From NCBI GenBank assembly GCA_043824495.1, contig JBDRSV010000010.1:41995-105994 (forward strand): 64,000 nucleotides of DNA, written 5' to 3'. How positions within the stretch are numbered: position 1 is the first letter of the stretch; every line of letters starts with the position of its first letter. A model generated the notes under the pieces. The model ran no database searches. It saw nothing but the letters and a program-made list of their open reading frames with translations, and had not been told where the DNA came from. Below are positions 1 to 64,000 of this stretch, in pieces. Made by a program: the position numbers and the translations under genes. This DNA comes from Candidatus Aenigmatarchaeota archaeon (lineage in GTDB: Archaea; Aenigmatarchaeota; Aenigmatarchaeia; QMZP01).

Positions 1-143
1 ATAAATCTTGAACTATTCTTTTTATAGATTCAAGCTCCCACACTTCTTCTTTTCCTGAGATTTTAGATTTATTTTCTATATAACTCTTTACATCAGTAAA
101 GAAGCCTTCTGGAAGACTTGTTAGGCTTTTTGCAGCCTTTTCA

Positions 144-1457
144 TCATTTACGATTTTCATTATTGTTTCGTACGTTAGAAGCATATTTTCTCCTCTTTTT
201 AATTGGCGTTGCTTTTTTAATAGAGTAATTTACAGGATTTTTAATTGTTTTCTTGTGGCCTCCACATTGCGAATCTGGTTTACATACCCCAAAGTCAGTG
301 TACCATCCCTTATATTCACAGTTTGGTGGAAGTAATATCTTATTTCTGTTTTTATGCCATCTTACCTGCATTCTTATGTAATTCTCATTGATTGGTGGAT
401 TATTCTTTGTGTTCCACTCAAAAATCTTAGCTTCTATTTCTTCCCAGCTCCACTTCAGCGAAGAGAAGAAATTTATCAGTGTGAAAACAGATCGCTTTTT
501 CCCATCAGATAAACCATTCAGAATATTATGAATGCATGGTGGAGCAAAGTCCAAAGGAATTTTTTTAGTTATCTGAGCTCTTTGTACTAGCTCTTTTGTT
601 TTTTGTTTTTCATATTTAGAGCTCCAATCAATTGCCTCTGCGACTAAAACTTGGGCTTCGTTTTCTTTTTTATGAATTAGAAAGTTTTCTTTTACTTTTA
701 TTTTAGCTGGATCAGCTGTTTCTCTTTTGAATCCTGGAAGATCATGAACTGAGAGTGGTAAAGAAAAGAATCCGCTTGTTTTGTGTAGAGAATATGGCAT
801 GCGAACTAAATGTCTAGGTGAAATCATTACAGGATCAACGTCAACTATTTCATATGGTTTCAGTTCCTCGCCATCCAATATTTCTTCTTTACTTTTTCCT
901 GTTTTTTCTACGAGTTCTTCTATAGAAAAACTCTTTAAAATAGCGTCTCTAAGAATGTCTTTTGTAAAATCTTTCAAATAAGAAACTATGCTTCTAGGCA
1001 AATCTGGATACATTTCAACTGTTGGTTTGTAGTCTATTTTATCAGGAATTGCTTCCCATGGAATACCCAGATGAAATCCTTTATTTCCAGAGAATTTAAT
1101 AGAAGGAATGATACCATGTTTTTTCAATACTTGAACAAAAACTAAAGCGCCTATTTTTCCATGCTCAAAGTCCTTACAATCGAGATCAAGTAATAGGTCC
1201 CATCCAGATCTCATTTTTGAATAATTGTCAGTTTTTAGAGCCATTGGATTTGACCATCTTTCAATAGAATAGTGAAATTCAACTACACCCGATCTAGCCA
1301 TGGATACAATATCTTTTGGGTATCTGATTGTGTTGGGTCTTGTTCCAAATCCCCCATTCCTGAAAACACCCACAACTTCTCTGCCTTCAGCTGATTTCAG
1401 CATAGCTTGTTGTACATCATCTCTAGAATAGTATTCATAGATCTTTCCAAGATTCAT
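144..1457 (-). CDS. priSL: Fused DNA primase (PriS catalytic domain + PriL Fe-S C-terminal domain), DPANN type
   Basis: AEP motifs DLLLDLD, FSGNKGFH and RMPYSLH are followed by a PriL-CTD-like segment (PPCI...PPNC...GVC...C) in one 437-aa ORF. Confidence 0.9.
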   Translation of the reverse strand: MNLGKIYEYYSRDDVQQAMLKSAEGREVVGVFRNGGFGTRPNTIRYPKDIVSMARSGVVEFHYSIERWSNPMALKTDNYSKMRSGWDLLLDLDCKDFEHGKIGALVFVQVLKKHGIIPSIKFSGNKGFHLGIPWEAIPDKIDYKPTVEMYPDLPRSIVSYLKDFTKDILRDAILKSFSIEELVEKTGKSKEEILDGEELKPYEIVDVDPVMISPRHLVRMPYSLHKTSGFFSLPLSVHDLPGFKRETADPAKIKVKENFLIHKKENEAQVLVAEAIDWSSKYEKQKTKELVQRAQITKKIPLDFAPPCIHNILNGLSDGKKRSVFTLINFFSSLKWSWEEIEAKIFEWNTKNNPPINENYIRMQVRWHKNRNKILLPPNCEYKGWYTDFGVCKPDSQCGGHKKTIKNPVNYSIKKATPIKKRRKYASNVRNNNENRK

Positions 1458-1489
1458 GTAGAAAAATTGTAATAAAGAAATAAAAGAGC

Positions 1490-2653
1490 TTATTTTCTGA
1501 AAATCATGAAGACAAGTCCAGATATTACAATAAAGGTTATAATTGCATATACGTACATGCTTTGCACTCCAATCAAATCTGCAGTTATACCAAATACAAA
1601 TAGTAGAGCAGCTAGTAAAGGCTGCTTTGTGAAACTAGATATTGATAAAATAGTGGTTCTGTTATTTGATTTTATATTCTTATTTATCTCGTCCTCGAGA
1701 ACTATTCTATTAAATCCTTCAGCAAATCTAGTTATAATCACAGCTATGATAATTATTAATCCAAATCCAAATGCCTGGCCTAAGAAGCTGAGTAGAATCA
1801 AACCAAAGCCCAAAAATAAGAGGCCCTTGAATCCGATATGTTTTTCTAATCTGTGAATTGTCTCTCCGCCTAATCCCATAACTACTCGCATAATAGCGTA
1901 TATAACACCGAAATAAATAACACTTAGGCCTGAGATTAGAAGTAATGGTTGTGTAAATGTAGCACTCATGAAAATGAAAGAAGCTACAATCGTATTCACC
2001 AATAAAGCAAATAATAATTTTTTATTTGAACCAATTTCTTTGAAAGATTCGAGTAATTTCTTATTGTAAAGGGAAAGAGTATCTTTCTGTTTCTTCAGTT
2101 TTGTAGGTTCAACAAAAAGTGATGCAGATATGAAAGATCCTACAAAAAAGAAAATTCCTATCAAGAAAGGAAGTTTAGTATCAATCACATAAATTACAGG
2201 AATGGTAAGCAGAACAAGCGCATTTATGACATGAGAATATAGCACAACCCGTCCATTGAATTTCTTAAATTCTGATGTTCTTTTCAGTTTAACTAGAGTG
2301 TCATAAAGTAGAGCATTCCTGGTTCCTGTTACAAAGGCTCCTGCAATGCCATATGCGAGGGCTGCTAGCAAGAAATAAGCAAAAGAATCTCCTATGAAAT
2401 AGAGAAACATTGTTAATGCACCGAAAACTGAATGAAGAAGAAGGGATTTTTTCTTTCCATGTAAATCAGCGAAAACTCCTCCATGAAGTTCTGTGCTTAG
2501 AACAACAACAGCTGTAACAGCTAATAATATTCCTATTTGTGTATAGTTCAGGTTGTTTAATAAAAAATATATAATAATTATAGGCATCGAGACTCTTTTT
2601 ATCAAAGCGCTGTATACGTAGAGTAACGGTATATTCCTATAATAATTAACCAT
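1490..2653 (-). CDS. MFS transporter
   Basis: About 12 hydrophobic helices; MFS motif-A-like GVFADLHGKK. Confidence 0.85.
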   Translation of the reverse strand: MVNYYRNIPLLYVYSALIKRVSMPIIIIYFLLNNLNYTQIGILLAVTAVVVLSTELHGGVFADLHGKKKSLLLHSVFGALTMFLYFIGDSFAYFLLAALAYGIAGAFVTGTRNALLYDTLVKLKRTSEFKKFNGRVVLYSHVINALVLLTIPVIYVIDTKLPFLIGIFFFVGSFISASLFVEPTKLKKQKDTLSLYNKKLLESFKEIGSNKKLLFALLVNTIVASFIFMSATFTQPLLLISGLSVIYFGVIYAIMRVVMGLGGETIHRLEKHIGFKGLLFLGFGLILLSFLGQAFGFGLIIIIAVIITRFAEGFNRIVLEDEINKNIKSNNRTTILSISSFTKQPLLAALLFVFGITADLIGVQSMYVYAIITFIVISGLVFMIFRK

Positions 2654-2683
2654 AACATAGGTTTGGTTCTCTGAAAATAAAAA

Positions 2684-3001
2684 CTACTTGTGAGCTAATC
2701 CAAATAGTATGGAGTAAACCCCTTTCAGTATTACAATTATTCCGATGTATAGGAAGAAGTGGAAATGCATGCCTGTGAATACTAAATACAAGAATATTCC
2801 TGCAACAAGATCAAACACTCCTAGAAGATCAAAGTAGAATCCAGCGCCTGCTGCTGTTAATATTGAATATACTCCTTTCAAAATAGCTATGATGAATAAG
2901 AAGAATATGAGAGAATTTCCAGTGAAATCAATAATTCCACTAAGGGCTAACGTGAATCCTAACAATAAGTCCAATAATCCTAGTATCATCAGTACAGCCA
3001 T
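2684..3001 (-). CDS. Small membrane protein with internal two-fold repeat
   Basis: Four TM helices; repeats LDLLLG/FDLVAG and LKGVYSIL twice. Confidence 0.65.
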   Translation of the reverse strand: MAVLMILGLLDLLLGFTLALSGIIDFTGNSLIFFLFIIAILKGVYSILTAAGAGFYFDLLGVFDLVAGIFLYLVFTGMHFHFFLYIGIIVILKGVYSILFGLAHK

Positions 3002-3031
3002 AACTGTGTTTTAACAGAAGTATTAATAAGT

Positions 3032-3709
3032 TTACCTGTGATTGTAAGCATCAACAAGTGCTATACTCTGAGTAACACGAGATCCTAGTCTTTTATGTAA
3101 AGGAACAGGAAAATCATCATCTCCGAATGCGTGATACATGCCGCCTGTGTGGAATTGGGAATCAACTCGAATAATTTCACTAGCTTGAATGTTTTCTCTC
3201 TCTTCTTGGAAAGCTGGATCATCTAGAGGATTGTCACCGATAATTTCAGGTCTTAACATTTCATCAAACCAAGCTGCAATTTCAGGATTTGTATAACTAG
3301 CGTCAGCAAGACTGACAAATAGAGCTCTGAAAGTTTTATAGTCTAGTCTTTCACCTATCGAATTTGAAAGATCAGGAATATTGAAAACAGGAAGAGGTAA
3401 CTTTGGATGATCTACGAAATGAACTTCTGCTCCAGTACTTCTCGCATAATCTATGGCTGCTATAACTTCGTATCCTCCATTACGTTCAATGTCTAGAACC
3501 ATTTTCTCATAACCAGGATCGAGTCCATAACTTCTAATTTGTCTTGCTTTCTGATCTCTGATATTCATTATTGTCTCTCTGGCCTGTTCAGGAGAATCTC
3601 CTTTAGGAAATTCAACAGATATAACTTTAGGGCTGTATACACCTAAGAGATAACTAATTCTATTGTATCCTTCTAAGTCAATCTTATGATGTGTTCCTAC
3701 TATTATCAT
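3032..3709 (-). CDS. Hypothetical protein, possibly TraB/GumN-like fold
   Basis: IIVGTHH start, VISVE, VHFVD and GGMYH loosely resemble TraB/TIKI motifs; the fold call is tentative. Confidence 0.45.
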   Translation of the reverse strand: MIIVGTHHKIDLEGYNRISYLLGVYSPKVISVEFPKGDSPEQARETIMNIRDQKARQIRSYGLDPGYEKMVLDIERNGGYEVIAAIDYARSTGAEVHFVDHPKLPLPVFNIPDLSNSIGERLDYKTFRALFVSLADASYTNPEIAAWFDEMLRPEIIGDNPLDDPAFQEERENIQASEIIRVDSQFHTGGMYHAFGDDDFPVPLHKRLGSRVTQSIALVDAYNHR

Positions 3710-3746
3710 GTGTAGCGGTACACGCGCTTACTTTTAAAGTTTATAC

Positions 3747-4265
3747 TTAATTCTTCAGAACTTTGTAATGAAGCTGAAATTCATCTTCAGAAATAATCTT
3801 AGTTTCTAGTAACTTCATTTTAATTTCAAAATCCTCATCTGCTGATATCTTAATACCATTTCCTATTAAGACAGGTTCAACATCAAAATATACTTCATCT
3901 ACAAGATTCTCCTTCAAGAAAGATGCATTTATTTTTCCTCCGCCTCCAACAAATGCGATTTTAAATCTCTTTTCTTCAAGAAGCTTCAAAACCTCTTTTG
4001 GAGATTTGTCAGTGAAAATAACATTGTCTCCCCATTTATTTTTTATTTTTTTATTTGTCATAACTACATTAAGGCGATCAGGATACGGAAAATTACCATC
4101 CTTAACATCACGATCAAATGTTCTTTTCCCTACAATTATATTACCTGCTTTTCTAGTCATTTCATCAAAACATTTCCAAGCGTTCTCAGAAATAAAGCTT
4201 GTATCATCGTTCTTTGTTGCAATCATGCCATTGGCACTAATTTCCATATATAGTATTACTTTCAT
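3747..4265 (-). CDS. Dihydrofolate reductase / RibD C-terminal family protein
   Basis: [24 protein letters not shown] and [17 protein letters not shown] motifs; overlaps the leuS stop (ATGA). Confidence 0.85.
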
Positions 4266-6916
4266 ACAACCTCTATACCAGGTTTCCCTGGCTCGGCTCT
4301 TAATGCTTTTAGGGCGCGAGATTCATAACCATGATGAACTTCTATTTTACATTTGAATTCTTTCTCGAGCAATCCTTTTGATTCATCTAAAGCAGTGAAT
4401 TCTTCATTTTCTGATAGAATTTCCTTCATCTTTCCTAAATCTTTTGTGAGGGTTTGAGCAAATCTTAGTGTATCCTTTCCATATTTATTGAATTTAGGAT
4501 TCTTCATTATTGTTGAAACAATTTCTTTAGGATCTTTAGATTCTAGAATTTCTTTGTGAACTTCATATTTCCATGTTGGGCTTACGTATATGATTATTTT
4601 TTCATGTTTCTTATTGACAATTTTTAGTATGTCGTATATGTCTGATTTTGTTTGTTTTACTAAATCTTCCATTTTCATTATTCTATTGTCTATGAGTTTT
4701 ACATCAGCTTTAGGCCATGATTCTTGTGAAACAAATCCCTTTCCTATTTTCTCCCAAGATTCTTCCATCATGTGAGGAGCAAATGGAGAAAGTAGTATCA
4801 CAAAATTTTTCAATGCGTAACCAAGTACATTTTTATCCCCGTCAAATTTTTGTAAATCTCCAAAGAATCCCATCAAGCTTCCAACAGCTAGATTGAACTT
4901 GAAATTATCCATGTAATCTGAAATGTCTTGTATCAGCTTGTTGGTTTTGCTTAATAATATCTTCTCTTTATTTCCAATTTTATTTACATCAAATTTACCA
5001 AATGAAAAATTATTGTCCTGTACGTAGCCATATACACGCATCAAGAATCTATAAGATCCTGCAACACCTTCATCGTTCCATTCTAGTTCTTTTTCTGGAG
5101 AAGCTAAAAAGAGCAAGAAGATGCGAGCAGTATCTATTCCATATTTTTTAGAAATATCTTCTTGACTAACAACATTACCAAATGATTTACTCATCTTCTT
5201 ACCGTCTTTTATCACCATGCCCTGAGTGAATAATCTTTTGAAAGGCTCATCAACTTTAGATAAACCAAGTTCTTGGAGAACCTTTGTAATGAATCTAGCA
5301 TACATAAGATGTAATATGGCGTGTTCTATTCCGCCTATATATTGATCTACTGGCATCCAATATTTTGCTTTCTCTTTGTCAAACATCGCGTTCTTAGTTG
5401 CGCCTGTATATCTAAAGAAATACCAAGAAGAATCAACGAATGTGTCCATAGTATCTGTTTCTCTTTTTGCTTTTCCACTACATTTTGGACACTTCACATC
5501 AGCAAAAGAAGCAGAAGTTTCTAAAGGGTTTCCTTTGCCAGTGAATTTAACATCTTCTGGAAGCATCACAGGAAGCTGGTTTTCAGGTACAGGAACGATT
5601 CCGCATTTATCACAATATATGATTGGTATTGGTGTTCCCCAATATCTTTGTCTTGAAATCAGCCAATCTCGAAGCTTGTATTGAGTTGTTTTAGCTCCGA
5701 ATTTCCTATCTTCCAACCAGTCAGCCATTTCAGGCAAAGCTTTCCTGTTATTCATTCCGCTGAAATGACCAGAGTCAAATAATATTCCATCGTCTGTGAA
5801 TGCGTCTTTGTAATCCTTAGGGTCAATTGATTTACCTTCAGGACTGATAACAAACTTTAATGGAATTTTGTATTTCCTTGCAAATCTGAAATCTCTTTTA
5901 TCGTGAGCATCACACATGACTATACCAGAACCATACATGAGAGCAAAGTTTGCAATGTAAATAGGAACTCTTTCTCCATTCACAGGATTAATTGCATATC
6001 TGCCTGTAAAGAACCCTTCTTTCTCTTTTTCTTCATTTACTCTATCTTCAACTTTCTGTTTCAACATTTTCTTTACAAACTCTTTTGCACTCTTTTCATA
6101 CTTAGTTCCACCCACAAGATTTTCTATTAAAGGATGTTCAGGAGCTATTCCAAGAAATGTAACACTGTATATAGTGTCACATCTGGTTGTAAACGTAGGT
6201 AAAACAATCTTGGAATTCTCGAGTTTGAAATGAATATCAATCCCACGACTTCTACCAATCCAGTTTCTTTGCATTGTTTTGACGTTCTCAGGCCAATCTA
6301 GCTTATCTAAATCGTCTAAAAGTTGATCTGCATATCGGGTTGTTTTGAAGAACCACTGGCTGAGGATTTTCAACTTAACTTTGCTTTTACATCTCCAACA
6401 TTTTCCTTGTTCAACTTGCTCATTAGCTAGTACAGTTTTACAATGATTACACCAATTCACTGGAGCTTCTTTTTTGTAAGCTAGTTCTTTCTTATACATC
6501 TGTAAAAATAACCACTGATTCCATTTGTAGTATTGAGGATCACATGTGGATACTTCTCTTGTCCAATCATAACTTAATCCAAGAGCCTTTTGTTGTGCTC
6601 TTATATTGTCAATTGCTTGCAGAGTGTATTTTTTTGGGTGAGAATTGTTCTTAATTGCAGCATTCTCTGCTGGTAAACCGAGAGCATCATATCCCATTGG
6701 ATATAACACATTAAATCCTTGCATTCTCTTGAATCGAGCAAAACAATCTCCCATTGCATAATTTCTTACGTGACCCATGTGTAATCCGCTTCCAGATGGA
6801 TACGGAAACATCTCAAGAACATAATATTTCTTTTTCTTAGAATCTTCTTTCACTTGAAAAATATTAGCTTTCTCCCACTTGTCTTGCCATTTCTTCTCAA
6901 GTTTTTTGAAGTCCAT
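4262..6916 (-). CDS. leuS: Leucyl-tRNA synthetase (bacterial-type core, archaeal-like C-terminus)
   Basis: [23 protein letters not shown] and KMSKS motifs; ends [11 protein letters not shown]. Confidence 0.97.
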
Positions 6917-7008
6917 GTAAATCCTGTTATTATATTGTGTTTAGTATAATATTACTGCTTCTCCTGAGGATTTATACAATTTATATTGGAAAAAACACAA
7001 ATAAAATT

Positions 7009-7137
7009 ATGGAGAAAGCACAATCAACTAATAGTATGGTCTGGTTCGCTATAATATTCATAATAGCAGCTGCAATTGTTATCAGCTTTCAAATGGCAGA
7101 TCCTGTTGGTTCTTTTCTAGCATTTCTAGGAATTTAG
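7009..7137 (+). CDS. Small membrane peptide with possible class III (pilin-like) signal peptide
   Basis: From ATG 7009: MEKAQ-STNSMVWFAIIFIIAAAIVISF; a K-A-Q motif followed by a hydrophobic helix. Confidence 0.4.
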   Translation: MEKAQSTNSMVWFAIIFIIAAAIVISFQMADPVGSFLAFLGI

Positions 7138-7179
7138 CATGATATTTATTCTTTCAATGCAAATCGTTTAAAGGGTAAA

Positions 7180-9141
7180 ATGAGTTTTAAAGATCAGAGT
7201 CAGGCTTCAACAATAGTTATCTTCATAATTCTGATAATTGTGGCTACATTCTTCACTTTATTTCAAGCTTCATCCCCTTCTGGATATTTTAGGTCAGTTT
7301 TAGAACCTATTGATAGCGGTACAGTAAATAAGCAAATTCAGTCCATTGAATCATGGGATATGAGAATGGTAGACGGTTTCCCAAAAACCCTATCGGGTGG
7401 AGAGATTGTATACTCTGGAATCCCAGAACAAAAAGCTGAAGTTTTTGTTACTGAACATTCTTCTCTTTTTGGAATTGGGTATGTAGAAAATGTTTTAGAA
7501 CAAAATATTCCGGGAGGAAATAAGATCACTTTTAGACAGATGGAAAACAACCTCCCTGTTATAGATTCTTATATTGGTGTTATTGTCTCGGGTGAGGGCG
7601 TGGTATATGCTGTCTCGTCCACAAAAGAAATTCCGAGAGTAAGCCCCTTTCCTAGCATAACTCCTGAGCAATCTTTAGAATTTGCCCTTGCAGATATTGG
7701 AGCAAGCGAAGTTTTAGGAAAAAAAGTAACACTCTCTATATTCCCATCAGATCCACCTAGACTATCTTATGAAATATTCTTATCAGTTGACAACGGGTAC
7801 ATAGAACCCTGGAGATTTGTTGTAGATGCACATGACGGTTCCATATTATTAAAGAGTAAATTGGTGCTAGAAGTTGATGGTCAAGTGTTTGATCCAAATC
7901 CGATCGTAAAATTAAATGATGATGATTTAAGGGACACTGATCCTGATGAAGATTTTGAGAATGCTTATTTTGTGAGAGAACTAAAAAATTTAGATCCACC
8001 AGTTGGGGGGTTGTACAGTCTGACAGGAAAATATGTGAATATGACGAATATGATGATTCCAACCAATTATCCACCAACGTCTCCAGACAATTTCATATTT
8101 CCTAGAAGTGATAAAGGTTTTGAAGAAGTGATGGGTTACTATCACATTAATAGAAATCAAGAGTATATACAGAGCCTGGGTTTTGAGATATTAAATATGC
8201 CAATAAGAGTAGATGCTCATGGCCTTTTTAATATGGATAGTTCTTCTTACTTCGGAGAACCTTTTGGGGCAGGATACATTGCCCTAGGAGATGGAGGAGT
8301 GGACGATGCAGAGGACGCTGATATAATTATTCATGAATATGGGCATGCTATACAAGACAATCAGACAGTTGGTATTTATTTTGGTCGTAATAATAATGGA
8401 TATGGTGATGAAACAGGAGCAATGTCCGAGGGGTTTGGTGATTACTGGGCCTTTAGTGTTGGTTATGAAAAATCTCAAGGAACAACATTTGAGACATATA
8501 TAGGAGAGTGGGATGCCAAGGGATACACTGATCCGGACACAGATGAACTAACACCCGGAGATTATTTGAGAAGAGTAAATGAAAATAAATACTATCCAAG
8601 TAGTATGGTTGGTAAAAAACATAATGATAGTGAAATATGGTCTAGATCATTATATGATATATTCACTCAGATAGGAAAAGAAAAAACTGACAGAATTGTT
8701 TTATATTCACATTATCTTGTTCCAACAAATCCTGATTTTGAGGACGGCGCATTTGCAATAGTTGATGCAAATGAGATATTATATCCTGCATTTGAGCTTG
8801 ATGGAAGTGTAATAGGACTGCATCATAATGAAATATGTATTTCTTTTGTTGCAAGAGGAATTCTAACCTCCACCGAGTGTCCTAATATTGATGATATTTC
8901 ATTATGCTATGCTGATGAAGTAGGATGTACTGATACTAGTGGATTGCCTTATGATCATTTTTGTAGTGGTCATTCAAGTAAGATATGGGCATGTTCTGCA
9001 GAAGAAACATGTGTTGTGACAGATGGAGAGTTCTGTGAGCATGGATGTATAGATGGAGTATGTCAAGAAACATCTACTGAAGGAGAGATAGAACAAGACT
9101 GTGTATATGATAAGAGACTAGGTATTTGGATCTGCCATTAA
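7180..9141 (+). CDS. Secreted zinc metalloprotease, M36/M4 (fungalysin/thermolysin-like), with FTP/PepSY-like propeptide and Cys-rich tail
   Basis: N-terminal TM; propeptide motifs ITFRQ..NNLPV and WRFVVDAHDGSIL; HEYGH...SEGFGDYW; HNDSEIW; Cys-rich C-terminus. Confidence 0.88.
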   Translation: MSFKDQSQASTIVIFIILIIVATFFTLFQASSPSGYFRSVLEPIDSGTVNKQIQSIESWDMRMVDGFPKTLSGGEIVYSGIPEQKAEVFVTEHSSLFGIGYVENVLEQNIPGGNKITFRQMENNLPVIDSYIGVIVSGEGVVYAVSSTKEIPRVSPFPSITPEQSLEFALADIGASEVLGKKVTLSIFPSDPPRLSYEIFLSVDNGYIEPWRFVVDAHDGSILLKSKLVLEVDGQVFDPNPIVKLNDDDLRDTDPDEDFENAYFVRELKNLDPPVGGLYSLTGKYVNMTNMMIPTNYPPTSPDNFIFPRSDKGFEEVMGYYHINRNQEYIQSLGFEILNMPIRVDAHGLFNMDSSSYFGEPFGAGYIALGDGGVDDAEDADIIIHEYGHAIQDNQTVGIYFGRNNNGYGDETGAMSEGFGDYWAFSVGYEKSQGTTFETYIGEWDAKGYTDPDTDELTPGDYLRRVNENKYYPSSMVGKKHNDSEIWSRSLYDIFTQIGKEKTDRIVLYSHYLVPTNPDFEDGAFAIVDANEILYPAFELDGSVIGLHHNEICISFVARGILTSTECPNIDDISLCYADEVGCTDTSGLPYDHFCSGHSSKIWACSAEETCVVTDGEFCEHGCIDGVCQETSTEGEIEQDCVYDKRLGIWICH

Positions 9142-9417
9142 TTATCTTCCTCTGATTTCAAAATTAGTGAATTCTCCTCTGTATGGGCTCTCTTTTGTTT
9201 CAACAGCTTTTACTAATGCTCCATTAGGACCAATTCTACAAAAATCGAGAAGTTCTGTTATTACGTCATCGTCGCCTTCAAAAACAACCTCTACACCTTC
9301 TGGTATGTTCTTAACCCAGCCACGTACGCCCATAAGATTAGCTTTGCTCAGGATGCCCATTCTGAAGAAAACACCCTTTACATCACCTTTTATTAGAGCT
9401 TGAACTCGAGTTTTCAT
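9142..9417 (-). CDS. acyP: Acylphosphatase
   Basis: GDVKGVFFR, GVRGWVKN, VEVVFEG and IGP motifs. Confidence 0.9.
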   Translation of the reverse strand: MKTRVQALIKGDVKGVFFRMGILSKANLMGVRGWVKNIPEGVEVVFEGDDDVITELLDFCRIGPNGALVKAVETKESPYRGEFTNFEIRGR

Positions 9418-9465
9418 ACCTTTATCTTTATAATAGTAAATTTTAAATTATTGTTATGAGTTTTC

Positions 9466-11616
9466 ATGGATCCTGTCAATAAAGTTCTAGAACTTTCTGG
9501 TTATGAAAAATTGAATCCCGCACAAGAACTAGCTGTTAAAATGGGTTTAGTTGGAGATAAAAATTTAGTAGTGGCGGCTCCAACAGCTTCTGGTAAAACT
9601 CTGATGGCTGAAATAGCTGCTTTAGATACAATACAAAAAGGTGGAAAGGTTATTTACATTGTTCCTTTGAAAGCTCTGGCAAGTGAAAAATATGAAGATT
9701 TCAAAAAGAAATATGAACCTCTAGGAACAATGGTTGGAATGAGTATAGGAGATTCAGATTCTTCAGATACTTGGTTAGCTAAATATGATCTAATAATTGT
9801 TACAAGTGAGAAACTAGATTCTTTACTAAGACATGGAATTTCTTGGTTAGATCAGGTAAAGCTAGTTGTAGTAGATGAAGTTCATCTACTAAATGATCCA
9901 TCAAGAGGTCCAACACTAGAAATGGTTTTGACAAGATTGAGAAAATTTATAAACCCGCGTATATTGGCCCTGTCTGCAACAATAAATAATTACAAAGAGT
10001 TAGCAGATTGGTTAGATGCTGAAACAGTCAAGTCAGATTATAGACCTGTCCAGTTGTATAGAGGTATCTCTTTTGAGAAGAAAATTACTTTTATTCCTCA
10101 AAGAGTTGTTGAGATCACAGCTAAAAATGATTTAGAATTCATAGTTGAAGATACTCTAAAAAAGAAGAAACAAGTTCTGTTCTTCGTTTCAACTAGAAGA
10201 AGTACAGAAGCTCTAGCAGAAAACTTAGGAAAATTTTTACAACCTAAAATTAAACCAGATGAATTAGAAAAACTATCGGAAATTGCAAATAAAGTTTTGA
10301 AAGCAGTGGAGAGTCACACAAAACAATGTGATCGTCTTGCAAGATGTATAGTAACGGGAACAGCTTTTCATCATGCAGGTTTAGTTAGTAAACAAAGAAA
10401 ATTAATTGAAGAAGCATTCAAAACAGGTCTGATAAAAGTTCTAACAGCTACACCAACTTTAGCAGCTGGAATAAACTTACCAGCTTATAGAGTTGTAATT
10501 CGCGATCTCAAAAGATTTAATTCAATTAGGGGAACTGATTACTTACCAAACTTAGAAGTTGAACAAATGGGTGGACGTGCAGGAAGACCAGCTTATGATA
10601 CAGAAGGAGAAGCCATTATTATAGCAAAAAATATGGCAGATGCTCAATATGCTTGGGAGAATTACATAAATGGGGAACCAGAGAAAATCTACTCAAAACT
10701 TGGAGTAGAACCAGTACTCCGCACACATGTTTTAGCTTTGATAGCTTCTGGTACAACTCCATCTAAACCAGCATTATTCGATTTCTTTTCCAAAACTTTC
10801 TATGCTCATCAGTATCAAGATTTGACACAACTAAACTTCAACTTAGAAAAAGTTCTAACTATGTTAGAGAAGTTCAAGTTCATAGAAATGACAAATTCTG
10901 TATCAGATACGATGCCTAACAGTGAGTTCAAACCAGCTAGTCTAATAGACGATGACATAAAACTTAATGCAACAAAAATTGGAAGAAGAGTTTCTGAATT
11001 ATATATAGATCCAATAACTGCAAATAATATAACATCTTCTTTGACTAAGATGACTCCTACTCACATAGCTATCCTACAAACCATATGCGATTGTCTAGAA
11101 ATGAAACCTTTACTAAATATGAGAAAAGGTGATGCAGAAGAAATAAACGAATTCTTGATAGAGCATCAGGATGATTTTGTAAAGAAACCACCAAATGAAT
11201 GGGAAATAGAATATGATGAATATTTCAGATTAGCTAAAACTGTTTCCATGTTTAAATCCTGGACAGAAGAAGATGGAGAAAATAAACTTCTAGATAAATT
11301 CAACATAGCTCCTGGAGAGCTGCGTGTTAGACTAGAAAACGCAGACTGGCTTCTTTATTCAACACAAGAACTAGCTCTACTCATGGGTTTAATGGACACG
11401 ATTAAATATATAAGAAAAACAAGATTGAGAGTAAAACACGGCATAAGAGAAGAACTTTTGCCACTCATAAAAATCAAAGGTATAGGACGAAAAAGAGCAA
11501 GAAAATTATACGGCTCTCAAATCAAATCAGTTTTAGATCTTAGAAAAGTCCCGCTAGAAACTCTATCGCGCCTAGTCGGTCCAAAAACAGCGAGTGAAAT
11601 AAAGAGACAAGTTTAA
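9466..11616 (+). CDS. hel308: Ski2-like DNA helicase Hel308
   Basis: APTASGKT, DEVH, LSAT, FHHAGL, QMGGRAGRP motifs and a C-terminal HhH (IKGIGRKRAR). Confidence 0.93.
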   Translation: MDPVNKVLELSGYEKLNPAQELAVKMGLVGDKNLVVAAPTASGKTLMAEIAALDTIQKGGKVIYIVPLKALASEKYEDFKKKYEPLGTMVGMSIGDSDSSDTWLAKYDLIIVTSEKLDSLLRHGISWLDQVKLVVVDEVHLLNDPSRGPTLEMVLTRLRKFINPRILALSATINNYKELADWLDAETVKSDYRPVQLYRGISFEKKITFIPQRVVEITAKNDLEFIVEDTLKKKKQVLFFVSTRRSTEALAENLGKFLQPKIKPDELEKLSEIANKVLKAVESHTKQCDRLARCIVTGTAFHHAGLVSKQRKLIEEAFKTGLIKVLTATPTLAAGINLPAYRVVIRDLKRFNSIRGTDYLPNLEVEQMGGRAGRPAYDTEGEAIIIAKNMADAQYAWENYINGEPEKIYSKLGVEPVLRTHVLALIASGTTPSKPALFDFFSKTFYAHQYQDLTQLNFNLEKVLTMLEKFKFIEMTNSVSDTMPNSEFKPASLIDDDIKLNATKIGRRVSELYIDPITANNITSSLTKMTPTHIAILQTICDCLEMKPLLNMRKGDAEEINEFLIEHQDDFVKKPPNEWEIEYDEYFRLAKTVSMFKSWTEEDGENKLLDKFNIAPGELRVRLENADWLLYSTQELALLMGLMDTIKYIRKTRLRVKHGIREELLPLIKIKGIGRKRARKLYGSQIKSVLDLRKVPLETLSRLVGPKTASEIKRQV

Positions 11617-12299
11617 TTTATTTTCCTGTGTTTTTCGCTCCACTGCGTATATTTTTTCCAGAACCCTGCAGCTTGTCCTGTTACACTGACTTTTCCTATT
11701 TTTCCATATTTTGCATAAGATGTTATTAAGCCACGAAGTCTTGTCTGAGTCGCTTCAAATTGTGCGTTAGCTCCCCTTCTAGCTTCAGTCCCTTTGGGAT
11801 TTCCTTTTATTTCATTATAATCATGTTCAAGTTGCATAAAAGCATCTTCTATTTCTTTTCGCATATCTTTCTGATCGTGTGTAAATACTTCAGTTAATTG
11901 GCCCTTTGCAAATTGACCAATTGCCCCTCCACCTACGCCAGGCATACCACCAGAGGATCTACCTCCTCCCATAAATTTTTTGAAGAAGACGTATGTACCG
12001 AATATTATGATTACTGCTATATACCAGAATTGGCTTATCGTTAGTATAATTGAATACCAATTTGAAAGAACAATGAACATGTAGAAAGCTATTGCTAAAA
12101 TGAGTCTGATTCCTTTGTTTGTGAAGCTTCCTATGGCATCGCTCAGTATGAATATGAAAAGTATAATGAAAACTGTGGGAAAGAAGAAGAAAAAGAATAA
12201 CTGATACAACTCATTTGGTTGTTGTTGTATAAACTGAGTACACGTAGAAACTGTGTTCCCTTGGCATAATAGGTTAACAAGTACATCAATTATAGCCAT
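11613..12299 (-). CDS. Hypothetical membrane protein
   Basis: Three TM helices, a Gly-rich linker and a helical C-terminus. Confidence 0.6.
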   Translation of the reverse strand: MAIIDVLVNLLCQGNTVSTCTQFIQQQPNELYQLFFFFFFPTVFIILFIFILSDAIGSFTNKGIRLILAIAFYMFIVLSNWYSIILTISQFWYIAVIIIFGTYVFFKKFMGGGRSSGGMPGVGGGAIGQFAKGQLTEVFTHDQKDMRKEIEDAFMQLEHDYNEIKGNPKGTEARRGANAQFEATQTRLRGLITSYAKYGKIGKVSVTGQAAGFWKKYTQWSEKHRKIN

Positions 12300-12342
12300 A
12301 TAATAGTTTTGGTTAAGAACGCTTATATTTGGATTATGAAAC

Positions 12343-13260
12343 TCAAGCTGCTTGGCTTGCAGGAGTAATATCTATTGTTTCTGCTTCTTGAGTTCTATAT
12401 CCTCTCAGTTCTGTTAAGTCGAATGTAAGTGGTGTTGATGTTCTAGGGTTAAACAAGCTCCTTCTAATACCCGCAATCATTTTATATTCTTCCTTTGTCA
12501 AATATTGCCTGAATGCAGGAGGCGACTTAGCTATTAATTGTTCTTGTATTGTATCGAAAGGTGCGTCTATAATATCGTATATCTTGTCACCGATAGCCCA
12601 GTACCAGAAAGAGTTCCATTTATCTGGTAAACTATATTCTCTTACAGTAAAGTCACCACCTTCAGCAGAAACTTTTCTCTCTTTCATTTCTCCGTATTGT
12701 TGCATTCTCCACATATCATCTTTTATAAACCATCCTCTAAATCTAAGAGGCTCAGGGAAAAGTTTTTCATTTTCAATATCACCTCTTGTAAATTTAGGAG
12801 CAGCAACAGCACCAAATTCTGAATCATAGAAATTCTCTACTTTAGCTCTTTGATCATAAGGAGATACATCAGTATCTCTTACAACCTTAATGTTATCTGC
12901 AAGCATGCTATCAGTTGGTCTTGGATCATTTGAATCTCTGAGATAAATAGGAAGTTCATGACCTTTATGAACCACAGTATACATGGTCTCTAAATTTGTC
13001 GGATTGTTAAAAAATCCTCTATAAGCACTGAGTTTAGGGAAGGTTTTGTTAAATCCTGTAAGTGCTCTCTGAAAATATTGTTCTTCAATCCAGTCTAGAC
13101 CAGCATGAAGAGCCTTATCAAATTTGCTTATTCTTTCTTCTGGAGGCTTGGAAAAACCTTTCGCTGCTATATGAATAGCATAATGGAACGGAACTTGCCA
13201 ACCGCCATCATCAAATAATTCTTTTGTATCAACCAAAGGATATTTTTTTAGTTCTATCAT
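12343..13260 (-). CDS. Hypothetical protein
   Basis: Long ORF; the likely start is MIELKK at 13260, immediately after the upstream stop and with GGAGG upstream (track start 13356 overlaps the neighbouring gene). Confidence 0.6.
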   Translation of the reverse strand: MIELKKYPLVDTKELFDDGGWQVPFHYAIHIAAKGFSKPPEERISKFDKALHAGLDWIEEQYFQRALTGFNKTFPKLSAYRGFFNNPTNLETMYTVVHKGHELPIYLRDSNDPRPTDSMLADNIKVVRDTDVSPYDQRAKVENFYDSEFGAVAAPKFTRGDIENEKLFPEPLRFRGWFIKDDMWRMQQYGEMKERKVSAEGGDFTVREYSLPDKWNSFWYWAIGDKIYDIIDAPFDTIQEQLIAKSPPAFRQYLTKEEYKMIAGIRRSLFNPRTSTPLTFDLTELRGYRTQEAETIDITPASQAA

Positions 13261-13261
13261 T

Positions 13262-13819
13262 TTAATCAACCTCCGCAAAAGCATAAGCATGATCAGGTAT
13301 ATCATCTTCGAGTATTGATTTTGCATAATTTTTGATGTCATTCCATAGTGTACCATATTTCTTTGCTGCGTCTCTTACGTTGTCCTTTATTTTGAAATAT
13401 CCATCAACTGCTTTACTGAAACCACCACCGTTTCCATATCTCATGTCATGTAAAGCTAGTCCTGTGAGATAACTCATTAAGCTATCACCTTCTATTCCTC
13501 TATCTGCATTATACTTCAATTCTTTCATATATGCCGCTTCTAAAGGAATTTCTGCTTTGTCTGTTTCTGGTCTTCCATACCATTCAACTTGAAGCTCATG
13601 ACCAAGTAAATATGATTGTATACCTTTAGCTACACTTGCTAGGAATGTATCTCCGCTGTTTTTAGCAGTTTGATAAGCTCCTGAAAAATCTGGTATCTTA
13701 ATTACACCATCGTTGAATCTAGCTTCAGCTAGTCTGTCTTTGTTTATCCTGTTCCCCGAAACCATTTGAATTTCAGGCTCTTCGTATAGTTCATTTTGTC
13801 TGCTCATATCACTCGCCAT
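13262..13819 (-). CDS. Hypothetical protein
   Basis: 185-aa ORF, first gene of a three-gene minus-strand cluster. Confidence 0.6.
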   Translation of the reverse strand: MASDMSRQNELYEEPEIQMVSGNRINKDRLAEARFNDGVIKIPDFSGAYQTAKNSGDTFLASVAKGIQSYLLGHELQVEWYGRPETDKAEIPLEAAYMKELKYNADRGIEGDSLMSYLTGLALHDMRYGNGGGFSKAVDGYFKIKDNVRDAAKKYGTLWNDIKNYAKSILEDDIPDHAYAFAEVD

Positions 13820-13959
13820 AATTTCCGCTTAACTTGTAGTTTTTAATAGTCTAAGTGCTGCAATTAGTTGTCACTGATAAATAGTTACAATAAGGGTATT
13901 TAAAGCTTTCTGATGGTCTATATATAGCGCTTTTGGACCAAAAATAGCTCATTTTTGGC

Positions 13960-14529
13960 TTATTTTTGCCTTTTTTTCACATGTTTCCAAATAAAGAAGG
14001 TAATTAAGAATCCTAGAGCAGAACCAGCAACAACGTCGCTTATTGTGTGAACTCCTAATATAACTCTAGACGCAGCTACTAGCGCTGGTATTATGAATAG
14101 AGGAATTAGCTTCTTTCTCCTAGAAGCTAGTATTACAGAAGTGAATATGACAAAAGCTATTGTAGAATGTCCTGAAGGGAACGAGTAATCCTCAGTACAG
14201 AAAGGATTACATGCGCTTATAGTTTCTGTTAAACATGGAGTGCATGGTCTTGGAATCTCAGTTATGGCCTTAATACCACCCACAGCAATATACGCGATGA
14301 GGAGACTTGCTACTAAAACTATTACAAATTTCTTGAAATTCTTCTTTCTTTTCTGTAGTTTCTGGTTCTTGAATACAGTGTCCAGAGAGATCAAAAAGAA
14401 GAATATGAATACCCCTATCAATACGGTCCATATATAGGGATCTCCTATCAATGTAATAATATACCATGGATTACCAATCATAATTATACTTCCTTTGGGA
14501 ACAATAAAAATTAAGCATTTGCTTACCAA
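13960..14529 (-). CDS. PAP2-family phosphatase
   Basis: K..TEIPRP, SFPSGHS and SRVILGVHTISDVVAG motifs; membrane helices. The true start is probably downstream of 14529. Confidence 0.9.
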   Translation of the reverse strand: MVSKCLIFIVPKGSIIMIGNPWYIITLIGDPYIWTVLIGVFIFFFLISLDTVFKNQKLQKRKKNFKKFVIVLVASLLIAYIAVGGIKAITEIPRPCTPCLTETISACNPFCTEDYSFPSGHSTIAFVIFTSVILASRRKKLIPLFIIPALVAASRVILGVHTISDVVAGSALGFLITFFIWKHVKKRQK

Positions 14530-14538
14530 TAGAATGTT

Positions 14539-15573
14539 ATGTATGAAGATAAGCCAATAATCAAGAATTCAGAAGTCTTTACAGACGAATTTCTCCCAAA
14601 CACAATTAACCATAGAGATGGGCAAATGAAAGCAGTGAGAGATGATCTAAATCCACTTCTAAATAATAAACCAGGAAGAAGCGTGTTCATTTTCGGTGCT
14701 CCAGGGACAGGAAAGACTTCAACATCTAAATACATAATAAATGAGCTAGCTTCACAGTCTGTTTTTACAAGTTACATAAATTGTTGGAATACGAGTTCAA
14801 GATTCAAAATATTATACACAATTCTTCAGAATTTTGGAGAATCTCTGTCTATACACACAAAAGGAACTCCAACGCATGATCTTTTAGAATTACTTAAGAA
14901 AAAAGTCCAAGAAAAACAAGCAGTGATAATCTTAGATGAAGTGGATCAATTAGAAGATGATAAAATTTTGTATGATTTAATTATGATAGCAAATGTTAGT
15001 GTAATTCTAATAGCTAATTCAGAAACAGCATTACATGACAATGATCCTAGAATAAGAAGTAGATTAGCGTCTGCAGATACAATAGAATTTCCTAAATACA
15101 AGTCAGATGAAATAACAGAGATACTCAAAGAAAGAGCAGAACTAGGTCTAGTTCCTGGTGTTGTGAAAAATGCACAACTAGAGAAAATAGCAGAGAGATC
15201 TTTAGGTGATTCTAGAATTGCAATTAATATTCTTAAAATAGCTTCGGAAGAAGCTGAGAAAAAAGATGAAGGAAAAATAACCGATGATGACGTAGAGAAA
15301 GCTTCTCCAAAAGCGATAGAACAAGGAAAGAAAAAGAGTATAGAAACATTGAATGATCACCAGAAATTGATATACTCTGTAATTAGTATGGGTGTCAAAA
15401 CAGAACCTTCTGAACTATACACAAAATATCAAGAAGAGTGTAAAAGAAAAGATATAGAACCTGTGAAAGACAGAACAATCAGAAAATATTTAGACAAAAT
15501 GATACAATATAAGTTAATTCTAGCTGAAGGCGAAGCTCGTTGGAGAACTTATTCTATCCAGAAAGCGCAATAA
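14539..15573 (+). CDS. cdc6: Orc1/Cdc6 family AAA+ initiator
   Basis: GAPGTGKT, YINC, LDEVD and RIRSRL motifs; C-terminal winged helix. Confidence 0.92.
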   Translation: MYEDKPIIKNSEVFTDEFLPNTINHRDGQMKAVRDDLNPLLNNKPGRSVFIFGAPGTGKTSTSKYIINELASQSVFTSYINCWNTSSRFKILYTILQNFGESLSIHTKGTPTHDLLELLKKKVQEKQAVIILDEVDQLEDDKILYDLIMIANVSVILIANSETALHDNDPRIRSRLASADTIEFPKYKSDEITEILKERAELGLVPGVVKNAQLEKIAERSLGDSRIAINILKIASEEAEKKDEGKITDDDVEKASPKAIEQGKKKSIETLNDHQKLIYSVISMGVKTEPSELYTKYQEECKRKDIEPVKDRTIRKYLDKMIQYKLILAEGEARWRTYSIQKAQ

Positions 15574-15616
15574 ACTCTTATTGGCACGAGTATCTAAACC
15601 ACATCAATAGAGCTTA

Positions 15617-16429
15617 TTGGCATACTGGCATACTGGCACGGTCCTAGGATCCAGTTTATATCTGATGAAAATCTACTCTAAAGTGATCCCTATGCGTCTA
15701 GTACCCCAACTCTTAGATAAAATCGAACCCTTCGTTGATGAATTTAGGCAGTGGCCTAAAGGAGACATTCCTTCTTCCAAAGAAGGTAAGTGGCTTCAAG
15801 TTCAAATGTCTCAATTCACACCACCTTTTGTCATTGAGAAGAATTATGAAAATAGTTTCATATCTTCTTCACATGTGGTAGATACAGAATTACTTGATGC
15901 TACCTTGAAGAGAAAAACAAATCTTCTCTCCAAGCAAGAAATAAGAATACTTATTGGTTCAACAAAAAACTTGAAACATAAAATATTATTACAACTATTG
16001 TATGGTTGTGGTCTTCAGATATTCGAAGCTATTGAGCTAAAGATAGATGACATCAACCTGAAAGAGTGTAGAGTCAACGTAGGAACGAGAACAGTTCCTT
16101 TATCAACAAAAATGGTTCCACAACTGGAATTCTTGTTTAGATACACACAAAAACCAGATAATAATCACCTGTTTCCCAACTGGAACGGAGGTCACGTAAC
16201 ACCAGAAGATGCAGAACAGATCGTGAAATATGCATTCGCTGCTGCTGGGTTGAGACCAGTTTCCCCACACGCTCTTAGACACAGCTTTGCTTCACACCTC
16301 CTCGAATACGGCGTCAGAATAGGAATAATACAAACACTTCTAGGAAATTATGATGCAACAAAAATGAGACACATGAAAATTTCAGAAGAAATGATCAAGA
16401 ACGTGAAGAGTCCTCTGGATAAACTTTAA
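15617..16429 (+). CDS. Catalytically degenerate tyrosine recombinase paralog
   Basis: YGCGLQIFE (R to Q), GKGxKDR hairpin missing, HALRH kept, LLGNY (H to N), no nucleophile Tyr, ends KSPLD. Likely start ATG 15665. Confidence 0.8.
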   Translation: MAYWHTGTVLGSSLYLMKIYSKVIPMRLVPQLLDKIEPFVDEFRQWPKGDIPSSKEGKWLQVQMSQFTPPFVIEKNYENSFISSSHVVDTELLDATLKRKTNLLSKQEIRILIGSTKNLKHKILLQLLYGCGLQIFEAIELKIDDINLKECRVNVGTRTVPLSTKMVPQLEFLFRYTQKPDNNHLFPNWNGGHVTPEDAEQIVKYAFAAAGLRPVSPHALRHSFASHLLEYGVRIGIIQTLLGNYDATKMRHMKISEEMIKNVKSPLDKL

Positions 16430-16436
16430 TTTTCAT

Positions 16437-16655
16437 ATGAGTCACAAAATCATAAGATATAGCAAACATACCATTAGAAGAAAATTAGAAAGAAACATTT
16501 CAGAAGAAGAGATAGAAGAAACAATCAGAAACCCTAATTATGTTTTATCTTCATTTGAAGAAAGAAAAATAGCTGTTAAACAAATAGCAGAAAGAACTAT
16601 TCATGTAATCTACAATGAGGAAAAAACCCATATAAATATAATAACCGTATATTAA
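16437..16655 (+). CDS. DUF4258-like putative toxin
   Basis: YSKH...ERNISEEEIEETIRNP...HVIY...IITVY pattern. Confidence 0.75.
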   Translation: MSHKIIRYSKHTIRRKLERNISEEEIEETIRNPNYVLSSFEERKIAVKQIAERTIHVIYNEEKTHINIITVY

Positions 16656-16662
16656 ATGTAAT

Positions 16663-16869
16663 ATGAAAATGACATATGACAAAGAGGTGGATGCAGCATA
16701 CATTTACCTAAAAGACACAATAAAAAAAGGCGAAGTAAAAAGCACACAAACCATGAACGAAAACATCATCCTAGACTTCGACAAAGATAAAAAACTCATC
16801 GGAATCGAAATTCTTTCTGCAAGTAAAGTAATACCCAAAAAGTCAGTAAAAGCACTACAAACAGCCTAG
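16663..16869 (+). CDS. DUF2283-like putative antitoxin
   Basis: TYDKEVDAAYIYL...ILDFDKDKKLIGIEIL pattern. Confidence 0.85.
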   Translation: MKMTYDKEVDAAYIYLKDTIKKGEVKSTQTMNENIILDFDKDKKLIGIEILSASKVIPKKSVKALQTA

Positions 16870-16889
16870 TTTCTTTCTCACACGATAAT

Positions 16890-17726
16890 ATGAAAGAACT
16901 CTTAATACGCTTGGAAAATGAACTAAAATCTCGCGGCTTCAGCAGAAAGACCGTAAAATCCTATTTATTTCACGTTTCAACTTTCTTGCGTCACATATCA
17001 ACAGATTCCACACAAGAAGAGATACAAAGATATTTCATACAATTAGCAGAAAACGCAGATCCCAGAACAGTTAATCTGCGCATAAGCGCAGTTAAATTCT
17101 TTTACAAGAACATCCTACACAGAAACCTCTACATAAACTACATGAAGAGACCCAGAAAAATACCTGAAGTTTTAACTGTACAAGAAGTCATGTATATGAT
17201 ATCGTCCACGACTAACCCAAAACACAGAACTATAATTGAAATGTTATACGGCTGTGGACTCCGGGTATCAGAAATAACTAAAATAAAAAAATCTGACATA
17301 AACATTCCAGAAAGAATAATATTCATAAGACAAGGAAAGGGAATGAAAGACAGAATTGTTCCTCTTCCTCTTACACTAAAAGAGATTGTATATAATTTCA
17401 GTGTAGACGACTGTCCATATGTTTTCCAATCAGAAAGAGGAGGAAAGCTAACGGAAAAAACAATACAGGTGATAGTGAAAAATGCAGCCAAGAAAGCCGA
17501 AATAAAAAAGCGCGTATCTCCACATACTCTCCGTCACAGCTATGCAACCCATCTCCTCGAATCAGGAACAGATATTCGTATAATTCAACGTCTTCTAGGT
17601 CATTCCTCGGTCAAAACCACAGAACTCTATACTCATGTTTCAAGAGCTCTTCTGAAAAACATAAAAAGTCCTCTAGACTTCGTAAAAACATTCAATATAG
17701 AACATTCTAATCCAAACAATGCGTAG
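16890..17726 (+). CDS. Intact tyrosine recombinase (Xer/IntI-related, SAM-like N-domain, no IntI-specific insertion)
   Basis: RGFSRKTVKSY; YGCGLRVSE; GKGMKDR; HTLRHSYATHLLESGTDIRIIQRLLGHSSVKTTELYTH; KSPLD. The full R-K-H-R-H-Y set is present. Confidence 0.95.
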   Translation: MKELLIRLENELKSRGFSRKTVKSYLFHVSTFLRHISTDSTQEEIQRYFIQLAENADPRTVNLRISAVKFFYKNILHRNLYINYMKRPRKIPEVLTVQEVMYMISSTTNPKHRTIIEMLYGCGLRVSEITKIKKSDINIPERIIFIRQGKGMKDRIVPLPLTLKEIVYNFSVDDCPYVFQSERGGKLTEKTIQVIVKNAAKKAEIKKRVSPHTLRHSYATHLLESGTDIRIIQRLLGHSSVKTTELYTHVSRALLKNIKSPLDFVKTFNIEHSNPNNA

Positions 17727-17741
17727 AAACACTAGTTATAA
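17715..17741 (+). other. Putative attI-like primary recombination site (crossover G17735|TTATAA)
   Basis: GTTATAA lies 8 nt after the integrase stop. It starts a repeat also found at the array end and is the exact complement of the first downstream R'' (TTATAAC, 19693). Confidence 0.45.
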
Positions 17742-17798
17742 GAAATCGTTGGTCTTGATTGGTTAAAGGAGATCGCCGCCATTTGGCTTCGCCAAAGA
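17735..17798 (+). repeat. Direct repeat copy 1 (64 bp)
   Basis: GTTATAAGAAATCGTTGG[TCTTGATTGG]TTAAAGGAGATCGCCGCCATTTGGCTTCGCCAAAGA; identical to 21584-21637 except for the bracketed 10 nt. Confidence 0.95.
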
Positions 17799-17929
17799 TA
17801 GCCTGCCTTCGGCAGTATATAGAAAGGGTATTCTTTGTTTTCGAGGACATAGGGAAGTAGTACTCATAAATGGGCATAATAAAGATTAAAAATAACACAA
17901 CACCTATATACTACTAAGGGATTGATAAT

Positions 17930-18851
17930 ATGAATCAAATAGAAATTAATAGAGAAAATCTTGAAAAGAGACTTAAGCAAGTAGGGCTTAGTTCAGATAT
18001 ATACAGCGTCAAACCAAAAAAATTTATTAGAATTAATACGAGACATCCAGTGAAAATAAGAGAATTACAGGAAAGACTTAATAGAAATTATGGAATCGAA
18101 GTAGAATTTATAGAAACATGTATTGAGGAAATTTATGAATCAACAAACTCGGATATTGGAGGGTGGATTAGTGGTAAAAAGAACGAATTCTTTAATAAAA
18201 ATTATTTTATTCAAGATTTAGCAAGCGTTATTTGTGTTAAAGAACTTGATTTAAAAGAGGGTCAATCTCTTCTTGAAACATGTGCAGCGAGAGGTTTCAA
18301 GTCTATTCTGGCTCATGATTTAACACATGGAAAATTAAGAATAACAGCATTAGATATAGATCCTAAAAAAATATCAAATAATGATGGGATTCTTTAAAAA
18401 ATTTGGAATAAATGCAGAAACCCGATTAATGGATTCCACAAAATTTCAAGGTCAAAAATACGATAGAGTACTGGTTGATGCTCCTTGTTCTGGTGAAGGT
18501 GTGACTGTGGTGTATGATGAGAAATTGAGAAGAGATGTTAGTGGATTTGATAATGTTGTGCAATATTCACAAGAAGATGTTGAAAGATTTTCAGAATTAC
18601 AAGGAAAACTTTTACAAAGCGGTTTTGACCACTTAAAGAAGAGTGGAATCCTAAATTACGCCACCTGTACCTTGAATAAGATTGAAAATGAAAGCGTAAT
18701 CCACGAATTTCTTCAAAGAAACGGCGATGCTTCAGTTGTTAACTCTAATATTGATAAATATGGTATCAAGCACAAGGTTTCTAATCTAGGGGTAAGAATC
18801 TTGCCTGGAAAAACTAAGGGCTTTTACTTTACAAAAATTATAAGGAGATAA
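17930..18851 (+). pseudogene. RsmB/NOP2-family m5C methyltransferase split by a +1 frameshift in an A7 run
   Basis: ORF1 has ETCAARGFKS and ALDID; ORF2 has VLVDAPCSGEG and YATCTLNKIENE. Removing one A from 18365-18371 gives DPKKYQIMMGFFKKF and fuses the ORFs. Confidence 0.85.
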
Positions 18852-18883
18852 TCTTCAAAAGAAGACAAAGAATCTATCACCGA

Positions 18884-19216
18884 TTACCTTGTCCTAAAAC
18901 CAAACCTTTTTTCATAATTCTTGTGGTCTAGCCATTCTAGAATAATTGCGATGACTTCAATCTTGTCCCTTCCAAGAGAGTATAATAATCTCCACCCATT
19001 TGGTAAATCATACTTCCAGAGATTGTCTATTCCATATTTCTTGATATATTCCTTTGGAATCAGTTTTTGTTTTATATGAATGAAAGCATTCGGATTCTTC
19101 TCAATTTCCTTAAAGGCGTTGCTTATACTATCATATAACCATTTCTCTCCAGGAGAATCCTTAAGATTGTCATACGCCTTCTTCACATTTTCGTCTGCGA
19201 AAACTAATCGTGTCAT
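18884..19216 (-). CDS. RelE/ParE-like putative toxin
   Basis: LWKYDLPNGWRLLYSL and DHKNYEKRFG; overlaps the upstream gene (ATGA). Confidence 0.7.
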   Translation of the reverse strand: MTRLVFADENVKKAYDNLKDSPGEKWLYDSISNAFKEIEKNPNAFIHIKQKLIPKEYIKKYGIDNLWKYDLPNGWRLLYSLGRDKIEVIAIILEWLDHKNYEKRFGFRTR

Positions 19217-19491
19217 TTAATCAACAGATGTGGTTTACTCATGTACTTCTTTACAAGTTCTGGATTCCAAATCCAAACTACATGTCCTTCTTTGTCTGTG
19301 ACAATCTTACCTGAATCCATAAGGTAATCGAAAACTACACAGAATGTTTGGTACATCATTTTCTTTGGGAGATGTTCCCAAAGCTGCCTTTTCTTGTACT
19401 CTCCACTGTTATTTTTGATAAACTTCTCTACCATAAGTACAGTATCCAACTGTGGATAATGCAAAATTCCTTTCTCCATTAATTGTGGCAT
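19213..19491 (-). CDS. Small wHTH-like putative antitoxin/regulator
   Basis: 92 aa, translationally coupled to the toxin-like gene; preceded by a GGTGA RBS and a palindrome. Confidence 0.55.
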   Translation of the reverse strand: MPQLMEKGILHYPQLDTVLMVEKFIKNNSGEYKKRQLWEHLPKKMMYQTFCVVFDYLMDSGKIVTDKEGHVVWIWNPELVKKYMSKPHLLIK

Positions 19492-19499
19492 AAAATCAC

Positions 19500-19525
19500 C
19501 TTGTTATATATATTTATATAACAAG
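19500..19525. promoter_or_regulatory. Perfect inverted repeat, candidate TA operator
   Basis: CTTGTTATATA-TATT-TATATAACAAG (11-bp arms) directly upstream of the 19491 start. Confidence 0.6.
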
Positions 19526-19801
19526 TATTTATAAAGGTTTCGGTTGAGCCTAAAACATATCATAAGACAAAGAATCTCGTCCGCGGCGGCGATCTCCTTT
19601 ATTAGTTATGTGCACAACGACTCTGCGGCTGCTTCGCAGCCTTGCCTCGCATGGCGAAACCATTTCAGAATAGGAGAAATCCATGCTCGGTCTTATAACA
19701 AGCAGCTTGGCGGTTCGCTGCTGCTCTCCCAAATTCGATCTTTGCTATGAAGGCGGTCTCTTAAAACTAAAACATTTATAAACTGGATACAAATTATTGT
19801 T

Positions 19802-19999
19802 ATGAGCGAATTGAAGATGCATGGAAAACACCAAACTCAATGGGTTACTATATCCCTTGATGAATATGAGAGCATGAAGGCTACTCTCGAGATTTTATCT
19901 AGCCCTAAGGCGATGGAGAAAATTAGACGCGGTGAACAGGAAAGACTAGCTGGAAAGGGGCAGAAACTAGAAGATGTGAAGAAAGAACTTGGAATTTAG
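19802..19999 (+). CDS. Phd/RelB-like antitoxin
   Basis: ISLDEYESMKATLEILSSPKAMEKIRRG pattern. Confidence 0.75.
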   Translation: MSELKMHGKHQTQWVTISLDEYESMKATLEILSSPKAMEKIRRGEQERLAGKGQKLEDVKKELGI

Positions 20000-20250
20000 A
20001 AATCATCTTTATGTAATATAGTATCTATTTGAACTAATTTCTCTTTTTCAATGATTACGTAGATGATTCTCCATCGCTTTTCAAATCTTAATTCCCACTT
20101 TCCCACCAGAGGCCATCTTAGTGGCTTACCATAAATATCTGGATATTCCTTTAACTTTTCAATTTTCTTGAAAAATCGTCTTTGCATTTCTGCATCAAAT
20201 TTCTTCAGATCCTTCTTGGCCTCTGGCATTATCTCGATATCATAACTCAT
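19996..20250 (-). CDS. RelE/StbE-family toxin
   Basis: AKKDLKK...GKPLRWPLVGKWELRFEKRWRIIY. Confidence 0.85.
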   Translation of the reverse strand: MSYDIEIMPEAKKDLKKFDAEMQRRFFKKIEKLKEYPDIYGKPLRWPLVGKWELRFEKRWRIIYVIIEKEKLVQIDTILHKDDF

Positions 20251-20334
20251 GAAATATAATTAAATTCTATACTAATAAATCGGCCGCCCTTTAAAAGACC
20301 GGACTTTGCCAACCTGCTGATGTTAAATAACATA

Positions 20335-20889
20335 TTACTCGGCAGACCGCATTTTGAATTCAGAATCTAAAATACTCATTATCAAATCATTGTAAAACTT
20401 CCCATCTATATAGGCGTTGTCTCTGAGAATCCCATCCACCTTGAAGCCGCATTTTTTATAAGCGGCAATTGCTCTTTTATTGAAATCTAAGACAACTAAG
20501 CTGATTTTATGGAGTTTTAATTGTATAAATCCGAATTTTAGAATGCAATTAATTGCATCGGTTCCATATCCCTTTCCGAAATAGTCTTGAAGAATTCCTA
20601 TTGCTAATCTGACATTTTTATCTTGTTTATTGATTTGATGGAGACGACAACTTCCAATATATTTGTTATCTGATTTTTTGATGATAGCAAATGACAATTC
20701 CGATTTCTGAGCAATTGCCTCTTTGAATCTTTCTTTTACTTTATTTAGTGGGGTAGGTTTCCATTTCTTTGAGCCTCCACACATTATAGTGAATTCTTTG
20801 CTTTCTCTTGTCTTTGCAAAATCTTTGAAATCGGATTCATGTAACTGTCTGATATAAACATTATCCCCATTAATTTTTGGAAGTTTCAT
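20335..20889 (-). CDS. RimJ/RimL-type GNAT N-acetyltransferase (cassette 1, reverse orientation)
   Basis: YIGSC, FGKGYGTDA, NKRAIAAYKKCGF and DGILRD motifs. Confidence 0.9.
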   Translation of the reverse strand: MKLPKINGDNVYIRQLHESDFKDFAKTRESKEFTIMCGGSKKWKPTPLNKVKERFKEAIAQKSELSFAIIKKSDNKYIGSCRLHQINKQDKNVRLAIGILQDYFGKGYGTDAINCILKFGFIQLKLHKISLVVLDFNKRAIAAYKKCGFKVDGILRDNAYIDGKFYNDLIMSILDSEFKMRSAE

Positions 20890-20987
20890 GTATTTTAGTG
20901 GATTTTAGAGGTTATATGATTAACGGTCTGCCTCCGTCATACGCTTCGTCGCTTCGCTCCTCGGTCTCAAACCAAGGTTTTCGACTT

Positions 20988-21070
20988 ATTTAACAGAAGT
21001 TTAAAGGTTCCGCTACGCTGCACCCACATTTTTTCTAAAAGAAAAACGTCTTATAACCCTAACGTTAAGT
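20988..21070 (+). other. attC-like site B (83 bp)
   Basis: R'' ATTTAAC, 5 nt, L'' TTTAAAG, internal hairpin TTTTTCT/AGAAAAA, L' CTTATAA, 7 nt, R' GTTAAGT. Confidence 0.75.
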
Positions 21071-21093
21071 GAAATTGCTACGAGCAAATTTAA

Positions 21094-21528
21094 ATGTCTA
21101 TTCTCTTTACATTAATTATGGTTGATTTTATCAGAAAGAAATCCGAAAAGCCCACATTTTCACAGAAAGGGCTTGATGGATATCAATTTCTTTTAGAAAA
21201 CAAGAATGTAGAAGTATATTTCGTGGACGTGAAAATGGGGCATGATAATTACATTATTAGTAAAAAAATTACTCACATCTATTTTGTTATAGAAGGCGAA
21301 GGATTTTTCGATATAAGCGGAACTAAATTTGATGTTAAACTTGGAGATTTCATAGAAGTTCCGCCAAATAAGGAATATTGTTATTCAGGAAAAATGAAAT
21401 TGTTACTTATCATGAACCCGCCGTGGTTTGAAGGAAACGAAGAGATTACTAAGAAAAATCTTCTGTTGAATAGTTTGCCCTCCGCAACTCTCCCTTCGGT
21501 CGTCACGGATCACTTAACAAAAGATTAA
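21094..21528 (+). CDS. Cupin-domain protein (cassette 2)
   Basis: THIYFVIEGEGFF...GDFIEVPPN; the stop codon falls inside the L'' box of attC site C. Confidence 0.8.
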   Translation: MSILFTLIMVDFIRKKSEKPTFSQKGLDGYQFLLENKNVEVYFVDVKMGHDNYIISKKITHIYFVIEGEGFFDISGTKFDVKLGDFIEVPPNKEYCYSGKMKLLLIMNPPWFEGNEEITKKNLLLNSLPSATLPSVVTDHLTKD

Positions 21529-21590
21529 GACACTCACTACGTTCGTCCTAATTTCCTAAAGGAAACTAGTCTTAACCTCGAATGTTATAA
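21512..21590 (+). other. attC-like site C (79 bp)
   Basis: R'' ACTTAAC, 5 nt, L'' ATTAAGAC, hairpin CTAATTTCCT/AGGAAACTAG, L' GTCTTAAC, 7 nt, R' GTTATAA. Confidence 0.85.
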
Positions 21591-21637
21591 GAAATCGTTG
21601 GTTAAAGGAGATCGCCGCCATTTGGCTTCGCCAAAGA
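21584..21637 (+). repeat. Direct repeat copy 2 (54 bp)
   Basis: Matches 17735-17798 and begins exactly at the GTT of the attC-C R' box. Confidence 0.95.
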
Positions 21638-21675
21638 GGTTTAATATAAATATGAATTAAAACAAAGTTTAATTT

Positions 21676-22983
21676 ATGAGTTGGAAATACAAAGTGCTTC
21701 AGCATAAGAATTTACTCTCCGTTCTTATGATAGTAGCGGTTGTTGTGATCAGTGGATGTACAACTCAACTCGAACCTACACCAACACCAGAACCAATTCC
21801 TACTCCAGAACCGGCACCTGAACCAGAAATTATAAATCAAAAACAAGTTACTTTAGCAAATGGAGTTATTGAAGCAAATAGCCTATTTGCATCAGATATT
21901 TATGATAAATACAAATCAGAAGATGGAAATCTATTTTTCTCACCTTATAGTATTTCATCTGCACTGTCAATGACTTATGAGGGAGCAAAAGGACAAACAG
22001 CAGAAGAAATACAGGCGGTCTTACATTTGCCTGATGATAAAAACAAAATACGTACTGATTTTAAGAGTATTAACAATGAACTTAATAAAGCAGACAAAAC
22101 CTATAAACTAACTACCGCAAATGCTTTATGGGCTGAAGAAGACTATGTTTTTGTTGATGAATATTTTAATGTTGTTGATGAATATTATGATGGAGAGGTA
22201 AATAATCTTGATTTTAAAACAGAAACAGAAAATTCTCGTGTTGCAATTAATGACTGGGTTGAGGATAAAACTAATGATAAGATAAAAGACCTTATTCCAG
22301 CAGGAACGCTTAATAGTGCTACAAGATTAGTTCTAATAAATGCCATCTACTTTAAAGCTAATTGGTCAAGTCAATTTGATGCAAGAGATACTTGGGACGG
22401 AAAATTTAAATTGAGCTCCGATCAAAGTGTTGATGCTAGAATGATGTATCAAACTAGCAATTATAGCTATGGTGAAACAGATAACCTTCAAATATTGGAA
22501 ATGGGTTATCTTGGAAATGATCTTTCGATGTTAATAATTCTCCCAAAAGAAAATAATATAACTCAAATAGAAAATAATTTTAGTATAGAAAAACTTGAAG
22601 ACTGGAAGAATGATATGCAAACCGAAAAAGTAAGAGTTGCATTACCAAAATTTAAGTTTGAAACAAAATATTTTTTAACTGAATATTTAAAAGAAATGGG
22701 AATGCCTTCTGCTTTCAAATATCCTGATGCTGATTTTACTGGAATGAGTCCTACTGATGAATTATTTATTAGTCAGGTGATACACCAAACTTTTATAGAA
22801 GTTGCTGAATATGGGACTGAGGCAGCTGCTGCAACATCAGTATTTGTGGGAGCTGGAAGCGCTGGTCCAACAGAAGAACCCAAGTATTTCACAGCAGACC
22901 ATCCATTTATATTTATAATCCAGCAGAAGGATTCCGGGAATATTTTATTCATGGGAAGAATGAGTGATCCAACTCAAGAATAA
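21676..22983 (+). CDS. Secreted/lipoprotein-like serpin
   Basis: VVVISGC lipobox-like sequence; PTPEP linker; FFSPYSI, NAIYFKANW; hinge EYGTEAAAAT; FTADHPFIFII. Confidence 0.95.
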   Translation: MSWKYKVLQHKNLLSVLMIVAVVVISGCTTQLEPTPTPEPIPTPEPAPEPEIINQKQVTLANGVIEANSLFASDIYDKYKSEDGNLFFSPYSISSALSMTYEGAKGQTAEEIQAVLHLPDDKNKIRTDFKSINNELNKADKTYKLTTANALWAEEDYVFVDEYFNVVDEYYDGEVNNLDFKTETENSRVAINDWVEDKTNDKIKDLIPAGTLNSATRLVLINAIYFKANWSSQFDARDTWDGKFKLSSDQSVDARMMYQTSNYSYGETDNLQILEMGYLGNDLSMLIILPKENNITQIENNFSIEKLEDWKNDMQTEKVRVALPKFKFETKYFLTEYLKEMGMPSAFKYPDADFTGMSPTDELFISQVIHQTFIEVAEYGTEAAAATSVFVGAGSAGPTEEPKYFTADHPFIFIIQQKDSGNILFMGRMSDPTQE

Positions 22984-23078
22984 AATTCCCACTTCAAAAT
23001 ATTATTTTCTTTTTATAAAAAAAGAAATAAGAGAGACTAAGATAAACCCTAAAAAACAAAAATAGTTAGAAAGAATGT

Positions 23079-23396
23079 ATGAACAAAAAAGTCACAGAGT
23101 ATATAGACAAACAAAAATCTCCACAGAAGGAAATATGCAAGAAAGTGAGAAAGATAATTCTTAAGACACTTCCTGGAGTTAAAGAGGAAATGAAGTGGGG
23201 AGTTCCTGTATATGCTAGTGGTAAATATTATATTGGCTCACTTAAGGATCATGTTAATATCGGGGTTGCAATCAAAGGATTATCTAAAGAAGAGATATCT
23301 CTTTTTGAGGGGAATGGAAAAACAATGAGATACATTAAGATTTTTTCTTTGAAAGAATTGAATGAGAAGAAGATTGTGAATCTCTTGAATCTTTAA
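23079..23396 (+). CDS. DUF1801 (YdhG-like) protein
   Basis: VTEYI...VRKIILKTLPGVKEEMKWGVPVY...KTMRYIK. Confidence 0.8.
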   Translation: MNKKVTEYIDKQKSPQKEICKKVRKIILKTLPGVKEEMKWGVPVYASGKYYIGSLKDHVNIGVAIKGLSKEEISLFEGNGKTMRYIKIFSLKELNEKKIVNLLNL

Positions 23397-23409
23397 TTGT
23401 TATAATAAA

Positions 23410-23958
23410 TCAATCCTTGCTCTGTCCGTGTGTTTCTCTCATTCTTAGTAATATGTTTTTTTCTAGTTTTCTTATTTTCTGAAAGTTCTGAAGAACAATA
23501 GCATGATGACCTCGGACATCACCAAGATTTATATCGCCTGTCCCACTGAAGTGTTGTGTTATTGACTGTTGAGCTCCTGGAACACCGATTTCAAGATTTC
23601 CATAACCAAACATTCTTTGTAAAACACTTTGTCTTATATTAACATCTGTGATACTCTTGTAATTAATTCTTGTTGTATTTTTCGAAAAAATTCCTTTGTT
23701 GAAAATTATATTATATTCTTCTAATTTTATTTTTGTTGATCTCATTCCAACTTCAAGAATAGTTAAACCAAGTAAACCGATAATTATTCCTATTGGGTAT
23801 AGAATAGGCAAAAATTCAGAAATGAATGGGACTGGATAATTCGTGATGATAAGAGCTATAGTTCCAAAGAGAATTATTAGAAATAATATGTATTTTGCAA
23901 TGTAGCCAATTCTAGATACATGGTAAGAGGTTGATTCTGTTTCTTTAGATTTCCCCAT
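23410..23958 (-). CDS. Membrane protein with bacterial PH (bPH_2) domain
   Basis: Two TM helices, then KGIFSK...INYKSITDVNIRQSVLQRMFGYGNLEI. Confidence 0.8.
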   Translation of the reverse strand: MGKSKETESTSYHVSRIGYIAKYILFLIILFGTIALIITNYPVPFISEFLPILYPIGIIIGLLGLTILEVGMRSTKIKLEEYNIIFNKGIFSKNTTRINYKSITDVNIRQSVLQRMFGYGNLEIGVPGAQQSITQHFSGTGDINLGDVRGHHAIVLQNFQKIRKLEKNILLRMRETHGQSKD

Positions 23959-24066
23959 ACAATTTAATTATATTTTATCCGTTAAATAGTCTTTTACATT
24001 AACCAGCTTGACTGATTTAACTTCTTAGAGTGAAACTAATTAAACGTTTGATAGCAAATCTAAATT

Positions 24067-24459
24067 ATGGGAAGAATTTTGATTGTAGATACGATAATCG
24101 AGAAAGATGGTAAAATATTGATGCTTAGGAGAAATTTTGAACCTGGTAAAGGTAAGTTAGATTTATTGGGAGGATTTGTAGAAAGTAATGAAACTATCGA
24201 AAAAGCAGCTGTACGAGAAGCAAAAGAGGAATCTGGTTTTGATGTGGAGTTAATCGAAAAGCTAGCAGAACTTAATTATTTTGAAAGAGATGAAAAAACA
24301 ACTCATGCGTTTATAGGAAAAATTATAGGCGGTAAATTAAGAGCGTCGGAAGAAGGCGAACCTTTATGGATAAGTTTTGATGATTTGAAAGCAGAAGACA
24401 TTGCATTTCCTATGATAGGGAAATTGCTTGATATCTATAAGAAATATAGAGAAGCGTGA
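24067..24459 (+). CDS. Nudix hydrolase
   Basis: Nudix box GGFVESNETIEKAAVREAKEESG. Confidence 0.92.
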   Translation: MGRILIVDTIIEKDGKILMLRRNFEPGKGKLDLLGGFVESNETIEKAAVREAKEESGFDVELIEKLAELNYFERDEKTTHAFIGKIIGGKLRASEEGEPLWISFDDLKAEDIAFPMIGKLLDIYKKYREA

Positions 24460-24485
24460 AACTTTTTAAGACTTCTTGATGAATT

Positions 24486-25544
24486 ATGTGTATGGAAATT
24501 AGAGATATCAAGATCATTGGAGCAGGTCCAGGCGGTCTGATAACTGGACTTAAATTACTAGAAGCTGGGTTCGAACCAACAATAATAGAGAAGCAAGAAG
24601 GAATACACACCACTTTGTGTGGTGAAGGTTTGTCAGCTGATACTTTATCTCGTGTACCTTTCAGGGATTGGTCTGAATATGCACCACAAAAATTCGATAA
24701 AGCTACATTCTTATTCCCAGGTGGATACAGTGCTTACGTCAATAAAGAGTGCTATACAATGGATAGAGTTTCTTGGTTCAGTGCAATGGCAAAGGAATTT
24801 GAAAAAAGAGGTGGCACACTAGAACTTGGAAGAAAAATAGACAATGTGAAAGACCTAGAGTATGATCTACTTATAGGAGCAGACGGTCCTCTATCAGTTG
24901 TTGCTAGACATGTAGGAAATAAAATGCAACACATTCCTGGTGTTCAGTGTAGAATAAAACATGATTATGAATTTGATGGAATGGAATTCCATTTAGACAA
25001 AAGATACTCAGAAGAATACGCATGGATTTTTGCTAAAGGTGATGTTTTCAATGTTGGTGTTCTTGGAAGCATGAAGCAGCTCGATGCTTTCATGAAAGAT
25101 AAGGGATTGGATGACGGGGAACTTGTGGATAGACTAGGTTACAATGTTCCTTTCTTTGGAACAAAAATCCAAGAAGGAAATATAATTCTTACAGGAGATG
25201 CTGCGGGCATAACAAATCCATTAACAAAAGGTGGCATGGCTGCTATTGTAAATGTTGCTGATATTATTGTAAAATGTCTGAAAGAAGAAAAAATAAATGA
25301 GTATCAGCAACGAGTTTTCTCACATCCTGTTATGGCTCCTGAATATAAACTAGCTTTGAAATACTTCATGGAACTAGATAACAAAAAATTGGAAATGGCA
25401 GGAAAAATGATAAATGGAAAGGATCTAGGAAATTTAGATAAAAGAACAAGATTGAAACTAGGCCTCGCCGCTGCAATAATTGCGCCACATAAGCTAAAAG
25501 TTCTAATGAAAGCAACTAGATACGCACACGAATATTCTTGGTAA
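24486..25544 (+). CDS. Geranylgeranyl reductase family flavoprotein
   Basis: IIGAGPGG, CGEG, LIGADG, YAWIFAK and GDAAG motifs. Confidence 0.88.
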   Translation: MCMEIRDIKIIGAGPGGLITGLKLLEAGFEPTIIEKQEGIHTTLCGEGLSADTLSRVPFRDWSEYAPQKFDKATFLFPGGYSAYVNKECYTMDRVSWFSAMAKEFEKRGGTLELGRKIDNVKDLEYDLLIGADGPLSVVARHVGNKMQHIPGVQCRIKHDYEFDGMEFHLDKRYSEEYAWIFAKGDVFNVGVLGSMKQLDAFMKDKGLDDGELVDRLGYNVPFFGTKIQEGNIILTGDAAGITNPLTKGGMAAIVNVADIIVKCLKEEKINEYQQRVFSHPVMAPEYKLALKYFMELDNKKLEMAGKMINGKDLGNLDKRTRLKLGLAAAIIAPHKLKVLMKATRYAHEYSW

Positions 25545-25589
25545 TTTGCAATATATAAGCGGGTTAAAACAATATTTAACTAGATAATC

Positions 25590-26012
25590 ATGTATGAGCT
25601 AAAAAGAGTTGGCGTAGTATCTGTGGGTAAAATATTTGCTTTTATAGGTTTAATTTTGGGTATAATTAACGCCGTACTAATAGGTATAATATTAGTGGCT
25701 GCGGGAGAAGCTCTCGGTAGTCTTAGTGCATTATCATTGTTAACTGGAGGATCTGATCCAATATCATTATTCTTAGCAATGGGAATGGGAGCTGTTATAG
25801 TAGTGCCTATACTGTACGCTATCTCAGGTTTTATTGGAGGGGTAATAGTAGCATTTTTTTACAATCTTGCTGCCGGTAAAATCGGCGGAATAGAAATGGA
25901 TTTACAAAACGCAGGATCTAATGTACAAAGAGTTCAAAGAGAAGAAAAGTACCAACAGCCTCCACCTCCAGATAGATATCCACAAGATAAGTACCCAAGA
26001 AGATATTACTGA
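25590..26012 (+). CDS. Membrane protein (DUF3566-like)
   Basis: ELKRVGVVSVGK start, two TM helices, FYNLAAGKIGGIEM. Confidence 0.65.
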   Translation: MYELKRVGVVSVGKIFAFIGLILGIINAVLIGIILVAAGEALGSLSALSLLTGGSDPISLFLAMGMGAVIVVPILYAISGFIGGVIVAFFYNLAAGKIGGIEMDLQNAGSNVQRVQREEKYQQPPPPDRYPQDKYPRRYY

Positions 26013-27747
26013 TATTCATCTAGAAGTTCTCTTTCATCTGGTGTTAATTTACTTTCTATTTTCTTTAGTTTTTCTACATCTTCGTGAGAAAGGAAAACAT
26101 TGAGAACATCGCCTTCTATTATTTCTTTACCTATTGTAACTCCTTGCATAGAAACAGCTACTTTGTCTCCCATTTTTACTTTAGAGATATTATCTCCTCT
26201 AAGTTGAAGTTCTTTTATTTCGCCTACAATATCATTTCCTTTTTTGAGTCTATAGGCTGATTTTAGAGTTCCTTTCAAAACTTCAACACCGAAAATAGCG
26301 GGCTTGCTTGCCCTGAAAACATAACCAGGTAGAACTCTTACTCTTCCAGGCCTTGTTATACTTTCTAATATTCTAGCTTCTTTTCTGGCTCTTTCATCCT
26401 TTTTCCACTTTTCATAATCTTCTACGAGCCTGTAAATGACATCGGAATGGAATACAGATATATTGTTGTCTTGGGCCATTTTCAAAATATTAGAATCAAT
26501 TTTGATATTGAAACCAAAAATAACAGGATCTTTCAAAACTCTCATTTCCATTATATCAGATTTTGTGATGTTTCCTACAACAGCTTTTCTTATAGGGACA
26601 TTTTTATCTTTCAGTGTTTTAATCAAAGCCTCTAATCCTCCGAGTGTATCAGTTTTCAGAAGAGTTCCTTCATTCTGTGTTTCAATTTCAACCTCTTCGA
26701 CTTCTGCCCTTAGTTCTTCAATAGCTTGGTCTATATCGGATTCGTTTGCAACAGCCCTCAAAGGTGAACCAGGTATAACGTCTTCTAAATCAGAAGCGGC
26801 TATTTTTATTCCAGCAGCAGCAGATACGGTATCGACATTAACAAAATTACTATTTTTTAATTCTTTCAAAATCTCAGGTTCTAATAAAGCCTTGACTTTG
26901 GTTTTTATTATTTTGTTTCCACCAATAATTATACAGTCTCCTCTTTTGATATCTCCGTCATATAGGATAACATCTATTGTTGTTCCCAAACCACGAAAAT
27001 TTTTTACTTCAAGAACAGTTCCTTTACCTTCTCCATTAGTTAAGATAAGTCCTCTTTTTAGAAATTTCTGGGAAATACCACTTAGTGTCATAAGCAGTTC
27101 AGGAAGTCCTTCTCCGGTGTGAGCGCAAATTGGAACAACAGCTATTTGTTTTGAGAAATCTGATATCCTGTCTATTCTCTCAGCTTCAAATCCCCTAACA
27201 CCCAACTGTCCAATTATTTTATATATTTTTTCTTCTAGAGCATCTTGAACTCTTTCTGATTGACAATTGTAAGTAACAGTAAATGGCTTATCTTTTTGTG
27301 GCATCCAACCAGCAATTCTATCAAGTTTTGTGATGGCTACCATGAAAGGAGTTTTGAATTGTTTTAAGTAATTCAGACTCTCTTCAGTTTGTGGTTGAAA
27401 TCCTTCCATCACATCAATAACAAGAATGGCCAAATCAGCAATAGCTCCGCCTCTTTTTCTAAGAGTTGTAAAAGCTTCATGTCCTGGTGTGTCAACAAAC
27501 AATAAGCCAGGAATGGTTAACTTAATGTTCATCTTCTCCAACAAATTACCAGCAATTTTTTTAATTAGTTCTGTAGGAACTTTAGTTGCTCCTATTGTTT
27601 GTGTGATGGCTCCTGCCTCCCCTTTTACTACAGAGGTTCCCCTAATTTTATCCAGTAAACTGGTTTTACCGTGATCTACGTTTTCGGTTGAGATAATACT
27701 CAATGTCCGACTACGACCACGATAGGTGATCTGAGTTTTTCAATCAT
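26006..27747 (-). CDS. infB: Translation initiation factor aIF5B/IF2, two exons (27747-27705 and 27681-26006), 572 aa after splicing
   Basis: Exon 1 MIEKLRSPIVVVVG plus exon 2 gives the canonical GHVDHGKT; also GGITQ-like GAITQTIG, DTPGHE, TKLD and KTDTLGGLEAL. The spliced length of 1719 nt equals 573 codons. Confidence 0.92.
27682..27704 (-). other. 23-nt bulge-helix-bulge (BHB) micro-intron in infB
   Basis: AUUGAGUAUUAUCUCAACCGAAA. Central helix UCGG/CCGA, 3-nt bulges AC|A and AA|A, intron stem UUGAG/CUCAA, exon-exon stem CGUGGUC/GAUCACG. Confidence 0.85.
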
Positions 27748-29090
27748 ACTCGTTTTAGACTTTTATAAAAATCAAGTTCCTCCTTTCCTTTATTTGTAAA
27801 CGAATAAATTTTTTGTCTATAGTGGTTTTTATCAATTTTAGCTTTTAAATAGTTCTCTTCTTCGAGTCTCGTTAAGAACATTCTTGTGGTTATTTGGGAA
27901 AGCCTTAAAAATTTTGCAGATCCTAAACTTGTATTAAATCCGTTGTTAACAGAATCTAAATATTTGTAAAGATAAACTTTCTTATTATTAAAAATGTTTC
28001 TTACTAATTTATTTTTCCTTTTCTGATGAGTTATGCAACCTAATTTAAGTAATTTTATAAAATTACTTCTATTTGTTATTCTCACTGACCAATATCCCTT
28101 TTTACCCGTAATATAGTACATTTTACTTGTTCTTATTCCTATAATTTTGCATATATTCTTGAAGAATAATGCATTCTCTCTACTTTCTGTAGAAAAATTT
28201 ACTTCTTTATGAGAAACACCAATATCACCTCTTGACAATCCTCTGAAGGTCTCTATTGAAAATTGTTTTGAACTAAGTGTCAAGTTCATACAATATTCCA
28301 TAATGTAATAGAAAACCTCAGCCAACGTAGAGTTATGGATATTAAGAATACACACACCGTGTGATGCAGATACTCTAGAGTTCTTAATTATTTTTATATT
28401 GTCTTTTAATAGTCCAAACTCTGACCAATATTCTTCAAGATTTCGAATCGTATTTTGATCTTTTTCAGGAAATAGTATTTGCACTTTCCATAAATCCTTT
28501 TTTATACCTAAAATAGATTCAGCGGCTTTGACGAACCAAGCTATCTGAGATCCATCTGCATTAGAAAATGAAAATCTATCTAAATGCTTCCCTTTTTTTC
28601 TACTCTTAAAGCCTTCACAAAAATAAGCTCCAAAGAGCTCCAGTAAGCTATAATTCCCTTTTCTAATAGGTATGAGTTTTGGCAATTCAAATGCATTATT
28701 CCCCTTAGAGTAAATCCATAAAAGAAGTCTATTGTTTTCTAATTCAAATTTATGAAGAGGGTATCCTCTGATTGTTTCTCTTGGTATTATATTGAGTAGA
28801 TTTGCATAACCCTCTTTTTTTACGCTGTTTCTCTCTTTTGGAATACTTATTATATTAAAATAGATATTTTGTGGTGTCTTAATATTATTTGCAAGATGAA
28901 TAGGCACTGTAAATCTCACATCTTTTGTTGTTTTTAGCACAGCGGGAAATGTGGCATCTTTAATTTTTATTAGGGCTGGTTGAACATCATTTAATTTAAA
29001 CTGTCCTATTGAAGATTTTTTAGTTACAATAATGTAGCTAGATTGATTATGTCTGCCTTTGCTCTGTTCATAAATTCTTCCCTTTAACAT
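27744..29090 (-). CDS. Free-standing double-motif LAGLIDADG endonuclease-like protein with C-terminal winged helix
   Basis: LFGAYFCEG followed by FSFSNAD; second motif TFRGLSRGDIG followed by VNFSTE; C-terminal MFLTRLEEENYL...YSFTNKG. Its stop overlaps the infB ATG. Confidence 0.7.
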   Translation of the reverse strand: MLKGRIYEQSKGRHNQSSYIIVTKKSSIGQFKLNDVQPALIKIKDATFPAVLKTTKDVRFTVPIHLANNIKTPQNIYFNIISIPKERNSVKKEGYANLLNIIPRETIRGYPLHKFELENNRLLLWIYSKGNNAFELPKLIPIRKGNYSLLELFGAYFCEGFKSRKKGKHLDRFSFSNADGSQIAWFVKAAESILGIKKDLWKVQILFPEKDQNTIRNLEEYWSEFGLLKDNIKIIKNSRVSASHGVCILNIHNSTLAEVFYYIMEYCMNLTLSSKQFSIETFRGLSRGDIGVSHKEVNFSTESRENALFFKNICKIIGIRTSKMYYITGKKGYWSVRITNRSNFIKLLKLGCITHQKRKNKLVRNIFNNKKVYLYKYLDSVNNGFNTSLGSAKFLRLSQITTRMFLTRLEEENYLKAKIDKNHYRQKIYSFTNKGKEELDFYKSLKRV

Positions 29091-29204
29091 TTCTTCAACC
29101 TCACTATTTTTATTATATTATCGTTCATTAAAAACATCTTTTCTCCATTTAATTTTCCGTTTGTTTGCATATAAACCAAACGGTAGTGGCATGCCAGTAT
29201 ACCA

Positions 29205-29324
29205 CTACATAATATACTCCTTGTAGATCCAAAGTTCTCTGTCATCATCCAGTGGCACTTCGTTATCCACCAGCCACTGGACATATTCTATTTCATTTTC
29301 GTCTGCTTCTTGAATACTCAACAT
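29205..29324 (-). CDS. 39-aa acidic small ORF
   Basis: MLSIQEADENEIEYVQWLVDNEVPLDDDRELWIYKEYIM, with a GGAGG RBS at 29331-29335. Confidence 0.5.
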   Translation of the reverse strand: MLSIQEADENEIEYVQWLVDNEVPLDDDRELWIYKEYIM

Positions 29325-29339
29325 ACTTATCCTCCTTGA

Positions 29340-29575
29340 AATCTTAACGACCTGAAAGACAGACGACTTTATTCGATTGTTGAAAGTCGTCAAGCCTCCT
29401 CCGGTCGCCTTTATTCTAATTCGATACCTTTGTTTGGACAGGGTACGGGTCGAGGAAGCGGTAGCTCCCGTTGACCCGCTTCTAAGAAAGCGTGTCCGCA
29501 GGACGAAAACCATTAAGTGTGAGCTGAAGTAACTGAAGCGAGCCTTAAGGTTTTCAGCTTCCGTTTAGTTTACCT
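29340..29575 (-). ncRNA. Putative structured RNA / 5' leader of unknown family
   Basis: GC-rich island with nested stems at 29522-28/29553-59, 29436-40/29493-97, 29446-51/29473-78, 29362-70/29383-91 and 29348-52/29403-07. Confidence 0.45.
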
Positions 29576-29599
29576 ATTTACTATCAAGTAGCAACAACC

Positions 29600-29615
29600 G
29601 AAAAGTATTTAAATA
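29600..29615. promoter_or_regulatory. BRE/TATA element (GAAAAG-TATTTAAATA), possibly bidirectional
   Basis: Lies ~23 nt upstream of ATG 29636 (leaderless geometry); the TATA box is near-palindromic. Confidence 0.5.
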
Positions 29616-29629
29616 TATCTATCTTAATT

Positions 29630-30484
29630 TTGACTATGGTTATAGCAAATGGTGAGCTGAAGGACAATATAAACATACAACCTACCAGCTCAAGCTATAT
29701 TGATATAGGAACATACAAAAGTTTAGGAAATTCTATTGTTTACTCTACTACACTCACAAGAACAAGAAGAAATTATTACGATTCAAAGAACGAGCTACCA
29801 GAAGGACATAGAATGTCCACGGCAGTAGAAGAACTTGCAATCCAGCTTGGCCTTGAAAGGGCAGGACAAGACCCAAGAAAAGCTGAAGTGCTCAACGATC
29901 TTTTCGGAAGGAAAAACAACGGATGGTATGCATTCCAATGGACAGAAACAGGATTAAGGGTACCTAAAGGATACGATCCAAACAGGACAGAGACAGACGA
30001 ACAAGGAAGAAAGTATTTCCAAAGAATTATTCTGATAGGCGACCAGGAAGTAGGTGAAGTGCTTGTCCCGGAAGGAAGCGGAAGAGCTATTATGGAATGG
30101 GACGAAGTGTTTGGGATACCAAGAGTAACCTCAGACAAGGCCGGAGACATGACGCTCGAAAACCACACAACTCATTTTTACTTTGATGCAAATCCAGGAC
30201 AAGACGATAAAAGCGGCGGATATGATGTATCCGTTGCCCGTGGGAGCGACTGGCATCACGCTGATCACGCTAGGTGCCTGGGCGTCTATGCGGCCTGCGA
30301 GCGTTGGTATGCGTACGTCAATGATGGTGTTCGTCCGGTTCAGGGTTCTCTTCCTGAGATCACACCAGAATTTGTGAGAATTGATCCCGGAATAGTGGAA
30401 GAAGCAAAGGCAAGAACGATAACAATAGACGATGATGCTGCAAACCTGACAGCAAGACAGTTTAAAGAAAAATATAGTGTATAA
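29630..30484 (+). CDS. DGR target (variable) protein with CLec-type variable region
   Basis: Contains the VR at 30231-30335, encoding ...RCLGVYAACERWYAYVNDGVRP. Likely start ATG 29636. Confidence 0.85.
   Translation: MTMVIANGELKDNINIQPTSSSYIDIGTYKSLGNSIVYSTTLTRTRRNYYDSKNELPEGHRMSTAVEELAIQLGLERAGQDPRKAEVLNDLFGRKNNGWYAFQWTETGLRVPKGYDPNRTETDEQGRKYFQRIILIGDQEVGEVLVPEGSGRAIMEWDEVFGIPRVTSDKAGDMTLENHTTHFYFDANPGQDDKSGGYDVSVARGSDWHHADHARCLGVYAACERWYAYVNDGVRPVQGSLPEITPEFVRIDPGIVEEAKARTITIDDDAANLTARQFKEKYSV
30231..30335 (+). repeat. DGR variable repeat (VR)
   Basis: Aligns to 30804-30949 with 13 substitutions, 12 of them at TR adenines; the 3' 17 nt (CAATGATGGTGTTCGTC) are identical. Confidence 0.95.
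30340..30357 (+). other. Hairpin 4 nt downstream of the VR (candidate DGR target-recognition hairpin)
   Basis: TCAGG-GTTCTCTT-CCTGA; positioned like the post-IMH hairpin of the Bordetella BPP-1 DGR. Confidence 0.55.
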
Positions 30485-30803
30485 ATAATTTCTTTTTGAA
30501 TTAAATACAATGGATACTTCAACTTTTATTTCCTTTGGAACCCCAGAGAGAGATAATTTCTTCTACTAACCCACATAGCCAGAGCGTTCCTGATTCTTTG
30601 TATAATCCGTCACTCTTTATAGTCCTGGCCAGAACCGGCTCCGTAACAGAACACACAGCCGGAGAACCCTGAACTATACGCCTGTTCATAGACGAAGCCA
30701 TATAAAATATGTGCTGATGACATGAAATTCAGCAGTGACAGCTAGTAAGCAGAGAAGAAAACTGAAACTGTGGTGAAATCTTGAGTGAACAAGCTACTGA
30801 ACA

Positions 30804-30949
30804 CCGTTGCCCGTAGGAGCAACTGGCATCACGATGATCATAGCGAAGCGCTATCATAAACGATAGGTGCCTGAACGTCAATGCGAACTACGAGCGTTGG
30901 AATGCGAAATTGCTGACAAGCGACGCAAACGGCAATGATGGTGTTCGTC
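30804..30949 (+). ncRNA. DGR template repeat (TR) with two inserts (30841-30860 and 30909-30929)
   Basis: AAC/AAT-rich copy of the VR, immediately upstream of the RT start. Confidence 0.93.
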
Positions 30950-30975
30950 AATAATCCAGTCTGGCCGGGATCTTT

Positions 30976-32057
30976 ATGAAAACTCATGGCAAACTATACA
31001 ATAATATACACTCAATAGAGAACTCTATCTGGCATATAGGAAGGCCAGAAAAGGCAAAAGGAATCGACATTATGTAAAAGAATTTGAATATGATCTACAG
31101 AACAATATACTAAGCTTACAAAAAGAACTAACAGAGCTCACATATGGGCCTAATCCCCTGAAAATCTTTGTGATAAGGGATCCAAAAACCCGTGTAATTT
31201 CCGCATCTGATTTTAGAGATAGAGTTGTGCATCATGCACTATTCAACATCATTGAGCCGATATTTGAAAAAACATTTATCCATGACTCGTATGCAAGCAG
31301 GAAGAACAAGGGGACCCATAAAGCTATAGAAAGGTTTGACGAGTTCAAGAGAAAGACAGCAAGAAACGGAAAACTTATAAAAAATGCAAAAACAAACAAC
31401 ATAGTCATTGGCTATGTATTAAAAGCAGACATAAAGCACTATTTTGATTCAGTTGATCATGAAGTAATGATTAATATAATTAAAAAGAAAATCAGTGATA
31501 AGCACGTATTATGGTTAGTAAAGAAGATTCTGGACAACCATAACACCAAGATGCCATGCAAAGGAATGCCTATTGGAAACCTCACGAGCCAGACATTTGC
31601 AAACGTATATTTGAATAGCCTTGATTATTTTGTGAAACAAAAACTAAGGGCAAGATATTACATCAGATATCTTGATGACTTTGTCATATTTGACAGAAGC
31701 AAAGAGAAGCTGGAAAAATATAAAAATCAGATAAGCGAGTTTCTCAAAACAATAAAACTGGAGCTTCATCCCAATAAATCCAAGATAATACCCCTGCATA
31801 AGGGCATTAATTTTCTCGGCTTCAGAATTTTCTACTATCATAAACTTCTCAAGAAGAGTAATATCAGACTGTTCAGGAAAAGAACAATTGAATTAGAAAA
31901 GTCTTATATATGTGGGGAAACATCCAAAGACAAGTTATGCGAAAAGATCAACGGCTGGCTGGAATATGCAAGGCATGGAGACACATATAAACTGAGGAAA
32001 CGAATTCAAGATGAGATTTCTCATTTCTTAATGATTATAAAGAAAAAACCTCAATAA
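30976..32057 (+). pseudogene. DGR reverse transcriptase with a 1-nt deletion near 31023-31025
   Basis: ATG 30976 encodes MKTHGKLYNNIHSIEN; the shifted frame reads LYLAYRKARKGKRNRH...RDRVVHHA, KADIKHYFDS, GMPIGNLTSQ and YLDD. Confidence 0.9.
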
Positions 32058-32063
32058 ATACAT

Positions 32064-33347
32064 ATGCTGGACATAAAATTGATTCGAGAGACCCCTCAAA
32101 TTGTGAAAAAGAATCTTCAGAAAAGAGGAGACAAAGAGAAACTCGAATGGGTAGACGATGTTGTGGAATTAGATAAAAAGTGGAGAAGTGGCCTCAAAAA
32201 AATAGAAGATCTTAGACGTAAAAGAAATGTGGTGACACATGAAATAGCCAAGATTAAAGCAAATGGAAAATCTGCTTCTAAAGAAATCCAAGAAATGAAA
32301 GACATTCCAAACAAAATTAAAGAGTTGGAAGAAAAAAATCAGAAATATAGAGAGAAAATGATGTATTATCTAATGAGAATACCAAACATTCTCCATGATT
32401 CCGTTCCTAAAGGTAAAGATGATGAGGACAATGTAGAAACCAAAAAGTGGGGTAACCCTCCAAAATTTGATTTCAAATCAAAAAATCATTTAGATTTACT
32501 TCTTGACTTAGGATTGATAGATCAGGAAAGAGCAAACAAAATATCTGGAAATGGTTTTTACTATTATAAAGAAGGGTTGGTCTTACTAGATCGAGCTTTA
32601 CAATCTTATACAATTGATTTTCTTAGGAAAAAAGGATATGTTCTAATCAAACCTCCTTATATGATGAGAAAAAAACCGTATGAGGGCGTAACTGATTTCG
32701 AGTTCTTCCAAGATCAAGCTTACAAAATAGAAGAGGAAGATTTATACTTAATTGCTACAAGTGAGCATCCAATGGCTGCAATGTTCATAAACGAAGTTTT
32801 AGATAAAGATAAACTTCCACTAAAACTTGTTGGTATATCTCCTTGCTTCAGGAAAGAAGTGGGAGCGCATGGTAAGTACACGAAAGGATTATTCCGTATG
32901 CATCAATTTGACAAAATAGAACAATTCATTTTTTGTTTACCTGAACAATCATGGGAGCTTCACGAAGAACTTCAAAAAAACGCAGAAGAACTTTATCAAA
33001 ACTTAGGTCTTTCATACAGAGTTGTGAATGTGTGTACAGGTGATATAGGGGACATAGCCGCAAAAAAATATGATATAGAAATTTGGATGGCTGATGGAAA
33101 GTATAGAGAAGTCGGTTCAAATTCTAATTGCACTGATTACCAATCCAGGCGCCTAAACATAAAATACAGAGAAACTGAAGGCAAGCCTCCTGTAGGTTTT
33201 ATTCACACTTTAAACAATACAGCAATTGCAACAAGCAGGACTATGGTTGCTGTTCTAGAAACTTATCAGAAAGCAGATGGAACAATAGAAATCCCAAAAG
33301 TCTTGAGGCCTTACATGAGTGGGATGAAAGTTCTAGAAAAGAAGTAA
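32064..33347 (+). CDS. serS: Seryl-tRNA synthetase
   Basis: MLDIKLIRE, ATSEHP, FRKEVGAHG, LFRMHQFDKIEQF and TLNNTAIA motifs. Confidence 0.97.
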   Translation: MLDIKLIRETPQIVKKNLQKRGDKEKLEWVDDVVELDKKWRSGLKKIEDLRRKRNVVTHEIAKIKANGKSASKEIQEMKDIPNKIKELEEKNQKYREKMMYYLMRIPNILHDSVPKGKDDEDNVETKKWGNPPKFDFKSKNHLDLLLDLGLIDQERANKISGNGFYYYKEGLVLLDRALQSYTIDFLRKKGYVLIKPPYMMRKKPYEGVTDFEFFQDQAYKIEEEDLYLIATSEHPMAAMFINEVLDKDKLPLKLVGISPCFRKEVGAHGKYTKGLFRMHQFDKIEQFIFCLPEQSWELHEELQKNAEELYQNLGLSYRVVNVCTGDIGDIAAKKYDIEIWMADGKYREVGSNSNCTDYQSRRLNIKYRETEGKPPVGFIHTLNNTAIATSRTMVAVLETYQKADGTIEIPKVLRPYMSGMKVLEKK

Positions 33348-33348
33348 A

Positions 33349-34854
33349 TTATAATCCAATCAGAGTTGCCTTTTTCTGAAATTCAAATCTGGCTTTGAAA
33401 TGTCTTAGTGGAAGGTCTTTACCATAAACAACATTAACAGCTGGAATTTTATCTCTTTGCTCGTACAGAGACTGAAGAGCTTCTGCTACAGAATCTAAAT
33501 CTTGTTTTTCATATCTGAGGCGAGGAATAGCAAATCTAACAAAATTAACTTCAGGGAAAGTTTCCTTTCCCGTTTCTTTGTTATATGAACCAAAAGCAAA
33601 ATTGCCTAGTTCAATGGCTCTGTGACCATAAGCAGCTAAAAGAACAGCGGTTAAAGCCACTCCACCAAAATCTTCTGGTTTCATATCTGTATCCGCGAAG
33701 AATTTATTTACATCCAAATAAATTGCATGTCCTCCTGAGGGTGCTAAAACTGGAAGATTTTTTTTGCGTAAATTTCTTCCGAAATCTTGAACTTGGTTTA
33801 TTCTATGTTCTAGATATTTTTCTTTTGTTACAGTGTTTAAACCAACAACAAGAGCCATTATGTTTCTTCCAGAAAGACCACCATAAGTTGGGTGTCCCTC
33901 TTTTAGAATTTGATGGTTTGTTAGAGCGTCTGACATGGAAGGATATTTTTTTACAAAAAGTCCATCATTTCTAAAGAAAAGACCCCCTCCCATGTTCACA
34001 AGGCCATCTTTTTTGAAACTGATTGTAAATCCATCTACATATGAAAACATTTCTCTGATAATTTCTGGTATATTCTTGTTGCCATAACCACTTTCTTTAT
34101 TTTTAATGAACCAGGAATTTTCTGCAAATCTACATGCATCAAAAAACAAAGGAATGTTGTGTTTATGGGAAATTTCAGAAACTTCTTTTATGTTTTCCAT
34201 TGATACCGGCTGACCTCCGCCGGTGTTGTTGGTTATTGTGAGATAAATCAGAGGAACTTGATTAGCTGATTTTTCTAGAAGGTTTTTGAGTTTTTCTGTG
34301 TTCATGTTGCCCTTAAAGCAACAATCAGAATCAGAATCTTTTAATTCAGATGAAAATAAATTTATGGCTTGTATTTTATTAGCTTCTATGTTAGCTTCTG
34401 TTGTGTCAAAATGACCATTACTAGGAATTATGAGATTAGATCCCAATTTGCCTATAAGACTGAATAGGGCATCTTCGCATGGACGACCCTGATGAAAAAT
34501 GAACGCGTTTGGTTTTTCTTCTGGCTGATTGAAAAATTTTTCGCCGAAAACAGTTCTGATCTGTTCTGCTAGTAAAAAATAACCTCTGTTAGATCCATAT
34601 GCTTCATCTCCTTTATGTAATGCGGCCCACTGTTCATTTGTCATTGTAGTTGTTCCAGAATCAGAAAGCATGTCGCATCCGGTTATCATTTCTGATGGAA
34701 AAAAGAAAACGTTCAGTCCAACACGTTCAAGCATTTTAGTTCTTTCTTTTGATGTGTATTGTTTCTTAAGTTCAATGGAGTGATTAAAATAAGGACGTGT
34801 TTTCGTTTGAAGATTATCTTCTTTGAAATTGTGTATAATTTCGTTTAAATCCAT
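33349..34854 (-). CDS. Tryptophanase / tyrosine phenol-lyase family PLP enzyme
   Basis: DMLSDSGT, GDEAYG, HQGR, HFDTT, TNNTGGGQPVSMEN, DACRFAEN and PLP-Lys motif SFKKDG. Confidence 0.88.
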   Translation of the reverse strand: MDLNEIIHNFKEDNLQTKTRPYFNHSIELKKQYTSKERTKMLERVGLNVFFFPSEMITGCDMLSDSGTTTMTNEQWAALHKGDEAYGSNRGYFLLAEQIRTVFGEKFFNQPEEKPNAFIFHQGRPCEDALFSLIGKLGSNLIIPSNGHFDTTEANIEANKIQAINLFSSELKDSDSDCCFKGNMNTEKLKNLLEKSANQVPLIYLTITNNTGGGQPVSMENIKEVSEISHKHNIPLFFDACRFAENSWFIKNKESGYGNKNIPEIIREMFSYVDGFTISFKKDGLVNMGGGLFFRNDGLFVKKYPSMSDALTNHQILKEGHPTYGGLSGRNIMALVVGLNTVTKEKYLEHRINQVQDFGRNLRKKNLPVLAPSGGHAIYLDVNKFFADTDMKPEDFGGVALTAVLLAAYGHRAIELGNFAFGSYNKETGKETFPEVNFVRFAIPRLRYEKQDLDSVAEALQSLYEQRDKIPAVNVVYGKDLPLRHFKARFEFQKKATLIGL

Positions 34855-34932
34855 GTTCTTAAAATTAATTTAAAAATATTTAAAGTATTATCAAATTGTA
34901 ACGCTTATAATCTTTAAATTTCACAATTTAAT

Positions 34933-35151
34933 ATGGCGAAAGTGCCTTCAGGTTATGTTGTGTATATACACCGAGATTTCTGTAAAGACGTAGAATGTCC
35001 TGTACAAATAGAATTGGACAAAGAGGAAATAGAATCTGAAAAATATAACACAATATGCGAAACGTGCAAGAGAGATTGCAACTTCACTGCAATTGGTTTT
35101 CAAAAATGGCTAGCTTCTCATGGGTACTTGATAGTCAAAACATCTAAATAA
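34933..35151 (+). CDS. Small Cys/His-rich hypothetical protein (possible metal binder)
   Basis: H..FC...C and C..C...C pattern. Confidence 0.55.
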   Translation: MAKVPSGYVVYIHRDFCKDVECPVQIELDKEEIESEKYNTICETCKRDCNFTAIGFQKWLASHGYLIVKTSK

Positions 35152-35205
35152 AAGAAGTGAAGTATGGTGATTGGCTTAATCATATGTTAAACTTTTTTAT
35201 ACCTT

Positions 35206-36273
35206 TTGCTGCAACTGTTTGTTATGTTAGTAGGAGATAAGCATTATAGAACTGTTTGGATGGAAGGTAACATAGTTAGAATGATTAATCAAATCAAACT
35301 CCCACATCAGTTTATTATACAAGATTTTTTGGATTACACACAAACAGCTCTTAGTATAAAAGATATGTACGTAAGAGGAGCTGGAGCTATAGGAGCTACT
35401 GCAGGATATGGAATTGCACAAGCAGCTCTACAAGCGCCTGATCAGAGATTTCATGAATATGTAAACCTAGCGGCTGAGCACATAAAACAAACAAGACCAA
35501 CAGCTCAAAATTTATTTTATGCTGTTAATAGAGTATTGAAAAAAATAGAAAATTTAGAACCAGCAGTAGCAAGACAAGAAGCTGTTAAAGAGGCTCAAGC
35601 AATTGCTGATGACGATGCTAATTCATGTAAAAAAATAGGAGAATTAGGAGCAGATCTGATAAAAGATGGTTACAAAATATCAACACATTGTAATGCTGGT
35701 TGGCTGGCTTTTGTTGACTGGGGATCAGCTTTATCTCCGATATATCAAGCAAAACGACAAGGAAAAAATGTTTTTGTTTTTGTTGATGAAACAAGACCAA
35801 GATCACAAGGATCTAAATTAACAGCTTGGGAACTAGTAAATGAGAAAATTCCTCATGCAGTTATAGTTGATAATGCTACAGGATATTACATGAAGAAAGG
35901 TGAAATAGATCTTGTTATTGTCGGTTCTGATAGAATTGCTATAAACGGAGATGTTGCAAACAAGATAGGAACATATTCTTCAGCTGTGGTTGCAAAAGAA
36001 AATAATATTTCATTCTATGTGGCAGCACCAACAAGCACGATTGATCCTAATTGCCCTTCAGGTGATCAAATACCAATAGAAGAAAGACATGAAGATGAAG
36101 TTCTGGTTATAGAAGGATTGACTGTAGAGGGTAAAGAAGAGAAAGTTAGAATAGCTCCAAAAGAATCATGTGCTAAAAACCCCAGTTTTGATGTAACACC
36201 AGCAAAATATATAACAGGTATAATTACAGAAAAAGGCATATTCAAGCCAGAAGAACTAAGAAACTTGTTTTAA
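35206..36273 (+). CDS. mtnA: S-methyl-5-thioribose-1-phosphate isomerase (eIF2B-like family)
   Basis: VRGAGAIG, RPTA, THCNAG, DETRP, GSDRIA..GDVANKIGTY and FDVTP motifs. Likely start ATG 35224. Confidence 0.88.
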   Translation: MLQLFVMLVGDKHYRTVWMEGNIVRMINQIKLPHQFIIQDFLDYTQTALSIKDMYVRGAGAIGATAGYGIAQAALQAPDQRFHEYVNLAAEHIKQTRPTAQNLFYAVNRVLKKIENLEPAVARQEAVKEAQAIADDDANSCKKIGELGADLIKDGYKISTHCNAGWLAFVDWGSALSPIYQAKRQGKNVFVFVDETRPRSQGSKLTAWELVNEKIPHAVIVDNATGYYMKKGEIDLVIVGSDRIAINGDVANKIGTYSSAVVAKENNISFYVAAPTSTIDPNCPSGDQIPIEERHEDEVLVIEGLTVEGKEEKVRIAPKESCAKNPSFDVTPAKYITGIITEKGIFKPEELRNLF

Positions 36274-36328
36274 TTATTAAAACCCGAACTTTTATTCCAT
36301 AAATTCAAATTAAATTTAAGGTGATTTA

Positions 36329-36637
36329 ATGGGAGAATTTGTTGAAGTTATTAAAAAAGCTGATTTAGAAGAAGGAAAAGGAATGGTAGTCGAAGTTGGA
36401 GATAAAAAAGTAGCTCTTTTTAACGTGGGTGGAGAATTCCATGCAATAGATAATCTATGCCCACATAAACAAGGCCCTCTAGGAGAAGGCATGCTTGATG
36501 GTGATAACGTGGCTTGTCCTTGGCATGGTTGGGTTTTCAGCGTGAAAAACGGTGTTTCTCCAGTTAATCCAGCAACTAAAGTGGTCAAATATAACGTAAA
36601 GATAGAAGAGGATAACGTTTTAATAGAAAAACAGTAG
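36329..36637 (+). CDS. Rieske-type [2Fe-2S] ferredoxin (NirD-like)
   Basis: CPHKQGPL and CPWHGW ligand boxes. Confidence 0.92.
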   Translation: MGEFVEVIKKADLEEGKGMVVEVGDKKVALFNVGGEFHAIDNLCPHKQGPLGEGMLDGDNVACPWHGWVFSVKNGVSPVNPATKVVKYNVKIEEDNVLIEKQ

Positions 36638-36704
36638 ACATCAGGCCTTTAAAAATATTTTAATAAAGCTTTATATATACAGAATATAATAGGTTTAGTA
36701 TAAA

Positions 36705-37427
36705 TTGATACAGGAATGCGATATGGAACAAATACCGCCAAATTATATGGCATATGATAGAACCATTGTTGTTTTCTCTCCTGATGGCAGATTGCTGCAG
36801 GTAGAGTATGCACGACAGATGGTGAAGAGTGGAAGTCCATCAATAGGCATAGTCTTAAAGGACGCTGTTATTTTAGGTGCAGTGAAAATCTCAATGCCAC
36901 TAGCTATAACGGAATCTTACAAAAAGACACATACTATAGATGACCACATAGCCCTTTCAAGCTCTGGGTCTCTCGCAGACACGAGAGAACTTGTAGAAAT
37001 GGCAAGGGTAAAGGGACAAGTCAATAAAATTACGTATTCAGAACCTATTTCAGTTAGGTCTTTGACTGAGTACATATGTGATAGAAAGCATATGGTAACC
37101 CAATATGCGGGTGTTCGACCATATGGTGTAGGACTTCTAATAGGCGGAATTGATTCGAGTGGTCCAGCGTTATACGAAACAGAGCCATCAGGAACCATGA
37201 TAAAATGGAAAGCACAAGCAATTGGAAAAGAAGGAGAAAAGATAAAAACTGTATTGAATAAGAGTTACAAAGATGGTATGGATCTTAAAGCTGGCTTAGC
37301 TTTGATGACTAAAGCTATATCTGCGGGAGAAAAGAAGAGATTGACCCCAGAAACATTCGAAGTTACGATTATCACAAAAGATGGCGTAAGCAAAATATCA
37401 AAAGAAGAGCTAGCAAAGTTCCTATAA
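36705..37427 (+). CDS. psmA: Proteasome alpha subunit
   Basis: YDRTIVVFSPDGRLLQVEYA and RPYGVGLL motifs. Likely start ATG 36719. Confidence 0.95.
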   Translation: MIQECDMEQIPPNYMAYDRTIVVFSPDGRLLQVEYARQMVKSGSPSIGIVLKDAVILGAVKISMPLAITESYKKTHTIDDHIALSSSGSLADTRELVEMARVKGQVNKITYSEPISVRSLTEYICDRKHMVTQYAGVRPYGVGLLIGGIDSSGPALYETEPSGTMIKWKAQAIGKEGEKIKTVLNKSYKDGMDLKAGLALMTKAISAGEKKRLTPETFEVTIITKDGVSKISKEELAKFL

Positions 37428-37472
37428 AATATCGTATTCTAAGTTAGGTTTAATGAGAATTTAGGTGATTTC

Positions 37473-38174
37473 ATGGTTTCTGTTGACAAGGCAGTTATAA
37501 CAAAAGTAACTAAGGACCACAAGACATTTGAAATACTTGTAGATCCCGACTTAGCTCTAAAGTTCAAGCATGGAGAAGCTGTATCAGTAGAGAACATGCT
37601 TGCTGTTAGAGAAATTTTTTATGACTCTAGAAAAGGTGAAAGAGCCTCAGCAGAGGATCTACAGAAATTTTTTGGCACATTAGATGTGCTAAAAGTAGCA
37701 GAATATATACTAAAACATGGTCAAGTACAATTGACAACCGAACAAAGAAGACAACTTCTGGAAGAAAAAAAGAAGCAGATAGCTGATATTATATGTAAAC
37801 AGGGAGTTGATCCTAAAACAAAGATCCCTCATCCTGTAACTAGAATAATGAATGCGATGGATAATGTTCATGTGAATATTGATGCATTCAAGCCTGCTAG
37901 AGATCAAGTGGAAGCAATTCTCATCAAAATACAGGAAATTCTACCAATAAGCGTAGAAAAAATAGAGATTGTAGTGAAAATACCATTGCAGTATGCAGGT
38001 AAAGCTAGCTCACTCATAAGAACCATGGCTTCTGTTAAAAAAGAAGAATGGAAAGCGGATCACTGGTTGGCCCTAATAGAAATACCAGCCGGAATGCAAT
38101 CTGACATATATGAGAAATTAAATGGTCTAACTTCCGGAAATGTTGAAATAAAGGTGCTTAAGGAGCAACGATAG
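37473..38174 (+). CDS. Ribosome maturation factor SBDS/Sdo1
   Basis: FEILVDP, VFYD-like IFYDSRKGE, QLTTEQRR and PHPVTRI motifs. Confidence 0.95.
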   Translation: MVSVDKAVITKVTKDHKTFEILVDPDLALKFKHGEAVSVENMLAVREIFYDSRKGERASAEDLQKFFGTLDVLKVAEYILKHGQVQLTTEQRRQLLEEKKKQIADIICKQGVDPKTKIPHPVTRIMNAMDNVHVNIDAFKPARDQVEAILIKIQEILPISVEKIEIVVKIPLQYAGKASSLIRTMASVKKEEWKADHWLALIEIPAGMQSDIYEKLNGLTSGNVEIKVLKEQR

Positions 38175-38228
38175 CTTTATATTGTATATAAAAAGATTAA
38201 GAATAATATGATCGAAAGGTGGTAAAAT

Positions 38229-39023
38229 ATGACATTAATGAAAAAAGACAGAGAATTAGCAATACCTGGTGATGAATTGGTTAAATCCATGGATTATTTA
38301 CCAGGAAAAAATTGCTTCAGAGAAGGAGAATCTATAATAACAAAAAGATTAGGTTTAGTATCCGTAGACGGAAGAGTTATTTCTATAATTCCTCTTTCAG
38401 GTGTATACTTACCAAAATACGGAGACATGGTGATAGGTACTGTAGCAGAGATTCAATCATCCGGATGGATAGTTGATATTAATTCTTTGCATCAAGCATA
38501 TCTTCCTTTATCTGGGGTAAAGGAGTTTATAGACACAAAGAGAACCGATTTATCTAAGGTTTATGCAATAGGAGATGTTATCTATTCAAAAATATCTCTT
38601 GTAAATGGAGATTCTGTGCATCTTTCTATGCAGGATACAAGATCTAGGAAATTCACAAGCGGAAGAGTTATTAAAATGAGTTCAGCTAAGGTTCCTAGAC
38701 TAATAGGGAAACAAGGTTCCATGATACGACTAATAAAAGATTCAACTGGATGTCGCATAAATGTAGGACAAAATGGAGCTGTTTGGATAGAAGGAGCAAA
38801 CGATAATACTGTTTTATCTGCAGTTCAACTTATTGAAAAAAATTCACATATAGATGGTTTGACAGACAAGGTTTCAGAATTCCTTGGTAAAACAAAACTA
38901 GAAAAACCTGTAGAAAAGATTGTAGAAAGACCAAACGAAGTGCAGGAAAAAGAACCTACAAAAGAAATCAAGGAAGCAGAACCTGTTTTAACAAAAGGAG
39001 TAGAACATGAAAAGAGAAAATAA
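38229..39023 (+). CDS. rrp4: Exosome RNA-binding cap subunit Rrp4
   Basis: PGD, S1 domain (YLPKYGDMVIG) and KH domain (VPRLIGKQGSM). Confidence 0.93.
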   Translation: MTLMKKDRELAIPGDELVKSMDYLPGKNCFREGESIITKRLGLVSVDGRVISIIPLSGVYLPKYGDMVIGTVAEIQSSGWIVDINSLHQAYLPLSGVKEFIDTKRTDLSKVYAIGDVIYSKISLVNGDSVHLSMQDTRSRKFTSGRVIKMSSAKVPRLIGKQGSMIRLIKDSTGCRINVGQNGAVWIEGANDNTVLSAVQLIEKNSHIDGLTDKVSEFLGKTKLEKPVEKIVERPNEVQEKEPTKEIKEAEPVLTKGVEHEKRK

Positions 39024-39690
39024 TAGAAAAATTGACGAAACAAGACCCATTTATGTAGAAGCGGGCGTCATACCAAATGCTGATGGTTCAGCAATTTTTA
39101 AAATGGGAAGAACAATAGCAATAGCTGCTGTTTATGGTCCAAGACCATTGCACCCAAAACATATGCAAAATCCTAGCAGATGTCTTTTGCAAGCATATTA
39201 CAATATGCTTCCATTCTCTACAACAGAGAGAGTAAGACCTGGTCCTTCTAGAAGAAGCCAGGAAATTTGTAAGGTTACAAGAGAAGCATTAGAACCTGCT
39301 ATATTTTTGGAAGAATTCCCAAAGACTGCAATAAAGGTCTTTATACACATAATCCAAGCAGAAGCAGGAACAAGAACAGCTGGTATTAATGCAGCAAGTG
39401 TTGCTCTTGCAGATGCAGGTATCCCAATGAGGGATCTTGTAGCTTCTTGTGCTGCTGGAAAGATTGAAAATGAATATGTTTTAGATCTTGAAGGTAAAGA
39501 AGAAGATGCAAGTGTATGTGATCTTCCATTGGCTTACATGCCAAGAACAAAGGAAATCACTTTATTTCAATTAGATGGAGACATAACCAAAAAAGACGTC
39601 TCAGAAGTAGCAAAGCTTGCAATTAAAGGATGCGAAGAAATATACAAAAAACAAAAAGAAGCATTAAAGAAAAAATGGATAGGTGAATAA
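39007..39690 (+). CDS. rrp41: Exosome catalytic subunit Rrp41
   Basis: NADGSA, YGPR, GPSRRSQE, GTR and DLEGKEED motifs. Confidence 0.95.
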   Translation: MKRENNRKIDETRPIYVEAGVIPNADGSAIFKMGRTIAIAAVYGPRPLHPKHMQNPSRCLLQAYYNMLPFSTTERVRPGPSRRSQEICKVTREALEPAIFLEEFPKTAIKVFIHIIQAEAGTRTAGINAASVALADAGIPMRDLVASCAAGKIENEYVLDLEGKEEDASVCDLPLAYMPRTKEITLFQLDGDITKKDVSEVAKLAIKGCEEIYKKQKEALKKKWIGE

Positions 39691-40471
39691 TATGGGACTA
39701 CAAGAAAATTATATTTTGACTCTTGCATCTATGAACACAAGAATAGGAAAAAGAGGAGATGAAGAGTTTAGAAAAATAGAAATAGATAAAAATCCAATAG
39801 AAAAGGCAGAAGGTTCTGCTAGAGTTAAAATTGGAAAAACAGACGTTCTGGTTGGAGTAAAACTCGGTGTCGGAGAACCATTCTCAGACAAAGAAGATGA
39901 GGGAATTCTTATGACTGGTGCAGAATTAAATCCTCTTGCATCACTAGATTTCGAATTAGGTCCTCCAAGAGAAGAAGCAATCGAACTAGCTAGAGTAATT
40001 GATCGTGGAATAAGAGAATCACATGCAGTTGACCTGAAAAAACTCTGTATAAGAAAAGGAGAAAAGGTATGGATGGTATTCATCGATATTAATATTCTCA
40101 ACCACGATGGAAATTTGATGGATGCGGCTGGTCTTGCAGCTATAATAGCTCTATCAAACACAAAAATGCTTGAATATAAAGACGATAAGATAGTCTACGA
40201 AAAGAAAAAAGGCGATCTTCCTTTGAATAACAAACCAATATCAATAACATTTGCTAAAATAAGTAGCCCAAAGAATAATGTAAGTAAAATAATTGTGGAT
40301 CCTTCTAGAGACGAAGAGAAAGCGATGACGGGAAGACTAACAGTGACAACAACTGACAAAGGTAACGTATGTGCTATGCAAAAGGGTGGATCAAGCTTTA
40401 CACTGGAAGAAATATACAAAGCAGTAGATATTGCAATCAAAAAGGGACAAGAATTAAGAAAGATGATTTGA
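39683..40471 (+). CDS. rrp42: Exosome subunit Rrp42
   Basis: KAEGSARVKIG, ELARVIDRGIRES, HDGNLMDA and AMQKGG motifs. Confidence 0.95.
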   Translation: MNNMGLQENYILTLASMNTRIGKRGDEEFRKIEIDKNPIEKAEGSARVKIGKTDVLVGVKLGVGEPFSDKEDEGILMTGAELNPLASLDFELGPPREEAIELARVIDRGIRESHAVDLKKLCIRKGEKVWMVFIDINILNHDGNLMDAAGLAAIIALSNTKMLEYKDDKIVYEKKKGDLPLNNKPISITFAKISSPKNNVSKIIVDPSRDEEKAMTGRLTVTTTDKGNVCAMQKGGSSFTLEEIYKAVDIAIKKGQELRKMI

Positions 40472-40478
40472 GGTTAAT

Positions 40479-40694
40479 ATGGCAAAGACAAAAAAAGTCT
40501 TATCAGCAGGGAAGTATGGTGTTCGATACGGAAGAAAAATGAGACAAAAGATAATAAAGGTAGATGTAGATTTCAAAAAGAAACACGCATGCCCTTCTTG
40601 CCTTAAGACTGTGTTAAAAAGAGAATCAAGCGGTATATGGGCCTGTAAAAAATGCGGACTCAAAATGGCAGGTAAAGCATACAAACCTGCTTAA
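40479..40694 (+). CDS. rpl37ae: Ribosomal protein eL43 (L37Ae)
   Basis: GKYGVRYG, CPSC, GIWACKKC motifs. Confidence 0.95.
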   Translation: MAKTKKVLSAGKYGVRYGRKMRQKIIKVDVDFKKKHACPSCLKTVLKRESSGIWACKKCGLKMAGKAYKPA

Positions 40695-40736
40695 TGTTTA
40701 TAAAAACACGAACCAAAATAAAAGAAAGGTGATTAT

Positions 40737-40868
40737 ATGTTTAAGTGCTTACATTGTGGAAAGACGATAGAAACTAGTTCTTCTCAGAAGATTCAATGTA
40801 CTTATTGCGGTTACAGAGTTTTACTGAGAACTAGACAACCTGTTATAAAAAAGGTTAAATCAAGGTGA
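40737..40868 (+). CDS. rpoP: RNA polymerase subunit Rpo12 (P); below the ORF-track length cutoff
   Basis: Manual translation MFKCLHCGKTIETSSSQKIQCTYCGYRVLLRTRQPVIKKVKSR; GGTGA RBS; syntenic position. Confidence 0.9.
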   Translation: MFKCLHCGKTIETSSSQKIQCTYCGYRVLLRTRQPVIKKVKSR

Positions 40869-40872
40869 ATGA

Positions 40873-41199
40873 ATGTTATCAGAACAAGATCAACAGTTAC
40901 TGGCTCAGGCACAGATGTATCAACAACAATTACAAATGTTGGCGTCCCAAAAAGAAAATATAAACATGCAACTAGTAGAAATGAAGAAAGCTCAAGAAGA
41001 ATTGGAAAAAAATAAAGAAAATGAATTATTCAAGGTTGTAGGTCCACTTCTTATCAAAACAGATAACGTAAGCATGAGAAAGGAATTAGCTGAGAAAAAG
41101 GATGTTTTAGAGCTAAGATTGAAAACTTTAGACAAAAACGAGAAAAAGCTTCAAATTACTTTCGAGGAGCTTAGAGAGAAATTATCCAAAAAGCTATAA
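40873..41199 (+). CDS. pfdB: Prefoldin beta subunit
   Basis: QQQLQ coiled coil, FKVVGPLLIK hairpin, LELRLKTL. Confidence 0.92.
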   Translation: MLSEQDQQLLAQAQMYQQQLQMLASQKENINMQLVEMKKAQEELEKNKENELFKVVGPLLIKTDNVSMRKELAEKKDVLELRLKTLDKNEKKLQITFEELREKLSKKL

Positions 41200-41250
41200 G
41201 AATCCATGAGCCCATATATATAATAGGTTAATTTATGACGGAGGGTTGCC

Positions 41251-41499
41251 ATGGAACAAGCAGAACTAGTTTCCATGCTAGATCAAATTATAAAGGACAG
41301 AGGGGTTCCGAGGAATATAAGAGAGACTCTAGAGGAATCCATCCAGATCTTAAATGGCAGCGAATCCATGTCAGAGAAGGTGTCTTACATCATTTCTCTT
41401 CTTGATGACGCTTCAAATGACACTAATCTATCTTCTTATACTAGAATCAATATTTGGAATCTCATTTCTACTTTAGAAAATTTTAAAACTGATATCTGA
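41251..41499 (+). CDS. UPF0147 family protein
   Basis: DRGVPRNIR...LDDASNDTNL...TRINIW. Confidence 0.88.
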   Translation: MEQAELVSMLDQIIKDRGVPRNIRETLEESIQILNGSESMSEKVSYIISLLDDASNDTNLSSYTRINIWNLISTLENFKTDI

Positions 41500-41558
41500 A
41501 TGACAGTTATTTAAATCTTACTTCCAAAAATAATGTAGTTGTATATAGGAGGGGTCAC

Positions 41559-41909
41559 ATGCCATTTGGAAAATTCTTTTCTAGTCGTGAGGAAGAATCA
41601 TTAGAAACCGAAGCAGACAATTATGTTGAAGTAAATGTTATGGATGCAGGAGAAAAAAAAACAGGTAAAATTAGTATACGATTAGAAAAACTTAATGAAT
41701 TTGGTGATACCGAGAGAGTATTAAAAATCGTAAGAGACGGGTCAATTGTTTTCCTAAAAATCAAAGGTTTAAAAGAAAAGGATATGGGAGAACTTAAGAG
41801 AGCTGTTGAGAAAATCAAAAAGACAGTTCTTGCTAACAACGGCGATATTGCTGGTGTTGAAAATGACTGGCTTATTATTTCACCACAGTTCGCAGCTGTA
41901 GAACGATAA
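41559..41909 (+). CDS. sepF: Cell division protein SepF
   Basis: VRDGSIVFL...ELKRAVEKIK...GDIAG...LIISP. Confidence 0.88.
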   Translation: MPFGKFFSSREEESLETEADNYVEVNVMDAGEKKTGKISIRLEKLNEFGDTERVLKIVRDGSIVFLKIKGLKEKDMGELKRAVEKIKKTVLANNGDIAGVENDWLIISPQFAAVER

Positions 41910-41962
41910 TTTTAATGTATTATATAAAAAGCCATCTTATACGAGATGGTTTAATATTTTTT

Positions 41963-43843
41963 TTATCTTAATCTAGTTGTTTCTAGATTCTTTGGAGCCA
42001 CTGTTTCTATTCTGAATATTTTATGCAGGTCTCTTGCAAGTTCTAAGCATCTTTTATTTTCTCCGTGATTTACAAGAACCTTATCAGGTTTGCTTCTTAA
42101 TCTACGGAAGAAGTTGAGTATTTGATTTCTTCCAGCATGACCACTAATACCATGAGCTGTATCGATGTTTAGCTTTAATCCTACGCTCATGTTTCTCCCA
42201 GTCTTATGATTAAAGACAGGTAAGTCTTTCCATCCTTCTTGTATCCTTCTACCAAGGGTACCTTCTGCCTGATATCCTACGAATAACAATGTATTCTTAG
42301 GATCATCTGCTAGTCCTTTTACATATTCTAAAATAGGTCCACCCGTCATCATACCTGATGTGGCTATGATTATTCCAGGTTCTCCTGAATCTATCACGTC
42401 ATTTCTCTCTTTAGGAGCAACTCTATTGAAAACTTCAGATGTGAATGGATTCTTTCCATATCTTAGTATACTCTTCTGAAGATAATGAGACAAATATTCT
42501 GGATAAGCGGTGTGTATAGCTGTTGCGTCCCACAACATACCTTCCATGTGAACAGGATATTTAAGACCGAACTTGTCTAGAATTACCATTATTTCTTGTG
42601 CTCTTCCAACACCAAAGCTTGGAATAATGACCTTGCCGCCCAGTTTTATTCCCTTCTCAATCTTTTCTACGAAGGATTTCTCTGCATCTTGTCTAGAGGG
42701 CATTGTATTATGTGCTCCACCATAAGTGGATTCAATTATCATGGTTTCTATTCTCTGGAAGTCTGTATATGCAGGATCCAAAAGACCAGAATTGGCGTAG
42801 TTAAGATCTCCAGTGTATAACAAGTTATGGAGACCGTCACCAATATGTAAGTGAATCAAAGAACCCCCAAGTAGATGTCCGGATGGCTGTAAAGTTAGTC
42901 TTGCATCAACTGTGATGTCAGAAACTTCACCATAATCAAGAACTATTGAATGCTTCAAAGCCTTTTCAACTGACTTTTTCTGATATGGTGGCTTCTTACC
43001 GTTTTTTTGCATAACATCAATATAATCAAGACAAAGCATAGCCATCAAATCTCTTGTAGGAGCTGTTGAGTATAATGGTCCAGTAAATCCATTTTCATAT
43101 AAGTATGGGATGTAAGATGAGTGGTCTGTGTGAGCATGACTCAATATAATAGCATCTAGAGTGTCCATATTAAACTCTGGAATATTCAAATACGGTGGAT
43201 TTCCTGTTGTTGGGTCAGTTCCACAATCCATGAGTACGTTTGAATTTGATGTTTGAACTAAAATACAGCTTCTTCCTACTTGTCTGAATCCACCCAAAGA
43301 AGTAATTCTTATCCACTCGTTATTTCTCTCTTCTTCAGTCAAGACTCTAGCGTTTATGTCTTGTCCAACTCTGTTCAAGAACTTTTTCCTGTAAGCTATT
43401 TCAGAATGCATCAATCCTCTAACAGCTCTTACAACATCAGATTTTATTGCAGGAGCTCTTTCTATTTTAGGTAGCCATAAAGTTTCTGATTTAATTTTCT
43501 TAAATGTCTCACCATCCCTTCCTATAATCAAACCAGGCTTCTGAGCTTCTATAATAACCTTACCCAACTCAGATTCAAAATAAATTTCTTTGATACCAGC
43601 ACCCTCAGGGACTATTTCCATTATTTTGTCTCTTGCTTTTTCTGGATCAATTGTTATACTTATGTCTGGTCTTATCTCTACTCTTTTCTTAATCAGACGA
43701 ACTATATCTCTAATTGAAGACTCACTTGTTCTGAAAAAATCCTTACTCTTCGTGTATAATACAAGTTCGGAGCCCTCAAACTTCACCTCGGAGATGTTTG
43801 CGTCTGCTGGTAATCTGTCTCTTAATTCTTTTAGAATTGACAT
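41963..43843 (-). CDS. aCPSF1 / FttA beta-CASP ribonuclease with KH domains
   Basis: KH N-terminus, LGGFRQVGRS, SHAHTDH, GHLLG, ESTYG and SGHA motifs. Confidence 0.95.
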   Translation of the reverse strand: MSILKELRDRLPADANISEVKFEGSELVLYTKSKDFFRTSESSIRDIVRLIKKRVEIRPDISITIDPEKARDKIMEIVPEGAGIKEIYFESELGKVIIEAQKPGLIIGRDGETFKKIKSETLWLPKIERAPAIKSDVVRAVRGLMHSEIAYRKKFLNRVGQDINARVLTEEERNNEWIRITSLGGFRQVGRSCILVQTSNSNVLMDCGTDPTTGNPPYLNIPEFNMDTLDAIILSHAHTDHSSYIPYLYENGFTGPLYSTAPTRDLMAMLCLDYIDVMQKNGKKPPYQKKSVEKALKHSIVLDYGEVSDITVDARLTLQPSGHLLGGSLIHLHIGDGLHNLLYTGDLNYANSGLLDPAYTDFQRIETMIIESTYGGAHNTMPSRQDAEKSFVEKIEKGIKLGGKVIIPSFGVGRAQEIMVILDKFGLKYPVHMEGMLWDATAIHTAYPEYLSHYLQKSILRYGKNPFTSEVFNRVAPKERNDVIDSGEPGIIIATSGMMTGGPILEYVKGLADDPKNTLLFVGYQAEGTLGRRIQEGWKDLPVFNHKTGRNMSVGLKLNIDTAHGISGHAGRNQILNFFRRLRSKPDKVLVNHGENKRCLELARDLHKIFRIETVAPKNLETTRLR

Positions 43844-43881
43844 TACAAATTCCTTATTTGGTAAAACATGAATGTTTTACA

Positions 43882-44520
43882 TCATTTTAAAAATGCCTGA
43901 ACTTCTTCATTAGGCACTTTCTTGAGTCCGTTGGAATCTATTACAACAAGATCTATTCCGCTTCCCCCAGATGCTATATCTCTTTGTGTTGCTGAATATA
44001 TAGCCTTGGTGATCATTTCTTTTGTAGCCTCAACAGTCATGTTTCTTTTGTATTTTTCTTCTAGAACACCAAAAGCAAATGGTGAACCAGATCCTGTTGA
44101 GAAGTATTCTTGTTCTTCTGTTATCGAACCTGAAGGATCGAAAGTGAATAATCTTGGAGCGTCGTCAAATCCGCCAACAACAAGTTGTACTATGTATGGA
44201 TAGAATCTTCGTGCATACAAAATGTTTGCTATTAAGGATGCTGCAGCTTTTACGCCAATTCTTTTGTCTTCTTTGAGCTTGTATAGCTTTAGTTCCGCTT
44301 TTAAGTATCTCTCTAAAGCTTGACCATCTCCTTGCATACCTGCCATTGTCATTGCTATATGTTCGTCTAAAGGCAATATCTTTTGTGTGTGCTTATTTGC
44401 AAGTAGATAACCCATTGTGGCCTTTCTTTCCGCACCCAAAACAACCGCGTCTCTGGCTATTACGCCCACAGTTGTAGTGCCTGTTTTTAAATTTTCGATT
44501 TTATGATCCATATTAATCAC
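43882..44520 (-). CDS. psmB: Proteasome beta subunit
   Basis: KTG|TTTVG propeptide junction, GSGS and RDIASGG motifs. Confidence 0.95.
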   Translation of the reverse strand: MINMDHKIENLKTGTTTVGVIARDAVVLGAERKATMGYLLANKHTQKILPLDEHIAMTMAGMQGDGQALERYLKAELKLYKLKEDKRIGVKAAASLIANILYARRFYPYIVQLVVGGFDDAPRLFTFDPSGSITEEQEYFSTGSGSPFAFGVLEEKYKRNMTVEATKEMITKAIYSATQRDIASGGSGIDLVVIDSNGLKKVPNEEVQAFLK

Positions 44521-44662
44521 TTAACTCATAAGTAGAATCAATCATATGACTTATCAGTTATAAAGTCTAATTATAAATTATTCTTTATAAGTCTTTAGTG
44601 GAATATTCTTTATAAATCTTTCTTAAATGTGTTTTTAAATACCTGCGAGCCATAGAGACCAG

Positions 44663-47600
44663 GTGCATATTTTAGTTTGTACTATTAATATAATAAATAC
44701 TATGAAATATGCCATTTTAGTAGGTATTATACTAACCTTGGTAATTTATGCAATCTCTCCTATAACCATCAATAGTCAAGCTTGTTCTGATGGTCAAATT
44801 AAGCCTTGTGGAAGTAATATAGGTGCTTGTTCTTCTGGTTTCCAGACATGTAGCGCCGGCATATGGGGCACATGCGATGGTGGTATAGGTCCAGGAGCAG
44901 AAGTATGTGATGGTCTGGATAACAACTGTGATGGTAAGATAGATGAGAAATTCGATAGAGACGGAGATGGTTATACATCGTGTAGTCAGCCGCAGGATTG
45001 TGATAATGTAAATCCTAAAATAAATCCAGAAGCAAAAGAAACATGCGACGGGGTAGATAACAACTGTAATGGTCTTGTAGATGAAGAATGTCCTTGTGTA
45101 GCTGGAGAAACAAGAGCATGTGGATCTAACATAGGTGCATGTCAATCTGGAGTAAGAATATGTTCAGATGGTCAATGGGGAGCATGCGAGGGTAACATTA
45201 AACCACAAGAAGAAGCATGTAATAGTATAGATGATGACTGCGACGCAGAAACAGATGAAGATGGTGTATGCATTGCATTGGAATGTCAAGACGGAGAAAC
45301 AAGATCATGTGGATCCAACATAGGAATATGTAAAGCTGGGATAAGAACCTGTGTATCAGGAAGCTGGTCTGATTGTACTGAAGACATAAAGCCTCAAGAA
45401 GAGATATGTGATAACCTGGATAATGATTGTGATAGTATTGTAGATGAAGGCTGCAAGCAGCCTTCTCAACCAACGAAACCAACAACGCCAACAAAACCAG
45501 CTGCAGACACGGAAAAAGTTCATCAAGTGGTTTTGGATGAAATATCATCAAAAGCAGAATCCCGGGTGATTGTTAAATTCAAGGAGACACCAAAAAGCCT
45601 GAACATAAAACAAACAGATTTCAAAAACATAAGAACAGTAGACAAATACCAGTCAGGTGTAGTAAACAAAAATGGCCTGGATTCATTGCTGATAGACCCT
45701 GATATAGCTGAAATACTCCCAGATCAGGAAGTTAATCTTCTACTAACAGAGTCTATACCATTGATACACGCAGACCTGCAAAACTATAATCTCGGTCTTA
45801 CAGGATCAGGTCAGACTGTATGCATTCTGGATACAGGTGTTGATTATAATATAATCACAAATTACAAGAGCGGTTACGATTTCATAAACAATGACGATGA
45901 TCCAATGGATGATCACGGACATGGAACACAAGTTGCATATATAATTCAATCAGTAGCTCCTGGCTCTGAGATAATCGCAGCCAAGGTGATAGACAGCTCA
46001 GGAAATGGATACGAAAGCGATGTACTACAAGGTCTGCAATACTGCATAGACCAGGGAGCAGACATAATAAGCTTCAGTATAGGATCAGGAGAATACAGCG
46101 GCTTATGTGATGCAAATCCTGTCGCAGAACTTGTAAACGATGCTGTCAGCCAGGAAATATTCGTAGTAGCTGCAACTGGAAATGATGGCTCAATCAACTT
46201 TAAGGCTCCATCATGCGCTTCTAAAGTTTTGAGTGTTGGTTCAACGAATAAACAAAACATAATTTCTTCATTTTCAAATGTGAGAGAAGATTTGGGAGTG
46301 TTTGCTCCTGGTGTTGATATTGTGACAAAAACAATTGGAGGGGATGATATTAGTTTGTCTGGAACTTCTGCTTCGGTGCCTTTTGTTAGTGGGGCTGCTG
46401 CTCTTGTTTTAGAGAATGAGACTTTAGCCCCTTTGGATTTGAGATATAGGTTTGCAAGTACTGGTTTGCCTATATTGTATAATGAAATTAATATCTCAAG
46501 GCTTGATGTTTATAATGCAGTGCTTAATATTTCTACAATGATTCCTTATGGGGGGGAGTTGAATCAGAGTAATATTATAGAGGTTAATGAGACGAATTTT
46601 ACAACTTTGGCTGTGCCGGTCGTATCTTTAATTCTTCCCGCAGATGAAACTTATTATGGTTCTGCTCTACAGGATGTGCCTTTTCAATGTTATGTTACTG
46701 ACACTGCTGAGGGAGGCGTCCCTGCCGGGATAAATCAAATTTCTCTTTATACAAGTTTTGATGGAGGCGCATATTCTCTTAAAGATACAATTATATTGGC
46801 TCCATTGTTGAGTGATTTACCAAATTATGTTAATAATTCTGACGGGACATTTACTACAAATTACCAACCTCCCAATGGAACTTCGGAGAAAGACACTTTT
46901 CTTTATTGGGCAGGTACCTATGATTTTAGTTCTTCCGATTCTCTTTATGTTGCTGGCGGACAGGCTAAATGGATCTCCCAACCTCTTTTGGAATTTGATT
47001 TGAGCGGCTTTCCTCAGGGAATGGTTGTCCAAAACGCCAACTTGAGAATGGTCAAAAAAAGCGGAACTACTTCGTTTGGTACTCAGATTCGTAGAATTTC
47101 AGACTCCTGGATCAATGGGAATCTTACACAACCATATCCAAGAGATAGTGGTTCTGATTATGCCAGTGGGACGATACCACTTTCAGGAGGAGATGTGGTA
47201 ATTTATGATGTAACTGAATTGGTTCAGGAATGGATTGATGGAACTTATCCTAACTATGGCTTGAAGATCGTGTATACTTATTATACAGGAGTGAGTGCTT
47301 ATTTATATTCTGCTGAGGAAAGCATTGCAAATCGGAGGCCAAAACTTGAAATTACTTATGATGTTGACCCAACATATACTGCAGATTTTCAACTAGATAA
47401 TGTTGTAACAGGGAGCTACAAGTGGTATTGCAGTGCAAAAGATATTGCTGGAGGAAACAGCAATTCGGTTACTCCCTTTGATTTTTATGTTGGGAAATGT
47501 GAAAAAGGAACTGATTGTCCGAGTGGGTTGTGTGTGAATGATAGTCTTGGGGTTGGAAGGTGTGGGGACTCTTGTGATATTTATGACGGGTATGGTTGTA

Positions 47601-50600
47601 GTGATGATGCAATTCTTCTTTCTAGTGGACTTGGAACATGTAGTAATGATGGGTGTAGGGATATTCCTTTTGTTAGCATGGATTGTGGAACTGGGGATGC
47701 TTGTGTGAAGGGAACAGATACAGCAACTTCTGTTCCTACTACTGGATCTTGTTATGGTAATCCTCAAATAGGTGATTCTTGTGATTCAATTGTTGGAGGA
47801 GATTTTTCCCAAGATGGAATTGTCGCATACGGCTTATCTAATAATCTTTGTTCTTGCGAAACTGAATCAATAAGTAATTGTGTTTATTCTACTGGTTCGT
47901 CTGTAATACCAGTTGCATCTTGTAATTATGTTGGGGCACCTGAAGGTAGTGTTTGTAATGAACCCCCTTATGTTGGAGATTTTTATTTTGCCTCTACAAA
48001 AAAATTAGATTCTGATGGAACGAAACATTGTGTTGATTGTGGGACTGGAGTAATAGATGATGATGGGTCTGGAACTTGTGAAAGAGCTTGTGATCTTACT
48101 ATAAGTAACACCTATTGTGATGAGAAAAATCCTGGTTATAAGTATTGTTCTATTAATAATATTATAGAATCAGAATGTGGTGAGGCTAATTTTTGTACTT
48201 ATTTAACTTCTGGGGGAAGTATTGGTCAGTGTTCATCTGTGCCGCCTCCAAATAGTGATGGTGATTGTAATGCTAATTCAAATTGTGATGGTAAAGAGCC
48301 TGGGGGTTGGTGGTGTAGTCTAGATAGTAAAGTGACTGTAGCGTGTACCTCTGCTTGTCAGGTGGTGGATGCTGATGATATTGGAGAGTGTGAGTCTAAT
48401 AATTCTTATAATACTTTTTGTAATGCTGCTCCTGAGTGTGATGAGTTAATTTCTGGAGGTTATTGGTGTGATGCAAATAATTTAATAAGTTCTGGATGTG
48501 GATCTAGTTGTGGGTATACAACTACTGGTACTCCTGGTTCTGGTCTTTGTGAATCTACAAATTCCTATAATACTTGTGCTGCCGATCCCTTATGTGATGG
48601 GAATGTTCCTGGAGAAATAAATAATTGTGGAAACGATCCATTTTTAGATAAATGTTCAAGCACTTGTTTAGCAGAAGATAGGGGGGATAACATTTGTACT
48701 TCCAATGCCGGGTGGAGTTGTACTGCAGATGCTGGTTGTAATTTAGAATCTCCAGATGCTTGTCCTGATATTGATACTTATTGTACAGACATTTGTGGAT
48801 ATGAAGACAGAGATGATTCTCTAACGGCTTGTACTGCTACAGGGGTAGGGTGTGTTGCTGGTTATTCTTGGGAAGTTGGAACTCCTACTAGTCAGTGTTG
48901 TGGAGATGATGGAATCTCTGATGATTGGGATGCTGATAATTTTACAGGAATTACCAATGCTTGCTATAATGGGAATTTGATTTTTCCAGGCACTCCTGTT
49001 GGGACTTTGTTAGTTGATGATTATGGAAAACTTTATGATTGTGGTGATCAGGTTCCTTTCCTTGAGGATCAAGGGGTTGCAGAAAGTATTGTAATTGATT
49101 GTGAAGGGTATGATAGTGGGGGTAGTACTTTTTATTGTGATACTGATACTTTTGAATGGATTGTGGGCAAATTACCAAGAACTTGTATTTGTACTAATGG
49201 GAATCAGTGTAAATCTACTTATTGTGTTGATAATAATAATAATGGTGTGAATGCAACTTGTCAAAATAGTTGTAATGGTGGTTTTGATGGTTATATGTGT
49301 TCTAATGATACAAATGATTTTAATACGGTTGGGGGTGGGGTTTGTGCTGTGAATGGTGGTTGGATTTGTGATAAGGGGGAGGTTGCTTTGGGCACAACTG
49401 ATTATAAACAAGATTGTTTTTATGCTTTGGGTGGAGATCCAACTTTAACAACACAGTGTGATAGGAATGTTTCAGATACGGGGGAGACTTTGGGTTATGT
49501 TGCTGAGAGTATATGCACTTATTCTACTGGAACACCAGCAGCAAATAATATGGATTGCGATTTAGATAATGAGGTTTGTAGAGATTCTTCAAATAGATAC
49601 AGAGCTGATTGTAGTAATTGTGGTAGTACCCTAGAGAATGATTGTGATACTGATGGAGGAACAAGTTATAGTGCTAATGGTGTTTGTGTTTTGGATTCAA
49701 ATAATTGTGATTCTTATGAGGTTTGTTTTGATGATTCGTATTATAGAGATGATTGTAATAAGTGTTCTGTTTTAGCAAGTGATGTTGATTCTTGTGATTA
49801 TGGCTCTATTAGTGGAGGAAATTATGTTGCTGATGGGTATTGTGTTGCAGGAGGAGGGTGTGCTACGGGAATTGTTCGCGCCTATGGAAATCCTCTAACT
49901 CTTGGTTGGGGTTGTACTGATGGTGGTGGTGAGCAGTGCGATTCGGATGCTAATGGTAATGAAAATAGTAATGATTGGGTCACTAATTCTGCTGAAGGAC
50001 TTTGTGTTTATACAGGTCTTGGAGTAGAATTTGGGGATTGTGAGATTGGGGATGTTTGTTTTGATGGGGCGGTTTATCGTGGGGATCTTGTTAATAATTG
50101 TGAAGATGGTTGGGGCTGTGAGTTTAGGAATTTAGAGAGTACTATTTATTCCAGGGAAGGATATGTTTGTAATTCTGAAAGCTTAGGTTGTGTTGTTGAC
50201 GGGTCAAGGACAGAAGCTCAGAGATGTTGCCAGAATGACAATTGTGCTGGTGGTGTTCCTAGCTGTGTTGATAGTGGAATTGTTGATGAAATTTATTACA
50301 AAGGATGCTGCGCCTTGACAACAGATTGTTCAGGACCAACTCAATGCTATTCTGATACAGAGATTTACTATGGTACTTTGAATAATTATTACTGTTATGT
50401 AGGGGCTTGGATAAATAAAACACAATATAATACCTGCACTCCATCGGGAAGTTTTGTTGATTTAGTTATTGACCAACCAGGGATAATATGTAGCGGAGTA
50501 ATAATAGACATTGCTTCTTTAACTGTAAAAAATGAAGGGGAATTAACTTTATTAGACGAATCAGAATTAATCGTAGGAAATGTGACAATCGAGGAAGGTG

Positions 50601-53600
50601 GGAGTTTTTATGTCAAGGACTCGCAGAACACACTCTGGATAAATAGTAATATCACTTTATTCGGGAAAGTTGTCTGGCAAAACACAACAGTCAGGTTCAA
50701 TGGAACTGGAACAGACGGAAGTGTTGGGTTAAAAGTGATTTCTCCGGGAAACCTTACAATAAACCAAAGCTCTAACATCACGAACGGCGTTGATCCAAAC
50801 TATAATTATTTCTTCATTGTGGAGAGTGGAACCAATTTCTCAATGAAAGATTCTCATTTAAGTTATGCTGGGTGGGGTGATTCACAGGGAATAAGAGGAC
50901 TTGAGTTACATGTCAATCCAGATAATTTTTCTGGAAATAATTTAACTAATAATTTTTATGGAGTTTCTCTTTATGCAAATAGTAGTTTGGTGCAAGGAAA
51001 TAACATAAGTAATAATTTTAGGGGAATTTATTTGGGGACTTCGCATAATATTATTTCGGATAACATATTAAATTATAATGGGGATGTTGCGATTCTTTCA
51101 TTTGTAATGCATATTGAAAATAACACTATTTCAAATAACATTGTTGATTATAATGGTTTTGGATTGGTTATTTTTGAGGATTTTGATTATGTTATTTTTA
51201 ATAATAGTTTTAGTAATAATGTGAATGGAATATATGTTTTTGGGGGATTGGGGGGAGATTTTGTAAGAGACCATATTGTTTCCTATAATGTAATTAATAA
51301 TAATTCAGAATTTGGAATTGGTGCTACTAGTAGTAATGCTGGTTTTCTGAATTCTGTGTTTTATAGAAATGTTTTGAAGAATAATTACATTGGAATTGAT
51401 TCTGGAAATAGTATGAACAACAATCTTATATGGGATTCAGTTATTGAAAATAGTTCATATTTAGATTTTCGAATGATAGGTGTTTCAAAAGATAATACAT
51501 TTCTTAATACAACTTTTAATAATAGTCATGTTTCTGTTATAGATACGGCTTATATTATAGTCCAATGGTATTTAGATGCGAATGTGATGGACGAGGATTT
51601 GCTTTCTTTGTCTGGGGCTAATGTCTCTGGCCAGAATACAACAAATTCTTTGATATTCTACAATTTAACAAACTCCTCAGGAAGCGTGTATAGGTTCAAT
51701 GTGACAGATTTCATAAAAAGAAGCGGAAGTGCTGATAACTGGAACAACTACACAATAAACGTAAGCTTGTATGGTTACATTCCACATTCAGAAGAAATTA
51801 ACATATCTAAAAGCACAGTAATGGACATATTATTATACAGAAAACCACCAGAGGCTGTGTTCGTTCCTCCAACACCAGAAAACGGAACCAGGACAATAGG
51901 AAACATTGTTAACATAAACGCTACATTAGATGCCTTTGGGCATCAGCTAGATTCTTCTGTACTTGAATGGGACAATGGAACAGGCCCTCAGAATTATACA
52001 ATGAGTATTGATTCTGAAGTCTCTTCTATATCCATGCAAGTGAATGATGGAGTTGAGTATACATATAAAATCTATGCGAATAACACAAACGGAAATACGG
52101 GAAACAATAGTTTGAGGACGAATATGGAAAATACTCAACCAACACAAACAGATCCAATTATTATTCCTGCAAAACCTTTAACATTTGATAATTTCACATG
52201 TTATAATCAAAGTACTTCAGATGCAGAATCAGATAACGTGACAAATGTTTATAACTGGAAAGTTGATGAAGAGCCTATAGCTGTTCTGAATATGCCATTC
52301 GAAAATAGGAGAGATTCTAATTACACATACAGTGATATTGTTACGGATTATTCTGGTTTCGGAAATGACGGAATCATTGGTGGAGGATATTATGGTAACA
52401 TGTCAAATTGGACACAGTTTGGAATAATTGGGGGAGCATACAATTTCACTCATGGTAACATTACTATACCTCAGAATTCTTCTTTGGTTTTCTATGACGG
52501 ATTTAGCATTGAAGCTTGGATATATCCAGACACAGTTTCGGGAATAAAATATATTTTTACTAATTATCCTGGAGGAAGTTTGTTTGATGGTTTAGTCGTT
52601 CTTAATAGAAACGGTGATAACATTAAATTTGGTTTAGACACTTCTTCGTGTACTTACTATAATTTTGATGGTAATTTTGTTTTAACACCTGGAAACTGGT
52701 ATCATGTAGTTGCAGTGGTTTACAACGCAGATAATATGAGTCTTTTTGTGAATGGGAATTTTGATAATAGCATATCATTTAATAGTAATAACTGTGCTCC
52801 TTACATGGATCAGACAAGTAAAAATTACTCTATTGGAAACACGATCGGAATAGGACCAAATAATTTTGATGGTCTTATTGATAATTTTGTGATTTATAAT
52901 AGAAGTTTAAGTCCAGAACAAATAGCCTTTAATTACCATCAAGGTATAAGTGAATTCTCAAATTCCACAATTACTTCTAGTGAAATACTTCCAGGACAGA
53001 ATTGGACATGTGAAGTCACACCTGTGGACTCTTATGAAAGTGGTGTTATGCTGAACAATATCACAACAATAAACACCCCTCCATTTATACAGGGTGTTAA
53101 TCTGATACCAGATGGTGCATTCACAAATGATACAATTACATGCAACTTTAGTGCGAATGACGATCAAGAAGTAGATGATATTTATGTAAATGTTACCTGG
53201 TGGAGAGATGTTGGGAATGGCTTCGAAGAGTGGCACCATGACGATGAAAATAACTTACTTGTTTATAATAGTGAATCGACGAGAGGCGATATGAATATGG
53301 ACGATGAAGTGAATCAGACGGACGTTGAAAATCTGACTGCATATCTTTTCGGTGGTGGAGGAGAACCTCAACCTCCAGGCGTTGCAGACCTCGATGGTAG
53401 TGGACAAATTGATGCCTTAGACCTGGGAGCTCTAGTCGACATTATCTACAAAGTGTATACAACAACATCTATTGGTGATATAGAAGATGAGAAGACGTTC
53501 CATGATCAAATATGGAAATGCTCTGTAACTGCTTATGACGGTGGTGAATGGTCTGGATGGACGAACTCCAGTCCAGTCACAATAATAAACTATACGTCAG

Positions 53601-56584
53601 CTCTGCAAATAGAACATGATTTTGCCCCTTTAATAAATAAAATGGTTTACTTCAGAGCCAACTACTCGAGCTATCAGATAGGAAATATAGGAAGAATTTT
53701 ATGGAATTTAAGCCAATTAAGTAGCGGGCTTAAAGCAGTTTCCCTTATAGACTTGGATAGAGACAAAATCAAAAATGATATTGTTGCCTTTAGCAACATA
53801 TCGGGTCAGCAAAGTCATCTATATGGTTATTATTATAACGGCAGTCAGAAATTTGATGTGACATTATGGAGACAGGAGCCTATAGAAATTGAATCTGGTA
53901 ACATTTTGGGTAGTATTGAAGATCAGTCTGTGATAGCATTTATTGATGGATCAATAAGTGTGTATGATGGTATTGGTTCGCAGAGATGGACATCTGATGC
54001 GCCACTAGAATCAGAGTCTATACTATATTCTACTGTAACCATCGGAAACTTTGATGCACGTGGCTTTAAAAACGACATGGCAAAAGCATGGGGTAATACT
54101 TCAGGTCATTATGTCACAGTATATAATCTCACTGATGTTGGAATCCATGATACTCTATGGTCAGTACAAATAGTGGGAGATCAAGTGGGATCAGAGACCG
54201 TAGGAAACCTTCAGAACATTGAAATCATGACAGTTGACGTTGATAACGACGGTGATGATGATGTTGTTGTTATAGATAGAAGAGGAGGAGATGTAACGGC
54301 TCTTCTAGGAAACAATGGTTCTGTAATATTCAATGCATCATATTCTGCTTGGAAGAAATCCATGTCTGTAGGAGATATTGACATGGATGGTTATGAAGAT
54401 GATATAATTGTTTCAGGTGGAGGAGAGAGTAGAGTATTCAGGTTTAATGGTTTGTATGATCAGAAATATGGTAGTACCGATAGCATAAGCACAACTACTG
54501 CTCATGCTGGAAACACTTGGGAAACTAGATCATTTAATTATGATAAAGATGGTGTAAAAGGAGAATATGTAGTAACTGATTCTGGAGGCAGCGGAGCTGC
54601 GTATATAAGAGCTTTTGATAATGATAGTAATTCCATATGGACCTATACAATGACATACCCAGACGGCGGTTCTATTATACCATCAATAAGTGTTGGGGAC
54701 ACAAACGATGAGATAGGAGATGATGTTTTCTTCTTTGATGATAGAAATGATAATATTACATTGATTGATAATGAAGGTAATGAGATTTTCGTAATACAAG
54801 AATCGCATGATATTAACGATGTGTATCCAAGCATAGGATCAGAGATGAGTACAGCTCTTGGTGATCTAAATGATGATGGTATAGGTGATCCTATAGTTGT
54901 GTTTGAGGAAGGCGCACTCTACGTATTCCAAACAGGAAACTGTGAGATCAGATTCGATGACGGTAATCAGTCAAACATGACCTGGAACACATATATCAAA
55001 ATGTGGGAGCATGGAAGAACATTCTTAGCAGAAGCTGATTACGATTATAATGTGACATGTAAGAAAGGTGGATACAACGATACCTTTATTCAGGATACTG
55101 TTTCAGTAACAGATTATGAAATTGGATTGACAAAGATATTTAATCCTGGATCAGTGCTTGCTAGAGAGAATGAATTGATTAATGTGACTATATTAGCTGA
55201 AGTTCTTAAGACAGCATATAATGTGACATCAATAAATGTTTCTGATGAAATACCATCAGGATTCACGCCACCCGCTGTGCAAGATGTAAAGGTTGAGTTC
55301 TATGATTATGATGAAGCAGGATTGGTCACAGACATAACAAATGATGTGATTATTACTGTGCAAAACGGAAGAGTAAATGTGACTATATATAACTTAAACA
55401 CAACTGCAGCAAATACACACGGAAGGAAAGGAGATATTGTAAATATAACATATGATACTCTAAGTTCTCTGATGGAACCACAGACGAATATATCGACAGA
55501 GACAAACGCAACGGCATTTGATATCAGAGGGATTTACACAAGAGATGATATTATCACACAAATCAATGCATCCCTTGTTGTACTAAGAGGTTCTAAAAGT
55601 GTGTGGATACCTGATTACTCCAACCCACAAAACATATCAGTTAGAATAGAATTCAAAGCTATTGGTGGTCCAGTGGGAGAAATAGAAATGACTGATTATC
55701 TTCCAGCTGGCGCTGACCTATATAACACAAGAACATTCACATACTACAATAACACAAATAACATAGACATAGATATGGTAGAAGATGATGATTACAAGTT
55801 AGGTGGGATTACACAAACCGTATTACCTGATGGAACATATGTTGATATACATTTCTACAACTTATCAGCAGGAGCAGATAATGTGAGTTGTACAAACTGG
55901 GACTGTTTCATGTATGACAATGATTCAATAATAATAGAGTATAACACAACTGTTCTTGGTGGCGGTAGATGGGAACTTCCTGCAATACTTGGAGGATATG
56001 ACCCTTCATATAACCAACACATCAAGACAGAGATGTACGCATCTGCTAGTATTCCTTCATTCGACGTTGAGGTAGAAACTCTTACACAAATTGTGTCAGA
56101 TCAGGGTGATGTGGTAAAAGCTCTACTCAGAATGATAAATGTGGGTGGTCCAAATGCTAAAGTTGATGTGCATTCTACATATTCCATCAAAACAATGGAT
56201 GGGACTCTGATAAACGAGAGATCTGAAACATTTGCTGTTGTAGAAACAAAGGAGAAAGAATTAAGATTAGCTGTACCTTCTGGAATAGAACCTGGTTTGT
56301 ATGTGTTCGAGGTGTTTGTTACATATACAGGAAGAGAAGCTGTGTCCACAGACACATTCGAAGTTAAAGGTGGAGTAGCTCCAGTGACGCCTGGTGGAGT
56401 GAGTGGACTTGATGATGTATTTAGTTACATATTTGCACTATTGGGTGTTGTAATAGTTGTAATTGTTGTTCTTGTTGTGATAGTTCTAAAGAGAACTGGT
56501 AGAAAAGAGGTAATATATAGAGAGACTCCTTCAAGAGCACCTATTCGAGAGCCTCAAGATTCTGAACCTCGTTCTGAGTATTAG
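44663..56584 (+). CDS. Giant (3973 aa) membrane-anchored surface protein: Cys-rich CDGxDNNCDG repeats, S8 protease, DNRLRE-like domain, long Cys-rich tract, beta-helix, LamG, dockerin, FG-GAP-like propeller, Ig-like domains, C-terminal TM
   Basis: Motifs LDTGVD/HGHGT/GTSAS, IEAWIYP..WYHV, GDMNMD..ADLDGSG and DVDNDGDDD; TM IFALLGVVIVVIVVLVVIVL followed by KR. Confidence 0.85.
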   Translation: MHILVCTINIINTMKYAILVGIILTLVIYAISPITINSQACSDGQIKPCGSNIGACSSGFQTCSAGIWGTCDGGIGPGAEVCDGLDNNCDGKIDEKFDRDGDGYTSCSQPQDCDNVNPKINPEAKETCDGVDNNCNGLVDEECPCVAGETRACGSNIGACQSGVRICSDGQWGACEGNIKPQEEACNSIDDDCDAETDEDGVCIALECQDGETRSCGSNIGICKAGIRTCVSGSWSDCTEDIKPQEEICDNLDNDCDSIVDEGCKQPSQPTKPTTPTKPAADTEKVHQVVLDEISSKAESRVIVKFKETPKSLNIKQTDFKNIRTVDKYQSGVVNKNGLDSLLIDPDIAEILPDQEVNLLLTESIPLIHADLQNYNLGLTGSGQTVCILDTGVDYNIITNYKSGYDFINNDDDPMDDHGHGTQVAYIIQSVAPGSEIIAAKVIDSSGNGYESDVLQGLQYCIDQGADIISFSIGSGEYSGLCDANPVAELVNDAVSQEIFVVAATGNDGSINFKAPSCASKVLSVGSTNKQNIISSFSNVREDLGVFAPGVDIVTKTIGGDDISLSGTSASVPFVSGAAALVLENETLAPLDLRYRFASTGLPILYNEINISRLDVYNAVLNISTMIPYGGELNQSNIIEVNETNFTTLAVPVVSLILPADETYYGSALQDVPFQCYVTDTAEGGVPAGINQISLYTSFDGGAYSLKDTIILAPLLSDLPNYVNNSDGTFTTNYQPPNGTSEKDTFLYWAGTYDFSSSDSLYVAGGQAKWISQPLLEFDLSGFPQGMVVQNANLRMVKKSGTTSFGTQIRRISDSWINGNLTQPYPRDSGSDYASGTIPLSGGDVVIYDVTELVQEWIDGTYPNYGLKIVYTYYTGVSAYLYSAEESIANRRPKLEITYDVDPTYTADFQLDNVVTGSYKWYCSAKDIAGGNSNSVTPFDFYVGKCEKGTDCPSGLCVNDSLGVGRCGDSCDIYDGYGCSDDAILLSSGLGTCSNDGCRDIPFVSMDCGTGDACVKGTDTATSVPTTGSCYGNPQIGDSCDSIVGGDFSQDGIVAYGLSNNLCSCETESISNCVYSTGSSVIPVASCNYVGAPEGSVCNEPPYVGDFYFASTKKLDSDGTKHCVDCGTGVIDDDGSGTCERACDLTISNTYCDEKNPGYKYCSINNIIESECGEANFCTYLTSGGSIGQCSSVPPPNSDGDCNANSNCDGKEPGGWWCSLDSKVTVACTSACQVVDADDIGECESNNSYNTFCNAAPECDELISGGYWCDANNLISSGCGSSCGYTTTGTPGSGLCESTNSYNTCAADPLCDGNVPGEINNCGNDPFLDKCSSTCLAEDRGDNICTSNAGWSCTADAGCNLESPDACPDIDTYCTDICGYEDRDDSLTACTATGVGCVAGYSWEVGTPTSQCCGDDGISDDWDADNFTGITNACYNGNLIFPGTPVGTLLVDDYGKLYDCGDQVPFLEDQGVAESIVIDCEGYDSGGSTFYCDTDTFEWIVGKLPRTCICTNGNQCKSTYCVDNNNNGVNATCQNSCNGGFDGYMCSNDTNDFNTVGGGVCAVNGGWICDKGEVALGTTDYKQDCFYALGGDPTLTTQCDRNVSDTGETLGYVAESICTYSTGTPAANNMDCDLDNEVCRDSSNRYRADCSNCGSTLENDCDTDGGTSYSANGVCVLDSNNCDSYEVCFDDSYYRDDCNKCSVLASDVDSCDYGSISGGNYVADGYCVAGGGCATGIVRAYGNPLTLGWGCTDGGGEQCDSDANGNENSNDWVTNSAEGLCVYTGLGVEFGDCEIGDVCFDGAVYRGDLVNNCEDGWGCEFRNLESTIYSREGYVCNSESLGCVVDGSRTEAQRCCQNDNCAGGVPSCVDSGIVDEIYYKGCCALTTDCSGPTQCYSDTEIYYGTLNNYYCYVGAWINKTQYNTCTPSGSFVDLVIDQPGIICSGVIIDIASLTVKNEGELTLLDESELIVGNVTIEEGGSFYVKDSQNTLWINSNITLFGKVVWQNTTVRFNGTGTDGSVGLKVISPGNLTINQSSNITNGVDPNYNYFFIVESGTNFSMKDSHLSYAGWGDSQGIRGLELHVNPDNFSGNNLTNNFYGVSLYANSSLVQGNNISNNFRGIYLGTSHNIISDNILNYNGDVAILSFVMHIENNTISNNIVDYNGFGLVIFEDFDYVIFNNSFSNNVNGIYVFGGLGGDFVRDHIVSYNVINNNSEFGIGATSSNAGFLNSVFYRNVLKNNYIGIDSGNSMNNNLIWDSVIENSSYLDFRMIGVSKDNTFLNTTFNNSHVSVIDTAYIIVQWYLDANVMDEDLLSLSGANVSGQNTTNSLIFYNLTNSSGSVYRFNVTDFIKRSGSADNWNNYTINVSLYGYIPHSEEINISKSTVMDILLYRKPPEAVFVPPTPENGTRTIGNIVNINATLDAFGHQLDSSVLEWDNGTGPQNYTMSIDSEVSSISMQVNDGVEYTYKIYANNTNGNTGNNSLRTNMENTQPTQTDPIIIPAKPLTFDNFTCYNQSTSDAESDNVTNVYNWKVDEEPIAVLNMPFENRRDSNYTYSDIVTDYSGFGNDGIIGGGYYGNMSNWTQFGIIGGAYNFTHGNITIPQNSSLVFYDGFSIEAWIYPDTVSGIKYIFTNYPGGSLFDGLVVLNRNGDNIKFGLDTSSCTYYNFDGNFVLTPGNWYHVVAVVYNADNMSLFVNGNFDNSISFNSNNCAPYMDQTSKNYSIGNTIGIGPNNFDGLIDNFVIYNRSLSPEQIAFNYHQGISEFSNSTITSSEILPGQNWTCEVTPVDSYESGVMLNNITTINTPPFIQGVNLIPDGAFTNDTITCNFSANDDQEVDDIYVNVTWWRDVGNGFEEWHHDDENNLLVYNSESTRGDMNMDDEVNQTDVENLTAYLFGGGGEPQPPGVADLDGSGQIDALDLGALVDIIYKVYTTTSIGDIEDEKTFHDQIWKCSVTAYDGGEWSGWTNSSPVTIINYTSALQIEHDFAPLINKMVYFRANYSSYQIGNIGRILWNLSQLSSGLKAVSLIDLDRDKIKNDIVAFSNISGQQSHLYGYYYNGSQKFDVTLWRQEPIEIESGNILGSIEDQSVIAFIDGSISVYDGIGSQRWTSDAPLESESILYSTVTIGNFDARGFKNDMAKAWGNTSGHYVTVYNLTDVGIHDTLWSVQIVGDQVGSETVGNLQNIEIMTVDVDNDGDDDVVVIDRRGGDVTALLGNNGSVIFNASYSAWKKSMSVGDIDMDGYEDDIIVSGGGESRVFRFNGLYDQKYGSTDSISTTTAHAGNTWETRSFNYDKDGVKGEYVVTDSGGSGAAYIRAFDNDSNSIWTYTMTYPDGGSIIPSISVGDTNDEIGDDVFFFDDRNDNITLIDNEGNEIFVIQESHDINDVYPSIGSEMSTALGDLNDDGIGDPIVVFEEGALYVFQTGNCEIRFDDGNQSNMTWNTYIKMWEHGRTFLAEADYDYNVTCKKGGYNDTFIQDTVSVTDYEIGLTKIFNPGSVLARENELINVTILAEVLKTAYNVTSINVSDEIPSGFTPPAVQDVKVEFYDYDEAGLVTDITNDVIITVQNGRVNVTIYNLNTTAANTHGRKGDIVNITYDTLSSLMEPQTNISTETNATAFDIRGIYTRDDIITQINASLVVLRGSKSVWIPDYSNPQNISVRIEFKAIGGPVGEIEMTDYLPAGADLYNTRTFTYYNNTNNIDIDMVEDDDYKLGGITQTVLPDGTYVDIHFYNLSAGADNVSCTNWDCFMYDNDSIIIEYNTTVLGGGRWELPAILGGYDPSYNQHIKTEMYASASIPSFDVEVETLTQIVSDQGDVVKALLRMINVGGPNAKVDVHSTYSIKTMDGTLINERSETFAVVETKEKELRLAVPSGIEPGLYVFEVFVTYTGREAVSTDTFEVKGGVAPVTPGGVSGLDDVFSYIFALLGVVIVVIVVLVVIVLKRTGRKEVIYRETPSRAPIREPQDSEPRSEY

Positions 56585-58776
56585 AAATCATCCGTGCTAG
56601 GTGGTCTTCTTCCTGCTTCAGGCATTCCAACATTAAACACTCTGTTATACAAATTTCTGATATGGTCAAAGTAAACAATAGATTCTTGGTACGGTCTTGA
56701 AATCTTTAATTGAGAATAAATTAGAACAGCTCTCTCATACAAATATCTAGCTTCTTCAAAGTCTCTCTGCCTTAAACTATCATTTGCGTGTGCTATCAGA
56801 TCTTCGAATTCTTCTTCAAGGGTTCCTAGTTGTCCGTGCTCTGTTTTTATGTATCTCCTAGGCTTAAGTGGGCTAGATCCTATAATAACAGGTCCAGGCG
56901 ATGTTCTTGAAACTGTCATTGGCTTATCTGGTATTACAGGTACTATCTCTAGTTCTTCTGGTGGTATTGATCCTATTTCTGGTTGAGGTATTTCTCTAAC
57001 CTCTTTCTTAGGAGGAGCATATAGATGTTTAGGTTCCATATGTTCTGGTGAAAGCTCTGGAATATGAGGTAATATAGGCAATTCTTTTTCTAGAGGACCT
57101 GGTCGTGGTTCTTTTCTAGGTGGTTCTCTTAGTCTAGGTTCAGGTGCATATGACTCAATATCACGCAATTTCTTTCTAAGAAGTATCATATCTGATTTCA
57201 TTTGACTTATTTCTTGTCTAGATGAACTTGAAGATGTAACAGTAGGAACTTGATTATCTAAATGATTTTCTATATTTTGTAATCTATTCATGATTTGAAG
57301 GATTTCCTTGCTTTCAGTAGCTCCTGATAATGATTTAGAAGGAATTCTTTCTAGGTTTTGAACCCTTTTGATCAACTCGCCTATTATAGATTCGAAATCT
57401 CCTGGATTCTTAATCTCACCAGAAACAGCTGGATAATTGTTGTATCTTTCTATTTCTTTTACTCTGGATTCTAAATCGTTTCTAGTTTTCTCCACCCTAG
57501 ATTCTAATTCATCCTTAGCTTTACTTATGTTCTCTAACTCATTTTTCAGCAGCTGTTCATACTCTTCTGGAAGCCTTTTATCTGATTTTGCTGTCTCAAC
57601 TTTTTGTATCCTAGATCTCGTGTCTTGCATGTTTTTTCTGATTTCATCTAACCTCTTTGTCATATCTTCTATTTCTTTTCTAGATGCGAAGTCTTTGTTA
57701 ATCTTGACTACTCCCTTTTCTATATCTTTGAATCCCTTCTCTTTCATTGTTTTCACGAGTTTTTGCATTAAGTCCTTCATATCCTGGACTTTATCATCAT
57801 AAGCTATGTGTATGTTCTTCAATCTATCATCTATATCAGTTAAGTCATCCTTGTTAGCTGTTTTATCTAATTTAATTTCTATCAAATCTACGGATTTCAT
57901 AATCTCATTAAGCATGTCTTTGTTCAGTTCTATTTGCTCTTTGTATTTCCTGAACTCTTTTAGTGTTTTATTAGATTCAGAGAACATACTTTCTACTTTT
58001 CCAGCTTCTCTTGCCATATATTTCTTGTCGCTTTCAATCTCATTGAGTTTCTTCTGCATTTCATCAAAAACACTAATTATGTTCTCAAAACTTCTAATCT
58101 TTGCTAGAATGTCTCTCAAGCTTTTGCTATCTTCTGTTATTTTATTTGTTTTGAGTTCAAGACTCTCTAATTTGGCTTGATCTTTAAGTATGATTTCATT
58201 TATCTGCTCTAGACCTTTAATTACTTTTTCAGGCTTTACTTCATCTATTATATCCTTCATTTTGCTGTAGCCGCTTTCTATTTTATTGAAGGTTCTTTCT
58301 CTCTCTAAAAGAGCTGATCTAAGCTCTCCTATCTCTTCAGCTAGCCTGGATAGTCTCTCATCACCAGCTGCTCTCTGACTATCTAGAGATTCTAACTTGC
58401 CTTCGAGCTTCTCCACCTTGAAAAGTAGTTCGTCCAGGTTTCCGCTTCTTGGACTCTCTTTTTTCTGTTCAACATCTTCGTCTTTCTTGCTAAATAAACC
58501 AAACTTCTTCTTTTTCTCTTCTTTCTCAAGATCTTTGAATTCTTCTTGGCTGATTACGTTTTCCTCTTCTTTGATATTTTCTTGTGGCTCTATGGCTGGT
58601 TTAGCTTTCTTTTTCTTAGAACCCTTTGGCTCTTTCTTTTCAATTGTATCGCCTGTGTTCATTATCGCTTCTTTTATGTCTTCTAATTCTGTAGAATCCT
58701 TCCTTCCCTTCTTCTTTGCTTTTTTCAAAGCTTCTTCCAGTTCTCTATTAACTTCTTCGTCTACCATCGATATCAA
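56581..58776 (-). CDS. Long cytoplasmic coiled-coil protein with Pro-rich linker and terminal helical bundle
   Basis: K/E-rich heptads over ~400 aa, a PEP-rich tract and no TM; overlaps the upstream gene's stop. Confidence 0.75.
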   Translation of the reverse strand: MISMVDEEVNRELEEALKKAKKKGRKDSTELEDIKEAIMNTGDTIEKKEPKGSKKKKAKPAIEPQENIKEEENVISQEEFKDLEKEEKKKKFGLFSKKDEDVEQKKESPRSGNLDELLFKVEKLEGKLESLDSQRAAGDERLSRLAEEIGELRSALLERERTFNKIESGYSKMKDIIDEVKPEKVIKGLEQINEIILKDQAKLESLELKTNKITEDSKSLRDILAKIRSFENIISVFDEMQKKLNEIESDKKYMAREAGKVESMFSESNKTLKEFRKYKEQIELNKDMLNEIMKSVDLIEIKLDKTANKDDLTDIDDRLKNIHIAYDDKVQDMKDLMQKLVKTMKEKGFKDIEKGVVKINKDFASRKEIEDMTKRLDEIRKNMQDTRSRIQKVETAKSDKRLPEEYEQLLKNELENISKAKDELESRVEKTRNDLESRVKEIERYNNYPAVSGEIKNPGDFESIIGELIKRVQNLERIPSKSLSGATESKEILQIMNRLQNIENHLDNQVPTVTSSSSSRQEISQMKSDMILLRKKLRDIESYAPEPRLREPPRKEPRPGPLEKELPILPHIPELSPEHMEPKHLYAPPKKEVREIPQPEIGSIPPEELEIVPVIPDKPMTVSRTSPGPVIIGSSPLKPRRYIKTEHGQLGTLEEEFEDLIAHANDSLRQRDFEEARYLYERAVLIYSQLKISRPYQESIVYFDHIRNLYNRVFNVGMPEAGRRPPSTDDF

Positions 58777-61700
58777 CTAGGCTTCTTTTTATTAATACTT
58801 AAATGTTCTTCTAGCGAGGTTATATATATTTTGGCCATTCTGAACCTACCAAGCTTTAATTTGTCTTTAGCAAGCTTTACTTCTAATGAAACATCAAATA
58901 TGTCTTGTCCCTTAGCTTTCATTTCTGCTACCTTTTGTTCTACTACTTCTAATCTCTTTGTGAATTCCTTGTATATCTCCATTTCCTCGTTAGTAATTTT
59001 ATGTGGGTTATGCCACGTTGGTCTGAAGTTCACAAAGTATGGTTTACCATCATTATACTTAGGATTTTGAATCATTCCCACACCTATTGCTTGTCTGGAA
59101 ATTCTTTGAGCAAACTCTGATCCATACTTCTCTTCTACTTTCTTAATGTCTGACAATGACTTTGTATTGAGCTGTATATCTGTTAATATGTTACCTGCGA
59201 TAGCTTCCTTAAAGTCTGTGAGTACTTGAGAACACATGACTATTCCTATTCCCCACTTACGGAACTCTCTGGCAGCCTTCTCTAACCAGATATAACCACC
59301 TTTACCGCCGTATTTCTCGAGTAATCTGTGGACCTCATCAAATACTATGAGCATCCTCAAGCTTGTTGATTCTTCCCATCTAACCTTAAACATGGAGGAT
59401 ATAATGTCTTGTACTGCTTGATCATATTCTCCTGGTTTAAGCTTGTCAAGAGTGAATACTGTGATTTCACCAGGATTCATGTATTTCTTGATGTCAAGTC
59501 CCATCTTAGGTTGGGTTACTTCGAAAATCATACCTTTGTAAGGTCTTACATTTAGTTTATCCATACCAAACTTTGGATAGTGTTTTAGAAGATTATCATC
59601 TTTCAATGCCTTTACAAATCCTGTCCATTGTGATGTTGGATCGAATACGATTACTGGTATTTTTCTATCTAATGCTTCTTCAACAAATACAGAAGCTGCT
59701 ACGCTCTTTCCTGCTCCTGTTGATCCTGCAATAATCACATGTGTTGTTAAGTCGTCTAGATTGAACCATGCCTTTTTCTTTGTTTCAGCTACATTACCTA
59801 TCCAGAATGTTCTCTCATCTGGTTGTGGAAGTTTCTTGTAGTTAAGAGGGAACACGTATCTAGCCTTTGATTTCTTCCATTTTATGTATCTCTTTCGTCC
59901 AAAATATCCGCCAGCTCCGGCTACAATCAATATGATTGCTATTATGATTATTCTTCCTATCAGGGAATCCCAGAATGATTCAACAACATCGAAGACTTCT
60001 ATATCTTTCACTGATTGTGTTTCACCAAAATCTGCCCATACCTCAAGGAAGTAATTACCAAGAGGTATTTGTAATCCTCTAAGTCCTATGGTTTTTATGA
60101 AATTTTCTGTGTCTATAATTTCAATTACTTCACTCTCTTGTTTTACTATTTCTTCTGTATCACCTTTTTTCAGTATGTATGTGAGTGTGATGTTAAATCT
60201 GTCTTTGAATCCAGTGTTCTTCAGATCCACTCCGAATTTAAGATCACCTTCAGGGCTGATACTCTTTGTAATAATATCTATTATCATGCTTAAGGAACTG
60301 TCGCCTTCTATGCTTGTTCTTAGGATTATAGGAATTTCTTGTGTCTTTCCATCTGCTGATACTGTTAATACACCTGTGTATACACCAGGCTCTGTGTTCC
60401 TTGGAACTAGTACTAACGCTTCCAATGTTTCGCTTTGATTCATATCAAGATTGAATATATCTTTTTCCAAGAAGATGAAGTTACTAACTTCTCCTGTAAC
60501 TGATAGAGAGACAGCTAGATCTCTCTGAATAACATTTGTAACTGTAATTGTGTGGGTCTTGTTCTCTCCTATATGCATCCTAATGTCACCTAGGCTTGTT
60601 TTAACTGTGAATGGGAATTGAAGACAATCTGTAGCACAGTTTAGTGTGTTTTCTCCTGTTTCACATATCCCATTACCACAAGTAGCTGTTTTATCTGTTG
60701 TGCTAGGAGGTGTTGATCCGCCTCCTCCGCCTGTATTTGAAGTTCCTGTTGGAGTAGGTGGTGATACTTCACCACAAGATAATCCTCTACACCATTCAGC
60801 TAGAGCGTAAGAAGACGTTGAAGTCAATGTGAAAGACATTGTGTTTGCAGCTACATCTATATTTGTGTCATCTATTCCTGAAACCATTACAAAGCTATCT
60901 GAACATGTTCTGCTATCCAAATTCCATGCTCCACATCTGAATACTCTTATGTATGTTTCAGGTATTGCCTTTCCTATATCATTGAGTGCTTGTGTATAGT
61001 CAATCACTAAGTTTATGTTTGAGTATGAGACTGAAGAGGGTTCAATTACAACAGCCAACAGAATATTTCTTGCTGCATCAGGAGCATCAGCAGGTAAAGC
61101 TATGTTTCCTATATCTGTAGAATCGTTCAGTGTTACAGTGTCGAATATGAATGAATTTGTTAGGTTATCAGCATCTGTTGAGTTGTGTTGTAGTAGAAGA
61201 GAAGCTAACACATCAAATGAATTGAATGTTATAAAGTGGTTGTTCAATTCAAATTCTGCATCATAAGATCTCTTTCTCGCTGAGAATGTGTACAAGCCCT
61301 GAGTTGAATCAGCTTCAAATGTGTGTATTAGATCAGATGTTCCTGGTTTGTAGAAGATTATGTTCATTGTTTTATTGTCTCCATCAGGATCTGTTGTGTT
61401 TATGATCAAGTTTACTGGTATGTATACATCAAACCAGCCTGTTGTGCTATTCGCTTGTCCTAATGTATCATTTGCAAATACATGAATTGTATACTCAGTT
61501 GCAACATTTGGATTGTTGAATGTGAATCTATACTCGTTTCCAAATATTGCATCATACGTAGGTATTGTTACATTAACTCCGGAATATTCTACTATTACCC
61601 AAGCATTGTCAATAGCTGTGTTATCTGTTATATTTACTCTGATTTCTATTGTTGGTACTGAAGCAGCTTGGTCTACAGATGTTGCTGATACACCAGAGAA

Positions 61701-64000
61701 TTGTGGAGGTGTAACATCTACATATTTTATAGCATTGGACTCTTCATCAGATAATGTCATTCCGTTTATTGGTGTGTAATTTCCAATCACTCTCAAATCT
61801 GTGTTTATAGGATTGCCTTGTATGAACGGAGCACTACAATTAAGCCACCATGTTTGTGCGAGCACAATTGGTGGTGTTGTAGATACACATTCCTCACTTT
61901 CTATCTCTACGCGCCAGATCATACTGTCGGTTATAGGGACTTCATCGAATGTAGAATTTATCTGTATGTTTATCTCGGTCCCGTTATTGACATTAGTCTG
62001 TGGGGCTAGACTAGTTGGTAAAAGTATATCAACGCGTAAGTTTATGATATCTAGTGAGACAGAGACATTCTTTTGTGTCGGTGTTGCTCCGTCATTGTTT
62101 GTTATTGTAACGTTGGCAATGTATGTTCCGGTTGAAGCGGTTGTAGCATTATGGTGAATAGCTAAGTTGGTTGAACTTAGATTTTGTACATCAAAGTTTG
62201 AAGCACCTGCTGTTATGTTACCTGAACTATTTCCTGTTACGGTTGTATCAAAGTTCAGATCTTGATTGATGTTATTTGTGACTAGAACATTTCCTATTGT
62301 TCCACTAATACTTCCTATTCCAATGGTTCCTGTTAGTGTTTCAGGTGTGATGAACCAGTCTTGTTCTGTTACTGTTAAGTTTAGGAAGAATGCATCCCAA
62401 CAATCAGATTCTGGGAAGCAGGAAGATCCTGTAGCGTTTGCTCTTATGTAAATATAATACGTGTCTAGCGAAGCATTTAGAGGAAGAGTTGCAAACAATT
62501 GTACAAATGTATTTCCATTTTTTGAGATTGTTGTTATGTCAGTTGGTGTGAACTCCAAACTCCATGACAATAATTCAGAAGTGTTTGGTCCATATACATC
62601 GAAGACAATCGAAGATATTGGTGTGTTTCCGAAAGCTTCTACTGTGAAGTTTGCTATATTAGTTCTTGCTCCTATTGGTGCTGTAGAAATTACATTGGAC
62701 TCTACTATGTTAAGCACTGTAGTAGGGTCTATAACAACTGTTGTGTTGTTGTAAGCTAATCCCTTTGTTACATCACCATTTGTCCACTCAGCGCTTATGT
62801 TTATTAATTCTGAACCGATGTTTGCATAAGCTGTGACATTTATTTCACTTGATGTTGCACATGTGGATTGTGCTGCTATAGAAGTGCATGTTGCTGGTGT
62901 TGAATAGATGCCAGTAAGTGTTGGGATAGTTATTACAGGATTAAACATGGTTTCATCCCCTGTGTTGTTTATTATTAAATCAATTGTGAATGTGTAATTA
63001 GAATCTAATTTCAAATTAGTTGCAGTTTCTGTTACAGGTAATTGTATCAAGTCTCCGGTTGTGTTTCCTGTGGTTATGTTTATTTGAATTGTATCATTAT
63101 TGTCTGGTGTTGCATCATAGAATATTGAAGCATCAGCTACAATTCTACATTCTATGTTATGTATACCACCTTGGTCTGTTGAATTCAGCCATAGGAACCT
63201 GCTCCATCCTGTTGTGTTTGTTTGACTTGAACCTATGTAAGAAGCATCAGAATAGAAGCTGACATTATGCTTCTCCACCGCACTACCAGAGTCTTCATCA
63301 CTAATATCACAATATAGATCAATTGATGAATTACCCATACATTTTATTTGACCTAGGTTAATGCATCCATCAGAATATAGATCAATTGCTGTTACGCTGC
63401 TCCTTCCGAATAAATAGAATGGAATTTGGTTTGATCCTGTCTCATACAAATCTCCCCACGCATCTGCTTTTGCACTTCTAACACCAGGAGTTTCATTGGA
63501 TGGTATTTGCCATGTTGTATTTTCCGTGTTGCTGATTGTAGTCTCTGTCACAAAGTTTATTGTGTTAGAATCACCTGATGTGTAACTTAAACAATTACCT
63601 GCAGTATCAGCTATGCATATGTAATCTATGTAAACATGAGAAGCTTGTGTACCAGATCCTCCATTACCTTCGTCATGAACTGTTATAGTAAGTGAAGTTG
63701 CTGTTTGGAATCCAGTGTCATTACAAAAAGTTGTGTTCCATATTGCTGATCCTTGTGAAATAGGGGATCCTGATGGATTGATATTACATGTTCCTGTTCC
63801 TCCAGTTATTGTTATGTAAGAACCATCACCATATGTTCCCCAAGCTTTGTAATGTACTTTAAGGTAGTTTGATCCGATCACTGGGACATTCTGTGATGCT
63901 GTTTTGTAGCTTCCATCAACTATTTCCTGAGCTGATAAGTATAACGAGTAATCTTCAGTGTCTGCTTCAGTTGATATAATACAATTACAGTTTGCATCAT
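58773..64000 (-). CDS. Large surface (Ig/S-layer-like) protein with TM helix and cytoplasmic HerA/VirB4-like P-loop ATPase; 5' end lies outside the window
   Basis: Thr/Asn-rich ectodomain, TM IIIIAIILIVAGAGGYFGRK, THVIIAGSTGAGKS, LIVFDEVH and REFRKWGIG..SQ. The frame stays open to position 63998. Confidence 0.85.
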   Translation of the reverse strand, partial: DANCNCIISTEADTEDYSLYLSAQEIVDGSYKTASQNVPVIGSNYLKVHYKAWGTYGDGSYITITGGTGTCNINPSGSPISQGSAIWNTTFCNDTGFQTATSLTITVHDEGNGGSGTQASHVYIDYICIADTAGNCLSYTSGDSNTINFVTETTISNTENTTWQIPSNETPGVRSAKADAWGDLYETGSNQIPFYLFGRSSVTAIDLYSDGCINLGQIKCMGNSSIDLYCDISDEDSGSAVEKHNVSFYSDASYIGSSQTNTTGWSRFLWLNSTDQGGIHNIECRIVADASIFYDATPDNNDTIQINITTGNTTGDLIQLPVTETATNLKLDSNYTFTIDLIINNTGDETMFNPVITIPTLTGIYSTPATCTSIAAQSTCATSSEINVTAYANIGSELINISAEWTNGDVTKGLAYNNTTVVIDPTTVLNIVESNVISTAPIGARTNIANFTVEAFGNTPISSIVFDVYGPNTSELLSWSLEFTPTDITTISKNGNTFVQLFATLPLNASLDTYYIYIRANATGSSCFPESDCWDAFFLNLTVTEQDWFITPETLTGTIGIGSISGTIGNVLVTNNINQDLNFDTTVTGNSSGNITAGASNFDVQNLSSTNLAIHHNATTASTGTYIANVTITNNDGATPTQKNVSVSLDIINLRVDILLPTSLAPQTNVNNGTEINIQINSTFDEVPITDSMIWRVEIESEECVSTTPPIVLAQTWWLNCSAPFIQGNPINTDLRVIGNYTPINGMTLSDEESNAIKYVDVTPPQFSGVSATSVDQAASVPTIEIRVNITDNTAIDNAWVIVEYSGVNVTIPTYDAIFGNEYRFTFNNPNVATEYTIHVFANDTLGQANSTTGWFDVYIPVNLIINTTDPDGDNKTMNIIFYKPGTSDLIHTFEADSTQGLYTFSARKRSYDAEFELNNHFITFNSFDVLASLLLQHNSTDADNLTNSFIFDTVTLNDSTDIGNIALPADAPDAARNILLAVVIEPSSVSYSNINLVIDYTQALNDIGKAIPETYIRVFRCGAWNLDSRTCSDSFVMVSGIDDTNIDVAANTMSFTLTSTSSYALAEWCRGLSCGEVSPPTPTGTSNTGGGGGSTPPSTTDKTATCGNGICETGENTLNCATDCLQFPFTVKTSLGDIRMHIGENKTHTITVTNVIQRDLAVSLSVTGEVSNFIFLEKDIFNLDMNQSETLEALVLVPRNTEPGVYTGVLTVSADGKTQEIPIILRTSIEGDSSLSMIIDIITKSISPEGDLKFGVDLKNTGFKDRFNITLTYILKKGDTEEIVKQESEVIEIIDTENFIKTIGLRGLQIPLGNYFLEVWADFGETQSVKDIEVFDVVESFWDSLIGRIIIIAIILIVAGAGGYFGRKRYIKWKKSKARYVFPLNYKKLPQPDERTFWIGNVAETKKKAWFNLDDLTTHVIIAGSTGAGKSVAASVFVEEALDRKIPVIVFDPTSQWTGFVKALKDDNLLKHYPKFGMDKLNVRPYKGMIFEVTQPKMGLDIKKYMNPGEITVFTLDKLKPGEYDQAVQDIISSMFKVRWEESTSLRMLIVFDEVHRLLEKYGGKGGYIWLEKAAREFRKWGIGIVMCSQVLTDFKEAIAGNILTDIQLNTKSLSDIKKVEEKYGSEFAQRISRQAIGVGMIQNPKYNDGKPYFVNFRPTWHNPHKITNEEMEIYKEFTKRLEVVEQKVAEMKAKGQDIFDVSLEVKLAKDKLKLGRFRMAKIYITSLEEHLSINKKKPS

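Follow-up and report, generated by a model that had tools for sequence, protein, structure and literature searches.

A candidate integron-like gene-capture locus served by a XerA-family recombinase in a Candidatus Aenigmatarchaeota archaeon

Positions 16,890 to 21,637 of the 64,000-nt stretch of Candidatus Aenigmatarchaeota DNA analyzed here (the window; GCA_043824495.1 JBDRSV010000010.1:41995-105994) hold a tyrosine recombinase gene followed by a row of structured sites and genes, and raise the question of whether an enzyme without the IntI-specific insertion serves an integron-like cassette array. The original prediction proposed an archaeal integron-like platform run by a non-canonical integrase family. 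The family of sites, the rule that joins each cassette start to its own R'' box, the linkage of the enzyme to arrays and the absent insertion support this proposal, within which catalysis by the enzyme is the step that we infer. As read from the sequence, the locus is probably a small sedentary integron-like gene-capture system in which a XerA-family recombinase without the I2 insertion would work at its own attI. The features of the locus are listed below.

16890..17726, plus strand: intact tyrosine recombinase gene, archaeal XerA type, 278 aa (NF040815, TIGR02249, PDB and Pfam)
17727..17746, plus strand: attI-like junction, aaacacta followed by GTTATAAGAAAT (same junction in G071 and ~30 family members)
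17735..17850, plus strand: leader repeat copy 1, long form, beginning exactly at the putative crossover
17736..20322, plus strand: cassette 1, 2.6 kb, atypical (ORFs and Pfam)
17930-18397 and 18381-18851: RsmB/F-like methyltransferase split over two frames, in cassette 1 (Pfam)
18884-19216 and 19213-19491, minus strand: two-gene pair in cassette 1 (ORFs and Pfam)
about 19545-19692: GC-rich module before R'', in cassette 1
19693..20328, plus strand: split attC-like site, 636 nt (read from the sequence, with Pfam for the enclosed genes)
19802-19999, plus strand: Phd-like gene in the hairpin-2 loop of the split site (Pfam)
19996-20250, minus strand: ParE-like gene in the same loop (Pfam)
20323..21064, plus strand: cassette 2
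20335-20889, minus strand: GNAT acetyltransferase gene in cassette 2 (Pfam PF13302, E 2.5e-20)
20988..21070, plus strand: compact attC-like site, 83 nt, ATTTAAC-5-TTTAAAG-hairpin1-CCCACAT-hairpin2-CTTATAA-7-GTTAAGT
21065..21584, plus strand: cassette 3
21094-21528: cupin-like ORF in cassette 3 (weak Pfam Cupin_2 match, 24.4 bits against a cut-off of 27.2)
21512..21590, plus strand: compact attC-like site, 79 nt, ACTTAAC-5-ATTAAGA-...-TCTTAAC-7-GTTATAA
21584..21637, plus strand: leader repeat copy 2, short form, closing the array (direct-repeat comparison)

The predicted sites, 7-nt matches and direct repeat were all confirmed. The three sites share an R''(7)-5-L''(7)...L'(7)-7-R'(7) arrangement, and in three of three cassettes the start is the exact complement of the cassette's own R'' box (GTTATAA 17735-17741 with TTATAAC 19693-19699, GTTAAAT 20322-20328 with ATTTAAC 20988-20994, and GTTAAGT 21064-21070 with ACTTAAC 21512-21518); the R' box of the same site matches R'' worse than the cassette start does. 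The left half of the split site consists of R'' TTATAAC, the spacer aagca, L'' GCTTGGC (19705-19711) and CCCAAAT (19728-19734), the hairpin-2 arms are CGGTCTCTTAAA (19754-19765) and TTTAAAAGACCG (20290-20301), and the right half holds L' GCCAACC (20308-20314), the 7-nt spacer tgctgat and R' GTTAAAT (20322-20328), with L boxes that are complementary at 6 of 7 positions. One hairpin loop of this site encloses the whole toxin-antitoxin pair, and a comparable split site in G038 encloses a reverse gene. The compact sites have the spacers agaag and ccctaac with L boxes 5/7 complementary (20988..21070), and aaaag and ctcgaat with L boxes 6/7 complementary (21512..21590).

Taken by itself, the window gives a weak signal. 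The loose site geometry is not enriched in the genome (54 matches vs 65-91 in shuffled genomes), and as single-stranded DNA the compact sites fold no better than shuffles (z +0.4 and -0.7); the site at 21512..21590 pairs its R and L boxes in the minimum-energy fold of the bottom strand, at a z of only -0.7. The array signal is significant only with relatives. With a covariance model that we built from four sites, we detected 59 sites in tandem same-strand arrays. Model R2 places sites in 33 of the 91 order genomes and in 35 of the 151 genomes sampled from the class. Across the 0.9 Mb that flank 80 homologues from bacteria and other archaea, it returns only one marginal match. Tandem arrays on one strand hold nine (G081:C9), six (G079:C65) and five (G094:C15) sites. 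The genome studied here, a small archaeal one, has only one such array, likewise small, in which the site at 20988..21070 scores 81.4 bits with model R1 and 70.8 bits with R2, being a training member of both, and the site at 21512..21590 scores 64.3 and 50.7 bits; the split site at 19693..20328 is beyond the model's detection in the own-genome search.

The complementarity of cassette start and R'' generalizes statistically beyond the window. The four variable nucleotides of R'' are exactly complementary to the R' of the preceding site in 16 of 35 neighboring pairs, compared with 6.3% of random pairs and 8.5% of same-site pairs (binomial p = 7e-11; 8e-10 when the training arrays are left out). 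Over the site family, pairing reaches 95% in the L box and 83% in hairpin 2 with many double changes, and the covariation score is 0.43 against 0.14 for shuffled and ≤0.13 for slid alignments, the alignment behind these counts having been fitted to the model. Across the 59 sites AAC and GTT hardly vary, and pairing is poor in the outer three R pairs, as would be predicted for an R' that derives from the neighboring cassette. The right arm, TTAnnnSMAAT, has a length of 11 nt, R'' is preceded by a GC-rich module of several hairpins, and CTTCGG and GCTTCGC motifs, equivalent to UUCG loops at the RNA level, abound in the sites. On the top strand, hairpin 1 has 31 G.T against 3 A.C, an excess that fits top-strand or RNA folding and not the bottom-strand folding of classical attC; which strand folds is something that we infer. 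A near-identical site is common to G008 and G026, genomes of different families. Applying the definition of an integron sensu IntegronFinder / Messier and Roy, we find the imperfect R''-L''...L'-R' palindrome with AAC/GTT ends and a structure conserved over sequence, as well as cassette starts that complement their own R''; the canonical attC details differ, with spacers of 5 and 7 nt and L boxes without a bulge.

The predicted lack of the IntI-specific insertion in the recombinase holds. The protein scores 225.8 bits against the curated NF040815 XerA_Arch profile, above the cut-off of 220, and 208.6 bits against the IntI profile TIGR02249, below the cut-off of 265, and the latter aligns in two stretches that skip profile positions 174-235. 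V. cholerae IntI4 (PDB 2A3V) also matches in two stretches, its residues 172-240 being replaced by only 24 residues (162-185) of the recombinase, while XerA 4A8E (PDB) is colinear over the whole protein at 161 bits. By alignment to the IntI model and 2A3V, ~45 residues of the IntI insertion are missing, and with them the I2 helix, that is, the additional domain around patch III by which IntI is defined. Pfam recognizes Phage_int_SAM_4 and Phage_integrase domains. An archaeal XerA would be a near-universal single-copy gene in its lineage, and this family occurs in 35 of the 91 order genomes and in 12 of the 23 that are ≥90% complete; G031 has two copies, with a junction at each. The profile search for a true intI found none at the locus, and none over the cut-off either in the 80% complete genome studied here or among 91 genomes of the order. 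Three further tyrosine recombinases are encoded in the genome (C24, C15, C29).

The crossover would lie between G17735 and T17736, 8 nt past the stop codon of the recombinase gene. At the same place the closest homologue (G071, 54% identity) has CACTA followed by GTTCTATTCAAT, and GTTAnnnSMAAT stands beside the recombinase gene in ~30 family members or homologue loci. In five divergent loci, the 7 nt past the junction are the exact complement of the R'' of the first site. The sequence evidence points to an attI beside the integrase gene, with the crossover between the G and the TT of GTT. The direct repeat (17735-17798 and 21584-21637) measures 54-64 nt with one 10-nt indel, and the full 107-116 nt leader recurs elsewhere in the genome at 96% identity (G000:C4:29600-29706), preceded there by a palindromic core; a search of the other 90 order genomes found no copy of the leader repeat. 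Leader copy 2 corresponds to what should follow an attI on its right after cassette insertion; the array ends with it, and a chromosomal serpin gene begins at 21676.

The recombinase gene points toward the array, as had been predicted, with the array downstream in its reading direction; this co-directional layout is one of two among relatives, many of which have the classical divergent one. A homologue lies within about 2 kb of a site in ten genomes, co-directionally in G000, G038 and G026 and divergently in G081, G072, G073, G008, G059, G047 and G049, and contigs often break off right on the side on which an array would be predicted. The family is present in 35 and the sites in 33 of the 91 genomes, and 21 have both (odds ratio 5.5, related genomes not being independent). 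Sites also occur in 12 of the 56 genomes in which no full-length family member was found, and all 12 are incomplete MAGs. The only other assembly, Logan SRR26275509, has the same gene order.

The cargo is cassette-typical, as claimed: Pfam finds the GNAT, the cupin (weakly), the Phd/ParE pair and the RsmB/F methyltransferase in two frames, and GNAT, cupin, ParE, Phd and RsmB/F are among the archaeal integron cassette families of Ghaly 2022 (Data S7, PMC9668308). Gene orientations within the array are mixed. The GNAT gene is flanked by GGCAGACCG (20342-20350) and CGGTCTGCC (20925-20933). Cassette 1 comprises the leader, the split methyltransferase, the minus-strand gene pair, the GC-rich module and the split site; homologues of its 92-aa ORF lie directly after the integrase in G027 and G035, and a 17-nt inverted copy of a leader motif is present at 19585-19601. 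Several features count against the integron-like reading: this cassette is a block of 2.6 kb that contains a frameshifted gene but lacks an internal site, and one site is split by 530 nt.

The XerA type of the enzyme could also suggest duplex Xer/dif-type modules (IMEX / Acinetobacter pdif), in which R''-5-L'' and L'-7-R' would be double-stranded cores and the hairpins would arise incidentally from the inverted orientation of the sites. In its favor are the weak folding energies, an 11-nt right arm like that of a Xer site, and junctions that resemble inverted-arm duplex cores (ATAAC-gcat-GTTAT in G038, TATAAC-acctt-GTTATA in G000:C4). However, the L boxes vary between sites while remaining complementary within a site and the two inner hairpins covary, neither of which a dif-like duplex needs; moreover, the 9-nt central region at L'-R' (C + 7 + G) is long for a duplex core, and the R'' rule is the expectation for a folded attC. 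We consider this explanation unlikely, and judge it likewise unlikely that the array is real but served in trans (CALIN), for instance by a canonical IntI supplied from a different cell or element, or by one of the genome's other tyrosine recombinases. IntI is absent from most archaeal arrays in Ghaly 2022 (PMC9668308), and the three other recombinases and the 12 genomes with sites but no full-length family member agree with service in trans. Against it stand the adjacency of gene and sites in ten genomes in two fixed layouts, the attI-like junction beside ~30 family members, where the first cassette obeys the R'' rule, the lack of any IntI over the cut-off in the 91 genomes, and sites unlike the canonical attC that IntI1 was shown to recombine.

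It is improbable that 17735-21584 is one integrated element without independent cassettes, inserted by the adjacent integrase with the direct repeat as attL/attR. The repeat does begin exactly at GTT on both sides and its third copy follows a palindromic core, but the integrase lies outside the repeats, the family of the internal sites forms arrays elsewhere and each site obeys the cassette rule, and repetition of the sequence right of attI at the array end is expected for an integron-like array as well. A role of the GC-rich structures as RNA (terminators, stability or processing signals) instead of recombination sites would suit their position after ORFs, the UUCG-type motifs and the G.T excess on the sense strand of hairpin 1. 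Nevertheless, it leaves the cassette-start rule, the attI-like junctions beside the recombinase and the site common to G008 and G026 unexplained, no Rfam family matches at the locus, and we regard it as highly improbable.

Among known systems, integrons share with this locus a recombinase gene beside an insertion site, a row of cassettes ending in imperfect inverted repeats with R''/L''/L'/R' boxes, AAC...GTT ends and a 5-nt R''-L'' spacer, a crossover between G and TT, from which the complementarity of cassette start and own R'' follows, and a cargo of TA pairs, GNAT, cupin and methyltransferases; divergent and co-directional layouts both occur among them, including the sedentary chromosomal, Treponema 'reverse' and archaeal ones (PMC9668308). 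The locus differs in its XerA-type enzyme, an L'-R' spacer of 7 nt instead of 6, an L box without an extrahelical base, an inner two-hairpin junction with a conserved CYCAAAT linker, an R' extended to GTTAnnnSMAAT, the GC-rich module before R'' and genes that can sit in a hairpin loop, whereas Ghaly tested archaeal attC sites of the canonical kind known from bacteria (PMC9668308). Archaeal integrons as a group are already published (Ghaly 2022, PMC9668308); the Xer-type integrase with this site architecture is unpublished, and we found no paper describing an integron-like array that combines them. The archaeal XerA/dif system (P. abyssi XerA 4A8E, T. acidophilum 5HXY; PMC3646895) provides the best and colinear sequence match, but the patchy distribution of the family and its ~30 loci with an attI-like junction, many of which adjoin arrays, are not the behavior of a universal housekeeping resolvase. 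Acinetobacter pdif modules / IMEX (PMC7399989) likewise consist of accessory genes between Xer-type sites that alternate in orientation, but pdif are conserved 28-bp duplex sites on plasmids, whereas the sites here are structured with covarying inner boxes and a junction next to the recombinase gene anchors their arrays.

In the integron-like mechanism that we favor, three cassettes would have accumulated at an attI directly beside the gene of the XerA-family recombinase, with the crossover between G and TTATAAGAAAT. Each cassette would end in a structured site, R''(nnnnAAC)-5-L''-hairpin1-CYCAAAT-hairpin2-L'-7-R'(GTTAnnn), and the next would open with the conserved SMAAT. Strand exchange at the 5' edge of R', presumably catalyzed by this recombinase, would excise and insert cassettes, and an excised cassette would take along the last bases of the preceding R' box, which is why its start would complement the R'' at its own far end. 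The substrate may be single-stranded; the site is probably recognized as a folded single strand or cruciform, by analogy with integron attC and the folded attP that XerCD uses in phage CTX. The locus may still be active.

Phage CTX provides the case of a Xer-type enzyme that lacks an I2 helix and recombines a hairpin of two inverted half-sites with a duplex site; Val et al. reportedly found in 2005 that XerCD integrates the phage through a folded single-stranded attP with two inverted dif-like sites. It differs from the locus here in being a phage genome and not a cassette array, in using two recombinases and the host dif, and in having no row of sites and no cassette rule. By this precedent, a plain Xer enzyme is capable of such chemistry. 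The system would work like an integron and yet, as judged from its sequence, fall outside that class in two features, the IntI domain and the canonical attC details, with a recombinase that lacks the additional domain on which integron recombination is considered to depend.

The window covers G000:C10:41995-105994 in a 1.01-Mb archaeal assembly (~35% G+C, 29 contigs, 80% complete), and its 278-aa recombinase gene is preceded, in order, by genes for PAP2, Orc1/Cdc6, a 270-aa recombinase paralogue and a DUF4258/DUF2283 pair. The recombinase gene is followed by a methyltransferase gene split between two frames, two minus-strand genes forming a pair, Phd-like and ParE-like genes, a minus-strand GNAT gene and a cupin-like ORF, and beyond the array lies a serpin gene that is chromosomal in appearance. 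The features of the locus, in window positions, are as follows.

14539-15573 (+): Orc1/Cdc6 gene, just upstream of the recombinase pair
15617-16429 (+): 270-aa recombinase paralogue, an open frame 460 nt upstream of the recombinase
16437-16869 (+): DUF4258 (BrnT-like) and DUF2283 genes, between the two recombinase genes
16890-17726: 278-aa recombinase
17735-17798 and 21584-21637: direct repeat bounding the array, opening exactly at GTT
17736-20322: cassette 1
17930-18397 and 18381-18851 (+): RsmB/F-type methyltransferase in two overlapping frames
18884-19491 (-): 92-aa and 110-aa gene pair, preceded by the palindromic promoter region ttgttatatatatttatataacaa
19693-20328: split first site
20988-21070 and 21512-21590: compact sites of 83 nt and 79 nt

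Because the Orc1/Cdc6 gene lies just upstream, the array may sit close to a replication origin. The DUF4258 and DUF2283 genes are probably a toxin-antitoxin pair, DUF2283 being one of the archaeal integron cassette families in Ghaly 2022 (PMC9668308). The split methyltransferase looks like a frameshifted cassette gene. The 92-aa/110-aa pair had no match in a Pfam search; in two related genomes, G027 and G035, the gene directly after the recombinase encodes a homologue of the 92-aa protein and has a similar promoter. The array region contains no match to Rfam families, and no tRNA or tmRNA that could be the target of the direct repeat was found in the window. Elsewhere in the window, at 30616-30802 (+), we noticed an RT-16 RNA (RF03019; 66.6 bits, gathering score 50), a reverse-transcriptase-associated RNA.

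When read against the sequence, all coordinates of the original prediction proved correct, as did the geometry that it had assigned to three attC-like sites, R''(7)-5-L''(7)...L'(7)-7-R'(7). In all three cassettes, the opening 7 nt exactly complement the R'' at the cassette's own far end, which we call the cassette rule; the R' physically adjacent to each R'' is a poorer fit, matching 1 to 3 of the 4 variable positions. The first site is split over 636 nt and has all the elements of the compact sites in the correct order: R''-5-L'', a weak hairpin 1, the linker CCCAAAT (19728-19734), the arms of hairpin 2 (19754-19765 and 20290-20301, 11/12 complementary) and L'-7-R'. The Phd-like and ParE-like genes occupy the loop of its hairpin 2. 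A comparable split site in the related genome G038, ACATAAC-5-CTAACAG ... CTGTTAG-7-GTTATAT, has L boxes that match at 7/7 positions and a reverse gene inside. A third and longer copy of the leader that opens at 17735 lies on another contig of the source genome (G000:C4:29578-29706, the copy starting from 29600; 107 nt, 96% identical), with the near-perfect palindromic core GTATAAC-ACCTT-GTTATAA just before it and with neither a recombinase nor an attC-like site nearby. It might serve as a secondary insertion site, or cassette 1 may have come from it. The leader is restricted to the source genome, which ruled it out as a conserved element.

By itself, the window is statistically not convincing, because a loose scan for the geometry gave 54 matches in the source genome against 65-91 in shuffled genomes, and the two compact sites folded as single-stranded DNA with energies no better than those of shuffled sequence. 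We therefore dropped both the simple pattern scan and the folding energy as evidence, and the argument is carried by related genomes. Downstream of the homologues in G038 and G026, an attI-like junction is followed by cassettes with 7-5-7...7-7-7 sites that keep the cassette rule. Aligning four sites revealed two inner hairpins with a conserved CYCAAAT linker between them, a feature missing from the original prediction. A single site used as a plain DNA query against other genomes found its sister site only. Covariance models built from four sites (R1) and eight sites (R2) recovered sites outside the training set, with matches in 33 of the 91 genomes of the order and in 35 of 151 sampled across the class. 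The matches are usually in tandem on one strand, 450-1000 nt apart, for example nine in G081:C9, six in G079:C65 and five in G094:C15, and the inner parts of a G008 site and a G026 site, from genomes of different families, are nearly identical.

Among the 59 sites, the four variable bases of R'' and the R' of the site before it are exactly complementary in 16 of 35 neighbouring pairs, compared with 6.3% of random pairs and 8.5% when R'' is set against the R' of its own site (binomial p = 7e-11, or 8e-10 without the training arrays). The nine G081 sites contain six such exact links in all, five of them consecutive. A match of this kind is the classical signature left by cassette exchange through a crossover at the 5' edge of R', and the statistic is independent of the modelled structure. 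In the alignment fitted by the model, pairing reaches 95% in the L box and 83% in hairpin 2, double changes are numerous, and the covariation score is 0.43, compared with 0.14 after shuffling and ≤0.13 after sliding. Pairing is often missing in the three outer R pairs, which would follow if R' derives from the neighbouring cassette. The R' consensus is GTTAnnnSMAAT, with AAT nearly invariant at +9 to +11, and its TTAnnnSMAAT portion is 11 nt, the same length as a Xer binding arm.

Hairpin 1 carries 31 G.T and 3 A.C mismatches on the top strand of the 59-site alignment, and the other helices show no G.T bias if the basal A.C of hairpin 2, which is constant, is excluded; this hints that hairpin 1 folds on the top strand or in RNA. 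Most R'' boxes in the 59 sites are preceded by a GC-rich module of 60-90 nt (in the window, for example, 20925-20987 and 21470-21511), which is crowded with CTTCGG, GCTTCGC and ACTTCGT mini-hairpins, reading GCGAAGC on the bottom strand and as UUCG loops in RNA, and is partly conserved among genomes of different families.

The recombinase and the arrays are linked. Ten genomes have a family member within ~2 kb of a site, in a co-directional layout in G000 (the source genome), G038 and G026, and in a divergent layout, as in classical integrons, in G081, G072, G073, G008, G059, G047 and G049. About 30 family loci in the order carry the junction /GTTAnnnSMAAT (the slash marks the junction) in three forms. 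It stands directly after the stop codon in G000 and its closest relative G071 (CACTA/GTT...) and in G038, G043, G045, G051, G004, G026, G005, G053 and G055; at 15 loci it lies ~90 nt upstream of the start and follows a conserved TTCGCTTT...TAATAGKT; and in G013, G016 and G067 it lies upstream, after an inverted repeat ending in GCAT. At five divergent loci, the R'' of the first site is exactly complementary to the 7 nt past the junction, and contig ends often fall exactly on the side where the array is expected. Sites occur in 21 of the 35 family-bearing genomes and in 12 of the 56 without the family, an odds ratio of 5.5 obtained from related, hence non-independent, genomes and incomplete MAGs.

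The recombinase itself scores as archaeal XerA: it reaches 225.8 bits against NF040815 (cut-off 220) and aligns colinearly with P. abyssi XerA at 161 bits, and its closest named relatives are in Nanoarchaeota and Pacearchaeota MAGs. The match to the IntI model is under the cut-off and falls into two pieces, skipping profile positions 174-235, and residues 162-185 take the place of residues 172-240 of V. cholerae IntI4, so that ~45 residues, the insertion holding the I2 helix, are absent, which bears out the predicted lack of the IntI insertion. No IntI above the cut-off was found in the 80% complete source genome, and none (TIGR02249) in the 91 genomes of the order, in a search where the positive control also gave no match. 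In a quick tree, the family forms three co-directional subclades and one clade of divergent layout, and the recombinase of the window pairs with that of G071; the tree contains no IntI or XerC/D outgroups and does not give a position relative to IntI. The 270-aa paralogue retains HALRHSFASHLL and a KSPLD tail. With GLQ for GLR, LLGN for LLGH, no KGxKDR loop and no tyrosine at the nucleophile position, it looks catalytically dead.

Could this family simply be a chromosome resolvase? Homologues at 40-54% identity are present in just 35 of the 91 genomes of the order, so the family is too patchy to be a universal housekeeping resolvase. A short tyrosine recombinase of ~190-215 aa, comprising the catalytic domain only (G000:C29:29327-29968 and many genomes of the order), occurs also in genomes lacking the XerA-like family and could be the actual housekeeping resolvase. 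A broad homologue search in species genomes returned mostly Xer-like genes of bacteria and other archaea with housekeeping genes after them, and R2, applied as a negative control to the 0.9 Mb surrounding 80 of these homologues, gave one marginal match. This bounds the reach of the claim, which we confine to this archaeal class and do not extend to ultra-small bacteria. An IS200/IS605-type or MITE reading was rejected because it predicts neither the cassette rule nor the attI junction.

Our inferences extend to the activity of the recombinase, the circular intermediate, whether the substrate is a single strand or a duplex, and which strand reacts. Given its small size, one frameshifted gene and a first cassette without internal sites, the locus may be a fossil. 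An exact-protein look-up for strain variation found one other assembly of the population, with identical gene order and no record for the serpin. Unitigs break at 17788, 19595 and 19705, but taking these positions for recombination junctions was not justified.

Ghaly 2022 (PMC9668308) described integrons in 75 archaeal MAGs, with 539 attC sites and only six IntI, each with the IntI domain, and with attI immediately downstream of intI. The attC sites tested there follow the canonical bacterial pattern: R''-5-L'' carries an extra base, and the other side is L'-6-R'. The present sites have another spacer length and no bulge, and contain the two-hairpin junction with its linker. Literature searches turned up no account of cassette arrays in these archaea that are linked to a Xer-type integrase. 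The original prediction of an integron-like platform run by a non-canonical integrase is supported by the site arrays, the cassette rule and the enzyme-array linkage in relatives. The locus appears to work like an integron, yet is not a strict member, the IntI domain and the canonical features of attC both being missing.

The ability of integron integrases to recombine folded single-stranded attC is attributed to their acquisition of the I2 helix (PMC7790495; Messier and Roy 2001, cited in PMC9668308), and Escudero 2020 (PMC7790495) presents this helix as the innovation that made single-strand recombination possible. The chances seem to us evenly balanced that a XerA-like clade without this helix, never gained or lost, runs true cassette capture class-wide in these small-genome archaea through folded sites of its own design, which would comprise the two-hairpin junction with its CYCAAAT linker, the 12-nt extended R' and a tolerance of genes in the hairpin loop. 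If so, either the integron principle would have been invented independently here or a pre-I2 stage of integron evolution would have survived, and the clade would supply the missing enzyme for the integrase-less cassette rows of the lineage. A linked enzyme without I2 questions how necessary I2 is and makes a natural system in which to test how integrons arose from Xer recombinases; enzyme and sites are compact enough for direct assays in E. coli. Integron searches based on the integrase overlook a class-wide system, and a concrete candidate enzyme and attI can now be named for the cassette rows of ultra-small archaea, whose acquisition of genes by horizontal transfer is otherwise difficult to account for.

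Follow-up and report, generated by a model that had tools for sequence, protein, structure and literature searches.

The two half-sites at the ends of positions 19693-20328 are best read as one attC-like recombination site (site A), a reading that our data support, and a complete toxin-antitoxin (TA) gene pair lies inside it. The DNA analyzed here (the window, 64 kb in length) comes from a groundwater archaeon whose genome of ~1.0 Mb (35% G+C) comprises 29 contigs. The names under which homologues of the toxin are listed in databases point to the DPANN phylum Aenigmatarchaeota. As an explanation we tentatively propose, at a little below even probability, that 19693-20328 is one folded site of attC type with a selfish TA module at its tip, its recombination being probably slowed and its folding kept. 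The site and its cargo are laid out as follows:

19693-19711, plus strand: left half of site A, i.e., R'' TTATAAC (19693-19699), spacer AAGCA (19700-19704), and L'' GCTTGGC (19705-19711)
19712-19758, plus strand: native left portion of the loop, with the family motif TCTCCCAAATT at 19725-19735
19754-19765, plus strand: left arm of the inner stem, CGGTCTCTTAAA, pairing with 20290-20301 at 11/12 positions
19776-19783, plus strand: TATA-like box TTTATAAA of the antitoxin gene, ~20 nt before its ATG
19802-19999, plus strand: antitoxin ORF, 65 aa, of a short YefM/RelB type
19996-20250, minus strand: toxin ORF, 84 aa, a putative mRNA interferase of the RelE/ParE/YoeB type
20272-20288, minus strand: TATA-like box TTTATTAG and GC box GGCGGCCGA of the toxin gene
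20290-20301, plus strand: right arm of the inner stem, TTTAAAAGACCG, partner of 19754-19765
20308-20328, plus strand: right half of site A, i.e., L' GCCAACC (20308-20314), spacer TGCTGAT (20315-20321), and R' GTTAAAT (20322-20328)

These boxes and spacers, the inner stem, and the 4-bp overlap of the two stop codons had been described in a first-pass annotation of this DNA, and all of them were found where it had placed them, the stem with 11 of 12 pairs in our count. The L boxes GCTTGGC and GCCAACC are complementary at six of seven positions, with one C-C mismatch. R' GTTAAAT matches the consensus GTTRRRY, R'' TTATAAC matches RYYYAAC at 5/7 positions, and the invariant AAC and GTT are both present. 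The spacers of 5 and 7 nt show the same spacing as two further attC-like sites of this locus (sites B and C, below), and this 5/7 arrangement is not the canonical attC register. At 636 bp, site A is ~5 times as long as any described attC site and lies outside the published range of 57-141 bp (PMC5371416).

Neither half of site A has a partner nearby. Within 150 nt to the right of 19711 there is no complement of GCTTGGC followed by GTT, and within 150 nt to the left of 20308 there is no complement of GCCAACC preceded by AAC. The single-site reading of the first-pass annotation is therefore kept, and its alternative of two separate sites was not borne out. We also looked for joined arms: those of the site family do occur joined, in the TA-free site C, but site A's own arms were found joined nowhere. 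A two-cassette parse via GTTATGA at 19798 and TCATAAC at 20241 was rejected, as each word overlaps the start of one of the two coding sequences and neither has L boxes to pair with.

Site A is part of an integron-like cassette array, which contains the following features in addition:

16890-17726, plus strand: tyrosine recombinase (Pfam PF00589 and PF13495), directly upstream of the array
17735-19699: cassette A segment, with a split RsmB-like gene and a two-gene minus-strand pair
20322-20994: segment with a GNAT acetyltransferase
20988-21070, plus strand: site B, attC-like, 83 nt, no cargo (ATTTAAC-AGAAG-TTTAAAG ... CTTATAA-CCCTAAC-GTTAAGT)
21064-21518: segment with a small cupin
21512-21590, plus strand: site C, attC-like, 79 nt, no cargo, homologous to a TA-bearing site in another genome (G027)

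The first site, GTTATAAGA, begins at 17735, 9 nt past the stop codon of the recombinase gene. All array segments (n = 3) open with GTTA.... and close with the exact complement of their opening. Thus, CTTATAAC at 19692-19699 is the exact 8-nt complement of GTTATAAG at 17735, the start of cassette A; GTTAAATA at 20322 is the exact 8-nt complement of TATTTAAC at 20987, the R'' of site B; and GTTAAGTG at 21064 is complementary to CACTTAAC at 21511. Each cassette start is complementary to its own R'' box, an apparent trace of crossover between G and TT. Site B shares the 5/7 spacing of site A, and its L boxes pair at 5/7 positions. From site to site the R and L boxes vary, yet they are complementary within each pair (three R and three L pairs). 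Such pair-specific covariation, as read from the aligned boxes, fits folded attC sites and is unexpected for a recombinase that reads a fixed double-stranded sequence.

We assessed how readily such arms arise by chance. A loose pattern (AAC, 4-6 nt, and a 7-mer, followed by the complementary 7-mer with at most one mismatch, 5-8 nt, and GTT) is expected 0.145 times per shuffled 200-nt flank pair and is, alone, weak evidence. The strict pattern (TAAC, 5 nt, and a 7-mer, followed by the complementary 7-mer, 7 nt, and GTTA, with at most one mismatch) has the geometry of sites B and C; it appeared in 0.115% of 20,000 flank shuffles (p ~0.001) and in 7 of 6,575 window pairs sampled genome-wide, the real site being counted among the 7. 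Scanned across the genome, the strict pattern gave 20 matches, mostly due to chance, and is thus not specific. When the flanks of the gene pair were aligned in inverted orientation, the best score was only z = 1.5, and the inner stem alone was not above chance. Short AT-rich inverted repeats are frequent in this DNA, and the 1.1 kb around site A contains 36 inverted pairs. Because inverted repeats are common here and the flank z is low, the inner stem and the bare argument from inverted ends are each weak when taken alone. Across the window there was no excess of GTT-led 8-mers with a complement within 3 kb (95 observed versus 89.6 +/- 11 in shuffles). The words CTTATAAC/GTTATAAG occur 5 times in the 64-kb window versus ~2.6 expected, and four of the five lie inside the 3.9-kb array, where ~0.16 would be expected.

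It is very improbable, in our judgment, that the arms are a random match flanking an ordinary intergenic TA module. The frequency of the loose pattern, the nonsignificant inner stem, and the abundance of short AT-rich inverted pairs all favor such a coincidence; against it stand the ~0.001 probability of the strict geometry, the independent ties of both R boxes to cassette ends, and a second case of a TA pair within a site (G027), for which a homologous empty site exists.

The first-pass annotation had proposed folding the bottom strand, and when this was run the L boxes did pair. The minus strand of 19688-20333, folded as single-stranded DNA, closes via the arms of site A in both its minimum-energy and its centroid structures, and the inner stem is present in the minimum-energy fold as well as in the fold of the TA-deleted sequence. 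The plus strand favors other pairings. Folding probabilities, i.e., the share of the in silico ensemble that remains when the L boxes are forced to pair, were as follows:

Site A with the TA pair: 0.92 on the minus strand, 0.11 on the plus strand
Site A with 19773-20285 removed: 0.94 on the minus strand, 0.27 on the plus strand
Site A with a shuffled interior: 0.89-0.99 on the minus strand
Site C: 0.39 on the minus strand, 0.29 on the plus strand
Site B: 0.004 on the minus strand, 0.006 on the plus strand

In site A, one strand, the minus strand, is thus predicted to adopt the hairpin preferentially. Sites B and C fold no better than shuffled sequence, so the case for a hairpin rests on covariation and not on energy.

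The recombinase at 16890-17726 passes the cut-off of the NCBIfam model XerA_Arch (225.8 versus 220). With the integron-integrase model TIGR02249 it scores 208.6, below the cut-off of 265, in two matching stretches with a gap between them. By these profiles, the neighbor of the array is a XerA-type enzyme and not a canonical IntI, with no scoring IntI-specific region. The profile result is one of several features in keeping with a hairpin-free reading, which we regard as improbable, namely that the half-sites are double-stranded simple sites of the Xer/dif type, each with two arms around a 5-7 nt spacer and serving the adjacent recombinase, and that the TA pair lies as one module between inversely oriented sites, as in pdif modules or shufflons. 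Each half-site is roughly palindromic (e.g., CTTAAC-AAAAG-ATTAAG), successive sites of the array alternate in orientation, the folding of sites B and C is poor, and a palindromic GGTATAAC-ACCTT-GTTATAAG stands beside a copy of the array's leader on another contig (C4). This reading is made less likely by the pair-specific covariation, the arms differing between sites and staying complementary within each pair (three R and three L pairs here, two and two in G027), and by the native loop sequence between module and arms: in G027 it flanks the TA pair on both sides, so that the pair was not delivered at the arms. Classical attC sites, too, consist of two such simple sites, as reportedly described by Stokes in 1997.

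The toxin matches Pfam PF05016 (ParE_toxin) with 35.4 bits versus a cut-off of 23, and its profile matches the structures of Rv2866 (3g5o_B), RelE (9g12_A), and YoeB (7v5y_E), in line with the RelE assignment made earlier. The antitoxin reaches 20.9 bits with Pfam PF02604 (positions 40-70 of 74), which is below the cut-off of 29.8; its profile matches residues 36-84 of RelB (9g12_C) and residues 45-95 of Rv2865 (3g5o_A). Since the chains matched by antitoxin and toxin are partners within the same crystal entries, the proteins form a cognate pair. The antitoxin match is confined to the C-terminal ~50 residues, and ~35 N-terminal residues are missing relative to YefM/RelB. The protein therefore does not have the full Phd/YefM fold, its N-terminal dimerization and DNA-binding part being absent, and its length of 65 aa is kept across loci. 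As judged from their sequences, both genes are under purifying selection (dN of 0.07-0.3, and of 0.08-0.3 for the antitoxin, with dS saturated).

The two genes are convergent, with stop codons that overlap by 4 bp (19996-19999), and they are likewise convergent and abut at their stops in all ~30 distinct loci of the class in which both genes were found. The premise of the first-pass annotation that TA genes are normally co-transcribed holds in general, but this TA family is convergent in every locus found. It is unusual for a type II TA pair never to be co-transcribed (family loci L018-L062; 19773-20286 in the window). In a genome of the same genus (G001:C39, L023/L051), the toxin gene carries four stop codons and the antitoxin gene is intact; decay of the toxin before the antitoxin is the usual order for a TA pair. 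In addition, ~100 further toxin homologues exist.

Each TA gene has a conserved TATA-like box 20-30 nt ahead of its ATG. The block CATTTATAAAC upstream of the antitoxin ATG is conserved in most homologous loci, and the block TTAATAAATCGGCC beyond the toxin ATG is conserved in many. This arrangement suggests two leaderless transcripts that would meet at their 3' ends. The regions upstream of the two genes mirror each other as inverted repeats (z = 9.6 in G027, 4.6 in L022, and 1.9 in the window), and the repeated part includes a GC box around CGGCCG that lies beside both TATA-like boxes. Because of this inversion, the module seems to have terminal inverted repeats. An attC-like match around the TA pair of L045 was rejected, being in fact the promoter-proximal inverted repeat of the module.

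A second TA-bearing site was found in G027, a genome from another genus of the same family, where the homologous TA pair lies between ACTTAAC-AAAAA-GTTATGA and TCATAAC-TTCGAT-GTTAAGT. Its R boxes (ACTTAAC/GTTAAGT) and L boxes (GTTATGA/TCATAAC) pair perfectly, its folding probability is 0.92, and its arms have the same polarity relative to the antitoxin as those in the window. Both outside and inside these boxes, the G027 sequence aligns with the TA-free site C of the window, left arm with left half and right arm with right half (z = 9.3 and 7.7, respectively; 0/300 shuffles each), and in the joint alignment the G027 module falls at the tip of the small apical stem of site C. The next segment in G027 opens with GTTAAGTCC and closes with GGACTTAAC. 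A loop motif, TCCYAAWTTY, located just before the insert, is common to site A, site C, both G027 sites, and fragments in G019 and G013; in site C and the TA-bearing G027 site it takes the form GTCCTAATTTC.

In a tree of the concatenated TA proteins, the modules of the window and G027 are not sisters, and modules from other contexts lie between them. The window module falls into one group with those of three other families of the class (support of 100/98). This grouping across families, together with the unrelated host contexts, indicates that the TA module moves horizontally. Read most simply, modules have entered or left the same position in this site family more than once.

TA pairs within a site account for 2 of the ~28 distinct contexts of the TA family. 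In five genomes, a TA unit of ~0.55 kb lies between imperfect direct repeats of 36-113 nt (z = 14-61; L020 in G039, L050 in G271, L055 in G020, L058 in G163, and L059 in G033). These repeats copy the end of the neighboring gene, e.g., the 3' end of rpS3Ae in G039, which suggests integration of a circle via recombination at a short copy of the target. These five cases show that the module has at least one means of spreading that is independent of cassette recombination. A broader claim, namely that the module is a transposase-less selfish element that specifically and repeatedly occupies the tips of attC-type hairpins and that the gene-bearing sites are recombination-competent, is one that we regard as doubtful.

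Two further candidates were set aside. The word TTAAA(A/G), considered as a target-site duplication, is within the module at one end and beyond it at the other, and a G022 match to the left arm of site C with two mismatches falls inside a 498-aa ORF. A search of 371 genomes for site-C-like left arms, with three mismatches allowed, gave no more matches than the control. Rfam had no match for the arms of site A or the GC-rich region at 19480-19800, the 64-kb window contains no tRNA genes, and synteny of the array is absent from the same-genus genome G001.

In the explanation that we propose, the module of 0.53-0.56 kb would occupy the variable terminal structure of an attC site. With native loop sequence still present on either side of it, the module would have reached the hairpin tip in some way other than cassette recombination. 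The tip would be a harmless landing place, in which no gene is disrupted, and the inverted promoter ends of the module would lengthen the stem. Whenever R' at 20322 is used, the module would depart together with cassette A, and the loss of the non-replicating circle would leave a stable RelE-type toxin without its antitoxin. Such addiction would stabilize cassette A and its neighbors; stabilization is the accepted role of TA cassettes in chromosomal integrons. A loop of 0.6 kb would reduce the chance that both halves are single-stranded at the same time (PMC5371416), so that the site, together with the excision of cassettes A and B, would probably be slowed; a single-stranded minus strand would still be able to fold. 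Against this explanation, archaeal replication probably exposes long single-stranded stretches only rarely.

The same anatomy might instead mean that the insertion killed the site, a possibility that we rate as rather unlikely. The halves would then be unable to meet in vivo, cassettes A and B would be fused and fixed, and the complementarity would be a remnant that has not yet decayed. Published attC sites end at 141 bp, and large terminal structures in attC sites lead to less recombination (PMC5371416). The L boxes of site A contain a mismatch, cassette A appears old, with an RsmB-like gene broken up into two ORFs, other pairings are favored on the top strand (folding probability of 0.11), and the broken toxin copy in G001 means that such modules decay. 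A dead site is harder to reconcile with G027, which keeps perfect R and L pairing despite its insert, with the arms in the window, whose strength suffices to hold a 600-nt loop closed at equilibrium, and with the inverted promoter ends of the module, which extend the stem.

Several components of the proposed slowed but folding site are already known, i.e., TA cassettes in integrons, archaeal integrons, the long branched attC sites called Vibrio cholerae repeats (VCRs), and insertion sequences and introns that target attC. In sedentary chromosomal integrons, type II TA cassettes (e.g., phd-doc, higBA, and ccdAB of the Vibrio cholerae superintegron) with their own promoters also lie within an array, are likewise often oriented unlike their neighbors, and are thought to stabilize the array through the death of cells that have lost it. 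Their genes, however, are co-transcribed and lie in the cassette body between attC sites of ~125 nt, whereas here they are convergent and lie between L'' and L'. As in site A, the extra length of VCRs belongs to the variable terminal structure, and the fold is closed by the R and L boxes, but VCRs are 120-129 nt long and gene-free (PMC5371416), and site A carries a gene pair.

Archaeal integrons, including those of Aenigmatarchaeota, have been described from metagenome-assembled genomes (MAGs) as arrays of short ORFs split by folded attC-type sites (Ghaly et al. 2022, PMC9668308). TA proteins made up 10.5% of the annotated cassette proteins, and acetyltransferases were also common (PMC9668308). 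Those integrons were found via a size-limited attC model and an IntI with the IntI-specific domain (PMC9668308), whereas the present array has a XerA-type recombinase and one site of 636 nt. As in our case, IS1111-attC elements and group IIC-attC introns (PMC3001079) are foreign DNA of 0.5-2 kb that recurs in or at attC sites in one orientation; they encode a transposase or a reverse transcriptase, whereas the module described here encodes a toxin and an antitoxin only. The pdif modules of Acinetobacter plasmids are likewise small gene modules, often TA pairs, bounded by inversely oriented Xer-type sites. Their sites are conserved double-stranded XerC/XerD sites, in contrast to the arms here, which covary pairwise and are separated from the TA pair by native loop sequence. 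In the literature searched, we found no description of a gene pair housed between the L'' and L' boxes of one attC site.

attC sites are regarded as short recombination signals without genes, and the tools that look for them limit their length to match. If the broader claim of repeatedly occupied, recombination-competent hairpin tips is true, recombination sites themselves carry cargo in DPANN archaea, and length-capped integron detection misses them systematically. An addiction module within the site would physically link post-segregational killing to the recombination site and would mean that the cassette arrays of small-genome archaea are under-called, and a TA-bearing site could lock or slow the adjoining cassettes. 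The filled site of G027 and the homologous empty site C in the genome of the window constitute a usable test pair.

Some further observations concern the contents and surroundings of the array. In cassette A, an RsmB/F-type methyltransferase gene (17930-18851, plus strand) is split into two overlapping ORFs of 155 and 156 aa and is probably a frameshifted pseudogene. Two further ORFs at 18884-19491 (minus strand; 92 aa, then 110 aa, with a 4-nt overlap) resemble a second, co-directional TA operon, the C-terminus of the 110-aa product being RelE/ParE-like; neither ORF has a Pfam or NCBIfam match at threshold. A related 5.6-kb contig from the same sample matches 17695-17750 joined to 21542-21599 (with 7 and 2 differences, respectively), with 752 other letters between 17750 and 21542. 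This contig is from a strain or species with different array contents, and the contents of the array therefore vary between strains.

A leader of ~60-100 nt that starts with GTTATAAGA occurs in three copies (17735-17830, 21584-21640, and contig C4:29600-29695) and carries a 17-mer, TAAAGGAGATCGCCGCC, and a hairpin, TTTGGC-TTC-GCCAAA. The copies at 17735-17830 and 21584-21640 form direct repeats that bracket the whole 3.85-kb array. The C4 copy is 96% identical and follows the palindromic, dif-like GGTATAAC-ACCTT-GTTATAAG, with no recombinase gene nearby. The whole array may sit in an att or dif-like site. In addition, 19566-19734 is a GC-rich assembly unitig of 169 nt that has small hairpins with TTC(G) loops and ends at the loop motif; within it lie site A's left arm and an inverted 17-mer copy, GGCGGCGATCTCCTTTA. 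Its depth is ~2 times that of its neighbors and it has different flanks on both sides, which indicates that a second identical copy is present in the sample.

What the first reader, a model, noticed from the sequence alone, without database searches (positions are those of the whole stretch)
27660..27747. Canonical BHB micro-intron (23 nt) in the essential infB mRNA of a DPANN archaeon
The gene starts at ATG 27747 (MIEKLRSPIVVVVGH) and hits UGA immediately, while the rest of the P-loop (VDHGKT) resumes 23 nt later in another frame. The insert folds as an exact bulge-helix-bulge: a 4-bp helix UCGG/CCGA, two 3-nt bulges, a 5-bp intron stem with a 6-nt loop, and an exon-exon stem CGUGGUC/GAUCACG beyond a small internal loop. 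Cutting after the second nucleotide of each bulge, the established EndA rule, gives GGA C|AC GUA GAU and restores GHVDHGKT in frame (seen). mRNA introns of this type are established for crenarchaeal cbf5 but are rare. Here synthesis of a translation initiation factor would depend on the tRNA-splicing machinery, a possible regulatory link (inference). Gene callers would miss it and report a truncated IF2.
Basis: partly seen in the sequence, partly recalled or inferred. Interest (0 to 1): 0.92.

Follow-up and report, generated by a model that had tools for sequence, protein, structure and literature searches.

The report
tRNA-type mini-intron splitting aIF5B gene
The single gene for the translation start factor aIF5B in this tiny DPANN (Aenigmatarchaeota) archaeon is broken inside its GTP-binding loop by a 23-base insert shaped like a tRNA intron, and about 40 related sequences show that the shape is conserved, so the mRNA almost certainly has to be cut and rejoined by the tRNA-splicing enzymes.

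Summary
On the minus strand, ATG 27747 opens MIEKLRSPIVVVVGH and then meets UGA. Removing 27704-27682 (23 nt) joins GGAC|AC and gives GHVDHGKT in frame with the 565-codon aIF5B body. The insert folds as a bulge-helix-bulge (BHB): UCGG/CCGA helix, bulges ACA and AAA, 5-bp inner stem.

It is not chance or an assembly error.
- A pattern search finds the same-site insert (18-32 nt) in 28 of 371 genomes of the phylum and in none with the reversed pattern. Ten metagenome contigs also carry it.
- In 29 aligned copies, 97.7% of the proposed pairs form, against 82% in shuffles, and 5 of 9 pairs show changes on both sides.
- Insert lengths cover all three frames, and excision restores GHVDHGKT in every copy.
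- Five copies sit at the same codon of the paralogue aIF2-gamma.
- A second intron site lies 15 nt downstream, and one relative has an intein in the same loop.

Relatives carry an epsilon2-type EndA, and RtcB is present here. EndA itself is missing from this 80%-complete assembly, and no RNA evidence exists.

The exon-side helix is weak, so "canonical" overstates the fit. The proposed regulatory role is untested.

This scan has already noted aIF5B BHB introns on other DNA, including in this phylum. The searchable literature reports only cbf5.

The parts
27705..27747 (-). Exon 1 of aIF5B: ATG 27747, MIEKLRSPIVVVVG plus the first base (C 27705) of the His codon. It encodes the conserved N-terminal beta-strand and the start of the P-loop.
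   Evidence: sequence; intact relatives read M..(I/L)R(S/Q)PI....GHVDHGKT.
27682..27704 (-). 23-nt BHB intron (AUUGAGUAUUAUCUCAACCGAAA). It contains the in-frame UGA at 27702-27700.
   Evidence: Homologous same-site inserts. Covariation.
26006..27681 (-). Exon 2 of aIF5B: AC of the His codon, then VDHGKT and the rest of the G domain, domain II, the IF-2 domain and domain IV, with the stop at 26008-26006.
   Evidence: ORF 26006-27703. (Pfam GTP_EFTU 1.8e-28, IF-2 4.3e-19, D4 4.3e-24). (52-62% identity to aIF5B of relatives).
27707..27710 (-). Central helix H, 5' strand UCGG (exonic), pairing with CCGA at 27684-27687.
   Evidence: these four pairs form in 29 of 29 sequences, and pair 2 switches C-G to U-A in 4.
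27684..27687 (-). Central helix H, 3' strand CCGA (intronic).
27704..27706 (-). 5' bulge ACA. The predicted cut lies between C27705 and A27704.
   Evidence: The same cut rule on this genome's own tRNA-Arg(UCU) BHB gives the intron position and length that ARAGORN calls.
27681..27683 (-). 3' bulge AAA. The predicted cut lies between A27682 and A27681.
   Evidence: AAA is invariant in all 29 aligned copies, but it was part of the search pattern.
27688..27703 (-). Inner hairpin h': UUGAG / loop UAUUAU / CUCAA.
   Evidence: 4 of its 5 pairs show changes on both sides across relatives.
27670..27721 (-). Span of the whole structure including the exon-exon helix CGUGGUC (27721-27715) with GAUCACG (27676-27670) and the closing pair G27711-C27680.
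   Evidence: The register of this outer helix differs in relatives, so it is the weakest part of the model.
27744..29090 (-). Upstream 448-aa ORF whose TGA overlaps the aIF5B ATG (ATGA). It is a free-standing LAGLIDADG-like domain plus a C-terminal winged helix. It is listed as context only; a role in the intron is not shown.
   Evidence: The only homologue among all fetched loci is in L056, again directly upstream of an intron-bearing aIF5B.

Best explanation
The 23 nt at 27704-27682 are a bulge-helix-bulge (tRNA-type) intron in the aIF5B pre-mRNA.

Proposed mechanism:
1. The transcript folds so that exon bases UCGG pair with intron bases CCGA. Each splice site then lies in a 3-nt bulge beside this 4-bp helix.
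2. The archaeal splicing endonuclease EndA cuts after the second base of each bulge. In this lineage EndA is a three-unit epsilon2-type enzyme with broad substrate range.
3. The RtcB ligase joins the exons to GGA-CAC-GUA-GAU.
4. Only then can a protein with an intact GHVDHGKT P-loop be made. Unspliced mRNA gives a 15-residue peptide.

The intron belongs to one family of 18-32-nt micro-introns that sits at this exact codon position in aIF5B and in the paralogue aIF2-gamma of scattered Aenigmatarchaeota.

Shown: sequence, fold, frame restoration, conservation, covariation, and presence of the enzymes in the lineage. Inferred: that cutting and ligation actually happen, and by which enzyme.
For: - Sequence and fold.
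- aIF5B is single-copy in this assembly (the only other matches are EF1-alpha and EF2).
- Forty-two intron-less relatives read GHVDHGKT without interruption, including the same-genus genome G001. G001's GGA CAT GTA GAT CAT GGA equals the predicted spliced junction.
- The pattern GGNCA-N8-45-CCRRAAAYGTNGAYCAYGG matches in 28 of 371 genomes of the phylum. The reversed control matches in none. Ten more matches lie in metagenome contigs.
- In 27 of the 28 genomes a BHB with 4 of 4 H pairs and an inner stem of 3 bp or more is found. Excision at the same bulge positions gives ...G|HVDHGKT for introns of 18, 19, 20, 22, 23, 24, 27, 29, 30, 31 and 32 nt.
- Covariation on 29 sequences: 97.7% of cells paired against 82.0% in shuffles (0 of 500 reach it). 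The covariation score is 0.51 against 0.19 (0 of 500). Five of 9 pairs change on both sides. Sliding the partners by 1-3 columns drops pairing to 15-47%.
- Exon synonymous sites are constrained in carriers. The Gly codon is GGA in 28 of 29 carriers against 7 of 42 intron-less genes, and the preceding codon always ends UC or UU.
- PF01974 EndA is present in 44 of 46 genomes of the family, including every carrier. The 392-aa EndA of carrier G051 matches the ARMAN-2 epsilon2 EndA 4FZ2 end to end (E = 3e-101).
- RtcB is present in this genome (477 bits).
- This genome uses BHB splicing heavily. About half of the 20 tRNAs that ARAGORN detects carry introns. Its tRNA-Arg(UCU) BHB, cut by the same rule, gives the intron position and length that ARAGORN calls.
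Against: - No RNA, cDNA or peptide evidence exists. The nearest protein in the 5.8-billion-protein collection is only 66% identical, and no spliced form is on record.
- EndA was not found in this genome at any threshold, nor by tblastn with relatives' EndA. The assembly is 80% complete, so this is a gap, not an absence.
- The exon-side helix next to the 3' site is a single pair here and is absent in most relatives. Cleavage therefore depends on a relaxed-specificity enzyme whose activity on such substrates is known only for the ARMAN-2 homologue (PMC3239211, PMC12397907).
- Part of the comparative set was found with patterns that fix the 3' half of H and the AAA bulge. My locator also required pairing. 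Invariance there is therefore partly ascertainment. The inner-stem covariation and the exon codon bias are not affected.
- Relatives are not independent samples.
Confidence: 0.87

Rival explanations
1. Pseudogene, sequencing or assembly artefact: the insert is junk that has killed the gene, or it is not in the real genome.
For: The source is a MAG of 29 contigs at 80% completeness. The gene is broken as read.
Against: - The 565 codons after the insert are fully open and 52-62% identical to orthologues.
- This is the only aIF5B copy in the assembly.
- Independent MAGs and metagenome contigs from many studies carry same-site inserts with compensatory changes.
- Exon 1 still encodes the conserved N-terminus.
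Confidence: 0.03
2. Translational recoding without RNA cleavage: ribosomes bypass the insert (T4 gene 60-like hopping) or shift frame across it.
For: A stop codon sits close after the break, and a stable hairpin follows. This resembles the gene 60 take-off site.
Against: - Insert lengths across relatives fall in all three residue classes mod 3 and contain UGA, UAG or UAA, so no single frameshift works.
- The only matching landing codon for peptidyl-tRNA-His (CAY of GAY-CAY) would delete Val-Asp-His and destroy GxxxxGKT. Yet those codons vary only at third positions, as translated codons do.
- What is conserved is the two-bulge geometry and the 4-bp helix, which bypassing does not need.
Confidence: 0.04
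3. The element is mainly a selfish mobile intron with no regulatory role. It is cut out by EndA, but it persists because it spreads between P-loop-coding sequences, not because the cell uses it. This rivals the first reader's regulatory reading, not the splicing itself.
For: - The distribution is patchy: 13 of 23 genomes in one family, 4 of 47 in this one, and presence and absence within single genera (g1, g18, g77).
- The same intron sits at the same codon of the paralogue aIF2-gamma in 5 genomes.
- In genus g77 the aIF2-gamma copy (G143) shares the otherwise unique GUGA/UCAC inner stem with the aIF5B copies of G139 and G141. G143's own aIF5B is intact.
- An aIF2-gamma intron on metagenome contigs L118 and L119 shares this window's UUGAG/CUCAA stem.
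- The same 24-nt stretch also hosts a second intron site and an intein.
Against: No mobility mechanism is known for ORF-less BHB micro-introns. Shared stems could be convergent in such short helices. No direction or count of transfers was tested on a tree.
Confidence: 0.55

Closest known systems
cbf5 pre-mRNA BHB intron of Crenarchaeota (Aeropyrum, Sulfolobales, Desulfurococcales; Watanabe 2002, Yoshinari 2006, Yokobori 2009 = PMC2738675)
   Same: Both are short BHB introns inside a protein-coding sequence and must be removed to restore the frame. Both are cut by the tRNA splicing endonuclease of a broad-specificity type. Both have a patchy distribution with gain and loss among relatives.
   Different: - Host genes differ: the translational GTPases aIF5B and aIF2-gamma, not the pseudouridine synthase.
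- The lineage is DPANN (Aenigmatarchaeota), with an epsilon2 rather than an (alpha-beta)2 EndA.
- The intron sits in the P-loop codons and occurs at the homologous site of two paralogues.
- Splicing is not yet shown experimentally here.
Archaeal tRNA and rRNA BHB introns (hBHBh' and relaxed HBh' motifs; Marck and Grosjean 2003; PMC5829648)
   Same: It has the same motif: a 4-bp helix, two 3-nt bulges and cuts after the second bulge base. The size matches tRNA micro-introns. The presumed enzymes, EndA and RtcB, are the same. This genome's own tRNAs are rich in such introns.
   Different: It lies in an mRNA, where the exon half of the motif must also encode protein. This shows as fixed synonymous codons.
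BHB intron in the 5' UTR of Haloferax volcanii HVO_1309 mRNA (PMC7714728)
   Same: It is an mRNA substrate of EndA outside the tRNA and rRNA classes.
   Different: That one is in the untranslated leader and does not interrupt codons. It was confirmed in vivo and in vitro.
Inteins in the aIF5B P-loop (here G044: GHVDHGK|C...HN|T, about 528 aa)
   Same: It is a selfish-type insertion at the same highly conserved stretch of the same gene and is removed after transcription.
   Different: It is removed at the protein level, is in frame and carries an endonuclease domain. The BHB intron is removed at the RNA level and has no ORF.
HAC1/XBP1 unconventional mRNA splicing (IRE1 plus tRNA ligase/RtcB)
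   Same: It is non-spliceosomal excision of a small mRNA intron at stem-loop-defined sites, followed by ligation with a tRNA ligase. Unspliced mRNA gives no functional protein.
   Different: The endonuclease and the motif differ. That system is a proven stress-regulated switch, whereas regulation here is speculation.

Membership tests
Archaeal BHB (EndA-dependent) intron | Two 3-nt bulges on opposite strands separated by a 4-bp helix | tested here: met
   UCGG/CCGA with bulges ACA and AAA. H pairs form in 29 of 29 homologues.
Archaeal BHB (EndA-dependent) intron | Flanking helices h (exon side) and h' (intron side) of at least 2 bp each, for the strict hBHBh' form | tested here: inconclusive
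   h' is 5 bp and covaries. h is one G-C pair, then a 3x3 loop, then 7 bp. The strict drawing is 3.7 kcal/mol above the MFE. In most relatives the adjacent pair is missing. The motif therefore fits the relaxed HBh' class, not the strict one.
Archaeal BHB (EndA-dependent) intron | Excision at the canonical bulge positions yields a functional mature sequence | tested here: met
   It restores GHVDHGKT here and in all 27 BHB-positive genomes and 10 metagenome contigs, whatever the intron length.
Archaeal BHB (EndA-dependent) intron | Splicing endonuclease EndA encoded by the organism | tested here: not met
   It was not found in this 80%-complete assembly. It is present in 44 of 46 genomes of the family, including all carriers, as an epsilon2-type enzyme. 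The failure is most likely an assembly gap.
Archaeal BHB (EndA-dependent) intron | RNA ligase RtcB encoded by the organism | tested here: met
   PF01139 at 477 bits on contig C2, in a 1002-aa open frame whose two RtcB segments lie about 1.5 kb apart.
Archaeal BHB (EndA-dependent) intron | Spliced RNA and/or excised (circular) intron observed | not testable with these tools
   No transcript data were available. No spliced-form protein is in the collection.
cbf5 pre-mRNA intron family | Located in the cbf5 gene at its conserved site | tested here: not met
   The host is aIF5B. It is the same kind of intron but not a member of that intron lineage.
Self-splicing group I / group II introns | Catalytic core of hundreds of nucleotides, recognisable by Rfam models | tested here: not met
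   The insert is 23 nt. There is no Rfam match at E <= 1 in 27400-28000.
Intein | In-frame insertion translated with the host protein, with Cys/Ser at position 1 and His-Asn at the end | tested here: not met
   The 23-nt insert is not a multiple of 3 and holds an in-frame UGA. A real intein in G044 shows the contrast.
Programmed translational bypass (T4 gene 60 type) | Matching take-off and landing codons that yield the functional protein | tested here: not met
   The only matching His landing codon would delete VDH from the P-loop. Lengths and stop codons vary among relatives.

The most novel reading that the evidence does not exclude
The intron belongs to a family of ORF-less BHB micro-introns that is mobile between protein-coding genes. 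It would home to the shared P-loop-coding sequence (GGN CAY GTN GAY CAY GGN AAR AC) of the paralogous translational GTPases aIF5B and aIF2-gamma. It would compete for that site with a second intron type and with inteins. Free-standing LAGLIDADG proteins, such as the one overlapping this gene's start codon, might aid or resist it (collaborative homing or target-site immunity). That would be the first evidence of lateral movement of tRNA-type introns among mRNAs.
Probability: 0.35. Interest if true: 0.85.

Novelty: new member of a known kind. Interest (0 to 1): 0.72.

Why it matters
Until now the literature I could search knows one archaeal coding sequence (cbf5) that must be spliced by the tRNA-splicing machinery, plus one 5'-UTR case in Haloferax.

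- **A second and third host gene.** aIF5B and aIF2-gamma are both core translation-initiation GTPases. Their case shows that EndA/RtcB splicing of mRNA is not a crenarchaeal oddity.
- **Annotation.** Gene callers truncate these genes. The public record of this protein starts at the internal TTG. Marker-gene sets and completeness estimates for DPANN genomes can therefore be affected.
- **Mobility.** The same intron at the same codon of two paralogues, with lineage-specific stems shared between them, offers a tractable system for asking how ORF-less BHB introns spread. That is an open question for tRNA introns too.
- **Enzyme substrates.** It gives a natural relaxed-BHB mRNA substrate for the epsilon2-type endonuclease.
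- **Regulation.** It raises the testable idea that initiation-factor supply is coupled to splicing capacity.

Tried and rejected
- **Genome-wide scan for further mRNA introns in this genome.** The scan gave 136,625 loose BHB candidates. I then asked which excisions join two open frames of at least 40 codons (at least 60 in the stricter sets). The counts equal those of controls with the 3' cut shifted by 1 or 2 nt: 7225 against 7199 and 7364, and 22 against 17 and 27 under strict criteria. All ten inspected top candidates look like ordinary gene junctions, for example an ABC-ATPase-like C-terminus followed by a new N-terminus (read by eye). No further case was found, but short first exons like this one would be missed.
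- **EndA in this genome.** PF01974 was searched at E <= 0.001 and E <= 10, and tblastn was run with six relatives' loci. Nothing was found. The conserved neighbourhood of the small EndA in relatives holds a large ORF with repeated beta-propeller-like motifs here instead.
- **Exact or near-exact copies of this intron in metagenome contigs.** None were found.
- **Transcript-derived or intron-less near-identical protein.** None exists; the best hit is 66% identical.
- **Termination-reinitiation at the UUGA overlap (UUG 27703 / UGA 27702).** Rejected. The overlap is part of the conserved intron 5' end (A|UUGA). In relatives with 30-nt introns that UUG is out of frame with exon 2.
- **Association of the upstream LAGLIDADG ORF with intron-bearing loci.** One homologue was found (L056), directly upstream of an intron-bearing aIF5B. 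None was found at any other fetched locus. That is too few to claim a link.
- **ARAGORN intron boundaries as an internal control.** Only tRNA-Arg(UCU) gave a clean BHB. Other ARAGORN calls in this genome did not fit a single-intron model.
- **aIF2-gamma in this genome.** Not found in this assembly, so I cannot say whether its copy also carries the intron.
Full report
**What is in the sequence.** Read on the minus strand, an ATG at 27747 opens MIEKLRSPIVVVVGH and runs into UGA at 27702-27700. The long ORF 26006-27703 (565 codons from an internal TTG) begins ...STENVDHGKT. It carries GTP_EFTU, GTP_EFTU_D2, IF-2 and GTP_EFTU_D4 domains, so it is aIF5B, the archaeal orthologue of bacterial IF2/infB. 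The Pfam G-domain match starts at profile position 11, which means the first strand and the start of the P-loop are missing from this ORF. Deleting 27704-27682 (23 nt) joins GGA C|AC GUA GAU CAC GGU AAA ACC and gives GHVDHGKT in frame with exon 1. The N-terminus then reads like that of relatives (M..IRSPI....GHVDHGKT).

**The fold.** The 64 nt 27727-27664 fold at -21.6 kcal/mol (z = -3.7; none of 200 shuffles as stable). The fold has helix UCGG/CCGA, a 3-nt 5' bulge ACA, and an inner hairpin UUGAG-UAUUAU-CUCAA. The 3' site AAA is closed on the exon side by a single G-C pair, followed by a 3x3 loop and a 7-bp exon-exon helix. The MFE instead draws a 2x2 loop there, and the strict BHB drawing is 3.7 kcal/mol less stable. 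The core of the motif is textbook, but the exon-side helix is weak. This is a relaxed BHB, not an exact hBHBh'. Shapes this strict are not rare in the genome: 214 have introns of 40 nt or less. The shape alone proves nothing.

**Organism and copy number.** The window is contig C10 of a 1.01-Mb, 29-contig, 80%-complete genome with 35% G+C. Its relatives are deposited as Candidatus Aenigmatarchaeota MAGs. aIF5B is single-copy here; the only other hits are EF1-alpha and EF2.

**Relatives in the same order.** Nearly all of 76 aIF5B genes in the order are uninterrupted. This includes the same-genus genome G001, whose GGA CAT GTA GAT CAT GGA is the predicted spliced junction. Three other genomes of the family (G051, G054 and G055) carry a 30-nt insert at exactly the same position, inside the His codon. 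Two more (G004 with 32 nt, G016 with 34 nt) carry an insert 15 nt downstream, after the first base of the Lys codon. These also have BHB geometry: AUGG/CCAU with AAA bulges in G004, and a less regular form in G016.

**Survey of the phylum.** The pattern GGNCA-N(8-45)-CCRRAAAYGTNGAYCAYGG matches in 28 of 371 genomes. The reversed control matches in none. By family the counts are 13 of 23 in f18, 4 of 47 in this family (own genome included), 4 of 70 in f21, and single cases elsewhere. In 27 of the 28 I could place a BHB. The introns are 18 to 32 nt long and cover all three residue classes mod 3, often with in-frame stops. Excision at the same bulge positions always restores G|HVDHGKT. The genome-collection scan returned 13 further carrier loci with the same feature set; most appear to be genomes of the phylum survey found again. 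Two of them are deposited under other phylum names, Micrarchaeota MAG245 and a Hadarchaeota MAG. Ten JGI metagenome contigs add further copies.

**Covariation.** I aligned 29 copies (A1) and counted the pairs of H and h'.
- 97.7% of cells are standard pairs, against 82.0% after shuffling (0 of 500 shuffles reach it).
- The covariation score is 0.51 against 0.19 (0 of 500).
- Five of 9 pairs change on both sides. Examples are H pair 2 (C-G to U-A in 4 sequences) and inner-stem pair 3 (G-C 16, A-U 12, C-G 1).
- Sliding the 3' partners by 1-3 columns gives 15-47% pairing.

**Caveats on the covariation.** The search pattern fixed CCRR and AAA, and my locator demanded pairing. H and the bulges are therefore partly ascertained, but only one pattern hit failed the locator. 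The inner-stem covariation is free of this bias. A second independent sign is that the exon half of the motif is frozen at synonymous sites. The Gly codon is GGA in 28 of 29 carriers against 7 of 42 intron-less genes, and the preceding codon always ends UC or UU. Relatives are not independent, so I give no p-values.

**The paralogue aIF2-gamma.** Five of the 27 copies are not in aIF5B. They sit in a gene of about 400 codons with N-terminus ...PEVNIG..GH and Pfam eIF2_C, which is aIF2-gamma, at the homologous His codon.
- In genus g77 the aIF5B introns of G139 and G141 and the aIF2-gamma intron of G143 share an inner stem, GUGA/UCAC, seen nowhere else except in the neighbouring genus. G143's own aIF5B is intact.
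- On metagenome contigs L118 and L119, an aIF2-gamma intron has this window's UUGAG/CUCAA stem.
- The same contig L119 carries a 21-nt intron of the downstream type in its aIF5B.
- One relative (G044) has a classical intein at GK|T of the same loop.

The 24 nt coding GHVDHGKT are therefore a hotspot for three kinds of removable insertion. The patchy distribution, with presence and absence within genera g1, g18 and g77, speaks for recent gain or loss. I did not test direction on a tree.

**Enzymes.**
- RtcB is present in this genome (477 bits).
- EndA (PF01974) was not found here at any threshold, nor by tblastn. With 20% of the genome missing, this is a gap in the evidence rather than evidence of absence.
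- In the family, 44 of 46 genomes have EndA, including all carriers.
- The 392-aa EndA of carrier G051 aligns end to end with the ARMAN-2 epsilon2 enzyme (4FZ2, E = 3e-101). That type is shown to cut relaxed motifs (PMC3239211, PMC12397907).
- The genome plainly depends on BHB splicing. About half of the 20 tRNAs that ARAGORN detects have introns, several at non-canonical sites.
- Its tRNA-Arg(UCU) BHB, cut after the second bulge base, gives the intron position and length that ARAGORN calls.

**Rivals.**
- An artefact or pseudogene is excluded by the open, conserved exon 2 and by the independent carriers.
- Frameshifting fails because lengths fall in all three frames.
- Gene 60-like bypassing fails because the only matching landing codon would delete Val-Asp-His from the P-loop, while those codons evolve like translated codons.
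- There is no Rfam family here, and the insert is far too small for a ribozyme.
- What remains open is the purpose of the intron.

**Other searches.** A genome-wide search for further frame-joining BHB introns in this genome gave no excess over frame-shifted controls. The public protein collection holds this gene only as the truncated 565-aa call and has nothing closer than 66% identity. No transcript-level evidence is therefore available.

**Known or new.** Papers up to 2025 cite only cbf5 for BHB introns in archaeal coding sequences, plus the Haloferax HVO_1309 5'-UTR case (PMC7714728, PMC5829648, PMC12397907, PMC2738675). No paper in the library combines aIF5B with a BHB intron. Within this scan, aIF5B BHB introns have been noted before on other DNA: Aenigmatarchaeota, Bathyarchaeia, Asgard lineages and a class with methanogens. 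I file it as a new member of a known kind, a BHB pre-mRNA intron. The added point is that one intron family occupies the same site in two paralogues.

Noticed in passing
window 30804-30949 (template-like repeat) and 30231-30335 (variable-like repeat): The two repeats are collinear except for two inserts of about 20 and 21 nt present only in the 30804-30949 copy. The first insert (30840-30859) has BHB shape: AUGA/UCAU helix, bulges UCA and AAA, stem UAGCG/CGCUA. A first-stage note (e1-5716365) reads this as a DGR template repeat needing RNA splicing. I confirmed only the collinearity and the shape of the first insert.
   Followed up: partly
window 27744-29090 (-): A 448-aa ORF whose stop overlaps the aIF5B start (ATGA). 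It has a LAGLIDADG-like double-motif domain plus a C-terminal winged helix (Pfam LAGLIDADG_3 at 4.8e-4, PadR at 5e-3). Atlas look-alikes are LAGLIDADG_3 + HTH_5 proteins of DPANN and Hadarchaeota. The only homologue among fetched loci lies directly upstream of another intron-bearing aIF5B (L056:840-1432), where residues 183-353 are missing.
   Followed up: partly
own genome, contig C2:319-3141 (outside the window; L078, L079): RtcB lies in a 1002-aa open frame. Its Pfam match is split into profile positions 1-52 and 49-426, about 1.5 kb apart. This looks like an intein in the RNA ligase gene.
   Followed up: no
L076:548-1723 (G051) and 44 of 46 genomes of the family: The family's EndA of about 400 aa is of the three-unit epsilon2 type (4FZ2, E = 3e-101, full length). 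A 2018 paper (PMC5829648) described this type only from Micrarchaeota (ARMAN). Many genomes also have a second, roughly 190-aa EndA-like gene.
   Followed up: partly
L042 (G044:C56:600-4200, minus strand): A classical intein of about 528 aa sits in the aIF5B P-loop: GHVDHGK|CVSPDTL...FVHN|TTLLD.
   Followed up: yes
L032 (G004), L007 (G016), L119:2860-2885: A second intron site in aIF5B lies 15 nt downstream of this one, after the first base of the Lys codon of GKT. The inserts are 32, 34 and 21 nt with helix AUGG/CCAU. On contig L119 it coexists with a type-1 intron in aIF2-gamma 3 kb away.
   Followed up: partly
own genome (all 29 contigs): ARAGORN finds only 20 tRNA genes, about half with introns and two with odd anticodon loops. 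aIF2-gamma and EndA are not found at all. Either the missing 20% holds them or further disrupted genes escape detection.
   Followed up: no
window 27761-27770 (-): TTTTATAAAA lies 14-23 nt upstream of the aIF5B ATG, inside the end of the upstream ORF. It could be an archaeal TATA box giving a near-leaderless aIF5B transcript.
   Followed up: no

Follow-up and report, generated by a model that had tools for sequence, protein, structure and literature searches.

The window analysed here, a stretch of 64,000 nucleotides from the genome of a DPANN archaeon (Aenigmatarchaeota-family), contains a compact, chromosomal diversity-generating retroelement (DGR) on its plus strand. The target gene (29630–30484, +; 284 amino acids, start codon uncertain) encloses a variable repeat (VR) of 105 nt at 30231–30335 (+) and is followed by a structured RNA, RT-16 (30616–30802, +), the template repeat (TR; 30804–30949, +) and the gene for the reverse transcriptase (RT; 30977–32057, +). 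The target protein matches no Pfam family and no PDB sequence, and its AlphaFold model, computed from a three-sequence alignment, has a mean pLDDT of 32; an ortholog with 57% identity adjoins the orthologous DGR of a relative (L114, A4). The RT carries the motifs PIGNLTSQ and YLDD, corresponding to the (I/L)GxxxSQ and YxDD signatures of the DGR clade, matches RVT_1 with an E-value of 4.8e-25 and is 50–70% identical to the RTs of DPANN DGRs. No second VR is present in the assembly (~1.0 Mb in 29 contigs, 80% complete), the cassette having one VR only; when a further VR matching the unspliced TR was considered, the sole extra match (C3:511–528) proved to be an 18-nt intergenic chance match. An Avd gene is likewise absent from the 80%-complete genome by PF05635 search, and the cassette offers no candidate ORF for it; some DGR lineages are known to lack Avd. 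Between the aIF5B gene and the DGR target lies a 448-aa ORF on the minus strand (27744–29090) with weak matches to LAGLIDADG_3 and PadR, both under the Pfam cut-offs.

Repeat finding and alignment resolve the TR into three blocks that match the VR (30804–30839, 30860–30908 and 30930–30949) at offsets of 573, 593 and 614 nt, so that the TR holds 20 + 21 extra nucleotides. The TR is 41 nt longer than the VR, the whole excess lying in two inserts, and the two repeats become colinear only once both inserts, the bulge-helix-bulge (BHB) introns described below, are removed. With the three blocks joined, 92 of the 105 VR positions are identical to the TR. Twelve of the 13 mismatches fall at TR adenines, and all 12 occupy codon positions 1 or 2. 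The only mismatch at another base pairs TR G30933 with a T in the VR; this position is an A in the orthologous TR (L114, same sequence as L006), and G30933 is probably a drifted former A that changed to G after the last homing event. The spliced TR is in frame with the VR, and the unspliced TR has stop codons in the VR frame and is frameshifted, the latter as an initial annotation of this DNA had anticipated for a copied 20-nt insert. That annotation had also reported TR-only inserts of 20 and 21 nt, and our alignment agrees: its placement of the first insert at 30841–30860 is an equivalent register to 30840–30859, owing to an ambiguous A, and the second (30909–30929) is exact. In its register both inserts do end in AAA↓CG. 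Its statement that adenine-mutagenised positions continue on both sides of each insert holds for the first insert; for the second it holds only through the G30933/T site (ancestrally A) or in the annotation's own register, since no A-to-N change falls within the third block when the BHB register is used.

At the register that reproduces the VR junctions, both inserts can form a BHB, the archaeal splicing motif of two 3-nt bulges separated by a 4-bp helix, of which relaxed forms are tolerated by broad-specificity EndA (PMC5829648). The central helix is made by the four exon nucleotides that stand two positions before the 5' junction and the four intron nucleotides that stand two positions before the 3' junction; in both window introns it is complete (4/4 bp), with a 3-nt bulge at either end, the two lying on opposite strands, and with a 5-bp inner hairpin. 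Exon 1 (30804–30839, +) ends with its helix strand (30834–30837) and the bulge nucleotides TC, and intron 1 (30840–30859, +; 20 nt) reads [ATGA]TC↓A-TAGCG-AAG-CGCTA-[TCAT]AA↓A, where brackets mark the helix strands and arrows the junctions; its hairpin spans 30841–30853 and its own helix strand 30854–30857, followed by AA. Exon 2 (30860–30908, +) ends in the same manner with the helix strand TGCG (30903–30906) and the bulge nucleotides AA, and intron 2 (30909–30929, +; 21 nt) reads [TGCG]AA↓A-TTGCT-GACA-AGCGA-[CGCA]AA↓C, with the hairpin at 30910–30923, the helix strand at 30924–30927 and a terminal AA. Exon 3 (30930–30949, +; 20 nt) includes G30933. If each bulge is cut after its second nucleotide, the exact VR junctions result for both introns. 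The outer exon-exon helix of intron 1 comprises 2 contiguous base pairs plus a 6-bp GGCAUC/GGUGCC helix, and that of intron 2 is a displaced helix of 5 bp. A fold constrained to both BHBs reaches −43.9 kcal/mol, 0.7 above the minimum free energy of −44.6 kcal/mol, and the unconstrained minimum already contains the helix, bulge and hairpin of intron 2. Deletion between direct repeats was also considered and rejected, as the VR junctions do not result from the nearby ATCATA and GCGA repeats. The hairpins listed in the initial annotation (TAGCG/CGCTA and TTGCT/AGCGA) are real, but the defining 4-bp helix and the 3-nt bulges had escaped it. As judged from its predicted pairing, the TR is a split RNA gene of three exons and two BHB mini-introns.

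The same cell appears to splice a messenger RNA in this way, as had been suspected from the sequence beforehand. A 23-nt BHB intron at 27682–27704 (−) interrupts the P-loop codons of the aIF5B gene (infB) in the arrangement [TCGG]AC↓A-ttgag..ctcaa-[CCGA]AA↓A. Its removal by the same cut rule restores the motif GHVDHGKT. As read from the gene, this intron provides a positive control for the cut rule within the window itself and shows that the organism depends on BHB splicing beyond its tRNAs. The annotated ORF for aIF5B (26006–27703) has an artificial start at a TTG inside the intron. Among the 20 tRNAs detected by ARAGORN, nine contain introns (21–98 nt), some of them outside position 37/38, and many further tRNA genes were probably missed by the program as multiply split.

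The enzymes that would act on such motifs are represented unevenly in the available contigs. The ligase RtcB is found on contig C2 (PF01139, 477 bits). Its gene (G000 contig C2:319–3141; L103/L104) is a 1002-aa open frame in which the Pfam match is split into model residues 1–52 and 49–426, ~1.5 kb apart, an insertion of intein size. Searches for the splicing endonuclease EndA in the 29 contigs of the window's genome (80% complete), with PF01974 and by tblastn with the proteins of nine relatives, did not reveal it, one apparent match being traced to neighbouring genes. It occurs in 39 of the 41 genomes searched (40 relatives and the window's genome, where it was not detected), including a genus mate, and the introns in nine of 20 tRNAs imply that the window's organism probably has it as well. 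The relatives have EndA forms of ~185 and ~400 amino acids (e.g., 176 in L105:1474–2004 and 396 in L113:370–1557), and most genomes of the order have both. The ~400-aa form matches PDB 4fz2 over its full length (E 7e-100), which we take to be the epsilon2-type enzyme of ARMAN-2, an endonuclease of broad specificity that cleaves relaxed BHB motifs. The epsilon2 type has been described, and in 2018 was known only from Micrarchaeum-like organisms (PMC5829648).

We asked how general the interrupted architecture is by collecting RT homologues from 13 of 60 related genomes, from 80 DPANN contigs of a genome collection and from 80 metagenome contigs. In each locus, A-biased repeats were detected by self-BLAST, aligned with a strict affine scheme and tested for BHB geometry at the registers compatible with the VR. 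The resulting 109 TR/VR pairs (62 in a first set and 47 from metagenomes) contain 34 distinct TR-only inserts of 18–53 nt, distributed over 25 loci including the window, and not one long VR-only insert. In the first set, drawn from the relatives and the genome contigs, 62 pairs gave 26 unique TR-only inserts. A perfect 4-bp helix stands at the canonical position in 25 of these 26, where random positions gave 2.2 on average (never more than 8 in 2000 trials), and a perfect helix together with an inner hairpin of at least 3 bp in 22, compared with 0.17 expected (maximum 3 in 2000 trials); the random positions were taken from the same loci with an equal number of registers. Shifting either helix strand by 1–2 nt abolishes the pairing. 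The metagenome pairs served as an independent test: all eight new inserts have at least three of the four helix pairs and a hairpin of 5–10 bp, against 0.07 expected.

Over the combined set, the central helix is perfect in 29 of the 34 introns, the other five having only three of four pairs, and the BHB cut rule gives the VR junction in all 34. Among the introns, the exon side of the helix has 11 different sequences and the intron side 16, and no two of the 34 hairpins are alike. When helix partners are permuted among introns, the number of perfect helices drops from 29 to 6.2 on average (no more than 14 in any of 5000 permutations), and the outer 4 bp of the hairpins behave similarly (25/34 to 3.0); by this comparison of sequences, the helix partners covary across introns. 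The contiguous outer exon-exon helix in the relatives mostly measures 0–2 bp, being short or displaced, so that the motifs belong to the relaxed type, which requires an endonuclease of broad specificity; the EndA type found in the relatives fits such weak outer helices. A search for the bare helix-plus-hairpin rule, without reference to the VR, gives 12 matches in 38 colinear TRs, which makes the motif alone moderately specific. The BHB evidence draws its weight from the coincidence of the motif with the VR gaps.

These data bear directly on whether the inserts are removed from the RNA or are skipped by the RT, which could bypass structured inserts by template jumping during cDNA synthesis, with no RNA cleavage involved. 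The inserts are indeed rich in hairpins; the junction lies within an AAC or AAT triplet (AA↓Y) in 24 of the 34 introns, and Wu et al. (PMC5758913) put TR/VR length differences near AAC down to slippage. The position of the junctions, however, is not what bypass of the composite stem would produce, as this would delete 4 nt more, including the exon helix strand; the VRs keep the strand and exactly two bulge nucleotides, as the EndA cut rule demands. By inspection, the donor and acceptor sites in the window share only 0–2 nt of microhomology, and a shift of a single nucleotide in either helix strand is enough for the geometry to be lost. The same design, moreover, occurs in the essential aIF5B mRNA, which no RT reads, and DGRs with related RTs lack it on viral contigs: in 68 TR/VR pairs from such contigs, whose RTs are 35–45% identical to that of the window, we found no long inserts of either kind. 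We consider template jumping improbable. The initial annotation had proposed programmed skipping, either by RT jumps across extruded stems or by excision from the RNA; the excision branch is strongly supported by the BHB geometry at the VR-junction register in 34 of 34 inserts and by their covariation, and the jumping branch would have removed the 4 additional nucleotides.

The two intron sites of the window are shared with close relatives. Introns occupy both sites in G005 (L006, identical in sequence to L114) and in L116, with different loops and compensated stems (for example TTGCT/AGCGA, TCGTT/AACGA and TCTTTC/GAAAGA). The TR of L116 (L116:953–1142), whose RT is 65% identical, has three introns in ~106 nt, two of them at the window's sites. 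Its third intron, at ACGT CA↓A, lies where the window TR is continuous, and L014, L019 and L119 also have one in a comparable sequence setting, so that TR introns are gained or lost. In a quick RT tree, the window falls among 15 DGRs that form one clade, 14 of them with TR introns, and 10 more intron-bearing DGRs are scattered over the other 76 rows, which amounts to at least nine gains or losses (at least three of them forced by well-supported branches). In every intron-bearing TR, the 3'-most intron lies 16–42 nt from the end of the TR/VR homology.

Two loci, L098 and L193, have two VRs each, and all four VRs are without the TR intron. In L098, the two VRs differ in their A-to-N patterns on each side of the intron site, which indicates that they were diversified separately. 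Such loci suggest that the cDNA which homes is free of the intron, and they speak to the direction of the change. Formally, an insertion in the TR and a deletion in the VR are symmetrical, and the TR could be the ancestral colinear form from which the VRs lost segments; nothing specific favours this reading beyond the symmetry. It would require precise, independent deletions in every VR, in both copies of L098 and in both of L193, always at the BHB cut sites, and in the window the gaps add up to 41 nt and stops appear when the unspliced TR is read in the VR frame. We regard loss from the VRs as extremely unlikely.

The state of the window copy itself raises the question of decay. The RT gene starts at ATG 30977, and its first 14–16 codons are read from there; the remainder, down to the stop at 32057, is in a frame open from 31005. 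Relative to L114 and L116, the gene is one base short at ~31017–31026, which splits the reading frame, and the gap could be a genuine inactivating frameshift or else reflect an error of assembly. A BHB intron was considered as a cause of the break and rejected, as the two frames abut and exactly one base is missing compared with L114 and L116. Because of this 1-nt frameshift and the one A-to-G change in the TR since the last homing event, the window copy is probably no longer active. Both features would suit the view, raised as the alternative in the initial annotation, that the inserts are junk acquired by the TR once the DGR had died and that its non-colinearity is mere decay. Against that view, orthologous introns stand at both sites in G005 (L006/L114) and L116, where the RT frames are open; TR introns are the rule in the RT clade of the window (14 of 15); the VRs never carry long inserts, as the two intron-less VRs in each of L098 and L193 illustrate; and the BHB geometry covaries. 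Insertion after inactivation is accordingly a very unlikely origin, and, on comparison with these relatives, the TR introns are older than the decay of the window copy.

Directly upstream of the TR, RT-16 (Rfam RF03019) matches the full model with 66.6 bits (gathering score 50) and ends 1 nt before the TR. Of 20 related DGR loci, 18 have RT-16 on the TR strand just 5' of the RT gene, whether or not the TR has introns; in the window, as in the loci with compared coordinates, its end lies 1–3 nt upstream of the TR. Since it ends directly before the TR, the TR looks like its 3' extension. RT-16 was published as an orphan structured RNA near RT genes, some of the RT motifs having been speculated to be DGR-linked (Weinberg et al. 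2017, PMC5737381); the neighbourhood seen here is the same, but the RNA can now be placed precisely, directly 5' of the TR.

Taken together, we propose, with a probability of roughly 0.86, that the template RNA is spliced by the host's tRNA-splicing enzymes before mutagenic reverse transcription. In this model, the RT-16/TR region would be transcribed, and the end of each exon would base-pair with the 3' portion of the intron that follows it to form the 4-bp helix, the two 3-nt bulges and the inner hairpin. EndA would then cut after the second nucleotide of each bulge, making four cuts in all, and RtcB would ligate the exons. The resulting 105-nt spliced RNA would be copied by the DGR RT with adenine-specific errors, and the mutagenic cDNA would home into the VR of the target gene. 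We infer cleavage, ligation and the order of splicing before reverse transcription from the genomic data.

The proposed path combines elements of several known systems. Archaeal BHB introns of pre-tRNAs, pre-rRNAs and rare pre-mRNAs, which are cut by EndA and joined by RtcB, have the same bulges and helix at their exon-intron boundaries, and the window comes from an intron-rich genome; in contrast to these cases, the host RNA here is the template of a retroelement, and the spliced product would be read by an RT and written back into DNA. The cassette otherwise resembles the published DGRs of Nanoarchaeota and other DPANN archaea (Paul et al. 2015, PMC4372165; the CPR/DPANN set of Wu et al. 2017, PMC5758913) in its DGR-clade RT, the A-rich TR upstream of the RT, the VR near the 3' end of the target gene and the adenine-specific differences. 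In those reports TR and VR are treated as colinear, whereas the TR described here is interrupted, and Paul et al. (2015; PMC4372165) make no mention of splicing, bulges, gaps or insertions. One of their published single-cell genomes, SCGC AAA011-G17 (L026), carries, by our alignment, a BHB-type insert of 18 nt that lies 16 nt short of the TR end. In the literature searched, we found no description of DGRs combined with BHB splicing; a DGR and a splicing endonuclease appear together only in a general study of protein-family variability.

An experimental precedent exists for the use of a spliced template. When the td group I intron was engineered into the TR of Bordetella phage BPP-1, the bRT used the spliced TR RNA (Naorem et al. 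2017, PMC5703328). As we propose for the present TR, the intron was spliced out of the RNA, and the product then served as template for the mutagenic cDNA. The td intron, however, was an experimental, self-splicing tag, whereas the present introns are natural, short (18–53 nt), as many as three per ~105-nt TR and conserved across a lineage, and their class, BHB, depends on proteins for splicing. Differences in length between TR and VR have been noted before, in ~7% of DGRs and mostly beside AAC, and slippage was proposed (Wu et al. 2017, PMC5758913). Those described here are long, always TR-only, structured and covarying, and the location of 24 of 34 junctions in AAY may reflect the same signal. 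For the present TR-only differences, splicing appears to be the better explanation than slippage, and some of the published length differences in DPANN DGRs may be cases of the same phenomenon.

Why a template should carry introns invites a further, more speculative reading. The introns are dense (up to three per ~105-nt TR), nearly universal in one RT clade (14 of 15) and placed so that the 3'-most always lies 16–42 nt from the TR end, and for these reasons they might, rather than being passengers, act as a safeguard or a licence: TR DNA that is not colinear with its own cDNA would be shielded from being overwritten by mutagenic homing and from recombination with the VR, and diversification would be tied to the host's capacity for tRNA splicing. 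We hold this to be possible but rather doubtful. It nevertheless frames the question that the architecture raises, namely whether the role of the introns is to protect the master template or to gate hypermutation.

To our knowledge, no DGR of the uncultivated DPANN archaea has been studied experimentally. For the detection of these elements, programs that demand colinear repeats would truncate or miss many archaeal DGRs, and splicing offers an alternative account of TR/VR length differences earlier put down to RT slippage. If the proposed path is true, the TR introns would constitute a new class of substrate for EndA and RtcB, and would be a natural counterpart of the classic demonstration, by intron loss, that information passes through RNA. 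A domesticated retroelement would then depend on the archaeal tRNA-splicing machinery, which would join two systems thought to be unrelated.
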